Origin: an uncultured Acetobacteraceae bacterium
GTDB taxonomy: Bacteria; Pseudomonadota; Alphaproteobacteria; Acetobacterales; Acetobacteraceae
Length of the DNA stretch: 64,000 nucleotides
Direction of reading: 5' to 3'
Assembly (NCBI GenBank): GCA_964242925.1
Contig: CAXTBW010000003.1
Span: 5,126-69,125 of the forward strand
The notes beneath the pieces are model-generated. The model did no database searches and was not told where the DNA came from. It saw nothing but the letters and a program-made list of their open reading frames with translations. Below, piece after piece: positions 1-64,000 of the stretch. Position 1 is the first letter of the stretch, and each line of letters begins with the position of its first letter. The position numbers and the translations under genes were made by a program.

Positions 1-2
1 AG

Positions 3-833
3 CTATGCAACGCCGGGGTGATCTGCGCCCCGGCGACCGACCTGCTGCGCTGGCTGCGCGCCGTGCGCAACGACAACGCCAAGGGCGAGTACTACCTGAC
101 CGACGTGGTGGCGATCGCGCGCGCCGAGGGTGCGGTCGTGCGCGCGGTCGAGGCGCCCGAGGCCGAGCTGCGAGGCGTCAACTCGCGCGCCGAGCTGGCG
201 GTGGCGGAGGCGACGGTGCAGGGCTGGCTGCGGCAAGCGGCGATGGCGGGGGGCGTCACGCTTACGGCGCCCGAAACGGTGTTCCTGTCCGCCGACACCC
301 AGCTCGCGCCTGACGTGACGGTCGGCGCCAACGTCGTGTTCGGCCCCGGCGTGAGCGTAGCGTCCGGCGTCGAGATCCGGGCGTTCTGCCACTTGGAAGG
401 CTGCGCGATCGGGCCCGGCGCCATTATCGGTCCGTTCGCCAGGTTGCGACCGGGGACCGTGGTGGGCGCGGGCGCGCATGTCGGCAACTTCGTGGAACTG
501 AAGGCCGCGACGTTGGGGGAAGGCGCCAAGGCCAACCACCTCAGCTACATCGGCGACGCAACGGTCGGCGCCGGCAGCAACATCGGCGCGGGGACGATAA
601 CGGTTAATTATGACGGGCATGCTAAACATCGCACCGAGATCGGCGCGCGGGCCTTTGTAGGCTCGAACAGCTCGCTGGTGGCGCCGGTGCGAATCGGCGA
701 TGGCGCGATGGTGGTGGCGGGCAGCACCGTGACGGAGGACGTGCCGGCGGACGCGATGGCGTTCGGCCGGGCGAGGCAGGTCAACAAGGTGGGGCGCGCA
801 GCCGCGTTCCGGGCGGCGAAAGGGAAGCGCTGA
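3..833 (+). CDS. glmU: Bifunctional UDP-GlcNAc pyrophosphorylase/glucosamine-1-P N-acetyltransferase (5'-truncated by window edge)
   Basis: [41 protein letters not shown] motifs; hexapeptide repeats; directly upstream of glmS. Confidence 0.97.
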
Positions 834-2651
834 ATGTGCGGGATCGTGGGCGTGCTTGGCGCGAGGCCGGCGGCGCCGCTGCTGCTGGACGCGCTGCAAC
901 GGCTGGAATACCGCGGCTACGACAGCGCGGGGATCGCCACGCTGTCGAACGGGCACATCGACCGGCGGCGCGCCCCGGGCAAGCTGGCCAACCTGGCCGC
1001 CGTGCTGGCGGACGCGCCGCTGGCCGGCGACACCGGCGTGGGCCACACGCGCTGGGCCACGCACGGCGCGCCGACGGAGACCAACGCGCACCCGCACGGC
1101 ACTGCCCGCGTGTCGGTCGTGCATAACGGCATCATCGAGAACCACGCCGCCTTGCGTGAGGAGCTGGAAGCCGCCGGCCAGGTGTTCGAGACGGAGACGG
1201 ACACGGAGACGGTCGCGCAGATGCTCGATCTGCATCTGCGAAATGGGCTGGACCCGGTTGCGGCGGCGCATGCCACGTTGCTGCGGCTGGAGGGCGCCTA
1301 CGCGCTGGCCATGGTGTTCGCCGGGCGCCACGGCTTGCTGATCGGCGCGCAGCACGGCGCGCCGTTGGCGGTGGGGTATGGCGACGACGAGATGTTCCTC
1401 GGCTCCGACAGCCTGGCGCTGGCGCCGCTCACGCAGCGCATCGCCTTCTTGCGCGACGGCGACTGGGCGGTGCTGACGCGAGCCGGCGCCGAGTTCTTCG
1501 ACCTGGCGGGCGCCCCGGTGGAGCGGGAGGTGCGCCGCACCGTCCACACGGGGGCGGCGATCGGCAAAGACGGATTCCGCCACTACATGGAGAAGGAGCT
1601 GCACGAGCACCCGTCCGTCATCGGCCAGGTGTTGCAGCGGATGATCGACCCGGCGACGCGCACGGTGGCGCTGCCTGAAATGCCGTTCGACCTTACCAGC
1701 ATCCCGCGCGCCACGGTGGCGGCGTGCGGCAGCGCCTACTACGCCGGGCTGGTGGCGCGCCATTGGCTCGAGGCGGAAGCGCGGCTGCCGGTGGACGCGG
1801 ACGTGGCCAGCGAATTGCGCTACCGCGAGCCGCCGTTGCAGGCGGGAGGGTTGGCGCTGCTGGTCAGCCAGTCTGGCGAGACGGCGGACACGCTGGCAGC
1901 GCTGCGCTCGTTGCGCGGCGCCGGTCAGCATGTGCTGAGCGTGCTGAACGTGCCCGAGAGCACCATGGCGCGCGAGAGCGACGCGGTGCTGCAGACGCTG
2001 GCCGGGCAGGAGATCGGCGTCGCCAGCACCAAGGCGTTCACCGCCCAATTGACAACGCTGGCGTGCCTGGCGATTGGCGTGGCGCGGGCGCGCGGCGTGA
2101 TGGATGCGGCGCGCGAGACGACGCTGGTGGACGCCTTGCTGGAATTGCCGAGCCGTGCGGCGGAAACGCTGGCGATCGACTTGTCGGTGGTGGCCGAGCG
2201 CATCGCCAAGGCGCGCGACGTGCTGTTCCTTGGGCGCGGCGCGTGCTTCCCGATTGCGATGGAGGGCGCGCTGAAGCTGAAGGAGATCAGCTACATCCAC
2301 GCCGAGGGTTATGCCGCCGGGGAGATGAAGCACGGCCCGATCGCGCTGATCGACAGCGACGTGCCGGTGGTTGCGGTGGCGCCGAGCGGGGTGCTGTTCG
2401 AGAAGACGGCGTCCAACCTGCAGGAGGCGGCGGCGCGCGGCGGCCGGCTGGTGGTGTTCAGCGACGCGACCGGTGCGGCGCGGCTCCGGGCGATCGCGGC
2501 GGCAACGGTGGTGCTGCCCGACGTGGACCCGTTCGTGGCGCCGATCCTGTACGCGATCGCGGTGCAGATGCTGGCGTATCAGGTGGCGGTGCTGAAGGGC
2601 ACGGACGTGGACCAGCCGCGCAACTTGGCGAAGTCGGTGACGGTCGAGTAG
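834..2651 (+). CDS. glmS: Glutamine-fructose-6-phosphate transaminase
   Basis: N-terminal MCGIVG, LEYRGYDSAG, GHTRWATHG, SQSGETAD, C-terminal DQPRNLAKSVTVE. Confidence 0.98.
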   Translation: MCGIVGVLGARPAAPLLLDALQRLEYRGYDSAGIATLSNGHIDRRRAPGKLANLAAVLADAPLAGDTGVGHTRWATHGAPTETNAHPHGTARVSVVHNGIIENHAALREELEAAGQVFETETDTETVAQMLDLHLRNGLDPVAAAHATLLRLEGAYALAMVFAGRHGLLIGAQHGAPLAVGYGDDEMFLGSDSLALAPLTQRIAFLRDGDWAVLTRAGAEFFDLAGAPVEREVRRTVHTGAAIGKDGFRHYMEKELHEHPSVIGQVLQRMIDPATRTVALPEMPFDLTSIPRATVAACGSAYYAGLVARHWLEAEARLPVDADVASELRYREPPLQAGGLALLVSQSGETADTLAALRSLRGAGQHVLSVLNVPESTMARESDAVLQTLAGQEIGVASTKAFTAQLTTLACLAIGVARARGVMDAARETTLVDALLELPSRAAETLAIDLSVVAERIAKARDVLFLGRGACFPIAMEGALKLKEISYIHAEGYAAGEMKHGPIALIDSDVPVVAVAPSGVLFEKTASNLQEAAARGGRLVVFSDATGAARLRAIAAATVVLPDVDPFVAPILYAIAVQMLAYQVAVLKGTDVDQPRNLAKSVTVE

Positions 2652-2677
2652 TCGTCGCCGACTCGCCTACTCGGGCG

Positions 2678-2983
2678 TCAGGACACTTGGCGCAGCAGCA
2701 CGATCTGGGCGCCTTCCGGCGACGATCCGCGGTGCTCGGCGCCACGCTCTATGATGCAGGCCTGGCCCGGGCCGAGGATTACCGTGCGGTCGCGGTATTC
2801 CACGTGGAACTGGCCGGACCAGCAGATGACCGTCTCTTCCAGCGAGTCGTGCTTGTGCCAGCCGCCAGCGCCGTTGAACGCAACGAGGCGCATGCCCTGA
2901 CCACCGACGGCGATGCTGCTTTCGGGCGGCGTGGCGCCGGCGACGGCATCAAAGGTTTCCTTGAAATCGATCAGCTCCGGCAT
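2678..2983 (-). CDS. Small cupin-domain protein
   Basis: WHKHDSLEE and LGPGQACIIERGAEH cupin motifs; GGGAG RBS upstream. Confidence 0.8.
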   Translation of the reverse strand: MPELIDFKETFDAVAGATPPESSIAVGGQGMRLVAFNGAGGWHKHDSLEETVICWSGQFHVEYRDRTVILGPGQACIIERGAEHRGSSPEGAQIVLLRQVS

Positions 2984-3061
2984 GTTCTTGCTCCCTGTTG
3001 CGGCGGCTCCTAGGAGATATCTAACGCCGCCGGCGACAACGTTACAGGGAGATCTTCACGC

Positions 3062-4561
3062 ATGTTGAGTCATGATGTCCGCGTCCATCCATCCAAGGAC
3101 GTGCTGCTTCGCGAGGACCAATTGGCGTGGAAGATCGCCGCGGTCGCCGCAGACAAAGTGCGGGTGTTGCCGGAGGTGGCGGACATGATCGTCAACCGCA
3201 TCATCGACAACGCCGCCGTCGCGATCGCCTCGGTGAACCGGACGGCCCCCACCTCGGCGCGCGGCATGGCGTTGGGCCATCCGCGCAAGGGCGGCGCGAC
3301 CGTGTTCGGCGTCGGGTCCAACAAGCGCGTCAGCCCGGAATGGGCGGCGTGGGCGAACGGCACGGCGGTGCGCGAGCTGGACCACCACGACACGTTCCTG
3401 GCCGCCGATTACTCGCACCCGGGCGACAACATCCCGCCGATCCTGGCGGTGGCGCAGACGATGGAGAAGTCGGGCGCCGACCTGATCCGCGGCTTGGCGA
3501 CCGGCTACGAGATCCAGATCGACCTGGTGCGCGCAATCTGCCTGCACGAGCACAAGATCGACCACATCGCGCATCTCTGCCCGGCGCAGGCGGCGGGGAT
3601 CGGCACGCTGCTGGGGTTGAAGGCGGACGTGATCTACCAGGCGGTGCAGCAGGCGGTGCACGTCAGCTTCACCACGCGACAGTCGCGCAAGGGCGAGATC
3701 AGCTCGTGGAAGGCGTATGCGCCGTCGCATGCCGGCAAGCTGGCGATCGAGGCGGTGGACCGCGCGATGCGTGGCGAAGGCGCGCCGAGCCCGGTGTACG
3801 AGGGAGAGGACAGCGTGATCGCGTGGATGCTGGACGGCAAGGACGCCCAGTACTCGGTGCCGCTGCCGGGGCCGAAGGAGCCGAAGCGCGCGATCATGGA
3901 CAGCTACACGAAGGAGCACTCGGCCGAGTACCAGAGCCAGGCGCTGATCGACCTGGCGTTCCGCATGCGCGAGCAGGTGGGCGACTTGAAGAAGATCGAA
4001 AGCATCGTCATCCACACCAGCCACCACACCCACTACGTGATCGGCACCGGCGCCAACGACCCGCAGAAGATGGACCCGAAGGCGAGCCGGGAGACGCTGG
4101 ACCACTCGATCATGTACATCTTCGCCGTGGCGCTGCAGGACGGCAGTTGGCACCACGTCGACAGCTACGCCCGCAAGCGCGCCACGCGGCGGGACACGGT
4201 CGATCTGTGGCATAAGATCGAGACCCGCGAGGACCCGGCCTGGACGGAGCGCTACCACTCGCGCGACCCCAACACGCTGGCGTTCGGCGCCCGGGTGGAG
4301 ATCACGCTCAAGGGCGGCCAGGTGATCACCGACGAGCTGGCGATCGCCAACGCGCACCCGCTGGGCGCGACGCCCTGGCGGCGCGACGACTACATCGGCA
4401 AGTTCAACGTGATGACCGAGGGGCTGATCACGCCGAAGGAGGCGGAGCGGTTCCTGCAGGCGGCGCAGGAGGCGGCCGAGTTGCCGGCCGGGGAACTGCA
4501 CCGGCTCAACGTCGTGATGCCGAACGGCGCGCTGGTGGAAGCCAAGCCCGGGATTTTCTAA
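3062..4561 (+). CDS. prpD: 2-methylcitrate dehydratase, MmgE/PrpD family
   Basis: [42 protein letters not shown]; adjacent to methylcitrate synthase. Confidence 0.92.
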
Positions 4562-4623
4562 CGCTTGCTCGAGAGCCCTCCGCCGCGGCGGAGGAATCGC
4601 CATCTTGGATTGGGAGAAATCGC

Positions 4624-5775
4624 ATGTCTGAAACACTTGTCAACAAGCCGAAGAAATCCGTCGCCCTGTCCGGCATCACCGCCGGCAACACGGCGCTGTG
4701 CACCGTCGGCCGCACCGGCAACGACCTGCATTACCGAGGTTACGACATCCTCGAAATCGCGGAGACCTGCGAATTCGAGGAGATCGCGCATCTGCTTGTG
4801 CACGGCGCGTTGCCGACCGAGGCGCAGTTGCGCGCCTACAAGACCAAGTTGCACGCTCTGCGCGGCCTGCCCGCCGCGGTGCGCACGGTGCTGGAGGCGC
4901 TGCCCGCCGCCACCCACCCGATGGACGTGATGCGCACCGGCGTGTCGGCGCTGGGCTGCGTGCTGCCGGAGAAGGACGACCATAATCATCCGGGCGCGCG
5001 CGACATCGCGGACCGGCTGATGGCCTGTCTCGGGTCGATGCTGCTGTACTGGCACCACTGGTCTTCCAACGGCAAGCGGATCGAACTCGAGACCGACGAC
5101 GACAGCATCGGCGGGCACTTCCTGCACCTGCTGCACGGCAAGGCGCCGTCGCCGGAATGGGTGCGGGCGATGCACACCTCGCTGAACCTCTATGCGGAGC
5201 ACGAGTTCAACGCATCCACATTCGCCTGCCGGGTCGTGGCGGGGACGGGCGCGGACATCTACAGCGCGATCACCGGCGGCATCGGCGCGCTGCGCGGCCC
5301 GAAGCACGGCGGCGCCAACGAGGTCGCGCTCGAAATCCAGCAACGTTACGCGAGCCCGGACGAGGCGGAGGCGGATGTGCGGCGCCGGGTTGCGAACAAG
5401 GAGGTGGTGATCGGGTTCGGCCACCCGGTCTACACGGTGTCCGACCCGCGCAACGTCGTCATCAAGGGCGTGGCGGAGCGGCTGTCGCAAGCGGCCGGCA
5501 ATACTGCGATGTACGATATCGCCGACCGGCTGGAAGCAGTGATGGCGGACACCAAGAAGATGTTCGCGAATCTCGACTGGTTCAGCGCGGTTTCCTATCA
5601 CATGATGGGCGTTCCAACGGCGATGTTCACGCCTCTGTTCGTGATCTCGCGCACCTCTGGATGGGCTGCGCACGTTATCGAGCAGCGCATCGACAACAAG
5701 ATCATCCGCCCGGCGGCGAACTACACGGGACCGGAGGACCGGGTGTTCGTGCCGCTCGCGCAGCGGACGGCCTGA
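4624..5775 (+). CDS. prpC: 2-methylcitrate synthase
   Basis: [11 protein letters not shown]-terminus, [35 protein letters not shown]. Confidence 0.95.
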
Positions 5776-6045
5776 CAGAGGAATTCTTAACTGACGAAGT
5801 AAAGCCGTCGTTTTTGTTTGACATGCGAACGGCGCGCGAGGAATAGCGGAAGGGCGTGCGCTGCGGTCGATTCGCGAAGCGTGTCGGCCGCGACGCAGAC
5901 GGCAGGAGAACGGTCGATGCACCGATGCCGCCTGATGGCTCTGGAGCAAGTGTGGCCCATCTCGCCACGGTCTCGGCTTGCTCGGCGCGCACGCTGTCGC
6001 AGACGCCCTCCGCTGGCGTATTCGGCATGCTGGAAGCGGGACGGT

Positions 6046-6070
6046 GGAACTGGCTGCTTGGGCGGCCGTT
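6046..6070 (+). promoter_or_regulatory. Sigma-EcfG (general stress response) type promoter
   Basis: Exact GGAAC-N16-CGTT, 67 bp upstream of ATG 6138. Confidence 0.7.
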
Positions 6071-6074
6071 CGCT

Positions 6075-6115
6075 GCAACGAGACTTGCAACTACTCTGGC
6101 AACTACTCTGGCAAC
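6075..6115 (+). repeat. Four GCAAC direct repeats at 12-bp period (two perfect GCAACTACTCTG units)
   Basis: GCAAC at 6075, 6087, 6099, 6111. Confidence 0.85.
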
Positions 6116-6137
6116 GGCCCTTAAGGAACTTACCAAC

Positions 6138-6695
6138 ATGAGCAACGACGATACTTTGATTGCTGTCCCGCGGACCCAGGCGATGGCGGTGAAGGCGGCG
6201 ACCAAGACGACCGCGAAAACTCCTGCGAAGTCTGAAGCGAAGCCGGCCAAGGCGAAGGCTCCGGTCGCGGCGAAGAAGACGGCTCCGAAGGCTGCTCCGG
6301 CCAAAGCGGCTCCGGCTAAGGCTGCGCCAAAGCCGGCCGCTAAGGCTGCGAAGCCGAAGGAAGCGGCCAAGCCCGCTCCCAAGGCTGCCGCCAAGCCAGC
6401 AGCTGCCGCGGTGAGCAAGGCGCCGGCCAAAAAGCCTGCCGCCAAGGCTCCTGCCAAGGCGAAGGCTGCTCCGAAGCCGGCGCCCAAGGCCGAAGCGAAG
6501 GCCGCTCCGAAGGCTGGCGCGAAGACCGCCGCTTCGAAGTCCGAAGCGTCCAAGACGATGCGCACCGCGAAGTCGCCGGCTGAGCGTTCGGCCGCCGCCA
6601 AGGAACTGAGCTCGACTGCGCCGAAGGGCCGCCGTCGGAAGGGCGAAGCTGCGCCGGCGCCGACGACCTCGCAAACCAGCGACTCGATAAACTGA
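6138..6695 (+). CDS. Lys/Ala/Pro-rich histone H1-like (Hc2/AlgP-like) protein
   Basis: KAAPAK/KPAAK repeats; TAAGGA RBS before ATG 6138; lies downstream of the EcfG-type promoter. Confidence 0.75.
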   Translation: MSNDDTLIAVPRTQAMAVKAATKTTAKTPAKSEAKPAKAKAPVAAKKTAPKAAPAKAAPAKAAPKPAAKAAKPKEAAKPAPKAAAKPAAAAVSKAPAKKPAAKAPAKAKAAPKPAPKAEAKAAPKAGAKTAASKSEASKTMRTAKSPAERSAAAKELSSTAPKGRRRKGEAAPAPTTSQTSDSIN

Positions 6696-6756
6696 CGCCT
6701 GGCTTGCTGATCGCCTTCCCCGGGCCGTCCGCTATGTGCGGGCGGTCCGGCCAGGG

Positions 6757-7383
6757 TCAACCGAAGGTCGTGAGCAGGTCCTGGACCTGGTCCGGCGTCA
6801 ACACCCGAGGCGACTGGCCCCGCAGCAGCAGGGCTAGTTTCGCCGCCTCCTCCAATTCCTCCGCCGCGTAGACCGCGTCGATCAGGGTCGGTCCGGAAAC
6901 GACCGGACCGTGGTTGGCCAACAGCACCGCTTTCGCATTCGTCGCGGCCGCCGTGATGGCCGGTTCCATGGCCGGGTCGCCAGGACGGTAGTAGGGCACC
7001 AAAGGCAGCGTGCCGCCCGTCCGCATGACGAAATAGGGCGTGAGCGCCGGCATGGCCTCGCCGCCGGGCAGACAGGCCAGCGCGGTCGCCATGGTGGAGT
7101 GCAGGTGCACCACCGCGCCAGCTTGGACGCGCGCGCGATAGAAGGCGCGGTGCATGAACACCTCCTTCGACGGCGCATCGCCACCGACATGCGCGAAGCC
7201 GCGGTCGAGCCGCGACAGACGCGCCGGGTCGAGACGGCCAAGCGAGGAGTTGGTGGGCGTGATCAGGTAGCCGCCATCCGGCAGTCGCACGCTGATGTTG
7301 CCGGCGCTCCCGACGCTGAAGCCGCGGGCGAACAGGCTTGCGGCCAACTCGACCAGCAACGCGCGGATCGCTTCTTCCGTCAT
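6757..7383 (-). CDS. otnC: 3-oxo-tetronate 4-phosphate decarboxylase (class II aldolase family)
   Basis: GSAGNISVRL, PSKE, AVVHLHS, LLANHGPVV, EELEEAAKL; coupled to otnK. Confidence 0.88.
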   Translation of the reverse strand: MTEEAIRALLVELAASLFARGFSVGSAGNISVRLPDGGYLITPTNSSLGRLDPARLSRLDRGFAHVGGDAPSKEVFMHRAFYRARVQAGAVVHLHSTMATALACLPGGEAMPALTPYFVMRTGGTLPLVPYYRPGDPAMEPAITAAATNAKAVLLANHGPVVSGPTLIDAVYAAEELEEAAKLALLLRGQSPRVLTPDQVQDLLTTFG

Positions 7384-8636
7384 GACGCGTCGAACGCGGC
7401 GGTGAAGAAGCCGCGCCCGCCGAAATTCCCCGACTTGAGCGCCAGCAGCATCGGCGGGCCGTCGCCCTCGGCGTAGGTCCAGGGCACGCCAGGGTCGATT
7501 TCCGCGCCGATGCGCAGACGGCGCACGCCCAATGCGGACACCACGGCGCCCGACGTCTCGCCGCCCGCCACGACCATGCGCCGCACGCCGGCGGCAACCA
7601 GCCCGGCGGCGACCGCAGCCAACGTTCGTTCCACCAGCGCGCCGGCGGCGTCGCGGCCCAGTTTCGCCTGCAGCGCGGCCACGCGGTCAGGCGGCGCGGA
7701 GGCGGCGATCACCACGGGGGTTTCCCCGAGTTTGCCCTCGGCCCAGTCCAGCGCCTGCCGGGCGAGCGCGTCGGCGTCAGGCGTCGCGAGCGGGTCCAGC
7801 TCCAACGTCGGAACCCGGTCGCGCGCCGTTCCCAGCTGCATCAGCGTGGCGCGCGAGCAGGACCCGGCGAGCACCGCGGCGTGGCCAGGCGCCGGCGGCA
7901 GCGCGGACACGTCGCCGCCGGATTGCAGCAGCCCGGCGGCGCGGAAGTTCTCGGGCAGGCCCATGGCGACGCCCGAGCCTCCGGTGATCAGCGCGTGACT
8001 GGCCGCCGCGGCGCCGATCGCGAACAGGTCGGCGTCGGTGATCGCATCGACGATCGCGTAACGGCGACCTTGTTCGCGCAACCCGCTCATCGCGCGGCGG
8101 ATCGCGTCGGCGCCCTGCGTCACGGTGGCCCAGGGGACCAGGCCAACCATTCCGTCGGTCTGGCGCGACAGCACGCGCACGAGGTTCGGGTCGCGCATGG
8201 GGGTGAGCGGATGGTTCTCCATCCCGCTCTCGCTGAGCAGTGCGGCGCCGACGAAAAGGTGGCCCTGGAACACCGAGCGGGCGTTGGCCGGAAACGCCGG
8301 GCACGCCAGCGCGAAGCCGCAGCCGAGCGCCTTGATGAGCGCGTCGGCGACCGGACCGATGTTGCCCTCGTCGGTGCTGTCGAAGGTGGAGCAGTATTTG
8401 TGGAACACCTGGCGGCATCCGGCCGCCTCTAGCCAGCGCAGCGCCGCCAGGCTTTCGCCAACCGCCTGCGCCACGGGGGCGGTGCGGGATTTCAGCGCGA
8501 CCACCACGGCGTCCGCGTCCGGCGGAACGCCGTCGGGCACGCCGATGAGCTGCACGGTGCGCATGCCGTTGCGCACAAGCGTGGAGGCGAGGTCGGTGGC
8601 GCCGGTGAAGTCGTCCGCGATGCAGCCTAGCAGCAT
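7380..8636 (-). CDS. otnK: 3-oxo-tetronate kinase (DUF1537 four-carbon acid sugar kinase)
   Basis: MLLGCIADDFTGATD, KYCSTFDST, VAGGETSGAVV, LALKSGNFG. Confidence 0.92.
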   Translation of the reverse strand: MLLGCIADDFTGATDLASTLVRNGMRTVQLIGVPDGVPPDADAVVVALKSRTAPVAQAVGESLAALRWLEAAGCRQVFHKYCSTFDSTDEGNIGPVADALIKALGCGFALACPAFPANARSVFQGHLFVGAALLSESGMENHPLTPMRDPNLVRVLSRQTDGMVGLVPWATVTQGADAIRRAMSGLREQGRRYAIVDAITDADLFAIGAAAASHALITGGSGVAMGLPENFRAAGLLQSGGDVSALPPAPGHAAVLAGSCSRATLMQLGTARDRVPTLELDPLATPDADALARQALDWAEGKLGETPVVIAASAPPDRVAALQAKLGRDAAGALVERTLAAVAAGLVAAGVRRMVVAGGETSGAVVSALGVRRLRIGAEIDPGVPWTYAEGDGPPMLLALKSGNFGGRGFFTAAFDAS

Positions 8637-9565
8637 GTCGCCTCCACGAATCGTTCCGCCTGCGTGCGCCAGGTCGGCAGGGTCTGGCCGGTGCGCCAAG
8701 CGGCTTCGGCCATGTCGGCGCGCAGGCCCTCGTCGAAGATCAGCCGACGCAGCGACTTGGACAAGGTGACCTCGTCGCCGACGTCGCAGACGACGCCGCA
8801 CTCAGGGGTCACCAAGCTCGCCGCTGCGCCGCCGCTGGTCACGGCGACGGGCAGACCGCGGCGCAGCGCTTCGGCGACCGCGGCGCCATGGCCTTCCCAT
8901 TCGGTGGCCAGCGCGAAGATGTCGGCGCCGCGCCACGCTGCCTCGAGCGACGCGGCGTCGAGCGTGCCGGCGAACTGGACGCCGCTGCCGGCGAGGCTGC
9001 GCAACTCGGCGGCATGGGCCGGGTCACGGTCCGGGTCGCCAACGATCACCAGCCGCCACGGCAGGTCGAACAGGCGGTTCAGCGCGCGCAGCAGCACGGC
9101 GTGGCCCTTGCGCGGGACCAGCGCGCCAATCGACAGGATCGTGCAGCCGGGCCCGCCGGAGCCTTCGCTGCGCGGTGCGTCCGGCACGCCCGGCGGGATC
9201 ACGATGGTCGAGTCCGGCGCCACGCCGAACTCGGCGACCAGCCGGTCGCGCACGAGGTCGCTGGTGACGATGATCCGGCGCAGCAACGGCAGGCGTTCGC
9301 GTTCGGCGGCGCGTGCGGCGTCGCGCTCGGCGTCGCGGGCGAGCGGCGTCGTGTGGTGGATGAGGCCGACGGCGCCGGCAAGCATCGACAGCGGCGCCGA
9401 TCGGAGCGCCAGGCCGTCCACGACGCGAACGGACGCGGTCCCGGGTTCGCCGGTGAGAACGGTGTGGCCGGTCTCGGTCAGCGCGGCGCACAGCGACTGG
9501 ATGTAGGCTGCGCCTCCCTCGATGGGACGGCCAGTCTGCGCCTGCGTGAAATGAAACTCCGCCAT
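8627..9565 (-). CDS. Glycosyltransferase family 4 protein
   Basis: GALVPRKGH, DIFALATEWEGHGAAVAEALRRGLPV (E-x7-E motif). Confidence 0.88.
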   Translation of the reverse strand: MAEFHFTQAQTGRPIEGGAAYIQSLCAALTETGHTVLTGEPGTASVRVVDGLALRSAPLSMLAGAVGLIHHTTPLARDAERDAARAAERERLPLLRRIIVTSDLVRDRLVAEFGVAPDSTIVIPPGVPDAPRSEGSGGPGCTILSIGALVPRKGHAVLLRALNRLFDLPWRLVIVGDPDRDPAHAAELRSLAGSGVQFAGTLDAASLEAAWRGADIFALATEWEGHGAAVAEALRRGLPVAVTSGGAAASLVTPECGVVCDVGDEVTLSKSLRRLIFDEGLRADMAEAAWRTGQTLPTWRTQAERFVEATCC

Positions 9566-9596
9566 GGCCCGGCGATACCACGGCAACCAGGCGGCG

Positions 9597-9968
9597 TCAC
9601 ACTCGCGCGGAAAGCGCCCATCCAGTCGCCGGGCGCGCCGCGTAGCTGCCGGAGCGGCCGTAGCGCGGCGCCGGATTGGATGCGCGCGCAGCGCCGGCCA
9701 GCACGCCGAGCACGCGCGTCTGCACGGCGATGGCGCGTTCGAGCAGCCGGCGGTTCTCGTCGGCCAGCGCGCGCAGGCGGATGGCGGCGGCGCGCAGGGC
9801 CGGGGTCGGCGCCGCTGCGGGCCGCGCTGCGGCGAAGGATGCGGCGGCCGTCTGCTTGCGTGCGAGCAGCGCGGCGGCGGCGGGCAGGTCCAATGCCTGC
9901 AGCGCTGCGTTCTCGGCGGCGACGGCGTCGGCGAGCGTTTCGATTGCATTGATAAGGCCGGGGGTCAT
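9597..9968 (-). CDS. FlgN-like flagellar chaperone / hypothetical
   Basis: Helical, ENAAL...ENRRLL pattern; follows flgI-flgJ. Confidence 0.55.
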   Translation of the reverse strand: MTPGLINAIETLADAVAAENAALQALDLPAAAALLARKQTAAASFAAARPAAAPTPALRAAAIRLRALADENRRLLERAIAVQTRVLGVLAGAARASNPAPRYGRSGSYAARPATGWALSARV

Positions 9969-10249
9969 CGCGTGCTGCTTTCCTGCATGTGGAGCATCTG
10001 GCGGAACACGGGCTGCGCGATGCCTAATCCGCCGGCGTGGGCGATCTGCTTGGCGAGCGAGTCGATCAGCATGGGCTTCCAGGCGGTCTCCGCCTGGCCG
10101 CCGCCGAGCGGCGAGGCGGCGAGGTCCACGGTGTCGAACATCGGCTTGAGGAACTCGTTGAGCGCCATGGCCTCGAAGTCCTGCGCGGCCTTCCAGGCTT
10201 TCTGCACACTCGCCGGGGGCAGGTTGGTTTGGATGGCGGGGGCGTCCAT
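9965..10249 (-). CDS. flgJ: Rod-binding protein (short FlgJ lacking muramidase)
   Basis: AAQDFEAMAL...GGLGIA rod-binding motif; after flgI. Confidence 0.8.
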   Translation of the reverse strand: MDAPAIQTNLPPASVQKAWKAAQDFEAMALNEFLKPMFDTVDLAASPLGGGQAETAWKPMLIDSLAKQIAHAGGLGIAQPVFRQMLHMQESSTR

Positions 10250-11346
10250 CAGCGCACCTGCAGATCGGCTTGCAGCGCGCCGGCGGCCTTGATGGACTGC
10301 AGGATGCTGATCATGTCGCGTGGCCCCACCCCCAGCGCGTTGAGGCTGGCGACCAGATCGCGCAACGTCACGCTGCCCTGGATGATGCCGAGCCGCTTGT
10401 CCGACGCGTCGTCCACCTGGACGTTGGTTCGCGGCACGGTGGTGGTGGCGCCATTCGACAGCGGGCCCGGCTGCGACACCTGCGGCGTCTCGGTCACGCG
10501 GATGGTGAGGTTGCCCTGGGCGATCGCGACGGTGCTGACGCGGACGTTGGCGCCGATGACGATCGTGCCGCTGGCTTCGTCGATGACGACGATGGCCGGG
10601 CTGTCCGGTTCGACCCGCAGCTCCCCGATAATGCCCAGCGCGTCGACGACGTTGCGACCGCCGAGGTTGAGCGCGACAGTGCGGGGGTCGCGCGCCGCGG
10701 CCACCCCGCCGCCGAGCGCCGCGTTGATGGCGACCTGGATACGGTGGGCGGTGGTGAGGTCCGGGTTGCGCAGCCCAAGCCGCAGCTCCGGCCTGGCGCC
10801 CAGCGCGTAGGGCAGTTCCTTCTCCACGGTGGCGCCGTTGCTGATGCGGCCGGCGGTCGGGATGTTGCGGGTGACGGAGCTTGCGGCGCCGCGCGCGGCG
10901 ATGGCGCCGGTGGCGAGCGCGCCCTGTCCGACTGCGTAGACCTCGCCATCGGCGCCGAGCAGCGGGGTGACCAGCAGGGTGCCGCCAGTGAGGTCCTTCG
11001 CGTCGCCCAGGGCGGAGACGGCGATGTCGATCCGGCTGCCGCCGCGGGCGAAGGCGGGCAGGTTGGCGGTGACCATGACGGCGGCGACGTTCTTGGTCTG
11101 CAGTTGGGCCGCCTGGTCGCGGGTGTTGACGCCGAGTCGCTCCAGCATGCCGATCAGCGACTGCCGGGTGAACACGGCGTTGTCCAGGCGGTCGCCGGTG
11201 CCGTTGAGGCCGACGACGAGGCCGTAGCCGATAAGCTGGTTCTCACGGATGCCTTCGACGTCCGCGATGTCCTTGATGCGGACCTCGGCGGCGGCGAGAA
11301 CGCCCCCGAAACTGGGAATAAGGGTGAGGACCGCGAGGATGAGCAT
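10249..11346 (-). CDS. flgI: Flagellar P-ring protein
   Basis: RIKDIA, NQLIGYGLVVGLNGTGD, KNVAAVMVTA, ILQSIKAAGALQA; start chosen downstream of the sigma54 site. Confidence 0.96.
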   Translation of the reverse strand: MLILAVLTLIPSFGGVLAAAEVRIKDIADVEGIRENQLIGYGLVVGLNGTGDRLDNAVFTRQSLIGMLERLGVNTRDQAAQLQTKNVAAVMVTANLPAFARGGSRIDIAVSALGDAKDLTGGTLLVTPLLGADGEVYAVGQGALATGAIAARGAASSVTRNIPTAGRISNGATVEKELPYALGARPELRLGLRNPDLTTAHRIQVAINAALGGGVAAARDPRTVALNLGGRNVVDALGIIGELRVEPDSPAIVVIDEASGTIVIGANVRVSTVAIAQGNLTIRVTETPQVSQPGPLSNGATTTVPRTNVQVDDASDKRLGIIQGSVTLRDLVASLNALGVGPRDMISILQSIKAAGALQADLQVR

Positions 11347-11407
11347 TCGCAAAGGGTGCGTCTTTCCGGCTCGTTCAGCTTTAGGCGGCAAAGTCGGTCG
11401 GGAGAGC

Positions 11408-11422
11408 GCAAGCGGCGTGCCA
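11408..11422 (-). promoter_or_regulatory. Sigma54 -24/-12 promoter of flgI operon
   Basis: Minus strand TGGCAC-GCCGC-TTGC. Confidence 0.85.
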
Positions 11423-11465
11423 GCCTAAATCGGCGTGAATTGGCTTATTTGGCGCGGCGTGGGGT

Positions 11466-11480
11466 CGGCAAATGTTGCCG
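11466..11480. promoter_or_regulatory. ftr-like (FlbD enhancer) palindrome
   Basis: CGGCA-AATGT-TGCCG upstream of the sigma54 site; same motif recurs at 16091-16109. Confidence 0.65.
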
Positions 11481-11517
11481 CTGGGCATGAGGAGCAGGGC
11501 GCATGGTGGTTTGGGCA

Positions 11518-11927
11518 TGACGGGCGTCGGACGGATCGGCCGCGCCGCGCCCGGCGCTGACACGGGGGCGCCGCGCCGCGCGTCCGGCTCGGGCGGCGAC
11601 TTTGCGGTCGGTGCTTCGGCGACGTCGGCCGCAGGTCCGGTAGGCGGAACGGCGTCCGTCGCAGGCGTGGTGGGCATGCTGCTGTTGCAGGAGGTGGCGG
11701 ACGCTCCGACACGGGACCGGCAGGCGAGGCGGCATGGCCGGGCGTTGCTGGAGGGGCTGACCGAGCTCCAGCGGGCCTTGCTGGGCGACGGAGACGATTC
11801 GGCGGCGCTGGACCGGTTGGCGGCGCTGGTGGAGCACTGCCCGGAGGCGGCCGACCCAGCTCTGCGCGCCACGCTGGCCGCCGTTGCGCTGCGTGCGAGG
11901 GTGGAGCTGGCCCGCCGGGAGCTGTGA
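11518..11927 (+). CDS. fliX: Flagellar assembly regulator FliX
   Basis: LLLQEV, GRALLEGLTELQRALL, VALRARVELAR; divergent from flgI and upstream of dksA; start uncertain (11472-11518). Confidence 0.82.
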
Positions 11928-12088
11928 TGGTTCGGTGACAAGGCCTTGGAATGGCGAAAAAGCCCGATCCGCTTGCCGTTCTAAGCCGTTTTGAGTCAAT
12001 TCCGCCCTTGGCGGCGCGAACGCCCATCGCTATACAGCCGCCCGACAGCACCGCCGATGGCGTTCTGGATCGCGAAGGACTGGCACAG

Positions 12089-12505
12089 ATGATGCTGACG
12101 CTGCCCCCTGACTATCGTCCTGCTGAGCACGAAGAGTTCATGGAGGAGCGCCAGTCGGAGTACTTCCGGCAGAAATTGCTGAGGTGGCGCAACGATCTGC
12201 TGCGAGAGGCCGACGGCACCCTGGCCAGCCTGTCGGAGGGCGGCATCCTCGAGGCGGACATCACCGACCGCGCGAGCGTGGAAACCGATCGGGCGCTCGA
12301 GCTGCGCACCCGGGACCGCGCCCGCAAGCTCATCAGCAAGATCGACCAGGCGCTGCAACGGATCGACAGCGGCACGTACGGCTTCTGCGAGGAGACCGGC
12401 GAGCCGATCGGCCTGCGGCGGCTGGAGGCGCGCCCGATCGCCACGTTGTCGATCGAGGCGCAGGAGCGACACGAGCGGATGGAGCGGGTGCACCGCGACG
12501 ACTGA
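12089..12505 (+). CDS. dksA: RNA polymerase-binding protein DksA (alpha-type, single Cys)
   Basis: DITDRASVET, RTRDRARKLISKID, GTYGFCEETGEPIGLRRLEARPIATLSIEAQERHE; GAAGGA RBS. Confidence 0.95.
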   Translation: MMLTLPPDYRPAEHEEFMEERQSEYFRQKLLRWRNDLLREADGTLASLSEGGILEADITDRASVETDRALELRTRDRARKLISKIDQALQRIDSGTYGFCEETGEPIGLRRLEARPIATLSIEAQERHERMERVHRDD

Positions 12506-12535
12506 GGCGCAGTCGCAAGCGGCGACACTAGACGC

Positions 12536-12630
12536 GCTCTCCTTCTCGGAGAGTGTTGGGTGAGGGGCCTTGCCGCCCGGCGGTCATCCATCGCGCAGCC
12601 CTCACTCCGACCCTCTCCCAAAGGGAGAGC
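12536..12630. repeat. Degenerate REP-like palindromic element (two inverted CCCTCAC..CCCTCTCCC..GGGAGAG units)
   Basis: Between convergent dksA and flgH; same family as 60617-60714. Confidence 0.7.
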
Positions 12631-12695
12631 AAAAGAGGTGCGATTTAGACGGGCAGGCGATCCCGCTCCGCATCCGTCGAAATGGCCGGCCCGGG

Positions 12696-13427
12696 TCAAA
12701 ACGGCAGGATCGCATCAAGGATTTGCTGGCCGTAGCGCGGCTGCTGCAGGTCGGTGAGCGTGCCGCGGCCGCCATAGGCGATGCGGGCCTCGGCCATGCG
12801 ATCGTGCACCACGGTGTTGTCGCTCGCGATATCCTGCGGGCGGACGACGCCGCTCACTTGCAACTCCCGCAGCTCGTTATTCACCCGCATCTCCTGCCGC
12901 GCCACCACGACCAGGTTTCCCGTGGGCAGCACCTGGGTGACTACGCCGGCCAGACGCAGGGTGACCGCCTCGTTGCGCTTGATGGTCCCCGTCCCCGTAT
13001 TGGTGTTGGTGCTGTTGGTGGTCACCAGGTTGTTCAAATCGGCCGACTTGCCCAGGATCTTCTGCAACCGCGCCTGCAGGCCCAGCAGGTTGGGCGTGGC
13101 CTCCGCCTCCGAGCCGGCGCGGGTGGCGCCGGTGGCGTTGCCGAGGTTGGCGGACTCGGCGATGTTGACCAGCACGGTGAGCACATCGCCGACCTGGGCC
13201 GCGCGCTGGTCCTTGAAGAAGGCCCGGCTGCCGGAGCGCCACAGGCTGTTGACCTGGGTGGGCGCCAGGTCCGGGCGCGGCGAGGGCATGGTGACCGGGC
13301 GCCAGGCCGGGTCGCGGGTCGGGTCGCTGGGCGCCGTCATGCTCGGCGGATGGCCGACCTCCGCCAGCTTGGACAGCACGCCGCAGCCGGAGAGCGCCAG
13401 CGTGGTCGCCAATAGGACGGCCCTCAT
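12696..13427 (-). CDS. flgH: Flagellar L-ring lipoprotein
   Basis: Lipobox LSGC, FFKDQRAAQVGDVLTV, GVVRPQDI, AEARIAYGGRG. Confidence 0.96.
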   Translation of the reverse strand: MRAVLLATTLALSGCGVLSKLAEVGHPPSMTAPSDPTRDPAWRPVTMPSPRPDLAPTQVNSLWRSGSRAFFKDQRAAQVGDVLTVLVNIAESANLGNATGATRAGSEAEATPNLLGLQARLQKILGKSADLNNLVTTNSTNTNTGTGTIKRNEAVTLRLAGVVTQVLPTGNLVVVARQEMRVNNELRELQVSGVVRPQDIASDNTVVHDRMAEARIAYGGRGTLTDLQQPRYGQQILDAILPF

Positions 13428-14425
13428 CGCGAGGCCACCCGGGTCGCATCCCTACTTGCGTCCCTGGGCGGCAGCGGCGCGCCCGGGGGCAGCAGGACGG
13501 GGGTGGCCCCGCTGATGCGGACCCTCCCGGCGCCGAGCACCTCCGCGTCCATCACGGCGCGGGCGGCAACGTTCAGCACGTGGACCGACTCTCCTACGCC
13601 GCCGCTGTCCATGGCGACACCCTGCGCGCTGATGGCGATCCCCGGCGCCTCCAGCTGCATCTGCACCGGGTCGCCGCGCTGCACGGCGAGCGGGCGGCCC
13701 ATGTCGGCCAGCACGAGCGGCGCGCCTGGGCCCACCGGTCGGCGCATCGCCTGGCCGATCGCCTGGCCCGGCGTGCGCGCGACGTCGCCGCGCACCGTGG
13801 CTGCGCGCAGGCGGGCGAGCTTGACGTCCCCCGCGCCGATGACGTCCCCGGGCGCCAAGCGGCGGGCGGCGACTGGCACTTCCAGCATCTCGACGACGCT
13901 GCCCGACAGGCGGGTGTGGGCGGGCGCCATGCCTTTGGCGGTGGCGGACAGCATGGCGGTGAAGCGGCCGCTGGCGGCGTCGTAGTCCAGCTGCGCCACG
14001 TCGGTGTGGGTTTCGCCGTCAGCGGGAACGGTCGGCGGAGCGAAGGCGGGCATCTCGATCTCCGCGTCGGAGGGCACGCCGCGGACGGCGAGGGCGGCGC
14101 GAAGGGCCGCCATCGCGACGTCCCGCGGCAGCGGCTTGCCGGGGCGTTCCAGCACGATGCGCTCGCCGGAGCTGGAGGGACGCCAATCGACGCCGAATTG
14201 ACGGGCGATGGCGGCGAGCTGCGGCGCTTCCACGACGATGCGGCCGCCGGGTTCGGGGCCGGGGCCGATGGCCCGGTCGGCCTCCACGCCGTCCCACAGG
14301 TCGGACAGGCGGACCGCGGGGTCGGACAGGGTGGTGTTGGCGCGCAGGCTTGCGGCGTGCGCGGCCGTCGCAAACACGAGCGGGGTGAACGCGAGCGCGA
14401 GCGCCGCGAGGAGGGGAGTTCGCAT
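13424..14425 (-). CDS. flgA: Flagellar P-ring formation chaperone
   Basis: Signal peptide, VRLSDL, SAF-like VPVAARRLAPGDVI, VQRGDPV; between flgG and flgH. Confidence 0.9.
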   Translation of the reverse strand: MRTPLLAALALAFTPLVFATAAHAASLRANTTLSDPAVRLSDLWDGVEADRAIGPGPEPGGRIVVEAPQLAAIARQFGVDWRPSSSGERIVLERPGKPLPRDVAMAALRAALAVRGVPSDAEIEMPAFAPPTVPADGETHTDVAQLDYDAASGRFTAMLSATAKGMAPAHTRLSGSVVEMLEVPVAARRLAPGDVIGAGDVKLARLRAATVRGDVARTPGQAIGQAMRRPVGPGAPLVLADMGRPLAVQRGDPVQMQLEAPGIAISAQGVAMDSGGVGESVHVLNVAARAVMDAEVLGAGRVRISGATPVLLPPGAPLPPRDASRDATRVASR

Positions 14426-14430
14426 GGCGC

Positions 14431-15216
14431 TCACCGCAGGTTCGTCAGGGTGGAGAGCATCTGGTCGGACGTGGTGATGACGCGGCTGTTCATCTCGTAG
14501 GCGCGCTGCGCGGTGATGAGGTTCGAGATCTCGGTCACGACGTTCACGTTGGAGCCCTCGACGAAGCCCTGCTGCAGGCTGCCGAAGCCGGGCGCCGCGG
14601 GCGCCCCCGTGGTGGCGTTGCCGCTGGCGCCGCTTTGCAGGAACAGGTTGTTTCCCTGCGCGTCGAGCCCCGCCTCGTTCGGGAACACGGCAAGCTGCAG
14701 CGTGCCGACGACTTGCGGCGCGGTGACGCCGCTCTGGCTGACCTGGACGCTGCCGCCGGCGCTGATGGTGACGGCGGTCGCGTTGGTGGGGATGACGATG
14801 CCGCCCGCCACCGGGTAGCCGTCTGCGGTGACGATGGTGCCGTCGGGCGCCAGGGCGAAAGTGCCGTCGCGGGTGTAGGCGGTCTCGCCGGAGGGCAGCG
14901 TGACGGGGAAGTAGCCGTTGCCGCTGATCGCCAGGTCCAGGCTGTTGGAGGTCTGCTGCAGGGTGCCCTGTTCGTTGATGCGGTAGATGGCGGCCGTGCG
15001 CACGCCCAGGCCGACCTGCGCGCCGGCGGGCACCACCGTGCCGCTGTCCGACGTGTTGGAGCCGACGCGGCGCATGGACTGGTACATCAGGTCCTGGAAC
15101 TCCGCCCGGCGGCGCTTGAAGCCGGTGGTGGTCATGTTGGCCAGGTTGTTGGAGATGACGTCCACGTTGGTCTGCTGGGCTTGCATGCCGGTGGCGGCGA
15201 TGTCGAGCGAACGCAT
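14431..15216 (-). CDS. flgG: Flagellar distal rod protein
   Basis: AATGMQAQQTNVDVISNNLAN, AYTRDG, SNVNVVTE, QRAYEMNSRVI. Confidence 0.97.
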   Translation of the reverse strand: MRSLDIAATGMQAQQTNVDVISNNLANMTTTGFKRRRAEFQDLMYQSMRRVGSNTSDSGTVVPAGAQVGLGVRTAAIYRINEQGTLQQTSNSLDLAISGNGYFPVTLPSGETAYTRDGTFALAPDGTIVTADGYPVAGGIVIPTNATAVTISAGGSVQVSQSGVTAPQVVGTLQLAVFPNEAGLDAQGNNLFLQSGASGNATTGAPAAPGFGSLQQGFVEGSNVNVVTEISNLITAQRAYEMNSRVITTSDQMLSTLTNLR

Positions 15217-15228
15217 TGCGCTGATCCC

Positions 15229-15969
15229 TTACGACTGGTGCTGGGTGAGTTTGTCGATGGCGGATTGCTGGCGCTCGCCCTCGCTTTGCAGGAACTGCGT
15301 GACGAATTGGAACTCGCGCAGCTCGTTCATCATGCGGGTGGTTTCGGCGACCGGCTGGACGTTGCTCTCCTCGAGCGCGCCGCCGGTGACCTTGGGCGCC
15401 GCGACGGCCGCGGTGGGGGTGTCGGCGGTGAACAGATGGTCGCCCTGCGCCTGCATGCGGTTGAGGTCGACGGGCGCCACGATGCCGATTTTGCCGAGCG
15501 AGCCGTTCTGGCTGAGCAGCGATCCGTCTCCGGCGACGCGCAGTTGGGTGTCGGCGGCGGCGACGTGGAGGGGGGAGCCGCCGGTGTCGAGCAGGGCGTT
15601 GCCGTCGCCGTCCGCGACGGTTCCGTCGGCCTGCAGGTCGAACCGGCCGGCGCGGGTGAGCATAGGACCGCCCTTGGTCTGGACGGTGAAGAAGCCGGGT
15701 CCGGAGATGGCCAGGTCGAGCGGGTTCGTGGTTTGGTTGATCGGACCCTCGGCGGCGTCGCGGTAGGTGGCGCGGTCCTGGGTGAAGGCGAGCACGCGGC
15801 CGCCGGGCACGGAGTCGACGCCGGTTTGGCGCTGCAGCCAGTCGGCGAACAGCGTGTGCCCGGTCTTGAAGCCGGGCGTGCTGGTGTTGGCGAGGTTGGT
15901 CGCGGTCACGTCCATGGCGCGCTGCTGGGCGACGAGGCGGGACAGGGCGATGGTGGTGGCATTCTGCAT
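15229..15969 (-). CDS. flgF: Flagellar proximal rod protein
   Basis: NLANTSTPGFK, TNPLDLAISG, LTRAG, LEESNV. Confidence 0.92.
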   Translation of the reverse strand: MQNATTIALSRLVAQQRAMDVTATNLANTSTPGFKTGHTLFADWLQRQTGVDSVPGGRVLAFTQDRATYRDAAEGPINQTTNPLDLAISGPGFFTVQTKGGPMLTRAGRFDLQADGTVADGDGNALLDTGGSPLHVAAADTQLRVAGDGSLLSQNGSLGKIGIVAPVDLNRMQAQGDHLFTADTPTAAVAAPKVTGGALEESNVQPVAETTRMMNELREFQFVTQFLQSEGERQQSAIDKLTQHQS

Positions 15970-16005
15970 CGAGGTTCGCGTCCGGCTGGTTCGGACGGAT
16001 TGAGC

Positions 16006-16020
16006 GCAAGCGATGTGCCA
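16006..16020 (-). promoter_or_regulatory. Sigma54 -24/-12 promoter of flgFGAH
   Basis: Minus strand TGGCAC-ATCGC-TTGC, 36 bp upstream of flgF ATG. Confidence 0.85.
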
Positions 16021-16090
16021 CGCGCCGCGTCGTGGTTTTGCGAGCAAAATGGGTGTTTTCAGCATAGCCGGAGCGACGTTCGAAGTGCAG

Positions 16091-16109
16091 CCCGGCAAGG
16101 CGTGCCGGG
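16091..16109. promoter_or_regulatory. ftr-like (FlbD enhancer) palindrome
   Basis: CCCGGCA-AGGCG-TGCCGGG, about 70 bp upstream of the sigma54 site. Confidence 0.7.
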
Positions 16110-16136
16110 TCAGCCGCGCCGGTTCGCTCCGCGCCG

Positions 16137-16152
16137 TTACCAAGCCTTTAAC
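16137..16152 (+). promoter_or_regulatory. CtrA-like binding site upstream of fliL
   Basis: TTAC-N7-TTAAC, one mismatch to TTAA-N7-TTAAC. Confidence 0.6.
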
Positions 16153-16194
16153 CTTTGCAAGGCAAGTTGATCGCGCTCAGGCGGGGGTCGGCGA

Positions 16195-16716
16195 ATGAGT
16201 TCAGCAGTTGCGGCGATGGCTCCTGGCGGCGCGGCGGGCGCGAAAGCGGCTGGCGCCAAGGGTGGCGGCAAGAAGAAGTTGATGCTCATTGCAATGCCGC
16301 TGCTTCTGGTGGCGGTCCTGGCCGGATTGTGGTTTTCCGGCGTGCTGCCGGGCCTGCTGGGCATGGGGCATAAGGTGGCCGAGGAGGCGCGGCCTGCCGG
16401 CGAGCATGCGGCGCCGGTGTTCGTCGAGCTTCCCGAGATGATCGCCAACCTGAACGCGCCGGGTCGGCGCCCCGTATTCGTCAAGCTGAAGGTCCGGCTG
16501 GAGCTGGCCCGCGCGGAGGACCAGGCGGCGTTCGCCGCCGCGCAGCCGCGCGTGGTCGACTTGTTCCAGACCTATTTGCGGGAGATGCGTCCGGAGGAGC
16601 TGCGCGGCTCCGCCGGCACATACCGACTGCGGGAGGAGCTGATCGCCCGCGCGAGCCTGGCCGTGGCGCCGGCGACGGTGACGGACGTGCTGTTCAGCGA
16701 GTTGCTGGTTCAATGA
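16195..16716 (+). CDS. fliL: Flagellar basal body-associated protein FliL
   Basis: KKK plus TM helix, PVFVELPEMIANL, DLFQTYLRE, LRGSAG. Confidence 0.93.
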   Translation: MSSAVAAMAPGGAAGAKAAGAKGGGKKKLMLIAMPLLLVAVLAGLWFSGVLPGLLGMGHKVAEEARPAGEHAAPVFVELPEMIANLNAPGRRPVFVKLKVRLELARAEDQAAFAAAQPRVVDLFQTYLREMRPEELRGSAGTYRLREELIARASLAVAPATVTDVLFSELLVQ

Positions 16717-17732
16717 GCGGCGAGACCGGGCTGGCCGAGTGGGATGAGGGCGGCAACGCCGCGCCGGCCCGCGTGCTGAACCAGGAGGAGATCGACAGCC
16801 TGCTTGGCTTCGACGGCGGTCCGGCGGCGGAGGACAGCCGGTCCGGCATGCACCGGATCATCTCGTCGGGGCTGGTGTCCTACGAGCGACTGCCGATGCT
16901 GGAGATCGTGTTCGACCGGCTGGTGCGGATCATGTCGACCAGCTTGCGGAACTTCACGTCGGACAACGTGGAGGTGTCGATCGACAACATCCTGTCGCTG
17001 CGCTTCGGCGACTACCTCAACTCGATCGCGCTGCCGGCGATGCTGGCGGTCTTCAAGGCGGAGGAATGGGACAATTACGGGCTGATGGTGGTGGATTCCG
17101 CGATGATCTACTCGATCGTGGACGTGCTGTTGGGCGGCCGGCGCGGCACCGCGGCGATGCGCATCGAAGGCCGGCCCTACACCACGATCGAGCGCACGCT
17201 GGTCGAGCGGCTGATCGAGGTGGTGCTGGCCGATCTGTCCGCGAGCTTCGATCCGCTGTGCCCAGTGACGTTCAAGTTCGAGCGGCTGGAGGTGAACCCG
17301 CGGTTCGCCACGATCAGCCGGTTGTCGAACGCGGCGGTGCTGGCGCGGCTGCGGGTGGACATGGAGGACCGCGGCGGGCGGCTGGAGCTGCTGCTGCCGT
17401 ACGCGACCCTGGAGCCGGTGCGCGAGCTGCTGCTGCAGCAGTTCATGGGTGAGAAGTTCGGTCGCGACAGCATCTGGGAGACGCACTTGGCGGAGGAGCT
17501 GTGGGCCACGGACGTCGACCTCGAAGTGGTGCTGGACGAGCAGGTGATGAGCCTGTCCGAGGTGATGGCGCTCAAGCCGGGAAGCCAGATCATGCTGGCA
17601 TGCGGGCCGGGCAGCGCGGTGCAGCTTCGGTGCGGCGCGGTGACGTTGTTCGAGGGCCGCGTGGGTCGGCGCAAGAACCGCGTCGCCGTGCGGATCGAGC
17701 GCGAAGTTGCTTCCGCGCCGAGGGATGCATGA
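16713..17732 (+). CDS. fliM: Flagellar motor switch protein FliM
   Basis: LNQEEIDSLL, YERLPMLEIVFDRL, GRPYTTIE, C-terminal SpoA domain. Confidence 0.96.
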   Translation: MSGETGLAEWDEGGNAAPARVLNQEEIDSLLGFDGGPAAEDSRSGMHRIISSGLVSYERLPMLEIVFDRLVRIMSTSLRNFTSDNVEVSIDNILSLRFGDYLNSIALPAMLAVFKAEEWDNYGLMVVDSAMIYSIVDVLLGGRRGTAAMRIEGRPYTTIERTLVERLIEVVLADLSASFDPLCPVTFKFERLEVNPRFATISRLSNAAVLARLRVDMEDRGGRLELLLPYATLEPVRELLLQQFMGEKFGRDSIWETHLAEELWATDVDLEVVLDEQVMSLSEVMALKPGSQIMLACGPGSAVQLRCGAVTLFEGRVGRRKNRVAVRIEREVASAPRDA

Positions 17733-17745
17733 TGGAGGACGCCGC

Positions 17746-18198
17746 ATGATGGCCGGATGGCAGATGCTGCTCGAGGCCGGGCTGGTGGCGTTGCTGGGCG
17801 TCACGCTGTTCCACGCGGTGCGGCTGGAGCGGGCGCTCGGAGTGGTGCGGCGGGACCGGGCGGAGCTGGAGGAGCTGTTGCGCGGCTTCAACGAGAGCAC
17901 GCGGGCTGCGGAGAACGGCGTGGAGCGGCTGCGCGGGGCGGCGGACGGCGCCGGACGGCACATCGCGCGGCAGATCGAGGCGGCGGCCAATTTGAAGGAC
18001 GACTTGACCACTCTGATCGAGCGTGGCGAGCGAATCGCCGACCGGCTGGATGGTCAGGTTCGCGCCAGCCGGGACATGGAGCCGCAGTCCCGGCGGTACC
18101 CGGCTCCGGAGGCGTTGCCGCCAGAGCCGGCCAGCGGCGTGCGCGTGCGCAGCCAGGCGGAGCGAGATTTGCTGCGCGCGCTGCGGGTGACCCGGTGA
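17746..18198 (+). CDS. Conserved flagellar-cluster membrane protein (DUF6468-like)
   Basis: N-terminal TM, coiled coil, RSQAERDLLRAL C-terminus; between fliM and motE. Confidence 0.65.
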   Translation: MMAGWQMLLEAGLVALLGVTLFHAVRLERALGVVRRDRAELEELLRGFNESTRAAENGVERLRGAADGAGRHIARQIEAAANLKDDLTTLIERGERIADRLDGQVRASRDMEPQSRRYPAPEALPPEPASGVRVRSQAERDLLRALRVTR

Positions 18199-18875
18199 TG
18201 CGCCCGCGTTTGCTGCCGGCGACCATGGCCGTCGCGGTGGCGCTGCTGGTGAGCAAGCTGGCCGGGCTGGGTTTCGCCCTGCTTCCGGCCGGAGCGCTGG
18301 TGGTGGCGAAAGCCGAGGCGGCGCCCACCCAGGAAGGGCATGCCGCGCCGGCGCCTGCTGCGGCGCCAACTCAGACGCCGACCGCGGCGGCCGCCCCAGC
18401 GCCGCCTCGCGAACCAAGCGGCCCGCCGCCGCCGCCTGCGGTCAGCGAGGGGGAGCGCCGTCTGTTGCAGGACCTGCGCGGCCGCCGGCTGGAGCTGGAC
18501 ACGCGGGAGCGCACGCTGACTCAACGTGAGGGCGTGCTGGATGCGGCGGAGCAACGTCTGTCGGCGCGGGTGACGCAGTTGTCGACGCTGCAGGCGCGGC
18601 TGGAGCAGCTGGACCAGGCGCGGCGCGAGCGCGACGAGGCGAACTGGACAGGTCTGGTGAAGGTCTACGAGACGATGAAGCCGCGCGAAGCCGCCGTGAT
18701 CTTCAATGACATGGACGCGGCCGTGCTGCTGAACGTGCTGGACCGGATGAAGGAGGCCAAGGCGGCCGGGGTGCTGGCCGCGATGCAGCCGGACCGGGCT
18801 CGCCTGGCGACGGTGCAGCTTGCCGCGCGACGCACACGCGCCACTGCGGCGCCTGCGCCGCCCGATGCTGGTTAA
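18198..18875 (+). CDS. motE: MotE family protein
   Basis: LVKVYETMKPREAAVIF...MKEAKAAGVLAAM. Confidence 0.75.
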   Translation: MRPRLLPATMAVAVALLVSKLAGLGFALLPAGALVVAKAEAAPTQEGHAAPAPAAAPTQTPTAAAAPAPPREPSGPPPPPAVSEGERRLLQDLRGRRLELDTRERTLTQREGVLDAAEQRLSARVTQLSTLQARLEQLDQARRERDEANWTGLVKVYETMKPREAAVIFNDMDAAVLLNVLDRMKEAKAAGVLAAMQPDRARLATVQLAARRTRATAAPAPPDAG

Positions 18876-18885
18876 GGAGCCCCCG

Positions 18886-19266
18886 ATGGACACAAGCGCC
18901 GGCGTGCTGATCGTCGATGACTACAAGACGATGCTGCGGATCATGCGGAGTCTGCTGCGGCAGATCGAATTCCGCAACGTGGACGAGGCCAGCGATGGCG
19001 GAGAAGCGCTGCAGAAGCTGCGCGCCGGCGCATTCGGCCTCATCATCAGCGACTGGAACATGGCGCCGATGAGCGGGCTGGAGCTGTTGCAAGCGGTGCG
19101 CGCGGACCCGGTGCTGCGGCCGACGCCTTTCATCATGGTGACGGCGGAGAGCAAGACCGAGAATGTCGTCGCGGCGATGCAGGCCGGCGTCAGTGGTTAT
19201 ATCGTCAAGCCGTTCAACTCCGGGACGTTGCAGGACAAAATTGGTCGGGCGCTGGCCCGTGCGTGA
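18886..19266 (+). CDS. cheY: CheY-like response regulator
   Basis: LIVDD, ISDWNMAPMSG, MVTAE, YIVKPF. Confidence 0.9.
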   Translation: MDTSAGVLIVDDYKTMLRIMRSLLRQIEFRNVDEASDGGEALQKLRAGAFGLIISDWNMAPMSGLELLQAVRADPVLRPTPFIMVTAESKTENVVAAMQAGVSGYIVKPFNSGTLQDKIGRALARA

Positions 19267-19708
19267 GGCGTTGCGCCACGAGTTGCGGGAGCTGGCCGCA
19301 CGATTTGACATCGAGTTAGCGGATGTGTCGCTCGGCTTGGCCGACATGCTGAGCCAGCAATTGCCGTCGGTGATTGGCGAACTGCGCGCCGTGGCGGCGC
19401 ATGCGGAGTCGGCGACTGGCGTCATCCTGGATGCGTGCGAGGCGTTGGAGGTGGCGTGCGCCGGAGGCGAGGCCGCATGCACGCAGATCTACGAGGCGTG
19501 CTTGTTCCAGGACATCGTCGGCCAGCGCCTGGTCAAGGCGCTGAGCCTGCTTGAGGCGATGGAGACCAGGGCGGCCGGAATGCTTGACGTTTTAGGTCCG
19601 CCTGAGCCGGCCCCGCCGTGGGAGGCGCCGCTCGCGTCTGGTCCGCAATTGCGGCTCGTGGCAATGAATCAGCACGCAGTGGATGCCGTGATGGCGGCCG
19701 GCGCATGA
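19259..19708 (+). CDS. cheZ: CheZ-like phosphatase (alphaproteobacterial type)
   Basis: IYEACLFQDIVGQRL (DxxxQ motif); follows cheY. Confidence 0.72.
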   Translation: MREALRHELRELAARFDIELADVSLGLADMLSQQLPSVIGELRAVAAHAESATGVILDACEALEVACAGGEAACTQIYEACLFQDIVGQRLVKALSLLEAMETRAAGMLDVLGPPEPAPPWEAPLASGPQLRLVAMNQHAVDAVMAAGA

Positions 19709-22569
19709 GGTTCTTCCTTATCGTGCTGCTTCTGCTGGTGACGTTGCCGGCCTTGGCTGGCGAGCCGGCCGGCGTGCGTTTGGGGAACCACGACGGGTAT
19801 GGGCGGGTCGTGTTCGACTTCCCGGCCCCTGTCAGCTTCACGACGGAGCGCGCCGGCGACAAGTTTGTGGTGCGCTTCGCTGATGGGGGTGAGATCCCAT
19901 CCGTTGCGGGATCGGTGCGCAACGTGTTGGAAGTTACTGGCGGGGCCTCGGTGGCGACGGTCACGGTGGCGCCTGGAGCGCGTGTGCGCGCAGTGCGACT
20001 TGGCGCGCGCGTGGTGCTGGACGTGCTGGACGCGCAGCCTGCGCGGCCGAGAACGGCACGGCTGGTTCCACCACCGCAGGTCTCGCCAGCGCGGCAGGCG
20101 AGCGCTGCACCGGCTGCAGTGGTGGTTGAGGCGCCGCCAACTGCGGCTGTTGCTCCCGCGCCCGCCCCGGTGATTGTCCCCGTGCCGGCTGCTGCGGCGG
20201 CAGAGCGCGTGCACGACCCGGCGGCGATGCCGATCGTGCAACCCGCGCCGCGCATCCCGGTTGCCCGTGAGACGACGCCGGCGATTTCGGCGCCGGCGGC
20301 GGCGCCTGCGCCGCTGGCGCTTGCCGCGTCGCGTTATGCGCCCACGTCGGGTGAGGCGGGCGGCGTGTTGCTGCCGTTCGACCCGACGACGGCTGCTGCG
20401 GCGTTTCGCCACGGGGCCGAAGGTTGGGTGGTGTTCGACGAGCGACGTGCGCTGGACCTGTCCGACGTTCGCGGCGAGCCGGTGCTGGACGGGGCGGTGG
20501 TGCAGTTGCTCGAATCGGCCACGCTGGTTCGGGTGAAGACGCCAGAGGGCCGTGCATTGCGCCTGTCGCGGCAACCTGGCGGATGGCTGTTGGCCATGGC
20601 CGATGCGTCCAGCGCCGCCGTGCCGCTGACGATCGAGTCAAAAGCGCAACGCTTGCTGGCGCCGGTGGCGGGCGCGGGCCGGGTGGTGACGGCGCCGGAC
20701 CCAGAATCGGGCCAGAACCTGCTGGTCGGGACGTTGCGCGATGCTGGCCCCGGCGTTCCCGCCGGCCATCGTGCGCCGGAGTTCGTCATCCGACCCAGTT
20801 GGCGAGGCTTGGTGGTGGAACCACTGTCGGACCGGACGCAGTTGCGCGTCGTGCCCGAGGGGTTCGCCATCGAGACGGGGGACGCGTTGTCTCAGGCGCC
20901 GGACGCAGCGCGCGCGCTGTCCGAGGCGGCGGTGCTGACGCGGCGGTTTGACCTGGCCTCTGAGCCGGCCGGCAGCCTGCTGCGCCGTTTGCAGGTTCAG
21001 GTGGCGGATGAGGCCCGGGCTGCACCCCAGGCCAGGCTGGCGCCCCGCCTGGCTGCTGCGCAGACCATGATCGCGCTTGGCCTGGGCGCGGAGGCGCAGT
21101 CGGTACTGCGTTTGGCGCTTGCCGAGGACCCGCGAGCGGCTGAGGTTCCGGAGTTGACCGGGCTGACGGCGGTGGCGGCCCTGCTGAGCGGGCGACCGGA
21201 CGAAGCCGACGGTTTGCTGGACCCGGCGTTGTCCGGCAGCGACGAGGTGGCGCTGTGGCGCGCAGTGCGCGAGGCCATGCTGCACCGTGCTTCGCCGGAA
21301 GCCGCGCCCGTGTTCGCGGCCACGATCGGCTTGGTGCTGTCCTATCCAGCCGCCATTCGCAGCCGACTGCTGCCGCTTGCGGCAGAGACGATGGCCGAGG
21401 GTGGCGCGACAGAGGCTGCGGATGCGCTGTTGGCCAAGTTGCCGAACGAGCCGGGGCTGGTTTTCGCCCGGGCGACCCGGTTGGCGGCGAAAGGCGACGC
21501 GCCAGGCGCCCTGACGCTGTACGACGCGATGGCGAACGGGCGCGACCGCCTCGCTAGCGCGCGGTCGGGCGCTCGGGCGGCGCTGCTTCGGCTGGATACC
21601 GGCGCGGCCGGGCCGGGAGAGACCGCAAAGGCTTTGGAACGCGGCTTCCTAGCCTGGCGCGGCGACGATCGGGAACGTGATTTGCGGTTGCGCGTGAGTT
21701 CGCTGCGCGCACAGGCCGGCCAGTGGCGCAGCGCCTTCGACATGCTGCGGGAAACCGCGCCGCTGTACCCGGACAGCGCGGCGCTGATCCAGGCGCGCAC
21801 GGCGGCGCTGCTGGCGGATATGTTGCGGGGGCCCGTTGCTGAAACGGCGTCGCCGCTCGAGTGGGTGGCATTGGCGGACGAGAATGCGGAAGCGATCGCG
21901 CGGGCCGACGCTGCAGGGGTGCTGGCCGACAAGTTGACGGCGCTGGACTTGCCGGGCCGGGCCGGGCCGATCATCGAGCGGATGATGGCGGCGGCCCCAG
22001 CCGGCGCCGACCGCGCGCGGCTTGGTGTTCGCTTGGCTGCCATGCGGCTGGGCGAGGGCGTCCCGGACGCGGCTCGCGCGGCGCTAGCGGCGAGCGATGC
22101 GCCGGACCTGCCGGCCGAGCTGACAGAAGCGCGGGGGCTGCTGGATGCTCGCATCCACGTGGCCGTGCATGACGTCGGCGGTGCGGCCGCGATCCTGTCT
22201 CAATTGGGGACGGCGGCTGCCGACGAGCTGCGGGCAGGCGCTCTTGGGGATGCAGGCGATTGGCGCGGATCGGCGGCGGCGATGGTGTCGCTGGTCGGTC
22301 GCAGCGTTCCGGCGGAGGGCGCGCTGACTCCGGCGCAGCAGGATCTCGTGATCCGCCTCGCCTCCGCCCAGGCGCGGGCTGGCGACGAAGCGGCGCTGCA
22401 CGCGCTGGGGGCGCAGCAAGCAGCGCGGATCACCGGGCCGCGGGGAGACATGTTCCGGCTTCTGACTGCGGCGCCGATTAGCGGTGTTGGCGACCTGAAG
22501 CGCTCCGCGGGCGAAGTGGCCCTCGCGAGGGCTCTCCCATCGGGTTTGACGGCGTTCGGTTCGCGATAA
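19705..22569 (+). CDS. Large exported protein with beta-rich N-terminus, Pro/Ala linker and TPR-like helical C-terminus
   Basis: Signal peptide MRFFLIVLLLL, GNHDGYGRVVFDF, long helical repeats; coupled to cheZ-like gene. Confidence 0.7.
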   Translation: MRFFLIVLLLLVTLPALAGEPAGVRLGNHDGYGRVVFDFPAPVSFTTERAGDKFVVRFADGGEIPSVAGSVRNVLEVTGGASVATVTVAPGARVRAVRLGARVVLDVLDAQPARPRTARLVPPPQVSPARQASAAPAAVVVEAPPTAAVAPAPAPVIVPVPAAAAAERVHDPAAMPIVQPAPRIPVARETTPAISAPAAAPAPLALAASRYAPTSGEAGGVLLPFDPTTAAAAFRHGAEGWVVFDERRALDLSDVRGEPVLDGAVVQLLESATLVRVKTPEGRALRLSRQPGGWLLAMADASSAAVPLTIESKAQRLLAPVAGAGRVVTAPDPESGQNLLVGTLRDAGPGVPAGHRAPEFVIRPSWRGLVVEPLSDRTQLRVVPEGFAIETGDALSQAPDAARALSEAAVLTRRFDLASEPAGSLLRRLQVQVADEARAAPQARLAPRLAAAQTMIALGLGAEAQSVLRLALAEDPRAAEVPELTGLTAVAALLSGRPDEADGLLDPALSGSDEVALWRAVREAMLHRASPEAAPVFAATIGLVLSYPAAIRSRLLPLAAETMAEGGATEAADALLAKLPNEPGLVFARATRLAAKGDAPGALTLYDAMANGRDRLASARSGARAALLRLDTGAAGPGETAKALERGFLAWRGDDRERDLRLRVSSLRAQAGQWRSAFDMLRETAPLYPDSAALIQARTAALLADMLRGPVAETASPLEWVALADENAEAIARADAAGVLADKLTALDLPGRAGPIIERMMAAAPAGADRARLGVRLAAMRLGEGVPDAARAALAASDAPDLPAELTEARGLLDARIHVAVHDVGGAAAILSQLGTAAADELRAGALGDAGDWRGSAAAMVSLVGRSVPAEGALTPAQQDLVIRLASAQARAGDEAALHALGAQQAARITGPRGDMFRLLTAAPISGVGDLKRSAGEVALARALPSGLTAFGSR

Positions 22570-22708
22570 TGCGGTTGAGCACTCCTGGAACATGCCAGAT
22601 AGCGCCGAAAGGCACTTGCGTCCCCCCTCTGCTGGCCGTATCTCCCACCGCCTTGGCCCAAGAGGACGTATACGTCCAACAGGCTATCTGCTGGTTTGGG
22701 GGTACGTG

Positions 22709-23173
22709 ATGAACGCACTTGCTCAACTGGGGATGGTCTCGGAACTTCCGAGCGAGAACCAGACGACAATCGCCACTCTGCCACTGTACGTGACAGAGGA
22801 ACGGAAGGACTACTTCGTCGAGAAGGACGGCATGAAGTTCGCCGGCATTCATCTTCTCGCCGATTTGTGGGACGCGGAAAACCTCTCCGACCCGGTTCAT
22901 ATCGACACGGCCTTGCGGGCCGCGGCGGTGCAGGCCGGGGCGACGATCCTGCACAGCCATTTCCACCACTTCTCGCCAAATGGCGGAGTGTCGGGCGTGG
23001 TTGTGTTGGCCGAGAGTCACATCTCGATCCATACATGGCCAGAGCGCCAGTTCGCCGCCGTGGACATCTTCATGTGCGGCGATTGCAACCCGCATGACGC
23101 TATTCCTGTGCTGCAGCGGGCGTTTTTGCCGGGCCGCGTGGATCTCGACGAGCAACGGCGCGGGCAGTTCTAG
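22709..23173 (+). CDS. speD: S-adenosylmethionine decarboxylase proenzyme
   Basis: GVSGVVVLAESHISIHTWPE self-cleavage motif, DIFMCG. Confidence 0.95.
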   Translation: MNALAQLGMVSELPSENQTTIATLPLYVTEERKDYFVEKDGMKFAGIHLLADLWDAENLSDPVHIDTALRAAAVQAGATILHSHFHHFSPNGGVSGVVVLAESHISIHTWPERQFAAVDIFMCGDCNPHDAIPVLQRAFLPGRVDLDEQRRGQF

Positions 23174-23192
23174 CCGGCCCTCTGCCGCGCCG

Positions 23193-24047
23193 ATGACCTG
23201 GATGGACGAGACGCTGTACCCGGATTGGGCGCAGCGTTTCCGCGTCGTGCGTGAACTCGCGCGGGAACGCTCGCCGTTTCAGGACATCGTCGTGGTGGAG
23301 ACGGTTTCACACGGCCGCGTTCTGCTGCTCGACGGCGTGGTGCAGATAACCGAGGCGGACGAATTCGTCTACCAGGAGATGATCGCGCATGTGCCGCTGC
23401 TCCAACATGGAGCGGCGCGCCGCGTGCTGATCGTCGGAGCGGGCGACGGTGGAGTGCTGCGGCGGGTGCTGCAGCACTCCACCGTCCAGCGGGCGACCAT
23501 GGTCGAGATCGACGGCGCCGTGATCAGGCTCGCTCGCGAGCACCTGCCAGGGATCGGCGGCCCGGCGTGGGAAGATCCAAGGGCCGAGATCGTCGTAGGC
23601 GACGGCATCGCGCATGTCGCCGCAGCGGCGGATGCATCGGTCGAAATCGTCATTGTGGACAGCACCGACCCGACAGGACCGGGCGAGGCGCTGTTCACTG
23701 AGGCGTTCTACCGAAATTGCGCCAGAGTGCTGACGCCAGGCGGATTGCTGGTCAATCAGTGTGGCGTGCCGTTCATGCAGGTGGAGGAGTTGCGGGAGAC
23801 GAGCGCGCTACGGGCAAAGGTCTTCGGCCACGTCACTGCCTTTGTCGCCGCGGCTCCCACTTATGTTGGCGGCTTCATGGCGCTGGGGCTGGCGTCGGAC
23901 CGGCCAATCGTTCCAGCGCCGGCGACGGTCGCGGGCGGACGCGCGGCGGCTGCGGGCGTTCTAGGCACGACGCGTTACTGGTCGCCAGACATCCACGCGG
24001 CGTCGTTTGCACTACCGCCGTACATTCTGCAGGCGCTGACAAATTAG
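23193..24047 (+). CDS. speE: Polyamine aminopropyltransferase (spermidine synthase)
   Basis: LDGVVQITEADEFVYQEM, VLIVGAGDGG, IIVDSTDP-type motif (VIVDSTDP). Confidence 0.95.
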   Translation: MTWMDETLYPDWAQRFRVVRELARERSPFQDIVVVETVSHGRVLLLDGVVQITEADEFVYQEMIAHVPLLQHGAARRVLIVGAGDGGVLRRVLQHSTVQRATMVEIDGAVIRLAREHLPGIGGPAWEDPRAEIVVGDGIAHVAAAADASVEIVIVDSTDPTGPGEALFTEAFYRNCARVLTPGGLLVNQCGVPFMQVEELRETSALRAKVFGHVTAFVAAAPTYVGGFMALGLASDRPIVPAPATVAGGRAAAAGVLGTTRYWSPDIHAASFALPPYILQALTN

Positions 24048-24212
24048 GGTTGTAGTGGGGGAGCGTGGGGCCTATCTCCCGCTCCCGATTAACAGCCAGT
24101 TCGGCCGCCGCACGCTTCACCGGTTCCCATCGCGGTTCGCACCCTGTTCGGGTTGCGCGGCCTGGAGGAAAGCCTCCGTCGGAACGCGGGTCGCTGGGCG
24201 GCGGCCGTTCGT

Positions 24213-24503
24213 TTACATCCGGCCGTTCTCGTCGCGCTCCGGGTGACGCTCCCGGGAAGTGTTCGTCGGCTTCGTGCTGGGACTGGATCCGTCTAGGCTG
24301 GACACCTTATCCACATCGGTCCCGCTCTCAACGGACTCGGCATGACTGTCGCGGTCGACCTTCTCGACATTCTGCGCCCCTGCGCGGGTTCCGCCCGTGA
24401 TGTCGGCGCCCTTGGCATCCGGCGCCCCGGGCTGCTTGTGGTTGCCGGTGTTCTGTTGTCCGTCCGTATGCTGGATCGTCTCTTCGGTGTGCGGCTGCTT
24501 CAT
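24213..24503 (-). CDS. Small hydrophilic (hydrophilin-like) hypothetical protein
   Basis: 96 aa, very polar, ends RHPERDENGRM; GGAG RBS upstream. Confidence 0.6.
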   Translation of the reverse strand: MKQPHTEETIQHTDGQQNTGNHKQPGAPDAKGADITGGTRAGAQNVEKVDRDSHAESVESGTDVDKVSSLDGSSPSTKPTNTSRERHPERDENGRM

Positions 24504-24569
24504 GGGCCAAGCTCCGTTGGTTCGCGGCCACAACGCATGCCGGGCGGCGCTGGTTTGCAGCGGCAGGAG

Positions 24570-25301
24570 CTACAGGCCGAGCGCGAAGCCGCCCACCAGG
24601 CTGCCTGCCACCAGGCGCCACCCGTCCACCAGGACGAAGAAGATCAGCTTGAACGGCAGGCTGATGCTGGTTGGCGGCAACATCATCATGCCCAGGCTCA
24701 TCAGCACGCTGCCGACGACCAGGTCAATCACCAGGAACGGCAGGAACAGCAGAAAGCCCATTTCGAATGCGCGGCGCAATTCCCCGATCAGGAAGGCGGG
24801 CACCAGGGCGCGCCAGCTCGCGGCATCCGGCGCAGCGGCCGCGGGCAGGTGGGCGAGGTCCTGGAACAACTGCAAGTCGGCGCCCCGGACGTTCGCGGCC
24901 ATGAAGTGGTGGAATGGCTCCGCAGCCAGGCGCAGGCCTTCCAGCTCGCCCACGCGTCCCTCGGTCATCGGCAGCAGCCCGGCGGCGTAGGCCTGCTCGA
25001 AAACCGGCGCCATGACAAAGGCGGTAAGGAACAACGCCAGGCCGATCAGCACGGTGTTTGGCGGGACGCCCTGCGCGCCGATGGCGGAGCGCAGCAGGGA
25101 CAGGACGATAACAATGCGGGTGAACCCGGTCATCATCACAAGCAGGCTAGGCGCGACCGAGAGGACGGTGACCAGCGCGGTTAGTTGCACCAGGCGCCCA
25201 GTTGCGCCCGCCTGGCCGGCGGCGCCGAGGTCGATGTTGACCGACTGCGCCATCGCCGCGGCCGGCAGCAGCAGCAGCAGCGCGACGAGCAGCCATTTCA
25301 T
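24570..25301 (-). CDS. fliP: Flagellar export gate protein FliP
   Basis: MMTGFTRIVIVLSLLR, PPNTVL, MGFLLFLPFLVIDLVV, LPFKLIFFVLVDGW. Confidence 0.96.
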   Translation of the reverse strand: MKWLLVALLLLLPAAAMAQSVNIDLGAAGQAGATGRLVQLTALVTVLSVAPSLLVMMTGFTRIVIVLSLLRSAIGAQGVPPNTVLIGLALFLTAFVMAPVFEQAYAAGLLPMTEGRVGELEGLRLAAEPFHHFMAANVRGADLQLFQDLAHLPAAAAPDAASWRALVPAFLIGELRRAFEMGFLLFLPFLVIDLVVGSVLMSLGMMMLPPTSISLPFKLIFFVLVDGWRLVAGSLVGGFALGL

Positions 25302-25555
25302 GCTGAAGGCTCCGGCAGCCAGCCGACCACGCAATCCTGCGGACCGGTGAGCAGCAGGACGCGCCGCCCGTCGCAGCGCACCAGCAGCAGGCGCCGTCTC
25401 GGGTCCAGCGTGATCTGCTCCTCGACGCGCAGCTGGCCGGTGGCGCCGCGCGGCCGGGCGAAGCGAGTGAGGCGGGCGAGGCGGCCGGCGAGAACCACTA
25501 GCAGGAGAACCGCAGCGAGCGCTCCGGCAGCGGTGAGCAGGGATGTGGTGGTCAT
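25298..25555 (-). CDS. fliO: Flagellar protein FliO
   Basis: TM helix plus LDPRRRLLLVRCDGRRVLLL; upstream of fliP. Confidence 0.8.
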   Translation of the reverse strand: MTTTSLLTAAGALAAVLLLVVLAGRLARLTRFARPRGATGQLRVEEQITLDPRRRLLLVRCDGRRVLLLTGPQDCVVGWLPEPSA

Positions 25556-25604
25556 AGCGTCCTTCCGGCATTTTGCCTTTGGTCGTCTCAGCCGTTGTTG
25601 GCTC

Positions 25605-25900
25605 TCAGGCGGCTTCCGTTTGGGTGCGCAGCGCCTTGGTCAGTTCGTCCACTTCGGCGAGCAAGGTGATGAGATGCGGGCGGGAGGCGCGGCCGGAGAT
25701 TGGCGGCAGGTCGAGCGATTTGGCGCAGAGCAGGCCGATGCCGTGGTCAAGGCCGGCCATCTCGACCGTGCGGCCGTTCTCCACTAGCAGGCGGGCGATC
25801 AGCATGGTGCGCATGAGGCCGTCCGCCATGGCGACGACGGTGTCGAGCGCAGTCGCATCTAGTTCGGCGGCGTCGGAGATGAACAGGCCGGTCTGGGTCA
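25605..25900 (-). CDS. Hypothetical protein
   Basis: About 98-aa ORF between fliO and flgB; GRTVEMAGLDHGIGLLCAKSLDLPP; start uncertain. Confidence 0.5.
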
Positions 25901-25984
25901 TGCGGCATGCTGACATGGCGAGGTTACCAAACCGTTGCCGGCGCCGTTAACGTCTTTGCAACCATCACCCGGCAGTATGTGCCC

Positions 25985-26368
25985 ATGGGTGCAAATGACG
26001 GCATGGGTATGTTCGACCTTGCGGCTCGGCGGCTTGCCTGGATCGACAGGCGGCAGGGCGTGCTCGCGCAGAACATCGCCAACGCGAACACGCCGGGCTA
26101 CGTGGCGAAGGATCTGCAGCCCTTCGCGCAGAGCCTGGCGCGCGCGCTGCCGGCGCTTGCCGTCACGAGTCCGCTGCACCTCACGGGCGCCGCAGGATCA
26201 GTCGGCATCGACCCGGCGCAACGCCCGGCGGAGCGCGCGCCGGATGGGAACGCGGTTTCAGTGGAGGCGCAGTTGGTCAAGGTGGCGGACACGGACAGCG
26301 CACAGGCGCTCACGATGAACCTGTTTCACAAGTATCTCGGACTGTACCGCATCGCACTCGGCAAATAG
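25985..26368 (+). CDS. flgB: Flagellar rod protein FlgB
   Basis: RQGVLAQNIANANTPGY, PDGNAVSVE. Confidence 0.93.
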   Translation: MGANDGMGMFDLAARRLAWIDRRQGVLAQNIANANTPGYVAKDLQPFAQSLARALPALAVTSPLHLTGAAGSVGIDPAQRPAERAPDGNAVSVEAQLVKVADTDSAQALTMNLFHKYLGLYRIALGK

Positions 26369-26377
26369 GAACTAGCC

Positions 26378-26785
26378 ATGGACCTCTCGAAGGCGCTCAG
26401 CATTTCCGCCCGCGGGATGGACGCGCAGACCACCCGGTTGCGCGTCATCGCGGAGAACCTGGCCAACCAGGACACCACGGGCGACACGCCGGGGGCGGAT
26501 CCGTACCGGCGCAAGACGGTGACGTTCGAGGACCGGATGGATGCGACGTCCGGCGTGGATGCAGTGCGGGTGAAGCAGGTTGGCACGGACAAGAGCGCGT
26601 TCGGCAGGCGGTACGACCCGTCCCACCCCGCGGCTGACGCGCAGGGCTACGTTCATACGCCGAATGTGAACAGCTTCGTCGAGGTGATGGACATGCGCGA
26701 GGCGCAGCGCTCATACAGCGCGAACCTGAACGTTATGACGGTGACGCGCTCGATGCTGAGCCGCGCGATCGAGCTGCTGAAGTGA
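26378..26785 (+). CDS. flgC: Flagellar rod protein FlgC
   Basis: IAENLAN, PYRRK, YDPSHPAAD, PNVN, QRSYSAN. Confidence 0.96.
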   Translation: MDLSKALSISARGMDAQTTRLRVIAENLANQDTTGDTPGADPYRRKTVTFEDRMDATSGVDAVRVKQVGTDKSAFGRRYDPSHPAADAQGYVHTPNVNSFVEVMDMREAQRSYSANLNVMTVTRSMLSRAIELLK

Positions 26786-27075
26786 CGGTCGCGCCCATCT
26801 CCGCCGCGACTGCGGCGAGCGCCTACGCGCGTGTGGATGCCGGTCGGCCGGCCAGCCTAGAAGGCTTCGGCAGCGCGCTGACCGAGGCGTTGCAGGGCGT
26901 GGTGGACACCGGGCACGCGGCGGACAAGCAGGCGGCGGCGGGCATCGCTGGGACGGGCAACCTGACGGACGTGGTGACGGCGGTGAGCCGGGCTGAGCTG
27001 GCGCTGCAAAGCACGATGGCCATCCGCGACCGGGTGGTGGCGGCGTACCAGGACATCATGAAAATGCCGATCTGA
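26782..27075 (+). CDS. fliE: Hook-basal body protein FliE
   Basis: AELALQ...IRDRVVAAYQDIMKMPI. Confidence 0.93.
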   Translation: MTVAPISAATAASAYARVDAGRPASLEGFGSALTEALQGVVDTGHAADKQAAAGIAGTGNLTDVVTAVSRAELALQSTMAIRDRVVAAYQDIMKMPI

Positions 27076-27347
27076 TGGATGCCGGCGAGGTTGGCGGGCT
27101 GTTGCACGAGATGATGCTGGTGACGCTGAAACTTGGCGGCCCGGTGCTGCTGACGGCGCTGGCGGTTGGCGTGGTGATGTCGCTGGTGCAGGCGATCACG
27201 CAGGTGAACGAGGCGACGCTGGCGTTCGTGCCGAAAGCGGCGGCAATCGTCGGTGTGCTGGCGTTGGCTAGCCCGTTCATGCTGGCCACACTGAGCGACT
27301 ACACGCAGCTGCTGTTCGACCGGATTGTCGCCATCGGCGGGCAGTGA
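27075..27347 (+). CDS. fliQ: Flagellar export protein FliQ
   Basis: QAITQVNEATLAFVPK. Confidence 0.93.
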   Translation: MDAGEVGGLLHEMMLVTLKLGGPVLLTALAVGVVMSLVQAITQVNEATLAFVPKAAAIVGVLALASPFMLATLSDYTQLLFDRIVAIGGQ

Positions 27348-28096
27348 TGGACCTCGCGGAGCTGCCGGCGTGGGCCTACGCCTTCGCGCTGGTGCTTTGC
27401 CGATGCGGCGCGGCGGTGACGCTGTTGCCAGGGTTGGGAGAGGCCGAGCCGCCGCCGATGCTGCGGGTCGGGCTGTCGCTGGCGCTGGTGGCGTTGGTTC
27501 TGCCCGGCGTGGGGGCGTTGACGCCGCCGGACGGTTGGGCGGCGGCAAGTGCGGTGGCGGCGGAGCTGGCGTGCGGCGGTTTGCTTGGGTGGCTGGCGCG
27601 ATGCGTCGCGCTCGCGCTGCCAATGGCAGGCCAAGTGATCTCGTTCATGCTCGGGCTGTCGAGCGTCATCGTGCCAGATCCGGAGTTGGGCCAGGCGAGC
27701 GGGCTGATGAAACTCTTCTCGTTGGCGACGCCCTTGCTGGTGCTGGGGACGGGGCTGTGGACGCTGCCGGTGGCGGCGTTGGCGGGCAGCTATGCGCTGG
27801 CGCCGCCGGGTCACTTCCTGCTGGTGGCGGATGGGGCGGAGGCGGCGGTGCGCGCGGTCGCGGCGGCGTTTGGGCTTGCGCTGCGGCTGGCGGCGCCGTT
27901 TGTGTTGGCCAGCGTGGTCTGGCAGGCGGCGCTCGGGATATTGGCGCGGCTGATCCCGCAGATGCAGGTGTATTTCGTGGCGATGCCTGGCCAAATCCTG
28001 GGTGGGTTGGCGCTGCTCGGTCTGCTGGCGGCCGGGGTGGCGGATGCCTGGCTGTCGACGGCGCGGGATGCATTCGCCGCTTTGCCGGGTTTGTAG
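27344..28096 (+). CDS. fliR: Flagellar export protein FliR
   Basis: Hydrophobic; AGQVISFMLGL, ARLIPQMQVYFVAMP. Confidence 0.92.
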   Translation: MMDLAELPAWAYAFALVLCRCGAAVTLLPGLGEAEPPPMLRVGLSLALVALVLPGVGALTPPDGWAAASAVAAELACGGLLGWLARCVALALPMAGQVISFMLGLSSVIVPDPELGQASGLMKLFSLATPLLVLGTGLWTLPVAALAGSYALAPPGHFLLVADGAEAAVRAVAAAFGLALRLAAPFVLASVVWQAALGILARLIPQMQVYFVAMPGQILGGLALLGLLAAGVADAWLSTARDAFAALPGL

Positions 28097-28099
28097 GCA

Positions 28100-29158
28100 G
28101 TGGCGGACCGCGGCGACCGGACGGAGGCCGCAACCCCGCGTCGGATGGAGCGGGCGCGCGGGGAGGGCAGCGTCGCCATCTCCCGAGAAGTTCCGGCGCT
28201 GGCGGGGCTGAGCGCCGCATCGCTGGCGTTGATGATGGCCGGGCCTTGGATGGGGCGGTCGGTCATGTCGCGTCTGGCCCCGATGCTTGCGTTGAACGGT
28301 TCCCAGGATTTGACGGGCGCGGTGTGGGCTGCGTTGCAGTGCACGGCGTTGCTGGCGGCGCCCGTGCTGTTTGGCGTCATGGCGGCGTCGATCACCGGGT
28401 CGCTGTTGCAGAGCGGGTTCGTTGCCAAGCCAACGGCGATAATGCCGGATTTGGCGCGGCTGAGCCCGATGCGGGGGTTCAAACGCATCTTCGGCCTGAG
28501 TGGTCTGGTCGAAACCGGTAAGTCGCTGGTGAAGTTGGGTGTGCTTGGGTTCGCGGTCTACCACGTGGTGAAGGCCGGCGTGCCCGCCCTCCAAGGGTCG
28601 GCGTTCTGGCAGCCGGGTGAATTGGTGGACCGGATGGTGCGCGAGGTCCTGCAGCTCGCGATGACTCTGCTGGGCGTGCAGGCGGTGATTGCCGGCGCTG
28701 ACGTATGGTGGGTCCGTCATCGCCACGCGAGCGAGTTGCGGATGACTCGGGAGGAGGTGAAGCAGGACGCCAAGGAGGCGGACGGCAATCCTCAGATCAA
28801 GCAACGTCTCCGGTCGCTGCGGATGGCGCGGGCGCGCAAGCGCATGATGGCGGCAGTGCCGACGGCGACGGTGGTGGTGACGAACCCGACCCATTACGCT
28901 ATCGCGTTGGCCTATGACCGGGCGAAGGGCGGTGCGCCGCGCGTGGTCGCGAAGGGGGTGGACGAGGTGGCAGCCCGCATTCGCGAAATGGCGCGCGAGA
29001 ACCGGGTGCCGCTGGTGGCCAACCCTCCCTTGGCGCGAGCGCTGTTCACGGTCGAGCTGGATGCCGAGGTGCCGGCAGAGCACTTCAAGGTCGTGGCGGA
29101 GATCATTGCCTATGTCTGGCGGCTGAACCGCCAGGCGGGTCAGGCCTTGGGCCGGTGA
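28100..29158 (+). CDS. flhB: Flagellar export switch FlhB
   Basis: TEAATPRR, MTREEVKQD, NPTH autocleavage motif, NPPLARAL. Confidence 0.96.
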   Translation: MADRGDRTEAATPRRMERARGEGSVAISREVPALAGLSAASLALMMAGPWMGRSVMSRLAPMLALNGSQDLTGAVWAALQCTALLAAPVLFGVMAASITGSLLQSGFVAKPTAIMPDLARLSPMRGFKRIFGLSGLVETGKSLVKLGVLGFAVYHVVKAGVPALQGSAFWQPGELVDRMVREVLQLAMTLLGVQAVIAGADVWWVRHRHASELRMTREEVKQDAKEADGNPQIKQRLRSLRMARARKRMMAAVPTATVVVTNPTHYAIALAYDRAKGGAPRVVAKGVDEVAARIREMARENRVPLVANPPLARALFTVELDAEVPAEHFKVVAEIIAYVWRLNRQAGQALGR

Positions 29159-30819
29159 GTGAAGAGGGAGCCGCGAGTGTTTGGGCTTGGCCTTGGCGTC
29201 GGCGGGAGAGGCGTTCGACGCGGCCGCTGATTGATCGGCTGGCGGCGCCGCTCGACGACATGCTGCATGTGCTGGTGCAAGAATCGTCGGTTGGGATCGC
29301 GATTGTCGACCGCGAGGGCCGGCTGGTGCGGGTGAACGAGGCGCTGCGGCGCATGGTGGATCGTTCGTGCGACCTATCGCCCGGACAACCCGCGCAGGAC
29401 ATTTTCTGCGAGAGCGGCCGCGAGGCGCTGTGGGAAGAATTGTCGCCGGCGCTGCAGGGTCGGCTGCCGCCGCGTAATCTCGTATCGGTGCTGCGCGGCA
29501 AGAAGGGCGCGTCGGAGCAGACGGTGGAGATTTCCGCCGTGGCGCTGCGGGAGGCGGACGGGTCGGTGAGCGGGGCCATTCTGCAGCTGACCGACATATC
29601 GACGCAGAAGAGGTTGGAGGTGCAGCTGGCGCAAAGCCAAAAGCTGCAAGCCGTCGGGCAGCTGGCAGGCGGGATCGCGCACGACTTCAACAACTTGCTG
29701 ACGGCGATCATCGGCGCTTCGGACGATCTGCTGGACGGCGGCGGAGGCGCCGACGCGGCGGACGACGTGCGGCTGATCCGCACGAGCGCGGAGCGCGGCG
29801 CGGCGCTGGTGCGGCAGTTGCTCGCGTTTGGGCGGCAGCAGACGCTGCAACCATGCGAGCTTTCAATCAACGAGGCAGTTGAAGGCCTAACCGGCCTTCT
29901 AAGGCGATTGTTGGGCGGCTCAGTTCAGTTGGAGCTGGAGCTGGAGCAGCCGGGTTGCACTGTGCTGGTGGACCCGACGCAACTGGACCAAGTGTTGGTC
30001 AACCTTGCGGTGAACGCGCGCGACGCTATGCCGGAAGGCGGACAGCTGACATTGCGAACCGGGCACATAACGTTGTTCCGGGCCTTGATCCGCGGGGAGG
30101 AGGCCATCCCGCCAGGGCGCTACGTGATGGTGGAGGTGCAGGACTCCGGATGCGGCATTCCGGCCGACGTGTTGCCGCGAATTTTTGATCCGTTCTTCAC
30201 CACCCGGCGGGAGCGGGGCGGCACCGGGCTTGGCTTATCGACCGTGCACGGCATTATTCGTCAATCCAACGGCTTCTTGGCGGTGGACAGCCTGCCGGGC
30301 AAGGGCACGCGGATGCGGATCTATCTGCCGCGGCGCGATGGCGAAGCGATGGCTATACCGCGCCTTCCACCAGCGGCCACGGTCGCAGCGGCGACGCTGG
30401 TGGCGAGCCCGTCGGCGTCGCCGAGCGGGCCGCGCACAATCCTGTTCGTGGACGACGAGGATGGGGTTCGTCGGCTGGCTTCCAGGGCGTTCTCCAAACG
30501 AGGTTGGACGGTGCTGAGCGCGGAGTCGGCAGAGGCGGCGCTGGCATTGCTGAAACCGAACGGGACTGCCGAGTCGCTAAGCGCGATCGTGTCGGACGTC
30601 GTAATGCCAGGTATGGACGGGTCGGCGTTGGTGCGGGCGGTGCGCGCGTTGCGGCCGGGCTTGCCGGCCATATTGGCATCCGGCTACGCGGAAGAGGCAG
30701 TGCGCGGCGATCTGGCCGCAGAGGGGATCGGGTTCTTGACGAAGCCTTACACTCTGAAGGACATGCTGGCCATTGTTGAGTCTCTGGTGAACGATCAAGC
30801 GGCTGACTCGAACGTTTAA
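29155..30819 (+). CDS. cckA: Hybrid PAS-histidine kinase-REC, CckA-like
   Basis: QKLQAVGQLAGGIAHDFNNLL, NARDAM, GTGLGL, C-terminal REC; conserved flhB-cckA-recA synteny. Confidence 0.85.
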   Translation: MSEEGAASVWAWPWRRRERRSTRPLIDRLAAPLDDMLHVLVQESSVGIAIVDREGRLVRVNEALRRMVDRSCDLSPGQPAQDIFCESGREALWEELSPALQGRLPPRNLVSVLRGKKGASEQTVEISAVALREADGSVSGAILQLTDISTQKRLEVQLAQSQKLQAVGQLAGGIAHDFNNLLTAIIGASDDLLDGGGGADAADDVRLIRTSAERGAALVRQLLAFGRQQTLQPCELSINEAVEGLTGLLRRLLGGSVQLELELEQPGCTVLVDPTQLDQVLVNLAVNARDAMPEGGQLTLRTGHITLFRALIRGEEAIPPGRYVMVEVQDSGCGIPADVLPRIFDPFFTTRRERGGTGLGLSTVHGIIRQSNGFLAVDSLPGKGTRMRIYLPRRDGEAMAIPRLPPAATVAAATLVASPSASPSGPRTILFVDDEDGVRRLASRAFSKRGWTVLSAESAEAALALLKPNGTAESLSAIVSDVVMPGMDGSALVRAVRALRPGLPAILASGYAEEAVRGDLAAEGIGFLTKPYTLKDMLAIVESLVNDQAADSNV

Positions 30820-30873
30820 ATCGAACGACCGACTCCAAATTCCCGCAAAACTGTGATCCCGTTTTGTTCTTGT

Positions 30874-30888
30874 GAACGGGGGGAGAAC
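30874..30888 (+). promoter_or_regulatory. Alphaproteobacterial LexA (SOS) box
   Basis: Exact GAAC-N7-GAAC upstream of recA. Confidence 0.85.
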
Positions 30889-31050
30889 GCTTTATTAACG
30901 GCGGGGTGGCGGCGCTGCGTGTAACGATGAGTATGCGGTCATCGGACAGCTTGCGTGTAAGCCGATGGCCGCGGGTGCGTGATTGCGGGTGCGGTGTGGC
31001 CTGTGCACACTCGCCGCGGCGCCCGCCAGGATGGGATGAGGATCAAAGCG

Positions 31051-32088
31051 ATGGACAAGAACAAGGCGCTGGATGCTGCTCTCGGTCAGATCGAGCGTGC
31101 GTTTGGCAAGGGGTCCATCATGCGGATGGGTGCCCGGTTCAACGACCAGATCGATGTCATTCCGTCTGGTTCGCTAGGGTTGGACCTAGCGCTCGGCATT
31201 GGCGGGCTGCCGCGCGGTCGGATTGTGGAAATTTACGGGCCTGAGAGTTCGGGCAAGACTACGCTCGCGCTGCATGCCATTGCAGAGGCGCAGAAGCGTG
31301 GTGGGACCTGCGCGTTCATCGACGCGGAACACGCGCTCGACCCGATCTATGCGCGCAAGCTGGGAGTGGATGTCGACAATCTTCTGCTGTCTCAGCCGGA
31401 TGGCGGCGAGCAGGCGCTGGAGATCTGCGACACGCTGGTGCGGTCTGGCGCCATCGATATCGTGGTGATCGACAGCGTCGCCGCGCTGGTGCCGCGGGCG
31501 GAGCTGGAGGGCGAGATGGGCGACACGCATGTCGGCCTGCACGCGAGGTTGATGAGCCAGGCATTGCGCAAGCTGACGGGCAGCGTTTCGAAGTCCAAGA
31601 CGATGCTGGTCTTCCTCAATCAGATTCGGCTGAAGATCGGCGTCATGTTCGGCAACCCAGAGACGACGACGGGCGGCAACGCGTTGAAGTTCTACGCTTC
31701 TATTCGCATGGAAATTCGCCGGATCGGACAGATCAAGGATCGCGACGAGGTGGTGGGCAACCAGACCCGCGTGAAGGTGGTCAAGAACAAGTTGGCGCCG
31801 CCGTTCCGCCAGGTGGAGTTCGACATCATGTATGGCGAGGGCATCAGCAAGCGAGGCGAGCTGATCGACCTTGGCGTCAAGGCTGCCGTGGTGGAGAAGT
31901 CCGGCGCCTGGTTTTCCTACGACAGTCAGCGGATCGGGCAGGGGCGGGAGAACGCCAAGAACTTCCTCAAGGACCATCCGGACGTGGCGGCCAGCATCGA
32001 GAAGCGGGTGCGCGACCAGTCGGTCGTGGTGGAGCAGGCGATGATCACAGCGCCTGAGGATGGCGAAGAGGCCGAAGCCGCGGAGTGA
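31051..32088 (+). CDS. recA: Recombinase A
   Basis: [38 protein letters not shown]. Confidence 0.99.
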
Positions 32089-32495
32089 GCCTGGACGCCG
32101 ACGATACCGCGCTGGTCGAGGCCGCGCGCGCCGTACTGGTCAAGCACTACCGCCCACATTGGCATACGGTCGGGGCAGCGCTGCGATCGCGCGACGGTCG
32201 CATTTGGACCGGGGTGCATCTGGGTGCGACAGTCGGCCGCCTCTCCGTTTGCGCGGAAGCGGTCGCTCTGGGCCGGGCCATCCTGGAGGGCGATGGCACA
32301 GTGGCGTGCGCCGTTGCGGTGCGGCATCCGAAGGCGGAGGAAAGCGTGCGGGAGATCGCCATCGTCTCCCCGTGCGGCGCCTGCCGGGAAATGCTGACCG
32401 ACTACGACCCGGCCGCGGAGGTGATCATGCCGGGCGCTGTCGGACCGGTCCGTATGCCAGTGCGACTGTTGCTGCCGCTGCCGTATCAGCGATGA
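32085..32495 (+). CDS. Cytidine deaminase family protein (CAE...PCGACRE type)
   Basis: [23 protein letters not shown]; GTGA overlap with recA stop. Confidence 0.85.
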
Positions 32496-32500
32496 GTGAT

Positions 32501-32525
32501 GGAACAGAACGGGCACAATGACGTT
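32501..32525 (+). promoter_or_regulatory. Sigma-EcfG type promoter
   Basis: Exact GGAAC-N16-CGTT ending 8 bp before ATG 32534. Confidence 0.72.
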
Positions 32526-32533
32526 CTGTCGAT

Positions 32534-32764
32534 ATGAGCACGAACCCGAAAACTCCCCCCGATGACGACGTTCCTTCCAACACGGTCAAGGACCCGGACA
32601 CCTGGACGACTGGCGATGAAACCATGACCGGCGCGCAAGCCTCTTATCTGAAGACATTGTGCGAAGAGGCTGGCGAAGAGTTCGATCCCTCGCTCAGCAA
32701 AGCCGATGCATCGAAGCGGATCGATGCGTTGCAGGGCAAAACGGGACGCGGCAAGACGCATTAG
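32534..32764 (+). CDS. DUF3072 family small protein
   Basis: KDPDTWTTGDETMTGAQASYLKTL...SKADASKRIDAL. Confidence 0.88.
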   Translation: MSTNPKTPPDDDVPSNTVKDPDTWTTGDETMTGAQASYLKTLCEEAGEEFDPSLSKADASKRIDALQGKTGRGKTH

Positions 32765-32811
32765 GCATCAGCCTTGACCCGACCATCTTCCGAAGGCGTG
32801 GAAGGGTCGGG

Positions 32812-33681
32812 TTAAACGGTAAAGCCGTAGAGGCGGGCGGGGTTGTCGACCAGGATTCGCTTTTGCGCCGCCGGGTCCGGCACCCATGCCATAAAAGCGT
32901 CGAGGAGCGCTCCGTCGTCGGGCATCTCAGCTTTGAAGGTCGGATGCGGCCAGTCCGTGCCCCAGACGCACCGGTCAGGGGCTGCTTCGGCCATTGCCCG
33001 GGCGAACTGCGTTATGTCGGCGTATGGCAGATGCTCGTTGGAGCAGCGATAGCCGCATAGCTTGGCCCAGACCATGTCGTGCTTCAGAAGTCGCAGCAAC
33101 GACTGAAAGCCAGGTGCGCCAGTGCCGTCACGCGGGTTGAGGTGTCCCATGTGGTCGATCACGACGGGAACGGGCAGCGCCAGGATGGCATCGGCGAGGC
33201 GCGCGACATCTGCGATATTCAGATAAAGTTGGATGTGCCAGCCGAGCGGCGCAATCAGATCGGCAATGCGAGCCATTTGGTCGACCGGAGTGCCGTTGCC
33301 CGTGACGGCGTTGATGCGCACACCTCGGGCGCCTGCTGCGTTCATGCGGGCGAGTTCGGCTGGGTCAGCGGTCTCGTCGATCACGACGACGGCCCGGGTG
33401 CGGTCCATGCCCAGCTTGGCGACCGCGTCCATCGTGCAGCGATTGTCCGTGCCATAGACGCTGGCCTGGACGATCACCGAGCGTTCCATCCCAAGCGTCG
33501 CCTGCATGCGGCGGAACGCCTCGATCGACGCGGGTGGCGGCGTGTAGGTCCGGCCGGGGCCGAGGGGAAACACCTCGTCAGGGCCGAAGATGTGGTAGTG
33601 GCAGTCGCATGCGCCACTTGCCGGCAAGGTATGCGGCCGACGTGATTGCGCGAGCGCCGGGGCGCATAAGGGCGCGCTCAC
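32812..33681 (-). CDS. Amidohydrolase_2 family lactonase (LigI-like)
   Basis: CDCHYHIFG, VQASVYGTDN, VIDHMGH, WGTDWPHP, LVDNPARLYGF. Confidence 0.88.
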   Translation of the reverse strand: MSAPLCAPALAQSRRPHTLPASGACDCHYHIFGPDEVFPLGPGRTYTPPPASIEAFRRMQATLGMERSVIVQASVYGTDNRCTMDAVAKLGMDRTRAVVVIDETADPAELARMNAAGARGVRINAVTGNGTPVDQMARIADLIAPLGWHIQLYLNIADVARLADAILALPVPVVIDHMGHLNPRDGTGAPGFQSLLRLLKHDMVWAKLCGYRCSNEHLPYADITQFARAMAEAAPDRCVWGTDWPHPTFKAEMPDDGALLDAFMAWVPDPAAQKRILVDNPARLYGFTV

Positions 33682-33848
33682 GTGGCCCTCGCGATCAGGT
33701 ACGGCTGGCAGCTGTTGGACATCGATTCCTCCCGCGGAAAGCTTCGGGCGAGTGCGACCCGGCTGTCAATCAAGAGGTGGAACGAGGCGGGCGCGGTTGA
33801 CGGTGGCGCCGCGAGAGCCTTTCTTGCGGTCTGGTGAGGGCTTAAGCC

Positions 33849-35240
33849 ATGACAAGCGACGTGTTCCACGTGGGCAACGGCGCCGGGTTCTCGGGCGATC
33901 GGGTCGATGCGCCCGGACCGGTCGTCGACACCCTGATCGCGTCGGGCCGCCCGGCCGCGTTCTTCCTCGAGGTGCTGGGCGAGCGCACCGTAGCGCTGGC
34001 GCAATTGGAGCGCCGGCGAGACCCGTCGCGCGGTTATGAACCGATGCTGGAGCGCCTGCTCGACCCGGTTCTCGCGCGCTGCGCCCGGCACGGCATAAGC
34101 ATCCTGGGGAATTTCGGCGGCGCCAACCCGCCGGCGGCCGCGGCGTTGCTGGCGCGCATAGCGCTGCGGCACGGCTTGCCGGACCTGCGGATCGCCATCG
34201 TCGAGGGCGACGACGTGCGCGACAGTCTCGATCTATCGACTTTGGACGTGCATGAGGCCGATGCGACCATCGGTGGAGCGGGTATGGGATCGCTGGTGGC
34301 CGCCAATGCCTATCTCGGCGCGGCGCCGATGGTGGAGGCGCTGCGGCAAGGAGCGCAGGTCGTTGTGGCCGGCCGAGTGGCGGACCCGTCGCTGGCGTTG
34401 GCCCCGCTGATCCATCATTTCGGATGGGCGGAAGACGACTGGGACCGCTTGGCCGCGGGCACGATGGCCGGGCACCTGCTGGAATGCGGCAGCCAGGTCA
34501 CCGGCGGCGTCTACTACGACCCGGGGTTCAAGGACGTTCCCGACCCGGCCAATCTCGGCTTCCCGATCGCGGAAGTCGCGCGCGACGGCAGCCTGGTGAT
34601 CACCAAGGCGGCGAACACCGGTGGCCTGGTCAACGAGCAGACGGTGAAGGAGCAGCTGCTCTACGAAATCCACGACCCCGCGCATTACCTGACGCCGGAC
34701 GTGCAGCTCGACGTCACCGGGGTCCGGGTGGCGCAGGTCGGTCCGAACCGGGTCGCGGTGTCCGGCGCGCGAGGGCGGGCGGCGCCGACGACGCTGAAGG
34801 TCACCGCGAGCTTTGACGCCAGCTTTCTTGGCGAAGGCGAGTTCTCGTTGGCGGGGCCGAACTGCCTAGCGCGCGCCCGGCTGGCGCGGGACGTGCTGCT
34901 GCAGCGGTTGCAGCAACGCGGCTTGGCGGTGCGCGCGCGGGTCGACCTGATCGGGGTGGCCAGCGTGCATGACGGAGATGGCGGCGCGCTGGCCTCGGCG
35001 TATCGCGGGCCGGAGCCGGAGGAGGTTCGGGTTCGCCTGGCGGCCGAAGGGACGGATCGGGACGACGTGGATCAAGCCGCGCGGGAGGTGCTGGCGATGC
35101 TGTGCTGCGGCCCTGCAGGCAGTTGCGGCGCGCGCTGGAGCGTCACCCCGCGTATCCGCACGCGGTCCTATCTCGCGCCGCGGGACCGGGTGACTGCGAC
35201 CGTGCGGGTGGCGACGGCGCGGGCGTTGAGCAACCAATGA
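33849..35240 (+). CDS. AtuA (DUF1446) family protein
   Basis: GAGFSGDR, EVLGERT, AGRVADPSL, GHLLECG, KEQLLYEIHDP. Confidence 0.88.
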   Translation: MTSDVFHVGNGAGFSGDRVDAPGPVVDTLIASGRPAAFFLEVLGERTVALAQLERRRDPSRGYEPMLERLLDPVLARCARHGISILGNFGGANPPAAAALLARIALRHGLPDLRIAIVEGDDVRDSLDLSTLDVHEADATIGGAGMGSLVAANAYLGAAPMVEALRQGAQVVVAGRVADPSLALAPLIHHFGWAEDDWDRLAAGTMAGHLLECGSQVTGGVYYDPGFKDVPDPANLGFPIAEVARDGSLVITKAANTGGLVNEQTVKEQLLYEIHDPAHYLTPDVQLDVTGVRVAQVGPNRVAVSGARGRAAPTTLKVTASFDASFLGEGEFSLAGPNCLARARLARDVLLQRLQQRGLAVRARVDLIGVASVHDGDGGALASAYRGPEPEEVRVRLAAEGTDRDDVDQAAREVLAMLCCGPAGSCGARWSVTPRIRTRSYLAPRDRVTATVRVATARALSNQ

Positions 35241-35587
35241 CCGTCACCGTGCAGCTGCATCGCGTCGCGCACTCCCGCGCTGGCGACAAGGGCAACCGGG
35301 TGAACCTCAGCCTGATTCCTTACGACCCGGCGTTGTATGACTTGCTCGCGGAGCAGGTGACGGAGGCGCGTGTGCTGGGCCTGTTCCGCCACCGCGGCGC
35401 CACCCGCGTCGTGCGCTATGACTTGCCGCTGCTGCACGCGTTTAACTTCGTGGTGGACGACGTGCTGGAGGGGGGCGTGAACACCGCGCTCAATCTGGAC
35501 GGCCATGGCAAGTCGCATTCGTTCCGTCTGCTTGCGATCGAGGTCGACGTGCCGCAGCAGGCGGTGCGCGGCGAGGCGCCGGATTGA
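35237..35587 (+). CDS. AtuA C-terminal-like small protein
   Basis: AHSRAGDKGN, LEGGVNTALNLDGHGKS. Confidence 0.8.
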   Translation: MTVTVQLHRVAHSRAGDKGNRVNLSLIPYDPALYDLLAEQVTEARVLGLFRHRGATRVVRYDLPLLHAFNFVVDDVLEGGVNTALNLDGHGKSHSFRLLAIEVDVPQQAVRGEAPD

Positions 35588-36060
35588 CGCAGGCGGTGTT
35601 TTCCCGCCGGACCACCGCAAGGCTCGACCAGGCCGACGCGGCCTGCGCCGGGCGTGGCGCACGGTTGACGGAGCTGCGGCGGCTGGTGCTGGGCCTGGTG
35701 CTGGACAGTCCGAAACCGGCCGGCGCGTATGAGCTGCTGGATCGGCTGCGTGGGCATCACGCCGGGTCGGCCCCGCCGACGGTGTATCGCGCGCTCGACT
35801 TCCTGTTGGAGCAGGGCCTGATCCACAAGGTCGAACGGCTGTCCGCATTCGTCGGCTGCGTGCATGGGACGGCGCCGCACAGCCATGCCGAGGTCGCGCA
35901 CACGGTGCAGTTCCTGATCTGCACGCAATGCGGGCGGGTGGAGGAGCTGAGCGACCCGGCCATCGGCGAGGCGCTGCAGGGCGCCGCTTCGGGCAGCGGT
36001 TTCGTGATCCACGGCTCGACGGTGGAGGCGGTTGGCATCTGCGGCGCGTGCAGCCGGTAG
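35584..36060 (+). CDS. zur: Fur-family regulator, Zur-like
   Basis: LTELRRLVL, AYELL, PPTVYRALDFL, CTQC and CGAC. Confidence 0.85.
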   Translation: MTQAVFSRRTTARLDQADAACAGRGARLTELRRLVLGLVLDSPKPAGAYELLDRLRGHHAGSAPPTVYRALDFLLEQGLIHKVERLSAFVGCVHGTAPHSHAEVAHTVQFLICTQCGRVEELSDPAIGEALQGAASGSGFVIHGSTVEAVGICGACSR

Positions 36061-36062
36061 GG

Positions 36063-36758
36063 ATGCGCGTGCATCGCTTCGACACCGTCGCGTCCACCAT
36101 GGACGAGGCGCGCCGGTTGGCTGCGGCCGGTTGGCCGCACGGGGTCGCCGCGGTGGCGCGGGTGCAGGCCGCCGGGCGCGGCCGCGGCGGGCGGGCCTGG
36201 GTGAGTCCGCCGGGCAATCTGCATGTCACGATGGTGCTGCGCCCCGGCGGCTCGGCGCGGCAGGCGCCGGAGTTGGGGTTCGTCGTGGCAGTGGCGGTGG
36301 CGGAGGCGGTCGATGCGCTGTTGGGGCCGGGCACGGCGCTGAAATGGCCGAACGACGTGATGCGCGACGGGGCCAAGCTGGCCGGCATCCTGCTGGAACG
36401 GCAAGATGACGGCGCCGTGCTGGCGGGGATCGGCGCGAACGTGGCGCATGCGCCGGTGGACATGCCTTACCCGGTCACCAGCTTGGCGTCGCTCGGCAGC
36501 GATGCCACTGCGGATGCGCTGCTGACCTTGCTGCTGGACAGGCTGGACGACGGCTGGGACGCCTGGCGCGCAACCGGTTTTGCCCCGGTGCTGGAACGCT
36601 GGTTGGCGCGCGGGCCGGCGCTGGGGGCGGCGATGCAGGTGCGACTCGGGGCGGGGCAGGTGGTCGGCCGGTTTGCCGGGTTGACGCAGGACGGGGCGCT
36701 GCTGCTGGACACGGCGGACGGGCGGCGGTCGTTCGTGGCGGGAGATGTGTTGCAGTGA
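36063..36758 (+). CDS. birA: Biotin-protein ligase (no HTH)
   Basis: [34 protein letters not shown]. Confidence 0.92.
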
Positions 36759-36795
36759 GCTTGCATCACGCTTCCCCCGCCTTCAAAACGATGGG

Positions 36796-37566
36796 GTGTT
36801 GAAGCTTCGAGTCATTCCTTGCCTGGATGTGAAGGACGGCCGGGTCGTCAAGGGGGTCAACTTTGTCGCATTGCGCGACGCTGGGGACCCCGTGGAGCAG
36901 GCGGCCGTCTACGATGCGGCCGGCGCGGACGAGCTGACCTTCCTCGACATCACTGCAAGCCACGAAAACCGCGACACGATCTACGACGTGGTGAGCCGGA
37001 CCGCGGCGCGGGTGTTCCTGCCGTTGACGGTGGGCGGCGGCGTGCGGTCGACCGGCGACATGCGCAAGCTGCTGCTGGCGGGGGCGGACAAGTGCAGCAT
37101 GAACTCGGCGGCGATTGCGCGGCCCGAACTGGTGGCGGAGGCGGCGGAGAAGTTCGGCAGCCAGTGCGTGGTGGTGGCGGTCGACGCGCGGGCCTCGGGC
37201 CCGGGGCGGTGGGAGGTGTTCACGCATGGCGGTCGGCAGGCGACGGGGCTGGATGCAGTCGATTGGTGCCGGCGGGCTGTGAGCCTGGGCGCGGGAGAGA
37301 TCCTGCTGACCAGCATGGACCGTGACGGGACGGGACGCGGGTTCGATGGCGATCTGTTGCGCGCCGTGTGCGGCGCAATTCGCGCGCCGGTGGTGGCGAG
37401 CGGCGGGGTGGGAACGCTGCAGCACTTTGTCGAGGGCGCGCAGGCGGGGGCGACCGGGCTGCTGGCGGCGTCGGTGTTCCACTTCGGGACGTTCACCATC
37501 CCGCAGGTGAAGGCCGCGCTGCACGCGGCCGGGCTGCCCGTGCGACAGCAACGGGACTTCGCGTGA
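36796..37566 (+). CDS. hisF: Imidazole glycerol phosphate synthase cyclase
   Basis: [38 protein letters not shown]. Confidence 0.97.
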
Positions 37567-37985
37567 TGGCGAAGAAGATCGTTCCGTCGAAGAAAGTCGC
37601 TGGGCCGAAGAAGCTCGTCAAAAGCGCTGTCGTGTCGCGGGCGGACGTGCTGAACCGGTTGTGGTCCGTGATTGTGCAGCGCCGGAAAGCAGACCCGGCT
37701 TCGAGTCACTCGGCGCGATTGCTGGGGCGGGGCCGGGCGAAGATCGCGCAGAAGTTCGGCGAGGAAGCGGTCGAGTGCCTGATCGAGGCGGCGCTCGGGA
37801 ACCGCGACGCGCTGGTCGCCGAGAGCGCCGACGTGCTGTACCATCTGCTGGTGATGTGGGTCGCGGCCGACGTGAAACCGGATGCCGTGTGGGCGGAACT
37901 GGAGCGGCGCGAGGGCATTTCCGGCGTCGCCGAGAAAGCATCGCGCTCGCTGCCGGCGGTGAGCGGCACCCGCAAAATCCCCTGA
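37566..37985 (+). CDS. hisE: Phosphoribosyl-ATP diphosphatase
   Basis: [26 protein letters not shown]. Confidence 0.93.
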
Positions 37986-37998
37986 CGAGGAGTGGACG

Positions 37999-38388
37999 AT
38001 GCCAGTGAGCGGACTGGGGCCATACGACGACGCCAATATCTTCGCCCGGCTGCTGCGGGGGGAGATCCCCTCCAAGCGCGTCTACGAGGACGACTGGGCG
38101 GTGGCGTTCCATGACATTTCGCCGCAAGCGCCGGTGCATGTCCTGATTGTCCCGCGCGGCCGCTATGTGTCGCTGGCGGACTTCACCCGCGATGCGTCGG
38201 ATGCGGAGGTGGCGGGGTTCCTCCGGGCGGTTGGAGCGGTGGCGCGTCAGTTGGGGCTTGAGGAGCCGGGTTACCGCGCGCTGGCCAACATGGGCGGGCA
38301 TGGCGGGCAGGAAGTGCCGCACTTCCACGTCCACTTGTTCGGCGGCCAGGCGCTATCTGGCCGGATGGTCATGCCGCGAGACGTCTGA
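37999..38388 (+). CDS. HIT family nucleotide-binding protein
   Basis: YDDANIFA, DISPQAPVHVL, QEVPHFHVHL. Confidence 0.93.
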   Translation: MPVSGLGPYDDANIFARLLRGEIPSKRVYEDDWAVAFHDISPQAPVHVLIVPRGRYVSLADFTRDASDAEVAGFLRAVGAVARQLGLEEPGYRALANMGGHGGQEVPHFHVHLFGGQALSGRMVMPRDV

Positions 38389-38394
38389 CGCGCG

Positions 38395-38895
38395 TCAGAC
38401 GTCCAGGCGGCGGATCACCTCGGCCACGGTGCGCTCCACCGCCCCCCCGACATCGACCTCGATGACGTGCTCGTCCGGCCCGGGTTCCTCCAGGGTGGCA
38501 AGTTGGCTGTCGAGCAGGGTGGTGGGCATGTATTCGTGATGACGGCCCTGGACGTGCGCCTCCAGCGTGGCGCGATCGCCGTGCAGGTAGACGATTTGCA
38601 CGCCAGGTTTGCCGTTACCGATCCGGTCGCGGTACGCCCGCTTCAGCGCCGAACAAGTGATGACGCCGCTAGTCCCGGTGCGCAGCCGCGCGTCGACCCA
38701 GTCCGCGATGATGGCCAGCCAAGGCGCGCGGTCGGTGTCGTCCAGGGGATGGCCGGACGCCATCTTCGCCACGTTGGCCGGCGGGTGCAGCTTGTCGCCC
38801 TCCTGGAACATCCAGCCCAGTGCGCCCGCAAGCCGTTCGGCGACCGTTGTCTTGCCGGAGCCGGAAACGCCCATGACGATCACGACCCGGCTCAC
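38395..38895 (-). CDS. gntK: Gluconokinase
   Basis: MGVSGSGKTT, EGDKLHP, CSALKRAYRD, LLDSQLATLEEP. Confidence 0.92.
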   Translation of the reverse strand: MSRVVIVMGVSGSGKTTVAERLAGALGWMFQEGDKLHPPANVAKMASGHPLDDTDRAPWLAIIADWVDARLRTGTSGVITCSALKRAYRDRIGNGKPGVQIVYLHGDRATLEAHVQGRHHEYMPTTLLDSQLATLEEPGPDEHVIEVDVGGAVERTVAEVIRRLDV

Positions 38896-39593
38896 GGCGC
38901 GCTCGTCGGGTTCAACACGCGCACCCCCGCCGGGTCGGCGACGTAGACGGCGGTCGTGCGGGCGATGAACAGCCCCGTCTCCACCACGCCGACAATAGCC
39001 TGCAACTGCCGGTCGAGCGCGGCCGGGTCGGGGATCGGAGGCATATGGCAATCCAGGATCAGGTTGCCGCCGTCGGTGCGGAAAGGAGCGCCGGCCAGGT
39101 CCTGACGCAATACCGGGCGTCCACCGAGCGCGGCGATGCGCGCGGCGGTGGCGCGCCAGCCGAACGGAGTCACTTCGACGGGGATAGGGGAGTTGGCGCC
39201 CAGACGATCCACCAACTTGCTGCCATCCACCACGATCAGGAGGCGATCGCTCGCCTGGGCGACCATCTTTTCCCGCAACAGCGCGCCGCCGAGACCTTTC
39301 ACCAAGTCCAGCGACCCGGCGGCGACCGCGTCGGCGCCGTCGATGGTGAGGTCGAGCCGAGTGGCGCCGTCCAATTCGATGAGCGGAATGCCGCCCTCGA
39401 GCGCCTGCTGGCCGCTGCGCTCGGACGTGGGGACGGCGGTGATGTTGAGACCGTCGCGCACGCGGGCGATCAGGCTGGCGATGGCCCAGGTTGCCGTCGA
39501 CCCGGTGCCAAGGCCGACCGACATCCCGTCCTGCACCAGCGCCGCGGCGGCCTCGGCGGCCTGTCGCTTGAGCGCGGTTTGGGCGTCGCTCAT
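38892..39593 (-). CDS. rpiA: Ribose-5-phosphate isomerase A
   Basis: GLGTGST, IDGADAV, KGLGGALLREK, GVVETGLF. Confidence 0.96.
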   Translation of the reverse strand: MSDAQTALKRQAAEAAAALVQDGMSVGLGTGSTATWAIASLIARVRDGLNITAVPTSERSGQQALEGGIPLIELDGATRLDLTIDGADAVAAGSLDLVKGLGGALLREKMVAQASDRLLIVVDGSKLVDRLGANSPIPVEVTPFGWRATAARIAALGGRPVLRQDLAGAPFRTDGGNLILDCHMPPIPDPAALDRQLQAIVGVVETGLFIARTTAVYVADPAGVRVLNPTSAP

Positions 39594-40303
39594 TTAGCGG
39601 TGGCGGCGGTATCGGTGAACCATAGCAATTCGCCGACCGGGCGGACATGCGCGGCGGGGAGGGCCTCGTCGCCGGCTAGGACGCGGGCGAGGATGTCGCG
39701 CTTTCCCTCGCCGTTGGCGATGAACGCCACGACGCGGCTGCTGTCGAGCGCCGGGTAGGTGAGGGTAAGGCGCGGCTCCGGCTTGGCGCCGACGACGGCG
39801 GCAGTCCAGGCCATGCGTTCCTGCAAGGCGCCGACTCCGGGGAACAACGACGCAGTGTGGCCGTCCTCGCCGAGGCCTAGGAACATCACGTCGAACAGCG
39901 GGCGCGCCGGGTCGAGCGAGTCGCCGCCGTAGAACCGCTTCAGCGTGTCGGCGTAGTGCAGCGCGGCGTGTTCTGGGTCGCCTTCGGTCTGCCACGGATG
40001 GACTTGCGCCTCCGGGAGCGGCACGTGGGACAGCATCGCCTCGCGCGCCATGCGGTAGTTGCTATCCGGGTGGTCGTGCGGGACGAAACGCTCGTCGCCA
40101 AAGAATACGTGGGTGCGGTCCCACGGGAAGCGGCTGACGAACGGCTCTGCCGCAAGGAGGGTGTAAAGGGTTTTGGGCGTCGAGCCGCCGGACAGCGACC
40201 ACGCGAAACGGCCCGGGGTGGCGAGCGCACGCTCGGTCACCCATTCGGCGACGCGGCGGGCGACGGCGGCGCCGTCCGGCTGAATGTCGAGGATAGGGCT
40301 CAT
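39590..40303 (-). CDS. pgl: 6-phosphogluconolactonase
   Basis: LSGGSTP, FGDERFVP, SNY, GEDGHTASLFP. Confidence 0.96.
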   Translation of the reverse strand: MSPILDIQPDGAAVARRVAEWVTERALATPGRFAWSLSGGSTPKTLYTLLAAEPFVSRFPWDRTHVFFGDERFVPHDHPDSNYRMAREAMLSHVPLPEAQVHPWQTEGDPEHAALHYADTLKRFYGGDSLDPARPLFDVMFLGLGEDGHTASLFPGVGALQERMAWTAAVVGAKPEPRLTLTYPALDSSRVVAFIANGEGKRDILARVLAGDEALPAAHVRPVGELLWFTDTAATAK

Positions 40304-41118
40304 GTTAGGAGGAACTTCTCGACGGCTTTGGCGAAACCTTCGTCGTCGTAGCTGTCGGTCACGGCGTCCGCCTCCTTCTGCACGGCCTCGCTGGCGTTGC
40401 CCATCGCGATGGCGAAGCCGCTCGGCTTGAACATGAGGACGTCATTCGGCTGGTCGCCGATGGTGACGATCTCGCCTGGCGCGATGTTCATGGTGCGCGC
40501 GAGATATGCGACCACGCCGCCCTTGTTCGCCTCGGGGTGGGTGACGTCCAGGTAGTACGGCTGGGACAAGGCCGCGGAGACTTTCTTGCCGAGCGCCTCG
40601 TGAACAGCCTTCACGCAGGCGCCGATCTTGTCGGCGTCGTCGCTCACGCCGACGATCTTGACTGCTTGCTTGAAGTGTTCCTCGGTGAACGCGTCGACCA
40701 CGATGGGCGGGAACTGCACGGTGTGCTCCTCCCGCTCGCGGTGCGGGGCGTCCTTGTCGCGGAGCAGCCAGTCGTCGCCGGCGTAAACCCAGACATCCAG
40801 GCCGGCTTTCTCGATCAGCTCGGCCGTTTGTTTCGCCGCGGCCGGCTCGATGGTGCGGCTTTCGACGATCGAGAGGTCGCGTTTGACAAACAGGCCGCCG
40901 TTGAAGCCGGCGATGACGGTCGTGACGTTCAACGGGCCGAAGAGCATCTTCATGCCCTTTGGCGGCCGGCCGGAAGTCAGCGCGAACTGGATGCCTTTGG
41001 CGGCCAGGTCGCGCACCGCCGTCTGGGCGCGCTCGGTCAGCACCTTGTCCTTGGTGACGAGGGTCCCGTCGACGTCGGCGAGGAGGAGCTTGATGGTGTC
41101 GGGGCGAGGCCGGGCCAT
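40300..41118 (-). CDS. Cof-type HAD-IIB hydrolase
   Basis: ADVDGTL, TSGRPP, IGDQPND, AMGNA. Confidence 0.92.
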   Translation of the reverse strand: MARPRPDTIKLLLADVDGTLVTKDKVLTERAQTAVRDLAAKGIQFALTSGRPPKGMKMLFGPLNVTTVIAGFNGGLFVKRDLSIVESRTIEPAAAKQTAELIEKAGLDVWVYAGDDWLLRDKDAPHREREEHTVQFPPIVVDAFTEEHFKQAVKIVGVSDDADKIGACVKAVHEALGKKVSAALSQPYYLDVTHPEANKGGVVAYLARTMNIAPGEIVTIGDQPNDVLMFKPSGFAIAMGNASEAVQKEADAVTDSYDDEGFAKAVEKFLLT

Positions 41119-41126
41119 GGTGTTTC

Positions 41127-41924
41127 CTAAGTCAGCACGAGGCGTTCGATCGCGTCCGCCCAGCCGTCTTGCTGGTTGCTGCCGGTGTGCTGCTTCGCCT
41201 CCGCGGCGACGGGAGGGGGCGCGTTGCCCATGGCGATGCTATGCCCGGCGACGCGGAACATCGGCACGTCGTTGGACTGGTCGCCGATGGCGCAGACGTC
41301 CGCGATGTCGATGCCGAACCACTTCGCGAGCGCGTTGCAGGCAGTGCCCTTGTCGGCCGACGGGTTGGTCACGTCGAGGTAGTACTTTTGGGAGCGATGG
41401 GCGTGCGCGGTGTGGCCGAGGAGGCCTTGCAACTCCGTCTCGCAGTCCGCCAGATGGTCGAACTTCGCGGAGGCGCCGACAATCTTGCCGCAACGGGCGA
41501 TGAACGGCTCGAAATCGTCCACCACGGTGGGCTCGAAACGAACGGTCATGCGCTCCTTCGGGACGTAGTCGCCGGCGAGGTCCTTGATGATCCACTGGTT
41601 GTCGGCGAACAGCCAAGGGCTGACGCCGCGCTTGGCGAACAGGTCCAGGCTGGTGCGCACGGCGGCCTCCGGGACGAACCGTTCCTCGATCACCGCGCCA
41701 TCGGGCGCAAGGATGGCGCCGCCATTGAAACCGCCCAACGGCCCCGTGAGGCCGAGGTCCATGGTGAGAAACGCCATGCCGCGCGGCGGACGGCTGCTGA
41801 CCAGGGCAAGGTGAATGCCGGCATCGCGCAGCCGGTGGGCGGCGGCGATGGTGGCCGGGGTCAACACCTTGTCGTCGGTGACCATGGTGCCGTCCACATC
41901 GGAGACGACGAGCTTGATCGCCAT
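41127..41924 (-). CDS. Cof-type HAD-IIB hydrolase (paralog)
   Basis: SDVDGTM, SSRPP, IGDQSND, AMGNA. Confidence 0.92.
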   Translation of the reverse strand: MAIKLVVSDVDGTMVTDDKVLTPATIAAAHRLRDAGIHLALVSSRPPRGMAFLTMDLGLTGPLGGFNGGAILAPDGAVIEERFVPEAAVRTSLDLFAKRGVSPWLFADNQWIIKDLAGDYVPKERMTVRFEPTVVDDFEPFIARCGKIVGASAKFDHLADCETELQGLLGHTAHAHRSQKYYLDVTNPSADKGTACNALAKWFGIDIADVCAIGDQSNDVPMFRVAGHSIAMGNAPPPVAAEAKQHTGSNQQDGWADAIERLVLT

Positions 41925-43465
41925 CAGCCGAGCGCCCGCCAACGGCGACCATCCAGCGACATCAGCGCGTCGGCCTCGGCTGGACCGTCGCTGCCGGCGG
42001 GATAGGTGTGGATCTTATCGCCGCCCTTCGCAACCGCGTCGAGCACAGGCTGCACGGCCTGCCAGCCGGCCTCGATGTTGTCGGCGCGGTTGAACAGCGT
42101 CGGATCGCCGATCAAGACGTCGTAGATCAGCGTCTCGTAGCCGGTGGACGGCGGCAGCTCGAAATAGTCCTCGTACTTGAAATCCATGCGGACCGGTTTC
42201 AGCACGACCTTCGTGCCGGGTTGCTTCGCGCTGAAATACAGCGAGATGCCCTCATGCGGCTGCAGATGAAGAATCATCGCGTTAGGCGTAAGCTTATCCA
42301 CGGGCGTGTCGCGAAACATCGCGAACGGCGCCTGTTTGAAGTACACGGCGATCTCGGTTTTGCGCGACGCCATGCGCTTGCCGGTGCGCAGATAGAACGG
42401 CACGCCGGCCCAGCGCCAGTTGTCGATCATCAGCCGGAGGGCGACGTAGGTCTCGACAGTGGAGTCCGGCGCCACGTCCGGCTCCTGCGTGTAGCCCTGG
42501 ACGTCGCCGTCCTTCATGCGGCCGGCCACGTATTGCCCGCGAACGACGTTGCGCTCCACGTCGTCGGCAGTCATCGGGTGGATGGCCTCGATCACCTTGG
42601 CCTTCTCGGTGCGGACAGCGTCGGCGTCGAAAGAGTTAGGCGGCTCCATGGCGAGCATCGACAGCAACTGGAACATGTGGTTCGGCACCATGTCGCGCAG
42701 CGCGCCCGTAATCTCGTAGAACTTGCCGCGCTTCTCGACACCTACGGTCTCGGCGGCGGTGATCTCGACATGGTCGATATGGTCGCGATTCCACAGCGGT
42801 TCGAAGAAGCCGTTGGCGAACCGCAGCGCCATGATGTTCTGAACCGTCTCCTTGCCGAGGAAATGATCGATCCGGTAGATCTGGTTCTCTTCCAGCTGGG
42901 ACAGGATGTGCGCGTTCAGCTCCTTCGCGGAGGCAAGGTCGTGGCCAAACGGCTTCTCGATCACGACACGGCGGAACGTGCCCCCCTTCTCCTTGGTCAG
43001 CCCGGCCCCGTGCAGTTGGTCGATGATGCCGCCGAAGAACCGGTCGGCCACGGCCAGGTAGAACACCGCGTTGCCGTCGCCCAGCCGCTGCCCGAGCGAC
43101 TGGAACGTTTCGGGCTTGGTGAAGTCGCCAGCCACATAATGCAGCCGCTGCTCGAGCCAACCCCACCATTCGGTGTTGAGGTTGGCTTCGGCGAACTCGC
43201 CGCCGGCGGCGGGCGTGAAGCTCTGCATCATGGTCTTCTGCCGGTCGCGGAAGTCGTCGTCCGCGCCAGCGTCGCGGTCGACGCCCAGAACGCTGAATCC
43301 GTCGTTCAGCAGCTTGCCGCCCGCCAAGTTGTAGAGAGCCGGCATCAGCAATCGCTTTGTCAGGTCCCCATTGGCGCCGAAGATCACCATCGTGCACGCA
43401 GGCGCCGGCTCCGCGGTCTTGGCGAGCGCCTCGGTGCCGTGCAGCGCCTCGTGCGTCTCGCTCAC
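41924..43465 (-). CDS. zwf: Glucose-6-phosphate dehydrogenase
   Basis: [34 protein letters not shown]. Confidence 0.97.
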
Positions 43466-44439
43466 GCCTTGGGCTCCACGTGGCCGCCAAAGCCGAAGCG
43501 CATGGCGGACAGCATCTTCTCGCCAAAGGTGTGCTCCTGGCGGGAGCGGAAGCGCGCGAACAGGGAGGCGGCGAGCACGGGGACGGGGACGGCCTCCTCC
43601 ACGGCCGCGTCGATGGTCCAGCGGCCCTCTCCGCTATCCGACACGTCGCCGGTGAACTTCTCGAGCTTCTCGTCCGACGCCAACGCCAGGGCGGTCAGGT
43701 CAAGCAGCCAGGAGGAAATGACCGAGCCGCGGCGCCAGACCTCGGCGATGTCGCCCATGTTCAGGCTGAAGCGCTCGGACTCGACCAGTTCGTGGCTGTC
43801 CTTGTTCTTGAGAATGTCGAAGCCCTCGGCGTAGGCCTGCATGATCCCGTATTCGATGCCGTTATGCACCATCTTGACGAAGTGCCCGGCGCCGGCGGGG
43901 CCGCAGTGCAGGTAGCCTTGCTCGGCCGTCGGATTGCGGCCTTCGCGGTTCGGCGTCTTGTCGATCGTGCCCTCGCCGGGCGCCAGCGCGGACAGGATCG
44001 GGTCGAGGTATTTCACCGCCGCGTCCTCGCCGCCGATCATCATGCAGTAGCCGCGCTGAAGGCCCCACACCCCGCCGGACGTGCCGACGTCGACGTAGAC
44101 GACGCCCTTCTCGCGCAACGCTGCGGCGCGGCGGATGTCGTCCTTGTACATGCTGTTGCCGCCATCGATGATGATGTCGCCCTTGCCCATCATCCCGCCG
44201 AGCGCTTGCACGGTGTCCTCGGTGATCTTGCCGGACGGCAGCATGACCCAGACGATCTTCGGCGAGGGCAGCTGCTTGACCATGTCCTCCAGCCCGTTCG
44301 ACTTCGCGGCCCCCTGGCCGACGATGCCGTCCACTGCCTTCTCGCTGTTGTCGTAGACCACGCATTCGTGGCCGTGCTTCATCAGACGCAGGCTGATGTT
44401 GCCGCCCATGCGGCCCAGGCCAATCACGCCAAGCTTCAT
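43462..44439 (-). CDS. gnd: 6-phosphogluconate dehydrogenase (short, NAD-type)
   Basis: [36 protein letters not shown]. Confidence 0.95.
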
Positions 44440-44536
44440 ACCAATGCTCCTGTAACTACCGCATGTTCGCGAAACCGATACGCCCGGCCAGCATTACGCC
44501 AGGCGACCGCATTGCGGCCGCCTGGCGTTGTCATGG

Positions 44537-47398
44537 CTATAGCGCCGCGGTGATGGCGGCCGACAGCGTCTGCAACCCGGCTTCCAGCCCGCCCGTGATG
44601 TGGACCCGCAACGCGCGGCGGCCACGCTCCGCAAGCACGTCGAAGTCGCCGCGCGCCTGCGCCGCCTTCACCACGCTGAACGTGTAGCGCTCACCTGGCA
44701 CGGCGAGGTCCGCCGCATCCGCTGCGGTGATCTGGGTGAACACGCCGCTGTTAGGTCCGCCCTTATAGGCCTGGCCTGTCGAGTGCAGGAACCGCGGCCC
44801 GAACTCGGCGACCGTGGCGACGCGCTTGGCGTCGCGGATCGCCGTGCGCAGCGTCTGCAGCAGCGCGATGTGCTCCGGCGTGCGCTGGATGTAGGCGATC
44901 AGAGCCGCGTAGTCGCCCTCGCCCAGCCGGGCCAAGTGGGCCTTCATGACCGCCGCCAGGGTGTTGCCGGCCTTGGACAGCTCGGCGGCGTTCTTCTCGT
45001 CGCTGAACAGCTGCACGGCGCCCTCGGTCAGGAATGGCGTCTCGTCCGGCAGCTTGCCGGTGTCGTTGTAGGCGTTGGTCAGCTTCTTGGTGACGATCTT
45101 GCTCGCCTCGACGTCCGGCTGATCGAAGGGATCGATGCCGATGATCGAGCCGGCCACGGCGGTGGCGAACTCCCATAGAAAGAACGCTTGGCCGATCTGC
45201 ATCGTGTTGGTCAGCTCCACCGTCACGACCGGCTGCCCGGCCTTGGCGAGCGCGCCCATGGCGGCCTCCTGCGCCGGGTCGGGCGCGTCGCGCAGGCGCA
45301 GGTAGGCGAATACGCGGTCGTCGCCGTAATGCGAGGCGTCGGCCAGCGGTTCGTTGTCCACGGGGACGATGCCGTGGCCCTGCTTGCCGGTGCTCTCGGC
45401 CAGCAGCTGCTCCAGCCAGGCGCCCACGTCGGCAATGCCAGGCGAGGCCACGATGGTGACCTTGTCGCGCCCAGTGGTGGCGCCGATGCCCAACACGGCG
45501 CCGAGCTGCACGCCAAGGTTCTGCGAGGGCGGCGTGCCGGCGGCGCAGGCGCGCACCATCAAGGCGGTTGCGTGCAGGAACTGCTCGACGTCGACGCCCA
45601 TCGCCGCGGCTGGGACCATGCCGAAGTTGGACAGCACGGAGTAGCGGCCGCCGATTGCCGGGTCGCCGTAGAAGATGTTGCGGAAGCCGTCGGACTCCGC
45701 GACCGTCTGCATGTGCGACTTGGGGTCGGTGATCGCCACGAAGTGGGAAGCGGCCTTGTCGGCGCCAACCGCCTTGGTCATCGCGTCGAAGAAATACGCC
45801 TTCAGGATGTTCGGCTCGAGCGTGCCGCCGGACTTGCTGGACACGATGCACAATGTGGTCGCCATCGTGACCTTCGCTTCGAACGCCGCGATCTGCTGCG
45901 GGTCGGTGCTGTCCAGCACGTGCAAGGTCGGATAGCCGCCGCGCTTGCCGAACGTCTCGGCCAGAACCTCCGGCCCGAGGCTTGAGCCGCCCATGCCGAG
46001 CAGCAGCACATCGGTGAATCCGGCAGCCTTCACGTCCTCCTGGAAGGCCTGCAGGGTGGCCAAGTTGGCAATGCGGTCGTTCACGATGTCAAGCCAGGCG
46101 AGCCATTTGGCCTCGTCTTTGCCAGTCCACAGCGACGCTTCGCGCGCCCAGAGGTCCCGCACCTTGCCGGCCTCGCGCCAATCGTCCAGCGCCTCGTCGA
46201 CCGCCTTGCCCATCGCCTCGGGAAGGGACGTGGTCAGGGTCGCCAGCTTGCCGCCGAGCATCTTGCTGCGCTTGGCCGCGACAGCCCCCAATAGGTCGTC
46301 GGCGGCCTTGGCGAATTGCTTCACGCCGTCCTCGACCAAGTCATGGGTAACCTTGTCGAGGTCGAGGCCGAGCCGCTTGGCCGTGCCGAGCACCTCCTTC
46401 GCGTCGTCGACGCCGACGGTAAGCGCCTCCTTGCCATGGCCGTGGTCGCGGTAGGCGTCCATGGTCGCGGGCGGCATGGTGTTGACGGTCTCGCGGCCAA
46501 TCAGCTCGTCCACGTACAGCGTGTCCGGATACGCTTTGTCCTTCACGCCGGTGCTGGCCCACAGCAGGCGCTGCGGCATGGCGCCCGCCGAGGCGAGCTT
46601 CTTCCAGCGTTCGCTGCCGACCAGTTCGAGGTAGTGCTGATACGCCATCTTCGCGTTGGCGATGGCGACCTTGCCGCGCAGGCGCTTCAGCTCGGGCGCC
46701 TCCTGTCCGCCGGCCGCGGCGCGCGCGTCGATCTGCTTGTCGATCTGCGCGTCGATGCGGCTGACGAAGAAGCTCGCGACGCTGGCCACGCGGCTGACGT
46801 CGCCGCCTTTCTCCTTGAAGTGCTCCAGCCCGGCGATGAACGCCTCCGCGACGTCCTTGTACGCCTTCTGCGCGAACAGCAGGGTGACGTTGATGTTCAT
46901 GCCCTCGCCGATCAGCGTCGTGATTGCCGGCGTGCCCTCCACCGTCCCTGGAACCTTCACCATGAGGTTGTCGCGCCCGACCAGCTTCCACAGCCGCCGC
47001 GCCTCGGCGACGGTGTCCTCCGTGCGCAGAGCGAGGTAAGGCGACACCTCGAGCGACACGTAGCCGTCGACGCGATTGGTGGCGTCGTACACCGGGCGCA
47101 GCAGGTCCGCGGCGTGCTGGATGTCCTGGATCGCCAGGCTCTCGTAGACGGTCTGCGCGTCCAGGTCGCCCTTGTCGGCGAGCTCCTTGAACCCGGCGTC
47201 GTAGTTCGGGCCGTGACCCATCGCCTTCTCGAAAATCGACGGGTTGGACGTCATGCCTTTCAGCCCGTCGCGGTCGATCATGGTCTGCAGCGACCCGTCG
47301 GTCAGGAAAGCGCGCTCGATGAAGTCCAGCCAGGGAGACTGGCCGAGCGCCTCGAGCGCCTTCAGCGAGTTGGTGGTGGTCGGGGAGTTGATGTCCAT
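44537..47398 (-). CDS. tal-pgi: Bifunctional transaldolase/phosphoglucose isomerase
   Basis: TSNPSIF, VSLEVSP, RLLWASTG followed by GMGGSSLG, SKSGGTLE, GGRYSV, DQPDVE. Confidence 0.95.
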   Translation of the reverse strand: MDINSPTTTNSLKALEALGQSPWLDFIERAFLTDGSLQTMIDRDGLKGMTSNPSIFEKAMGHGPNYDAGFKELADKGDLDAQTVYESLAIQDIQHAADLLRPVYDATNRVDGYVSLEVSPYLALRTEDTVAEARRLWKLVGRDNLMVKVPGTVEGTPAITTLIGEGMNINVTLLFAQKAYKDVAEAFIAGLEHFKEKGGDVSRVASVASFFVSRIDAQIDKQIDARAAAGGQEAPELKRLRGKVAIANAKMAYQHYLELVGSERWKKLASAGAMPQRLLWASTGVKDKAYPDTLYVDELIGRETVNTMPPATMDAYRDHGHGKEALTVGVDDAKEVLGTAKRLGLDLDKVTHDLVEDGVKQFAKAADDLLGAVAAKRSKMLGGKLATLTTSLPEAMGKAVDEALDDWREAGKVRDLWAREASLWTGKDEAKWLAWLDIVNDRIANLATLQAFQEDVKAAGFTDVLLLGMGGSSLGPEVLAETFGKRGGYPTLHVLDSTDPQQIAAFEAKVTMATTLCIVSSKSGGTLEPNILKAYFFDAMTKAVGADKAASHFVAITDPKSHMQTVAESDGFRNIFYGDPAIGGRYSVLSNFGMVPAAAMGVDVEQFLHATALMVRACAAGTPPSQNLGVQLGAVLGIGATTGRDKVTIVASPGIADVGAWLEQLLAESTGKQGHGIVPVDNEPLADASHYGDDRVFAYLRLRDAPDPAQEAAMGALAKAGQPVVTVELTNTMQIGQAFFLWEFATAVAGSIIGIDPFDQPDVEASKIVTKKLTNAYNDTGKLPDETPFLTEGAVQLFSDEKNAAELSKAGNTLAAVMKAHLARLGEGDYAALIAYIQRTPEHIALLQTLRTAIRDAKRVATVAEFGPRFLHSTGQAYKGGPNSGVFTQITAADAADLAVPGERYTFSVVKAAQARGDFDVLAERGRRALRVHITGGLEAGLQTLSAAITAAL

Positions 47399-47410
47399 GG
47401 TGGCCGGCTC

Positions 47411-49495
47411 CTAGCGCTTGGCTTGTTTGCGGGCTGCGTCCAGCACGGCTTCGGGGGTGAAGCCGAACTGCTTCTGCAAGGCGGCGAGGGGCGCCGAAGC
47501 GCCGAAGGTGTGCATGCCGATCATGGCGCCGCCCCAGCCGATGTAGCGGTCCCAACCGAGCGTGGCCGCCTGCTCGACGGCGACCCGGCCCTTGACGGAC
47601 GGCGGCAGGACGCTCTCGCGGTAAGCCTCGTCCTGCTGCTCGAACAGCTCCCACGACGGCATCGACACGACGCGGGCCTTCACGCCCTCGGCCTTCAGCG
47701 CCTCGTACGCGCCCATGCAGAGCGCCAGCTCCGACCCGGTCGCCATCAGGATGACGGACGGTGCGCCCTCGCAATCCGCAACGGTGTAGGCGCCCTTGTG
47801 GAGCCCCTTGGCGGAGGCGAACTTGCTGCGGTCGATGGTCGGCAGCGCCTGGCGGCTGAGGATGAGGCTGACCGGACGGTTGTGCACCGTCATCGCCACG
47901 CGCCAGGCCTCGGCGACCTCGTTGGCGTCCGCCGGGCGCAGCGTGATCATGCCGGGGATGGCGCGCAGGGTGGCGATCTGCTCGATCGGCTGGTGGGTCG
48001 GACCGTCCTCGCCGACGCCGATGCTGTCATGGGTGAAGATGTAGATGACCGGCAGCTCCATGATGGCGGAGAGCCGGATGGGCGCCTTCATGTAATCGGA
48101 GAAGATGAGGAAGCCGCTGCCGTAGGAACGCAGGCCGGACAGCGCGATGCCGTTCACGATGGAGCCCATCGCGTGCTCGCGGATGCCGAAATGCAGGTTG
48201 CGGCCGCCGTAGTTGTCCGCCTCGAACGATCCGACGCCGTCGAAGGTGAGGTTGGACTTGGTGGAGGGCGCCAGGTCCGCCGCGCCGCCCAGCAGCCATG
48301 GCACGTGCTTGGCGACGGCGTTCAGCACCTTCTGCGAGGAATCGCGCGACGCAACGCCCTTCTCGTCCGCCGGGAACACGGGGATGTCGCTGTCCCAGCC
48401 GTCCGGCAGCTCGTGGCGGTCGATCATCTCGATCTCCGCGGCCAGCTCGGGGTAGGCTTCGCGATAACGCGCGAACAGGTCCATCCACTCCTTGCGACCG
48501 GCGGCGCCGCGCGCGCCCATCACCTCGGCGAAGCGTTCGTGGACGCCGTCGGGAACCAGGAATTGCGCGTCCTCGGGCCAGCCGTAGCTGCGCTTGGCGC
48601 CGCGGATCTCCTCGTCGCCGAGCGGCTCGCCATGCGCCTCGCGGGTGCCGGCCTTCTTCGGGGCGCCGAAGCCGATGATGCTGTGCACCACGACGATAGT
48701 GGGCCCCGCCGTATACGCCTTGGCTTCCTCCAGCGCCGCCTTGACCTTGGCGGTGTCGTTTGCGTCGTCGACGTGGATGACGTTCCACTCCATCGCCTTC
48801 AGCCGCGCGCCGACGTCGTCGCTGAACGCCAGGCTGGTGGCGCCCTCGATGGTGATGTGGTTGCTGTCGTAGATCCACGTCAGGTTGCTGAGATGCAGGT
48901 GCCCGGCGACGGAGGCGGCCTCGTTGGACACGCCCTCCATCATGCAGCCGTCGCCGCATAGCGCGTACACGTGGTAGTCGTACAGCGGGAACCCGGGCTT
49001 GTTGTAGCGGTGCGCCATGAAGCGTTGCGCCATCGCCATGCCGACGCTGTTGGACACGCCCTGCGCCAGCGGCCCAGTCGTGGTCTCGACGCCCGAGGTC
49101 AAGCGGTATTCCGGGTGGCCCGGCGTCACCGACGAGAGTTGGCGGAATTGCCGGATGTCGTCGATCGTGACCGCGTAGGGACCCTTGTCCTTGTGCTCGA
49201 TGTCGGACGCCACCTGCGCCAGGTGCAGCAGCGAGTAGAGCAACATCGAGGCGTGGCCGACCGACAGCACGAAGCGGTCGCGGTTGGGCCAGTGCGGGTC
49301 CGCCGGGTCGTAGCGCAGCATCTGCTGCCACAGGGTGTAGGCGACCGGCGCCATGCCCATCGGGGTTCCGGGATGGCCCGATTTCGCCTTCTGGACGGCA
49401 TCCATGGACAGGGTGCGAATCGTGTTGATGGCGACCTGGTCGATGTCGCCTTGCGGCTTGGTGGACGCGGAATGCGTCTGTACCGGCTGGTCCAT
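47411..49495 (-). CDS. tkt: Transketolase
   Basis: SGHPG, NRDRFVLS, GDGCMMEG, THDSIGVGEDGPTHQP. Confidence 0.98.
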   Translation of the reverse strand: MDQPVQTHSASTKPQGDIDQVAINTIRTLSMDAVQKAKSGHPGTPMGMAPVAYTLWQQMLRYDPADPHWPNRDRFVLSVGHASMLLYSLLHLAQVASDIEHKDKGPYAVTIDDIRQFRQLSSVTPGHPEYRLTSGVETTTGPLAQGVSNSVGMAMAQRFMAHRYNKPGFPLYDYHVYALCGDGCMMEGVSNEAASVAGHLHLSNLTWIYDSNHITIEGATSLAFSDDVGARLKAMEWNVIHVDDANDTAKVKAALEEAKAYTAGPTIVVVHSIIGFGAPKKAGTREAHGEPLGDEEIRGAKRSYGWPEDAQFLVPDGVHERFAEVMGARGAAGRKEWMDLFARYREAYPELAAEIEMIDRHELPDGWDSDIPVFPADEKGVASRDSSQKVLNAVAKHVPWLLGGAADLAPSTKSNLTFDGVGSFEADNYGGRNLHFGIREHAMGSIVNGIALSGLRSYGSGFLIFSDYMKAPIRLSAIMELPVIYIFTHDSIGVGEDGPTHQPIEQIATLRAIPGMITLRPADANEVAEAWRVAMTVHNRPVSLILSRQALPTIDRSKFASAKGLHKGAYTVADCEGAPSVILMATGSELALCMGAYEALKAEGVKARVVSMPSWELFEQQDEAYRESVLPPSVKGRVAVEQAATLGWDRYIGWGGAMIGMHTFGASAPLAALQKQFGFTPEAVLDAARKQAKR

Positions 49496-49730
49496 CGTCT
49501 GTTCCCCTATGTCATACCCGGCGTGGCAGCGCCGGCCGCGAGCGCTCACGCCGCCTAGCATGCCACGCCTCTAGGCAAAACCCATGGCCACACGCTTACA
49601 CCCTACCCCGCGTCGCTGGCCCTGGTTGGTGACACATGGTCAGCGCCGCTCACTATCACGTGAACGAATGTGCATCGCATAATCCGGCGCCGCGGCTGAC
49701 GAACACACTAGGCGAAACCATAACAACTCC

Positions 49731-51230
49731 ATGTTGCAGATCCCTGTTTTGGAGCGTTCACCCGGGCGGGTTTTAAACCGCGGCGACTTGCTCGCCCTGC
49801 TCGCTTGCATAACGCTTCTGCTAAGCATCGGCGCCGCGGCCGCCTGGCAGTCGGAGGCGAACGCCGCGGCGCTGCGGCTCGCGCGACAGACGCGGCTGCT
49901 GCGCGACCAGGTGACGGGCCTGATGCTCGCTGCGCAGGAGGCGGAGTCGTCGCAGCGGGGCTATCTGCTGACGCTCGACCCGACCTATCTGGAACCGTTC
50001 ACCGATGCGGAACGGAAAACGCCGCCCTTGTTGGCGGACCTGGCGTCCAGCTGGCCCGGAGATCCGCGCAGCATGGTCTTGCGCGACGTGCTGGCCGCCA
50101 AGTTCGCAGAGCTCGGCGAAACGATCCGGCTGGCGCGGTCCGGCGATCAGGCCGGTGCGATGCGGATCGTGCGATCGAACGCCGGCAACGAGGCGATGCA
50201 GGTCATCCGCCAAACCGTCTCGGCGTTGGAGACGGAGTTGGACGCGAGGCTGGCCGGGCAGGTGGCGGCGATGACGCGGGGCGGCCGGTTGCTGGTCGCC
50301 ATCGACTTGGCCGGGCTGGCGATGATCTTCGCATTGGCCGGGCTGATCGCGCTGGGCTTGCGGCGCACGGTGGCGACCCTGCGGACGTCGCAGGCGCAGA
50401 CCGCCACAGCGTACGGCGCGCTTGAACTGGTGAACGAAGGGCTGGACGAAATGGTCCGGCAGCGCACGGCCGACTTGTCGAATGCGAATGAGGAGATCCA
50501 GCGGTTCGCCTACATCGTGTCGCATGACCTGCGTGCGCCGCTGGTCAACATCATGGGCTTCACCAGCGAGCTGGACCAGGCATCTGCGATGTTGCTGGAA
50601 CATGCGTCGGCCGAGGCAACGCCGGGTCACGTGCGGGAGATCGTGGCGAACGAGATTCCGGAAGCGCTGCGGTTCATCCGCTCCTCGACGACGAAGATGG
50701 ACGGGCTGATCAAGGCGATCCTGCGGCTGTCGCGGGAGGGACGGCGCGTGCTGGCGCCGGAGCCGCTCGACATGGCGGCGACGTTGCGCACCTTGATGGA
50801 CAGCCTGGAGCACCAGGCCTCGCAGAAGGCGGCGACGGTCAGCATCGGATCGGTCCCCGCGATCACGGCGGACCGGCTGGCGGTGGAGCAGGTGTTCGGC
50901 AACGTGTTGGAGAACGCGTTGAAATACCTCAAGCCGGGCCGCCCGGGCGTGATCAGCGTGACAGGACGGGTGGACGGCGCCATGGCCTGCTTCGAGGTGA
51001 CCGACAACGGCCGCGGCATTGCGGAACGCGACTACGAGCGGGTGTTCGACCTGTTTCGCCGCGCCGGCGACCAGTCGGTGCCCGGCGAAGGCATTGGGCT
51101 GGCGCATGTCCGCGCCCTGGTGCGGCGGCTGGGCGGCACAATTGGTTGCAGTTCGACGTTGGACATTGGCTCGACGTTCATCATCTGTCTGCCGCAGTCG
51201 CCGCAATGGGCGAGGGAGACGGTCGCGTGA
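49731..51230 (+). CDS. CHASE3-domain sensor histidine kinase
   Basis: Two TM helices, AESSQRGYLLT (CHASE3), FAYIVSHDLRAPL, GEGIGL. Confidence 0.92.
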   Translation: MLQIPVLERSPGRVLNRGDLLALLACITLLLSIGAAAAWQSEANAAALRLARQTRLLRDQVTGLMLAAQEAESSQRGYLLTLDPTYLEPFTDAERKTPPLLADLASSWPGDPRSMVLRDVLAAKFAELGETIRLARSGDQAGAMRIVRSNAGNEAMQVIRQTVSALETELDARLAGQVAAMTRGGRLLVAIDLAGLAMIFALAGLIALGLRRTVATLRTSQAQTATAYGALELVNEGLDEMVRQRTADLSNANEEIQRFAYIVSHDLRAPLVNIMGFTSELDQASAMLLEHASAEATPGHVREIVANEIPEALRFIRSSTTKMDGLIKAILRLSREGRRVLAPEPLDMAATLRTLMDSLEHQASQKAATVSIGSVPAITADRLAVEQVFGNVLENALKYLKPGRPGVISVTGRVDGAMACFEVTDNGRGIAERDYERVFDLFRRAGDQSVPGEGIGLAHVRALVRRLGGTIGCSSTLDIGSTFIICLPQSPQWARETVA

Positions 51231-51667
51231 ACGCCAACCCGGTGACGATCCTGCTGATCGAGGACGATCCCGGCCATGCCCGGTTGATCGAGAAGAACGT
51301 GCGCCGCGCGGGGGTGAACAACGCCATCACGCCCTTTACCGACGGCACGGCGGCGATGGAGCACCTGTTCGGGACCTCGCCGGGCGGTGGCCGCCGGGTG
51401 CAGCTGCCGGTGCTGGTGCTGCTGGACCTGAACCTGCCGGACATGAGCGGGACCGACATCCTGGCGCGGATCAAGTCCGACGAGCTGCTGCGCCGGGTCC
51501 CCGTGATCGTGCTGACGACGACGGACGACAAGCTGGAGATCCAGCGCTGCTACGACCTCGGCTGCAACGTCTACATCACCAAACCGGTCGAGTACGAGAG
51601 CTTCGCCGTGGCGATCCGGCAGCTCGGCCTGTTCCTCGCGGTGATGCAGGTCCCCGAGTCGGATTGA
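51227..51667 (+). CDS. Single-domain response regulator (Rcp1-like)
   Basis: LIEDD, LLDLNLP, VLTTTDD, CNVYITKPV. Confidence 0.92.
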   Translation: MNANPVTILLIEDDPGHARLIEKNVRRAGVNNAITPFTDGTAAMEHLFGTSPGGGRRVQLPVLVLLDLNLPDMSGTDILARIKSDELLRRVPVIVLTTTDDKLEIQRCYDLGCNVYITKPVEYESFAVAIRQLGLFLAVMQVPESD

Positions 51668-51669
51668 CG

Positions 51670-52731
51670 GTGCCAGACGGCCCCGCCGCTCCGGTCCGCG
51701 TGCTGTATGTGGACGACGACACCGGCACTTGCCGTCTGGTGCGGCGGCATCTGGAGCGCGAGGGATTCAGCGTCGAGGTCGCCGGCGATGGCGAGTTGGG
51801 GTTGGAGCGGGCGCGGGCGCAGTCGTTCGACGTGATTGCGCTGGACCACTACATGCCCGGCCGCGACGGGCTGGACGTGCTGGCCGACCTCATCGCGCTG
51901 CCCAACGCCCCGCCGGTGATCTTCGTCACGGCGGCGGAGGAGCCGCGGATCGCCGTGACCGCGCTGAAGGCGGGCGCGTTCGACTACGTGGTGAAGGACG
52001 TGCAGGGCACGTTCCTGGAGTTCATGGGCACCTCCATCCGCCAGTCGCAGGTGCAGGCGCGGCTGCGGCGCGAGCGGGCGGCGGCGCTGTTGGAGCTGCA
52101 GGACAGCCGCGACCGGCTGGAGACGTTGGCGGCGCAGCAGGCGGTGCTGCTGAAGGAGGTCAACCACCGGGTCGCCAACAGCTTGCAGCTGATCTCGTCG
52201 CTGATCGGGCTGCAGGGCCGCAAGGTGGCCGACCCGGACGCGCGGGAGGCGCTGAAGCGCGCTGCGGAGCGGGTGGAGGCGGTGATGCTGGTGCACCGGC
52301 GGCTCTACACCAGCAACGACGTCGAGTTCGTGGCGATGGACCAGTACCTCGAGGGCCTGATCGAGGAGCTTCGGCGGGCGGTTGCGGCGGAGGAACGGCC
52401 GGGCCGGATCACCGTGACATCGGACCCGATCCGGGTGGAGACGGATAAAGCGGTGTCGCTAGGGCTGATCGTGAACGAGCTGGTCACCAACGCGCTGAAA
52501 TACGCCTACCCGGGCCGGGATGGCGACATCCGCGTCAGCTTCGAGCGCAAGGCGGGCGCGATCCAGCTGACCGTCGAGGATGATGGCGTGGGCTACGTGG
52601 ATGGCGCGGCGCCGAAGGGCAGCGGGTTGGGCGGCGTGATCGTCAACGCGATGGCGCGCATGGTGAAGGCGACGGTGGCGCTCGACCCGGCGCATAGCGG
52701 CACGCGGGTGGTGCTCAGCCTGGCTGAGTGA
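51670..52731 (+). CDS. REC-HisKA_2/HWE-type histidine kinase
   Basis: N-terminal REC, LKEVNHRVANSLQ (HRxxN), NELVTNALKYA, GSGLG. Confidence 0.9.
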   Translation: MPDGPAAPVRVLYVDDDTGTCRLVRRHLEREGFSVEVAGDGELGLERARAQSFDVIALDHYMPGRDGLDVLADLIALPNAPPVIFVTAAEEPRIAVTALKAGAFDYVVKDVQGTFLEFMGTSIRQSQVQARLRRERAAALLELQDSRDRLETLAAQQAVLLKEVNHRVANSLQLISSLIGLQGRKVADPDAREALKRAAERVEAVMLVHRRLYTSNDVEFVAMDQYLEGLIEELRRAVAAEERPGRITVTSDPIRVETDKAVSLGLIVNELVTNALKYAYPGRDGDIRVSFERKAGAIQLTVEDDGVGYVDGAAPKGSGLGGVIVNAMARMVKATVALDPAHSGTRVVLSLAE

Positions 52732-53923
52732 TCTGGTTTCGTCGGAGCCAGTTCAGGGCTGCCTCGCCGGCCGCGAAGCCGGTGCTGAAGGCGGCCTGCA
52801 GCAGGTAGCCGCCCGTCGGCGCCTCCCAATCCAGCATCTCCCCGGCGAGGAACACTCCCGGATCCAGGGGAGCGTCGAACCGGACGCCGCCGGCGGTCGA
52901 GATCGCGCGCGCCAGTCCGGTCGTGCCGGACAGCCGCAGCGGCAGCGCCTTGATGGCGCCGGCAAGGTCTGCCCGGACGCCCGCGCACTCCCGCAGCAGG
53001 GCGACCGAGACGGGCGGCAGGCCGGCCGCCTTGCGCAGGAAGGTGGACAGCGACTGGGCGCGGCGCGGGGCCGAGAGGCGACGGCGCAGCTCGTCCGACG
53101 CGAGGTCGGGGCGCAGGTCGAGGGTTGCGACCGCGTGACCGTCGGCGGCGATCGCGTCGCGCAGGGCGGCGCCCAGGGCATAGAACGGGCCGCCCTCGAC
53201 GCCGGCCGCGGTGAGCGTGGCATCGCCCGGGACGCGGTTGGCGCCCACCGTGAGCGCGATGCGCTTGAGCGGCGCGCCCGCGTGACGCGCCATGTGCGGC
53301 GACCAGGCGGCGGTGAACCCGCAATTGGCCGGCCGGAACGACGCCAGCGCGGCGCTGGGGAACGCGCTGGCCCAGGCGCCGTCGGAGCCGAGGCGGGGCC
53401 ACGAGGCGCCGCCCATCGCCAGGACCAACGGCCCGGGCGGCAGCGTCGCGGCCGGGTCGAACACCGCGGCGCCGTCCGCGTCCCAGCCGAGCCAGCGGTG
53501 GCGCAGGCGGAAGCGCACGCCGAGCCCGTCCAGCCGGCGCAACCAGGCGCGCAGCAGCGGCGACGCCTTCATCGCGCGCGGGAACACGCGTCCGCTGCTG
53601 CCGGTGAACACGGGTTGGCCGAGCGCCTCGCACCAGGCGCGCAAGGCGTCCGGCGGGAAGGCGCGGATGGCGGGCGCGAGCGCGTCGGTGGCGGCGCCGT
53701 AGCGGCCGAGCAGCGCGTCGAGCGGCTCCGCATGGGTGAGGTTCAGCCCACCGGCGCCGGCCATCAGCAGCTTGCGGCCCGGCGACGGCATGCGGTCGAA
53801 CACGGTCACGGTCACGCCGCCCAGCGCCATGCGCTCAGCCGCCATCAGGCCGGCGGGCCCGGCGCCGATGACGGTCGCGGAGACGCTAGCCACATCAGGG
53901 TCGTTGGGGGATGCTGCGGTCAT
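52715..53923 (-). CDS. HI0933/BaiN-like flavoprotein (TIGR03862-type)
   Basis: [43 protein letters not shown]; start may be 53893. Confidence 0.85.
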
Positions 53924-55034
53924 GATCGAACAGGTTGAAGCGGTTGTCCTGGGGGCCGGCGTGGTCGGCCTGGCAGTGGCGCGGGCGCTGGCGATGTCTG
54001 GCCGCGAGGTGCTGCTGCTGGAGGCGGCGGGCGGCATCGGCACCGTCACGTCGTCGCGCAACAGCGAGGTGGTGCATGCCGGTATCTACTATCCGACGGG
54101 CAGCCTCAAGGCGCGGCTATGCGTGGCGGGGCGGACCGCGCTGTACGGCTACTGCGCGGACCACGGCGTGCCCATCAGCAAGATCGGCAAGCTGATCGTC
54201 GCCAGCGACCCGGCGGAATCAGCTCGGCTCGAGGCCATCCAGGTGCAGGCGGCGGCCAATGGCGTGGCGCTGACCCAACTGAGCGGGGCGGCTGCGCGGG
54301 AGATGGAACCGGCGTTGCGGGTCGATTCGGCCCTGCACTCGCCGGAAACGGGGATCATCGACAGCCACGCGCTGATGCTGGCCTACCAGGGCGAGATGGA
54401 AGAGGCGGGCGGCATGCTGGCGGTGCACTCGCCGCTGGCGGGGGGCGCGGTGGAGGATGACGGCATCCGTCTGCAGGTGGGCGGCGAGCACCCGATGCAG
54501 CTGCACTGCCGGGTGTTGGTGAACGCGGTGGGGCTGCACGCGCCGGACGTGGCGCGCAGCATCTCCGGCATTCCGTCGCAGAGCATCCCGCGGGCATATC
54601 TGTGCAAGGGCAGCTACTATGGGCTGGCCGGACGCGCGCCGTTCAGCCGGTTGATCTACCCGGTGCCGGAGCCGGGCGGGCTAGGCGTGCACCTGACGTT
54701 GGACCTGGGCGGGCAGGCGCGGTTCGGACCGGACGTGGAGTGGGTGGACCACGAGGAGTACGACGTGGATCTGTCGCGCGCCGCCGGGTTCTACGCCGCG
54801 ATCCGGCGCTATTGGCCCGGGTTGGCGGATGGCGCGCTGGTGCCGGGCTACGCCGGAATCCGCCCCAAGATCAGCGGCCCAGGGCAGCCGGCCGCGGACT
54901 TCGCGTTGGTGGGCCCGACCACGCATGGCGTGCCCGGCCTGGTGAACCTGTTCGGGATCGAGAGCCCGGGGCTCACCGCCTCATTGGCGATCGGCGACGC
55001 GGTGCTGCGGCGCCTCGAGGGGGATGAGTCCTGA
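53922..55034 (+). CDS. FAD-dependent oxidoreductase, L-2-hydroxyglutarate oxidase family
   Basis: [35 protein letters not shown]. Confidence 0.88.
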
Positions 55035-55075
55035 TGCCGGTCCGCTGCCACATTCACTGCTGAAGGAGCCGCGCC

Positions 55076-55852
55076 ATGCCGCCCGACGCCTGGGACCCGG
55101 CGCTGTATCGCCGCTTCGAAGACCAGCGCACCCGCCCGGCTCGCGACCTGCTCGCGGCCGCGCCATTGGCCGCGGCGCGGCGCGTGGTGGACCTTGGCTG
55201 CGGCCCAGGCAACAGCACCGAACTGCTTGCGCAACGATTTCCGGGCGCCGCCGTGCTGGGGGTGGACACCTCGCAGTCGATGCTGGCGAGCGCGCGTGAG
55301 CGGCTGCCGGGCTGCGATTTCGTGGCCGGCGACATCGCGGACTGGACGCCGGAGCAGCCTCCGGATCTGATCTACGCCAACGCCGCGCTGCATTGGGTCC
55401 CGGACCACGCGGCGCTGTTCCCGCGGCTGCTCGGGATGCTGGCGCCGGGCGGGGTGCTCGCGGTGCAAATGCCGGACAACCGGGAGGAGCCGTCGCACCG
55501 GCTGATGCGGGACGTTGCGGCGGCGGGCCCGTGGGCGGCGAAGCTGGCGGATGCGGGCGAGCAGGTGCGCGTGCTGCCAGCCCGCGCGTACTACGATCTG
55601 CTGGCGGGCGCGGGGGCGGCGGTGGAAGTCTGGCGCACCGTGTACCACCATCCGATGGCGTCGGCCGGCGCGATCGTGGACTGGGTCAAGGGCACGGGGT
55701 TGCAGCCGTTCCTGACACGGCTCAGGGCGGACGAGCAGGCGGCGTTCTGCGCGCAATATGAGGCGGCGGTGGCGCAGGCCTACGCGCCGTGCGCCGACGG
55801 GATGCGGCTGTTGCTGTTTCCGCGGCTTTTCGTGGTCGCGACCGTTATGTAA
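55076..55852 (+). CDS. tam: Trans-aconitate 2-methyltransferase
   Basis: [45 protein letters not shown]. Confidence 0.92.
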
Positions 55853-55912
55853 CGACTTGTCACCTGGGTGTTTTTTTGGTTCGGTGTGCGGACGAAATCC
55901 AGGAGGTCACGC

Positions 55913-56626
55913 GTGCTGACGAAGCGGTTCGCCCGAGCATCCCATCGCGCCTGCGCCTTGCTGTTGGCCGCGTGTCTGACCCTGACTGGATGCGCTGCCG
56001 GCGCCGTCGCCGATGACCCGTCGCTGAGCCCGGAGGAGAACCAGCTGCGCAAGGCGAACGCGCGCTTCACGCAGACGGTGGGCGAGGGCGCGGCGGTCGG
56101 CGCGATCGCCGGCGGGCTTGCGGGGGCGTTGCTGGGTGGGCGCAACCGGGTGGCGATGGCGGCGCTCGGCGCAACGGCCGGCGGTGCTTTGGGCGCCGGC
56201 GCGGGCTTCCTGGTGGCGCGGAACAATGCTGCGCGCACGCACTCGGAAGCGGACTACAACACGGCGATCGACCAGGCGCAGCAGGACGCGGCGGCGTATC
56301 GCACGTCGGCCGACGCGGCGCGTGGGATCGCCAGCAACTGCGTTGCGCAGATCAACGCGCTGGACCGGCAATACCGCGCGCGGCAAATCACGGCAGCGCA
56401 GTTCCGCGCCAGCGTGGCGCACTATCAGAAGGACAATGAATTGCTGCAGGCGCAGGTGACCGGCGCGCAGGACACGGCGAACTCGCTGCGCACCATGGGC
56501 GCCACCGGCAACACCGCGGGGTCGGCGAACAGCACCGCGGCGGATATCGATGGGTCGCGCCAGTCGTTGGCGAGCAGCGCCGCCGCGATCAGCCAGGCGC
56601 TGTCGCGGGTGCCGCAGGGGGCGTGA
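55913..56626 (+). CDS. Glycine-zipper lipoprotein, TagQ-like
   Basis: AGGAGG RBS, lipobox LTGC, GAAVGAIAGGLAGALLGG..GATAGGALGAGAG zipper, C-terminal coiled coil. Confidence 0.7.
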   Translation: MLTKRFARASHRACALLLAACLTLTGCAAGAVADDPSLSPEENQLRKANARFTQTVGEGAAVGAIAGGLAGALLGGRNRVAMAALGATAGGALGAGAGFLVARNNAARTHSEADYNTAIDQAQQDAAAYRTSADAARGIASNCVAQINALDRQYRARQITAAQFRASVAHYQKDNELLQAQVTGAQDTANSLRTMGATGNTAGSANSTAADIDGSRQSLASSAAAISQALSRVPQGA

Positions 56627-57114
56627 TGGTGCATCGTAGGATTGCCGCGTTGGCCGCGGCTGCTGCATTGGCCGGCTGCTCCGCGGGCGCCTGCGATCCA
56701 TCGCAAGCCGGCTTCCTGAGCGGGATCGGTTGCGAGGCGTCGGGCGCCTACACGCAGCGCAACCAGGCGCAGCAGGCGAGCCTGGCGCAGAGCCGCGCCG
56801 CCGCGTTGCAGGAACAGGCCGGCGCGGCCCAGGCGCAGGATGAAGCAACGGGCGCCCAAATGGCGCTGGACGAGCGGCGGCGGCGGCTGGGCGCGATCGA
56901 CGCGCAGAACGCGGCGCTGCGGCGTCGGCTGGCGACGTTGCAGGGCAACAACCGGGTCAACCAGGCGCAGCTTGCGAGCGCGCAGGCGCAGCTGAGCGAG
57001 ATCAATCGCCGCCGGGCCAGCTTACCCGCAACGCCGGATCCGGCCGCCGTACGCGACCTGGAACGGCAGCAGCAGAACCTGCAGGCAACGGTGCGGGATT
57101 TGGGCAACCTGTAG
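56623..57114 (+). CDS. Coiled-coil lipoprotein
   Basis: Lipobox LAGC, CDPSQAGFLSGIGC motif, long Gln/Ala/Arg heptads; overlaps upstream stop. Confidence 0.7.
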   Translation: MMVHRRIAALAAAAALAGCSAGACDPSQAGFLSGIGCEASGAYTQRNQAQQASLAQSRAAALQEQAGAAQAQDEATGAQMALDERRRRLGAIDAQNAALRRRLATLQGNNRVNQAQLASAQAQLSEINRRRASLPATPDPAAVRDLERQQQNLQATVRDLGNL

Positions 57115-57151
57115 CCGTCGTTTGCCCCGGCATGACGATGCAGGCCGGGGC

Positions 57152-58693
57152 CTACCGCGGCGGGGGCGCCGAGTTGGAGGGGACGGCCAGGATGGCGGCG
57201 ACCACCTCGTCCGTCGCCAGGTGGCGGCCGGTCACTATGGCGGCGACGTGCTTCAACACGATTGGCATGAACGCCGCCTCCCGCGTGCGGCCGCGGTTGC
57301 CGAGTTGGGTCAGCAGCAGCGCGGCCTGCCCATCCACCTGGCTGTGGACCGAGCTGTCCGCCATCTGCCGGATCAGCCGGCTGTAGCCGTCTGCGGTGCC
57401 CGCGATGTAGTAGCGCAGCCGCGCGGCCGCGACATGGTTTTGCCTGTTGAGTTCGGCCTGGCTCGCGACGCCCTCGGCCACGCGCTCCAGCACCCCCGCG
57501 ATGTAGTCGGTGGTCCAGATGCTCTGCGCCAGCGTGACGGCGGCCTCGAGTTCGGCGCCGATGGCTGCCTTGGCCTGGTCATCCCGGTCGCGCTGGCTTG
57601 ACGACAATGCGTCGGTGATGCGGTCGAGCCCGTCGCGAACTGCGGGGTCGAGCGCCTGGCCTTTGAGCAGCGCGATCAGGCGGCGCGGGTCGTCCACCGC
57701 CTGAGTGGTGGCGCCCGACACCGCGTCGAAGGCGGCGCGGTCGGCCTCCACGTCGGCCAGGCCGTCGGCGGTGGTGGCGGACAGCACCACGCGGAAGCCG
57801 ACTGTCGCCAGCCGGGTCGGGGTGTTGTCGGCGGAATTGTACGGCGGCATCTCGTCGCGCATCGCCGTGTGCAGGCTGGCGGGGGGCGAAGTGTAGTTGC
57901 CGCCGCGCAGCACGACGCCGCCGGCCTGGCCCTGCTCACGGCCGACCCGGTTCAGCCGGTAGGGGCCGAGCATCATCTGCGACACGTTGCCCAGCACGTC
58001 GTAGAGCCCGAGCGGGTTGGGCAGCAGCAGCCCGACCTGCTGCGGCTTGCCCGCTGTCAGCCTTGTGCCGGCCATGGCGTAGCGTTCGATCCCCTCCGGC
58101 ATGGGCCAGAGCGGGCCCAGGAAGTCCTCGTCGCTGACCTTGGCGCCGCCGCGCGCGGCGTACTCCCACTCGTCCTCGGTGGGCAGGCGGATGAAACCGA
58201 ACGAGCCGCCGCGATGCGGCAGCTTGTCGCGCGCGTTGGTCAGCAGCCACGTGGAGTAGCGGGCGCCGAAGTCGATCGCCTCGGGCCAGCCGACGGAACT
58301 CTGTGCGACGCGGCCGGCCGGGCTGGCGGTGGGGCAGGGCGGTTGCCGCATGGCGGCGAACTGGTCGCGAGTGACGTCGTATTTGCCCATCCAGAACAGT
58401 TTGTGGCCGGGTTCGCCGAAGGGCGCGGCCAGGTAGGCGCCGCGGGTGAACTCGCTATAGCCGAGGTCGGTGCCAGCCTGGCCGAGCAGCATGCCGTGGT
58501 CGTCCAGCGCGCCCGTGTCGGTCGGCACCTCGACCGGGCGGAACACCATGGCGCCGCCGCACGGCATCGGCAGCACTAGGTCGTCGTCGGCGGGGTGCGG
58601 GTTGTACAGCCGCGGGTCCCAGTTGGCCGTGGCAGGGGGGGCGGCGTGCGCGGCGTTGGCCAGCAACAGCAGAATGGCGGCAAAACGAATCAT
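57152..58693 (-). CDS. Exported FGE-sulfatase (SUMF1) domain protein, TagR-like
   Basis: Signal peptide, LVLPMPCGGAMVF, RLPTEDEWEYAARGG, PNPLGLYDVLGNV, GFRVV; helical C-terminal extension. Confidence 0.82.
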   Translation of the reverse strand: MIRFAAILLLLANAAHAAPPATANWDPRLYNPHPADDDLVLPMPCGGAMVFRPVEVPTDTGALDDHGMLLGQAGTDLGYSEFTRGAYLAAPFGEPGHKLFWMGKYDVTRDQFAAMRQPPCPTASPAGRVAQSSVGWPEAIDFGARYSTWLLTNARDKLPHRGGSFGFIRLPTEDEWEYAARGGAKVSDEDFLGPLWPMPEGIERYAMAGTRLTAGKPQQVGLLLPNPLGLYDVLGNVSQMMLGPYRLNRVGREQGQAGGVVLRGGNYTSPPASLHTAMRDEMPPYNSADNTPTRLATVGFRVVLSATTADGLADVEADRAAFDAVSGATTQAVDDPRRLIALLKGQALDPAVRDGLDRITDALSSSQRDRDDQAKAAIGAELEAAVTLAQSIWTTDYIAGVLERVAEGVASQAELNRQNHVAAARLRYYIAGTADGYSRLIRQMADSSVHSQVDGQAALLLTQLGNRGRTREAAFMPIVLKHVAAIVTGRHLATDEVVAAILAVPSNSAPPPR

Positions 58694-59901
58694 GCGCTGC
58701 TCACTCCCTCCCACGGGGCCACCCGCGCGGCCCGGGCGCCTGCCGCGGCGGCAACGGCGATGGACCCTAGCACCGTGGCCAGCGCGGCAAGAAACGCCGC
58801 CGGCCAGGTGATGCGGCACAACGGGCGGTCCAGTTGCAAGGTCCCGGCGAACAGGACGTTGATCACGGCGGCGGCCGCCAGCGCGACGGACAGGGCGAGC
58901 GCCGTCCCGATCGCCGCCAGCACGGCGGCCTGCGCCATCGGGAACAATCGCAGCGCGCCGGACCGCATTCCCAGGAAGCGCAGCAACGCCAACGACACAC
59001 GCTTGCGCTCCACGTTCGCCCATAGCCCGGCGCCGAGCGCCACCAGGAACCCGGCCGCCCCCAGCCCGGCGATCAGCGCGAACAACAACGTGAGGTTCGC
59101 GTCGATGCGCAGCAGGTCCGCCACATCGCCGGCGCGGGAGGCGACCTCGATCCCCATCGCGCGCAAGGCGACGTCCAGCGCCGGAACCTCGTCCAGCCGC
59201 GCGGCGTATAGGCGGAACCCGGCGTAGTCCGGCCGCGCCGGCATGGGCAGTTCGGCGAGGCTGCCGGCCGGGGCGCCTGCGCGGTTGTCCTGGAAATCCT
59301 CGACGAACACCGCGAGCGGCAGAGTGACGAAGGCGCCATCGCGGCGGAACGCGGCCGGCGCGGCCACCGCTTGCACGGTGAGCGCCAGCGGCACGCTCTC
59401 ACGCCGCCCGTCGCGGATGCGGGCCAGGCGACCGGCCAAGGTGTCGCCCGCCGCCACGTGCAGCCGCGACGCGACCGAAGCGCTGAGCACGATTCGGTCC
59501 GACGCCGTCGGCCCGGCGCCGGTCGGCAAAAGCGGGTCGCCGGGTGCGGTGGGGATCAGGTCGGCGCGCACGCCCTCGCCCGGCGCGTCCGTCCGCTCCA
59601 GCAGCAGGCTGGCCGCGAGGGTGCGGGTGCGCGGGGCGAGGAACGCCACGTCCGGCCGGGCGGCCAGTTGGGCAAGCAGCGCCGCGTCGATGGTGCGATT
59701 GGCGGCGGTGACGATCTCGCGCGCATGCGGGTCCTCCAGCAGCAACTCGCGCAACCCGGCGATGACGCCGGCGCGCAGGCCCGCGAGCACGATCAGCGGC
59801 GCCAGCACGGCGGCGAGCGAGAGGATGGTGCAGGCGGCGAGCACCCGCTCCGACAGCAGGTCCGCCATGGCGAGGCGTGGCGCGAGCCGCAGCGCGTTCA
59901 A
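58690..59901 (-). CDS. FtsX/LolE-like ABC permease, TagS-like
   Basis: LAAVLAPLIVLAGLRAG TM1, large periplasmic loop, NVERKRVSLALLRFLG, three C-terminal TMs. Confidence 0.82.
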   Translation of the reverse strand: MNALRLAPRLAMADLLSERVLAACTILSLAAVLAPLIVLAGLRAGVIAGLRELLLEDPHAREIVTAANRTIDAALLAQLAARPDVAFLAPRTRTLAASLLLERTDAPGEGVRADLIPTAPGDPLLPTGAGPTASDRIVLSASVASRLHVAAGDTLAGRLARIRDGRRESVPLALTVQAVAAPAAFRRDGAFVTLPLAVFVEDFQDNRAGAPAGSLAELPMPARPDYAGFRLYAARLDEVPALDVALRAMGIEVASRAGDVADLLRIDANLTLLFALIAGLGAAGFLVALGAGLWANVERKRVSLALLRFLGMRSGALRLFPMAQAAVLAAIGTALALSVALAAAAVINVLFAGTLQLDRPLCRITWPAAFLAALATVLGSIAVAAAAGARAARVAPWEGVSSA

Positions 59902-60686
59902 GCGGGCGGCCAGGCGAATCGGGTGATCGGCGCGTCGGCATCCGGCTCGCAGGGCGCGAGGCGGTAGCCGGCGGCGGCCGCGCGGGCGCCGTCATGGGTG
60001 ACGAGCACGGTTGCGGCGCCGTCGCGCTCGGCGACCTCGGTGAGCAGGTGGAGGATGGCGTCGGCCTGCGCCGGGTGGACGGAGGCGGTGGGCTCGTCGG
60101 CGAGCACGATCGGCGGGTGGTGGGCGATGGCGCGGGCGATGGCGACCCGCTGGCGCTGGCCGACGGAGATCTGCGCCGGCCGGCGGTTCAGGATGGCGCC
60201 GAGACCGAGCTGGTAGGCCAGGTCCGCCACCCGCTGCGGGTCTGGCCGGCCGAGGATGGCCAACGGCAGGGCGATATTCTGCTGCACCGTCAGGAACGGC
60301 AGCAGGGCGGCGGTTTGCGGCACGAAGCCGATGGAGGACGCGCGCAGGGCGGCCAGCGCGTCCGCTGCGTTGTCGCGCCACAACGCCAGCGCGTCGCCGC
60401 CGCCGAGCAGCAGGCCGCCCGCTCCGTCATCGGGCCGCAGCGCGCCGGCGAGCAGGGCCAGCATCGTGCTCTTGCCGCAGCCGGACGGCCCGGTGATGGC
60501 GACGCGCTCGCCGGCGCGGACGAAGAGGCGGTCGATGCGCAGGGTGAAGTCGGAGCCGCCCGCGGAGTAGGAGCGTCCTATGTCCCAGGCGGCCAAGGCG
60601 CAACTCTCCGCTTCTTCCTCTCCCGCTCGCGGGAGAGGGTCGGGGTGAGGGGAATGCGGGATCCTCACACGCGCCGCCACCCTCAC
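59898..60686 (-). CDS. LolD-like ABC ATPase, TagT-like
   Basis: GPSGCGKST, ISVGQRQRVAIARA, LADEPT, VTHD; true start may be TTG at 60596. Confidence 0.88.
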   Translation of the reverse strand: MRVAARVRIPHSPHPDPLPRAGEEEAESCALAAWDIGRSYSAGGSDFTLRIDRLFVRAGERVAITGPSGCGKSTMLALLAGALRPDDGAGGLLLGGGDALALWRDNAADALAALRASSIGFVPQTAALLPFLTVQQNIALPLAILGRPDPQRVADLAYQLGLGAILNRRPAQISVGQRQRVAIARAIAHHPPIVLADEPTASVHPAQADAILHLLTEVAERDGAATVLVTHDGARAAAAGYRLAPCEPDADAPITRFAWPPA

Positions 60687-60714
60687 CCAACCCTCTCCCG
60701 CAGGCGGGAGAGGG
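60617..60714. repeat. REP-like composite palindromic element
   Basis: CCTCTCCCGCTCGCGGGAGAGGGTCGGGGTGAGGG and its inverted copy CCCTCACCCAACCCTCTCCCGCAGGCGGGAGAGGG. Confidence 0.85.
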
Positions 60715-60741
60715 CCTTTTGACGCGTGGTATGGCCGAGGG

Positions 60742-62691
60742 TCACGGCAGGGCGTCGAGGGGGACGGGGTACATCGCCTCGCCGGGCGTGCGGCTGCCGG
60801 ACAGGTCGACCCACAAATCGGGTTGCGCTTGGTACTCCTGATACAGCCGCAGCTTGGCCTCGACGTTATTCAGCACGGTGCGCTGCGCGATCGCGCCCAT
60901 GCTGAGCCAATCCGGCTCCGCAATGTTCATGATGTCCGACTGGTAGGGCAACCCGTCCAGATACTCGCCCAGCAGCCCGCCGATGTTCTGCGCGCCGGCG
61001 ATCCGGCTCGGGTCGCGGGCGGTCGCGGCAAAGGCGGAGCGCAACTGGGTGAAGAAGGTGCGGGAGTCCAGCCGCTGCGCGATGCCGGCGTCCAGGATGG
61101 TCTTGAGGCTCTTGGCCAGGTCCGAAAGCTGATTGCGGGTCAGCAGCACGCGAACGTCCAGGCTGGACAGCTCGGGGTTTGCCAGGTCGCGGTCCGTGGT
61201 CCAGCTGCGGATCACGTCGGGCGCGCGGGTGCCTTCCAGGCGGCCGAGATAGGTCAGCCGCATGGCATTCGATACGACGTCGATCTGTTGCTGCTGCGGC
61301 CCGTTCAACGCGCCGCCGCCCTCGACCGCGTGCCCGGTCGCGGCCGCGGCCTGGCGCAGCAGCGCGGTGGACAGCGCCTCGACGGTCTGCGCGAAGCTGT
61401 CCGCGGCGCCGTTCGGCACGGGGAAGTACAGCGAGCCGGCGGCATCGAAGCGGGACAGCTCGGTATATTGCGCGCGCGCCGGCTCGTGGTCGTGCCGCGC
61501 CCGGCCCTCGGGGGTGAGCAGGTGGATGACCAGGACGGCGATGCCGCGCGCCTTCGCCAACTCACGGATCTCGGCGATGTTCAGGTGGGTGAGGCTATGC
61601 GGGTGCGTGGAGGTGCGCGCGCCCGCATCGGTGACGAGCACGACGAAGCGGCCGGCCATGCCGTTCCAGTCGATCTCGTCGATCGCGGTCTTGATGCCGC
61701 CGATCGGGTCCTCGTCGAACCCGGTGGACGAGGCGGTGGCCTGCGCAACGTCGGCGAGCGCGGGCAGGATTGCGTCGGCGGGCTTGGTGAAGTCGGGCCG
61801 GGCGTAGACCCGAGTCGGGTAACCCAGGCCGGGGTTGTCGGCGAGGCTGTCGCGATAGGCGACCAGGCCGAAGCGGAAATCGTTCTTCGCGGACGACGCG
61901 CCGATGCGGCTGACGATGCTGCGGATCGCGTCGCGGGTGCGGTCTATGTACGGCTGCATGCTCATCGTGGTGTCGAGCACGAAGACCACGCCGGCGCGGT
62001 ACGGCTCGGCGGGCGGGGGCGCCGGGCGGTCCGGCTGGGACGGCACGCTGATCACCTGCAACAGGCGCAGCGGGGGGCCGAACTCGCGCTCGACGGTCTG
62101 CGCCTCGATGATCGGCATCAGGTAGAAATTGTGCGCGAAGTCGACATGGGTGGCCGGCTCGACCGCGAGCACCGGCGCCGCGTCGGTGTGCGCGGCTGCT
62201 GCAGCTGCGGCGGCGGTGCGCAGCGCGGCCGCCTTGTCGCCGGCCTGGGCATCGAGCATCAGCAGGCGTTCGTTCTGCTCGCTGTCCAGGAACAGCACGG
62301 GCTGGCGGCCGGACGGGTTGGTGAAGGCGGCGATCATGGTGTGCTGCCACTCGATCGCGCGGTCGGCGGCGATCCAGCCCACGGTGCGGCCGTCCGCGGT
62401 GGGGCCGACCTCGAGCGCGTCGCCCTGCTTGGCGTAGACGTAGAACACGGTGAAGCCCGGCACGGAGCTGCCGCCGCGGCCGCCGGGCTGCGGCGAGAGG
62501 GTGGCGCCCGGCCGGGTCACGACACGTTGGAACAGCGACTGCTTGCCGGGCAGCAGCAGCGGCGTGCGCGCGGCTGACGGCGTTTGCGCTGCGACAGGAG
62601 CGGTTAGGAGCAGCATCACCGTTAGGGCGCGCATCATTACGAGGTAGGCCGCACCTACCTTCCCGTCATGCCAGGGCTTGACGATGATCAT
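60742..62691 (-). CDS. Exported vWA-domain protein resembling the periplasmic half of PpkA
   Basis: Signal peptide, PLLLPGKQSLFQRVVTRPG, MIDAS-like VFVLDTTMSM, FGLVAYRD, LVTDAGA, ends YPVPLDALP; alternative start 62637. Confidence 0.8.
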   Translation of the reverse strand: MIIVKPWHDGKVGAAYLVMMRALTVMLLLTAPVAAQTPSAARTPLLLPGKQSLFQRVVTRPGATLSPQPGGRGGSSVPGFTVFYVYAKQGDALEVGPTADGRTVGWIAADRAIEWQHTMIAAFTNPSGRQPVLFLDSEQNERLLMLDAQAGDKAAALRTAAAAAAAAHTDAAPVLAVEPATHVDFAHNFYLMPIIEAQTVEREFGPPLRLLQVISVPSQPDRPAPPPAEPYRAGVVFVLDTTMSMQPYIDRTRDAIRSIVSRIGASSAKNDFRFGLVAYRDSLADNPGLGYPTRVYARPDFTKPADAILPALADVAQATASSTGFDEDPIGGIKTAIDEIDWNGMAGRFVVLVTDAGARTSTHPHSLTHLNIAEIRELAKARGIAVLVIHLLTPEGRARHDHEPARAQYTELSRFDAAGSLYFPVPNGAADSFAQTVEALSTALLRQAAAATGHAVEGGGALNGPQQQQIDVVSNAMRLTYLGRLEGTRAPDVIRSWTTDRDLANPELSSLDVRVLLTRNQLSDLAKSLKTILDAGIAQRLDSRTFFTQLRSAFAATARDPSRIAGAQNIGGLLGEYLDGLPYQSDIMNIAEPDWLSMGAIAQRTVLNNVEAKLRLYQEYQAQPDLWVDLSGSRTPGEAMYPVPLDALP

Positions 62692-63833
62692 GGCCAGAAG
62701 TCCCGCAGGATGAGTTCGGATTGCATGTCGCCGGTGGCTGCCTTGGCTCGCAGGAAGGCCTGCAGCGCGTCGCGCTTGGCGGCCACGTCGGGGACGCCGG
62801 CGCGGCTGGCGTCGCGGTAGTAGCGGGCGGCCTGGCGCGGGTCGGGTTTGGCCAGCAACGGGCTGGGCCGGAAGGTGACCGGGTCGTAGAGCCCGCCGAG
62901 CGTCATCATCGCGCTGCCGTCGCCGCGGTCGGCGGCTTCCTCCAGCAGCAGCATGCCGTCGTCGGGCTTGCCCTGGGACAGCCGGCGGCGCCCCTCGGCG
63001 GCGATCGCGCCCACGTTGGGCGCGCGGCTCAGCACGTCCGGCACGCTCATGTCGGCGAGCGGGCGCGGCGGCGTACCGGGGGGCGTAACGGGTTGTGCAA
63101 CTGGGGGCGTGACCGGCGGCGTGATCGGCGGAACCGTCCGTGGCGGCAGTGGCTGCGGCGTGGGCCGCGGCGTCGGCGCGGGCGGCGTGACCACGACCTC
63201 GGTGTGGCGGAAGTATGCGTAGGTCGCCTCCGCCGTCGCGACCAGCAGCAGCAACGCGAGGATCAGCAAGCCGCGTTTCAGCAGCCCATCGCTCTTACGG
63301 CGCGCGCCGGGGGGCGGCAGCGGCGGAGGCGCCACGGGGGGACGGGGTAGCGGTGGCGGCGCAGGCGGTGGCTTCGGCGCAGGCGGTGGCGGCGGCCTCG
63401 GCGCAGGCGGTGGAGGCGGTGGCGACGCAGGCGGTGGCGACGCAGGCGGCGGCGGTGCTGGCGGCGGCGGCGCAGGGGGAGGCGGCGCGGCGACCATGCG
63501 GGCGCGGGAGGCGGCGCGGACCGGGCGGATGTCGGGCCAGCTCGCCGCCTCGTCAATGCGGGCGGCGGGCACGGCCACAAGGTAGGTGCCGGCCTCCAGA
63601 TGCGCGCATACCCCCCAGCCCACGGTCAGCAGCAGGCCGCCGCCATCGGTGGCGACGGCGTCCGGCTGCAGCAGAGCGTCCTCGCCCTGCCAGCCGTTCG
63701 GTCCGAGGTTGCCCTGGTCCCAGCCTTCCCGCCGAATGCGCAGCCCCGGTGACCCGGCGGCGGCCGCGGCCCCGGCGACGCGCAGCTGGGCGGTGCCCGC
63801 GCGACCTTCGGGGTCGGGCACGACGGTGATCAT
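62688..63833 (-). CDS. Bitopic Pro-rich membrane protein with C-terminal Sel1-like repeats
   Basis: About 100-aa N-terminal domain, poly-Pro linker, TM (GLLILALLLLVA), LEEAADRGDGSAMMTLGGLYDP...AARYYRDA. Confidence 0.72.
   Translation of the reverse strand: MITVVPDPEGRAGTAQLRVAGAAAAAGSPGLRIRREGWDQGNLGPNGWQGEDALLQPDAVATDGGGLLLTVGWGVCAHLEAGTYLVAVPAARIDEAASWPDIRPVRAASRARMVAAPPPPAPPPPAPPPPASPPPASPPPPPPAPRPPPPPAPKPPPAPPPLPRPPVAPPPLPPPGARRKSDGLLKRGLLILALLLLVATAEATYAYFRHTEVVVTPPAPTPRPTPQPLPPRTVPPITPPVTPPVAQPVTPPGTPPRPLADMSVPDVLSRAPNVGAIAAEGRRRLSQGKPDDGMLLLEEAADRGDGSAMMTLGGLYDPVTFRPSPLLAKPDPRQAARYYRDASRAGVPDVAAKRDALQAFLRAKAATGDMQSELILRDFWP
63312..63490. repeat. Low-complexity poly-proline coding repeats (about 15-nt units)
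   Basis: Tandem GGCGACGCAGGCGGT-like units encoding [10 protein letters not shown]. Confidence 0.7.
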
Positions 63834-64000
63834 GCGCGGCGCGCCTCCAGGTGAACCAGGATGCCGCCGAGCGCCTCGTTGGCGGCGATGTCGAGGCCGG
63901 ACGCCCCCGGGTCCTGCACGTTGTCCTCGAAGGTGCGCTGCAGCGCGGTCATCCAGTCGATGTGGAACACCCGGTCATAGGGCGCCGCGGTGGCGCCGAG
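63830..64000 (-). CDS. C-terminal fragment of probable SrfC-family protein (truncated by window edge)
   Basis: Open frame LGATAAPYDRVFHIDWMTALQRTFEDNVQDPGASGLDIAANEALGGILVHLEARRA*; DW..AL / N..LG.IL pattern; ATGA overlap with next gene. Confidence 0.6.
   Translation of the reverse strand, partial: LGATAAPYDRVFHIDWMTALQRTFEDNVQDPGASGLDIAANEALGGILVHLEARRA

Follow-up and report, generated by a model that had tools for sequence, protein, structure and literature searches.

The locus described here raises the question of what homologs of the T6SS-linked Tag proteins do when no T6SS lies beside them. At the end of a 64,000-nucleotide stretch of contig C3 from an uncultured Acetobacteraceae bacterium (the window; CAXTBW010000003.1, positions 5,126 to 69,125), a reading made from the sequence only had placed TagQRST/PpkA-vWA-like genes next to an Srf-type gene and had suggested that the sensor set is wired to the SrfABC proteins. 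Both halves of this arrangement are puzzling: for many years SrfABC has carried the label of a virulence factor or toxin, with no mechanism attached, and descriptions of the Pseudomonas damage sensor give T6SS assembly as its only target. One testable answer would serve for both the SrfABC mechanism and the role of TagST, namely that the locus encodes an envelope-damage sensor that works without a kinase and brings in a dynamin/Hsp70 machine for membrane remodelling. We give this proposal a little less than an even chance of being correct.

The gene chain is arranged as had been described. On the minus strand of the window, the 3' end of srfC is followed by genes for a Sel1-like membrane protein, an exported vWA protein, an ABC ATPase, a permease and an FGE-fold protein. 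Start and stop codons overlap at four of the junctions (ATGA, ATGA, TTGA and ATGA), the vWA-ATPase junction holds a palindrome, and the chain converges, across a gap of 37 bp, on two plus-strand lipoprotein genes. Since the same order recurs in 80 related loci, the chain is not a product of chance: the Sel1-like gene is present in 77/80, the ATPase gene in 75/80, the permease gene in 69/80, srfC in 69/80, srfB in 66/80 and the FGE gene in 65/80. The vWA-linked module is incomplete in some loci, with parts absent in L019, L021 and L156. The palindromic repeat (60617-60714, approximately 100 bp, no strand), which lies between the vWA and ATPase genes and folds as a single long hairpin, has 224 BLAST matches on 74 of the 181 contigs of the genome; it is therefore a genome-wide repeat and a passenger rather than part of the system.

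Judged from their sequences, the ATPase, permease and FGE-fold proteins are homologs of TagT, TagS and TagR, respectively, and the glycine-zipper protein is, by profile, a homolog of TagQ. The TagT homolog (59898-60686, minus strand; likely start TTG at 60596) is an ABC ATPase (PF00005, E-value: 7e-28) with Walker A/B, Q-loop, signature and His motifs, and scores 133-197 bits against T6SS-linked TagT proteins and at most 129 bits against other ATPases. The TagS homolog (58690-59901, minus strand), a 4-TM FtsX/MacB-family permease with four hydrophobic segments, scores 179-208 bits against ten T6SS-linked TagS proteins and at most 14 bits against other FtsX-family permeases from six genomes. 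Together the TagST pair falls into a joint clade (support 100/100) that is separate from six Lol pairs. An identity as LolCDE or MacAB was rejected on the low permease score, the separate clade and the LolD model (126 bits versus 308).

The TagR homolog (57152-58693, minus strand) is an exported FGE-fold protein with a C-terminal helical extension (PF03781, E-value: 6e-22) that aligns over its full length with ten T6SS-linked TagR proteins (31-35% identity); a PDB search returned FGE-fold proteins only, such as PorK/GldK. The loop at TagR residues 261-273, which docks on PpkA and is required in P. aeruginosa, is approximately 3-4 residues shorter and divergent here, with only its hydrophobic-Ala-Gly core kept. 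In active formylglycine-generating enzymes, two catalytic cysteines lie in the C-terminal portion of the domain. As the only cysteines of the TagR homolog are Cys45 and Cys120, with none in the aligned active-site stretch, an identity as an active FGE was rejected. By bit scores, clade and cysteines alike, these proteins are much closer to Tag proteins than to LolCDE/MacAB or active FGE, so the Tag identity first proposed stands.

The glycine zipper reported for one of the lipoproteins belongs to the first plus-strand gene, which encodes the TagQ-like lipoprotein (55916-56626; GTG start after AGGAGG, longest frame from 55868) with a lipobox, the zipper and a coiled coil. It matches NCBIfam TagQ NF041250 with an E-value of 4e-6 (26 bits, below the cut-off of 300) and, in a profile-profile comparison, five T6SS-linked TagQ proteins (97.8%, E-value: 7e-13, 113 columns, partly low-complexity zipper). 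This gene was found in only 25 of the 80 related loci; 50 of these 80 extend 1.5 kb beyond the FGE gene. The second lipoprotein (56626-57114, plus strand) has a lipobox, a Cys pair and a long coiled coil, and matches neither Pfam nor TagQ. A profile search identified it in 26/80 related loci, in 13/14 unfused pseudomonad-type loci and in 0 T6SS-linked loci; it accompanies the TagQ-like gene in Srf-type loci only, not in T6SS loci. Based on homology with the Tag proteins of P. aeruginosa, the present copy is predicted to sense damage.

The exported vWA protein (60742-62691, minus strand) comprises the whole PpkA periplasmic part: N-terminal beta domains, a vWA domain with a MIDAS-type motif and a C-terminal helical domain. 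Its residues ~25-649 are 34-36% identical to the kinase-fused PpkA of eight T6SS loci (E-values: 1e-108 to 1e-116). The PpkA likeness noted earlier thus holds for the periplasmic part, but the kinase and the membrane anchor have been lost, which had been overlooked: the gene is a 649-aa frame with a signal peptide and neither of these parts. PF00069 is matched once only in the genome, on contig C38. The vWA fold is well matched (Z 18.5; TM 0.8 to integrin I domains), with the N- and C-terminal domains barely covered by the fold searches, and PDB sequence and profile searches with the vWA protein, SrfC and SrfB gave no significant match. A search of 39 genomes in the order of G112 for another context of the free vWA protein gave no new full-length match.

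The main point missed by the sequence-only reading is that the Sel1-like protein stands at the position of the lost kinase and anchor. This single-pass membrane protein (62688-63833, minus strand; one TM, residues 183-201) has an N-terminal cytoplasmic domain, Pro-rich linkers and a periplasmic Sel1-like domain, and matches Sel1-repeat structures (E-value: 9e-5). Its gene sits between srfC and the vWA gene in 77/80 and 14/14 loci; fused loci have no counterpart of it, and in Srf-type loci it takes the place of the kinase half. A complex model of the Sel1 domain and the vWA protein reached a score of 0.79 (best of three controls, 0.00), against a mark that is reached by 116/157 solved and 2/215 mismatched pairs, counts that apply only approximately to alignments of our own. 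Runs of the model share at least 97% of contacts, with a pLDDT of at least 87 for the partners. The Sel1-like protein is accordingly a predicted anchor of the vWA protein and, because its Sel1 domain docks on that protein in the model, it likely replaces the tether of PpkA. Positions of the predicted Sel1 interface are no more conserved than the rest of the domain (0.62 versus 0.58, p 0.25). Predicted contacts fall at residues 521 and 580-589 of the vWA protein, counting from Met 62634, and at 45-52 and 85-88 of the Sel1 domain, counting from codon 247. The contact pair 521/52 co-varies by lineage as R-E, D-R and L-A, in three lineages only and in alignments identical to those fed to the complex model. 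No kinase-Sel1 or Sel1-vWA fusions were found among the 120 matches listed of 445, which carries little weight.

Beyond the window, where srfB and srfA had been expected, C3 carries srfB and three srfA-like genes. The whole srfC gene, of which 63830-64000 lies in the window, occupies C3:68955-71612 on the minus strand (PF10139, E-value: 3e-220); it is preceded by srfB (C3:71749-74685; PF07520, E-value: 2e-271), which is in turn preceded by three srfA-like single-pass membrane genes (C3:74699-78499). Their products include a Cys-rich domain of the SrfA-C type, a beta domain that has no name and a protease of the trypsin type; an assembly gap falls within the second gene and the protease gene is truncated by the contig end. 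Two of them match NF040486 (E-values: 9e-10 and 2e-21, with 77 and 38 bits among the scores, both below the cut-off of 150), have one TM each and are, by sequence, divergent paralogs below the family cut-off. The protease gene matches PF13365 (E-value: 5e-22) and carries a SrfA-N head in 8/8 relatives. When SrfA-N was compared with the PpkA kinase as a possible kinase descendant, hhalign returned 3% (E-value: 0.014).

SrfC is predicted to fold as a dynamin-like GTPase with a helical bundle and stalk. The motifs GxSQAGKS, ESTG-like, DFPG and T[KQ]FD, which we take to be G1-G4 of the dynamin type, are conserved among the rows listed of 32 sequences. In a Foldseek search with the structure model (pLDDT 86.6), SynDLP was the best match (E-value: 3.7e-8) and those listed were of the dynamin family throughout; with VIA, the best six were all dynamin-family (Z 11.0-12.7; Fzo1 Z 12.1, rmsd 6.0, 334 aligned), a helical Z of this size alone not being decisive. 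The model resembles SynDLP, BDLP, the Campylobacter DLP pair, IniA and mitofusins, at low global TM-scores (0.12-0.22), and this likeness of fold by itself shows no function. No transmembrane paddle was detected by hydropathy. SrfB is likely an Hsp70/actin-type ATPase based on its motifs, presumably phosphate-1, phosphate-2, adenosine and connect, which occur in order, are kept across the alignment and align with those of the genome's own DnaK. A profile of these motif blocks ranked DnaK best after SrfB itself among 13,722 genome frames, weakly (E-value: 0.05), and hhalign gave a probability of 17% for DnaK and 35% for MreB. As SrfB occurs without the vWA protein in 9/15 genomes, the Srf core does not need a Tag-type sensor.

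The earlier statement that no T6SS is in view is correct within the window and along the 9.4 kb between it and the end of C3, which contain no T6SS with Fha/PppA, but not for the genome: C38 carries a complete T6SS that includes Fha, a phosphatase of the PP2C family and a kinase of its own, and parts of a second T6SS lie on C124. No contig-end overlaps joining C3 to either contig were found; because C3 ends where it does, C38 could in principle adjoin it in the present assembly. Searches with 16 T6SS queries found no such genes in the flanks of 80 related loci, and none lie in 8 upstream extensions or in 14 unfused loci. Kinase-fused PpkA copies are in T6SS loci in 14/14 cases, and unfused vWA copies follow srfC in 18/20, nearly always with srfB and the Sel1-like membrane gene; of the two exceptions, one locus is truncated where its contig stops, srfB lying at another place of that genome, and one is without srf genes. 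The sensor occurs without srf genes in one genome, L104. That the Tag-like genes regulate the genome's own distant T6SS, with the srf genes as bystanders, would suit the presence of the C38 system and two other cases: in the available part of PMC7146990, a P. syringae 'ppkA' cluster and srfB are listed among (p)ppGpp-regulated T6SS genes, and in G532 a T6SS with fused PpkA has no adjacent tagTSR, homologs being supplied by an Srf-type locus elsewhere. We nevertheless consider it highly improbable, as TssC is found in 10/21 module-positive and 61/129 module-negative family genomes, which is no association; it was not found in 22/50 and 11/23 module-bearing genomes, single-contig chromosomes included; module and T6SS on one contig are 0.08-2.3 Mb apart; and the C38 kinase lacks a vWA part, while the vWA protein lacks a kinase through which to reach Fha. 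Across the genomes of the family, the module and T6SS occur independently of each other, and the module is also present in genomes without a T6SS sheath gene.

Three further explanations concern the output of the system. In a conflict response, a phage tail or rival needle would trigger SrfC/SrfB and the SrfA-linked protease to depolarise, fragment or shut down the cell, protecting kin. Such a response would fit the patchy distribution (vWA protein in 21/150 family genomes, SrfB in 0/24 same-genus genomes), the periplasmic domains that vary behind a constant SrfA head and the role in phage resistance ascribed to DynA in the portion of the literature available; however, the locus is strongly conserved both in gene order and in sequence, the genes upstream of it in 8 relatives are housekeeping- or transposase-like by eye with no defence island seen, and nothing within the locus was recognised as a nuclease, NADase or pore effector, so we regard it as unlikely. 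Slightly less likely is an export or assembly line in which a Lol-like ABC pair, the vWA protein and FGE-fold proteins process SrfABC as a vesicle-borne three-part toxin against eukaryotes, which is how a 2026 preprint and the Xenorhabdus work read it. Vesicle export is proposed in the accessible text of this preprint (10.64898/2026.09.18.752743), vesicle budding could be dynamin-driven and, in the parts of PMC3608642 available, many carriers are host-associated, but the ABC pair is TagST rather than Lol, the FGE-fold protein has no catalytic cysteines, and many Acetobacteraceae-type genomes from the environment carry an intact operon. X. stockiae SrfA/B/C harm insect and HeLa cells, yet the accessible sections of PMC6950479 describe assays of lysates or purified proteins, not of secreted material; nucleotide-binding motifs are conserved in SrfB and SrfC, neither of which has a hydrophobic signal at its N-terminus, and SrfA is anchored in the membrane. 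Less likely again is the sensing of contact between cells or with a surface via a metal-binding vWA domain, driving an envelope-shaping process such as adhesion, bridging or cell fusion that is unrelated to damage: the MIDAS-type motif is conserved, the vWA fold is common to integrin I domains and pilus adhesins, and the dynamins closest to SrfC include membrane tethers and fusogens, but the sensor parts are all predicted to be periplasmic and studied homologs answer outer-membrane damage (PMC13713981).

Our preferred reading, a damage sensor that recruits a dynamin/Hsp70 machine, starts from the homology of the sensor parts, their gene order, the loss of the kinase, the fixed srf linkage and the independence from T6SS. 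Because the kinase is missing and the operon is shared with a predicted dynamin-like GTPase and a likely Hsp70-type ATPase, what the sensor sets off is likely repair of the membrane and not an attack. In P. aeruginosa, the TagQR complex is induced by damage and TagT ATPase activity is required (PMC13713981). Here, the TagQ, R, S and T homologs and the kinase-less PpkA part would sense outer-membrane damage, which by analogy would promote a 2:2 TagQ-TagR complex pairing two PpkA periplasmic domains, with TagST ATPase activity needed for the signal. The free vWA protein is predicted to be held by the Sel1 domain via its C-terminal helices, so pairing would cluster the Sel1-like protein in the inner membrane with no kinase activated. 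The clustered cytoplasmic heads and the three SrfA receptors may then draw SrfB and SrfC to the site of damage, where SrfC would polymerise on the membrane, SrfB would load or recycle it, and the two would remodel or seal the inner membrane; the SrfA-linked periplasmic protease may clear damaged or foreign protein. Xenorhabdus SrfA, SrfB and SrfC co-precipitate, according to the portion of PMC6950479 available, and DynA of B. subtilis forms clusters at membranes in the presence of pore-forming antibiotics and phage, as far as the accessible literature describes it.

More tentatively, and with clearly lower confidence, TagQRST and the PpkA periplasmic domain may form a portable Gram-negative wound sensor, with SrfABC as its cytoplasmic half. 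Its older and commoner output would be dynamin/Hsp70 repair, achieved free of phosphorylation by clustering of a Sel1-type anchor, and the Pseudomonas T6SS trigger would have arisen by a kinase fusion that replaced this anchor. FastTree nests T6SS-linked TagST inside Srf-linked sequences. In IQ-TREE (34 rows, a subset of loci) the deep order is unsettled and one Srf-linked clade is not rejected (AU p 0.33), so that the trees do not show the T6SS form to be derived. If the preferred reading is true, many Proteobacteria own an envelope-spanning sensor that calls a dynamin to a wound, a bacterial counterpart of damage-triggered membrane repair; harmless acetic acid bacteria would offer a simple host for the study of TagQRST apart from T6SS, the full operon being present for instance in Acetobacter fabarum, Gluconobacter cadivus and Commensalibacter intestini, and the predicted Sel1-vWA contact pinpoints residues.

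The mechanism of the system had first been taken to be uncharacterised. The neighbourhood is already in print: an srfABC-tagQRST-ppkA-'ligA' neighbourhood without T6SS was reported from host-associated Deltaproteobacteria by Campbell et al. in 2013 (PMC3608642, in the part available), and the srf-tag association reappears in work of 2019 and 2026. For damage sensing by any such locus, functional data were not found in the literature, and the wiring of a kinase-free sensor to a dynamin/Hsp70 output was not found in print. Related loci are, within the accessible sections of each source, the P. syringae 'ppkA locus' (PMC7146990, PMC8959697) and the srfABC loci of Xenorhabdus stockiae (PMC6950479) and Haemophilus parainfluenzae (10.64898/2026.09.18.752743). 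Published loci that combine srf and tagQ, R, S and T with a ppkA-like gene and a single gene of unknown kind, in most cases with no T6SS, are very likely the same system. In the available text of these papers, PpkA is read as a kinase that may set off the export of SrfC, or the ABC pair is taken for a Lol-like exporter of toxin, and SrfC is not named as a dynamin, SrfB as an Hsp70 or the unknown gene as an anchor; the present lineage differs in having three SrfA paralogs, one with a protease.

Among other known systems, LolCDE/MacAB type VII ABC transporters and formylglycine-generating enzyme share the folds found here (ABC ATPase, 4-TM FtsX-type permease, FGE domain), but their scores are far below those of the Tag proteins, their clade is separate and the catalytic cysteines are missing from the present protein. 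Like SynDLP, Nostoc BDLP, Campylobacter DLP1/DLP2, IniA and DynA, SrfC has G1-G4 and a predicted GTPase-plus-helical-stalk fold; it differs from bacterial dynamin-like proteins in its large GTPase-domain insert and the absence of a transmembrane paddle. To our knowledge, none of the other bacterial dynamin-like proteins has been described with a trans-envelope Tag-type sensor. Cyanobacterial dynamins of the 'chaperone clade' adjoin a DnaK-domain gene (PMC5827413), and SrfC is likewise paired with a gene of likely Hsp70 type. In comparison with the TagQRST-PpkA-PppA-Fha1 pathway of the H1-T6SS, the locus has the same homologs in the same order (vWA part, T, S, R, Q) and is without kinase, phosphatase, Fha and T6SS genes; the PpkA part is exported as a protein of its own, the locus additionally encodes a Sel1-like membrane protein and a second lipoprotein, and the linked output is srfABC.

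The six minus-strand genes and the two lipoprotein genes convergent on them lie where the sequence-only reading had placed them in the window (G000:C3:5126-69125; assembly of 4.3 Mb, 84% complete). As it had also stated, all junctions but one are overlaps; the overlap is ATGA or TTGA at four of them, and the fifth junction, which separates the vWA gene from the ATPase gene, carries a palindrome with 224 copies over 74 contigs. The ATPase is likely to start after this palindrome, at 60596; in one relative's ATPase gene (L011:11893-12636), the same repeat family is apparently in frame and adds ~30 residues. Locus G+C content (71-75%) is near that of the remaining window. Upstream of the lipoprotein genes, positions 52715-55852 encode an HI0933-like flavoprotein, an FAD oxidoreductase and a SAM methyltransferase, with no sign of membership in the system. 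Positions 49731-52731 encode a sensor kinase, a single-domain response regulator and a receiver-kinase protein in a row, resembling by eye a general-stress or light-type phosphorelay.

Contig C3 runs 9.4 kb past the window, and srfB and srfA, proposed earlier as genes to seek beyond position 64000, are both present there. This stretch completes srfC (PF10139, E 3e-220) and contains srfB (PF07520, E 2e-271), two srfA-like genes (NF040486, 38 and 77 bits, with a cut-off of 150) and a gene for a membrane-anchored trypsin-like protease, truncated by the contig end. The frame of the second srfA-like gene (G000:C3:75847-77231; L001:15348-16732) is broken by a stretch of Ns in the assembled sequence; its counterpart in relatives is a single continuous frame of ~380-440 codons. 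In 8/8 relatives read further upstream, the protease carries a SrfA-N head and its gene is first in the operon; the genes preceding it in these eight are variable and include no T6SS gene. As the protease gene opens the operon in relatives, the unit can be written as srfA(protease)-srfA-srfA-srfB-srfC-Sel1-like-vWA-ATPase-permease-FGE plus the two lipoprotein genes.

The same order recurs across relatives. Among the best 80 of 461 matching loci, nearly all of Acetobacteraceae type, the order includes the Sel1-like gene in 77, the ATPase in 75, the permease and srfC in 69 each, srfB in 66 and FGE in 65, and missing genes mostly reflect contig ends. Exceptions are L019 and L021, which lack the downstream genes despite flanks of 4.7 and 10 kb, and L054, where srfC was not seen within 2 kb. 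The lipoprotein genes, found in both orientations, were detected in 25/80 and 26/80 of these loci (50/80 extend 1.5 kb past the FGE gene) with profiles partly built from the same 80 loci. In gammaproteobacterial-type loci, the operon continues past the lipoprotein genes and ends with one for an extra SrfA-N protein (L093:5699-6943 and the ends of L150, L153-L155, L157-L159, L162 and L163). Four loci of one genus (L159, L161, L162 and L163) have an extra 0.7-1.3 kb separating the ATPase gene from the vWA gene, and in three of them the srfB and srfC matches are also set apart by an additional ~1 kb.

The sensor parts are homologs of the Tag proteins and PpkA. A vWA-protein profile found matches in 15/401 phylum-wide genomes, eight of them in frames of ~1000 residues that begin with a kinase and lie in the order tssJKLM-pppA-ppkA-tagT-tagS-tagR-tagQ. 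The accessible text of PMC13713981 lists the P. aeruginosa TagR loop residues, and the same residues are present in TagR of these T6SS loci; because of this and the gene order, we take the eight genomes as pseudomonads. Identities to ten T6SS-linked sets are 33-36% (vWA), 38-48% (ATPase), 36-40% (permease) and 31-35% (FGE). The Tag homology proposed for the ABC pair was borne out: against TagS the permease reaches 179-208 bits, versus ≤14 against other FtsX-family permeases from six genomes, and the ATPase 133-197 bits against TagT versus ≤129 against other ATPases. In an ATPase+permease tree, all of these pairs stand apart from six Lol pairs with 100/100 support. The only cysteines of the FGE-fold protein are Cys45 and Cys120, with none in the aligned active-site stretch, where active FGE has its catalytic Cys pair. 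The glycine-zipper lipoprotein matches TagQ in a profile comparison (97.8%, E 7e-13), but its score falls far below the TagQ family cut-off.

The vWA protein corresponds to all of PpkA past its membrane linker, with a predicted central vWA fold and a conserved MIDAS-type motif; the kinase is absent. In the family of those T6SS-locus genomes, 35/151 genomes have a vWA match, and 20 further loci were read: 6/6 fused copies lie in fha-tssJKLM-pppA clusters and 14/14 free copies lie behind srfB-srfC, 13 of these being followed by T, S, R and lipoprotein genes. Summed over both locus sets, fused copies lie in T6SS loci in 14/14 cases and free copies behind srfC in 18/20, counts that include kin and are patterns rather than statistics. 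One exception is at a contig end; the other is L104 (G112:C35:23500-43499), in whose genome neither SrfB nor TssC was found. L104 is a third context for the sensor: it holds vWA-T-S-R and both lipoproteins without a srf gene or upstream Sel1-like anchor gene, and divergent genes encode four large exported proteins (Sel1/MORN, MG2-like). SrfB was found in 15 of the 401 phylum-wide genomes: 6/7 with free vWA, 0/8 with fused and nine with no vWA protein, even at E 0.001. A tree test favoured neither order of evolution of the fused and free forms (AU p 0.33).

In 14/14 of these free loci, srfC and the vWA gene are separated by a Sel1-like membrane gene (E 1e-13 or better); fused loci gave no counterpart, as their weak matches fall in the Pro-rich/TM stretch of PpkA itself. 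From this position and absence, the Sel1-like protein sits where PpkA has its kinase-TM half. Modelling supports binding of its periplasmic domain to the vWA protein: the complex scored 0.79 (runs 0.79, 0.79 and 0.61) against 0.00 for the best control; the score mark was reached by 116/157 solved and 2/215 mismatched pairs, counts that apply roughly to the alignments used here. At least 97% of contacts agree between the runs, with partner pLDDT of at least 87, and the predicted contact falls on helices at the C-terminus (521-522, 580-600) and not in the vWA domain. The model is unlikely to reproduce a complex solved before, because a sequence search for solved structures related to the vWA protein gave none. 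Conservation was not higher at interface positions than at others (p 0.25).

The claim that no T6SS is in view holds for the loci, since none of 16 T6SS queries matches the 80 (best of 461), and fails for the genome: contig C38 carries a complete T6SS (vgrG, hcp, clpV, tssA, B, C, F, J, K, L, M, tagJ, Fha, PP2C phosphatase and Ser/Thr kinase) and C124 parts of another. A contig-end overlap search joined C3 to neither. The C38 kinase, the sole PF00069 match in the assembly, lacks a vWA part, and its C-terminus weakly matches DUF4384. On C38 (L007, L008), DUF2169 and pentapeptide-repeat genes come after vgrG, and the kinase gene has genes for a peptidoglycan glucosaminidase and an OmpA-family protein nearby; the C124 cluster (L009) is partial, and C20 (L010) has another vgrG. 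TssC was found in 28/50 genomes behind the loci (50 of the 80, picked for longer flanks) and 12/23 near-complete genomes with free vWA protein, separated from the module by 0.08-2.3 Mb when on one contig. Among 150 family genomes drawn once, 10/21 with the vWA protein and 61/129 without it gave a TssC match; module and T6SS are thus not associated in the family. A candidate place for cross-talk is genome G532 (L163/L164), which has an Srf-type locus with T, S, R and Q homologs and a separate T6SS with fused PpkA, tagTSR being absent within 6 kb downstream.

On the output side, SrfC is predicted to have a dynamin-like fold (pLDDT 86.6, pTM 0.82). The Foldseek matches listed are of the dynamin family (SynDLP, E 3.7e-8; BDLP, Drp1, a Campylobacter pair, Mx, OPA1), as are the top six by VIA (Z 11.0-12.7), with low global TM-scores; motifs G1-G4 are conserved. 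SrfB retains DnaK's phosphate-1, phosphate-2, adenosine and connect motifs in the same order, with weak profile scores. The SrfA proteins are single-pass with a cytoplasmic head in common, described in the accessible part of a preprint (10.64898/2026.09.18.752743) as a catalytically dead kinase-like fold; on the periplasmic side their domains are exchangeable (protease, Cys-rich, and vWA in L093).

The gene neighbourhood is real, widespread and already noted in print. The 'ppkA locus' of P. syringae reportedly goes back to Sarris et al. 2010. It is mentioned in the accessible text of PMC7146990 and PMC8959697. From the portions available, Campbell et al. 2013 reported that host-associated Deltaproteobacteria, in most cases with no T6SS, have srfABC together with tagQ, R, S, T, ppkA and an unknown gene, and suggested SrfC export triggered by PpkA (PMC3608642), and the 2026 preprint, which describes Lol-like ABC, vWA and FGE genes, puts forward export in vesicles (10.64898/2026.09.18.752743); we consider export of a toxin or vesicles improbable. 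Sun et al. 2019 found T6SS post-translational genes adjoining srfABC in Xenorhabdus, co-precipitation of SrfA-B-C, and toxicity of lysates and purified proteins (PMC6950479, in part). Of the other readings, a conflict response triggered by damage is rather unlikely, envelope shaping driven by contact seems quite improbable, and T6SS control from a distance very unlikely. Jilly et al. 2018 placed cyanobacterial dynamins beside DnaK-domain genes, Srf being unnamed in the accessible text (PMC5827413). Neither a kinase-free wiring nor a dynamin/Hsp70 reading was found in the literature, with most subscription journals and the preprint's supplements outside coverage.

Our preferred reading, from damage sensing to membrane repair by SrfB and SrfC, is a tentative one that we place slightly short of an even chance. 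In P. aeruginosa, according to the available text of PMC13713981, damage yields ~six-fold more 2:2 TagQ-TagR complex, TagT ATPase activity is required and, in the proposed model, the TagR loop enters a pocket of the PpkA periplasmic domain and the kinase is paired. Similar pairing here would cluster the Sel1-like anchor, and the clustered anchor and SrfA receptors may then bring SrfB and SrfC to the inner face of the damaged spot, with repair as the putative outcome. Compared with the T6SS phosphorylation pathway, the sensor half is in common, whereas the membrane relay and output of this locus differ; it is outside that pathway, yet built from the pathway's sensor half.
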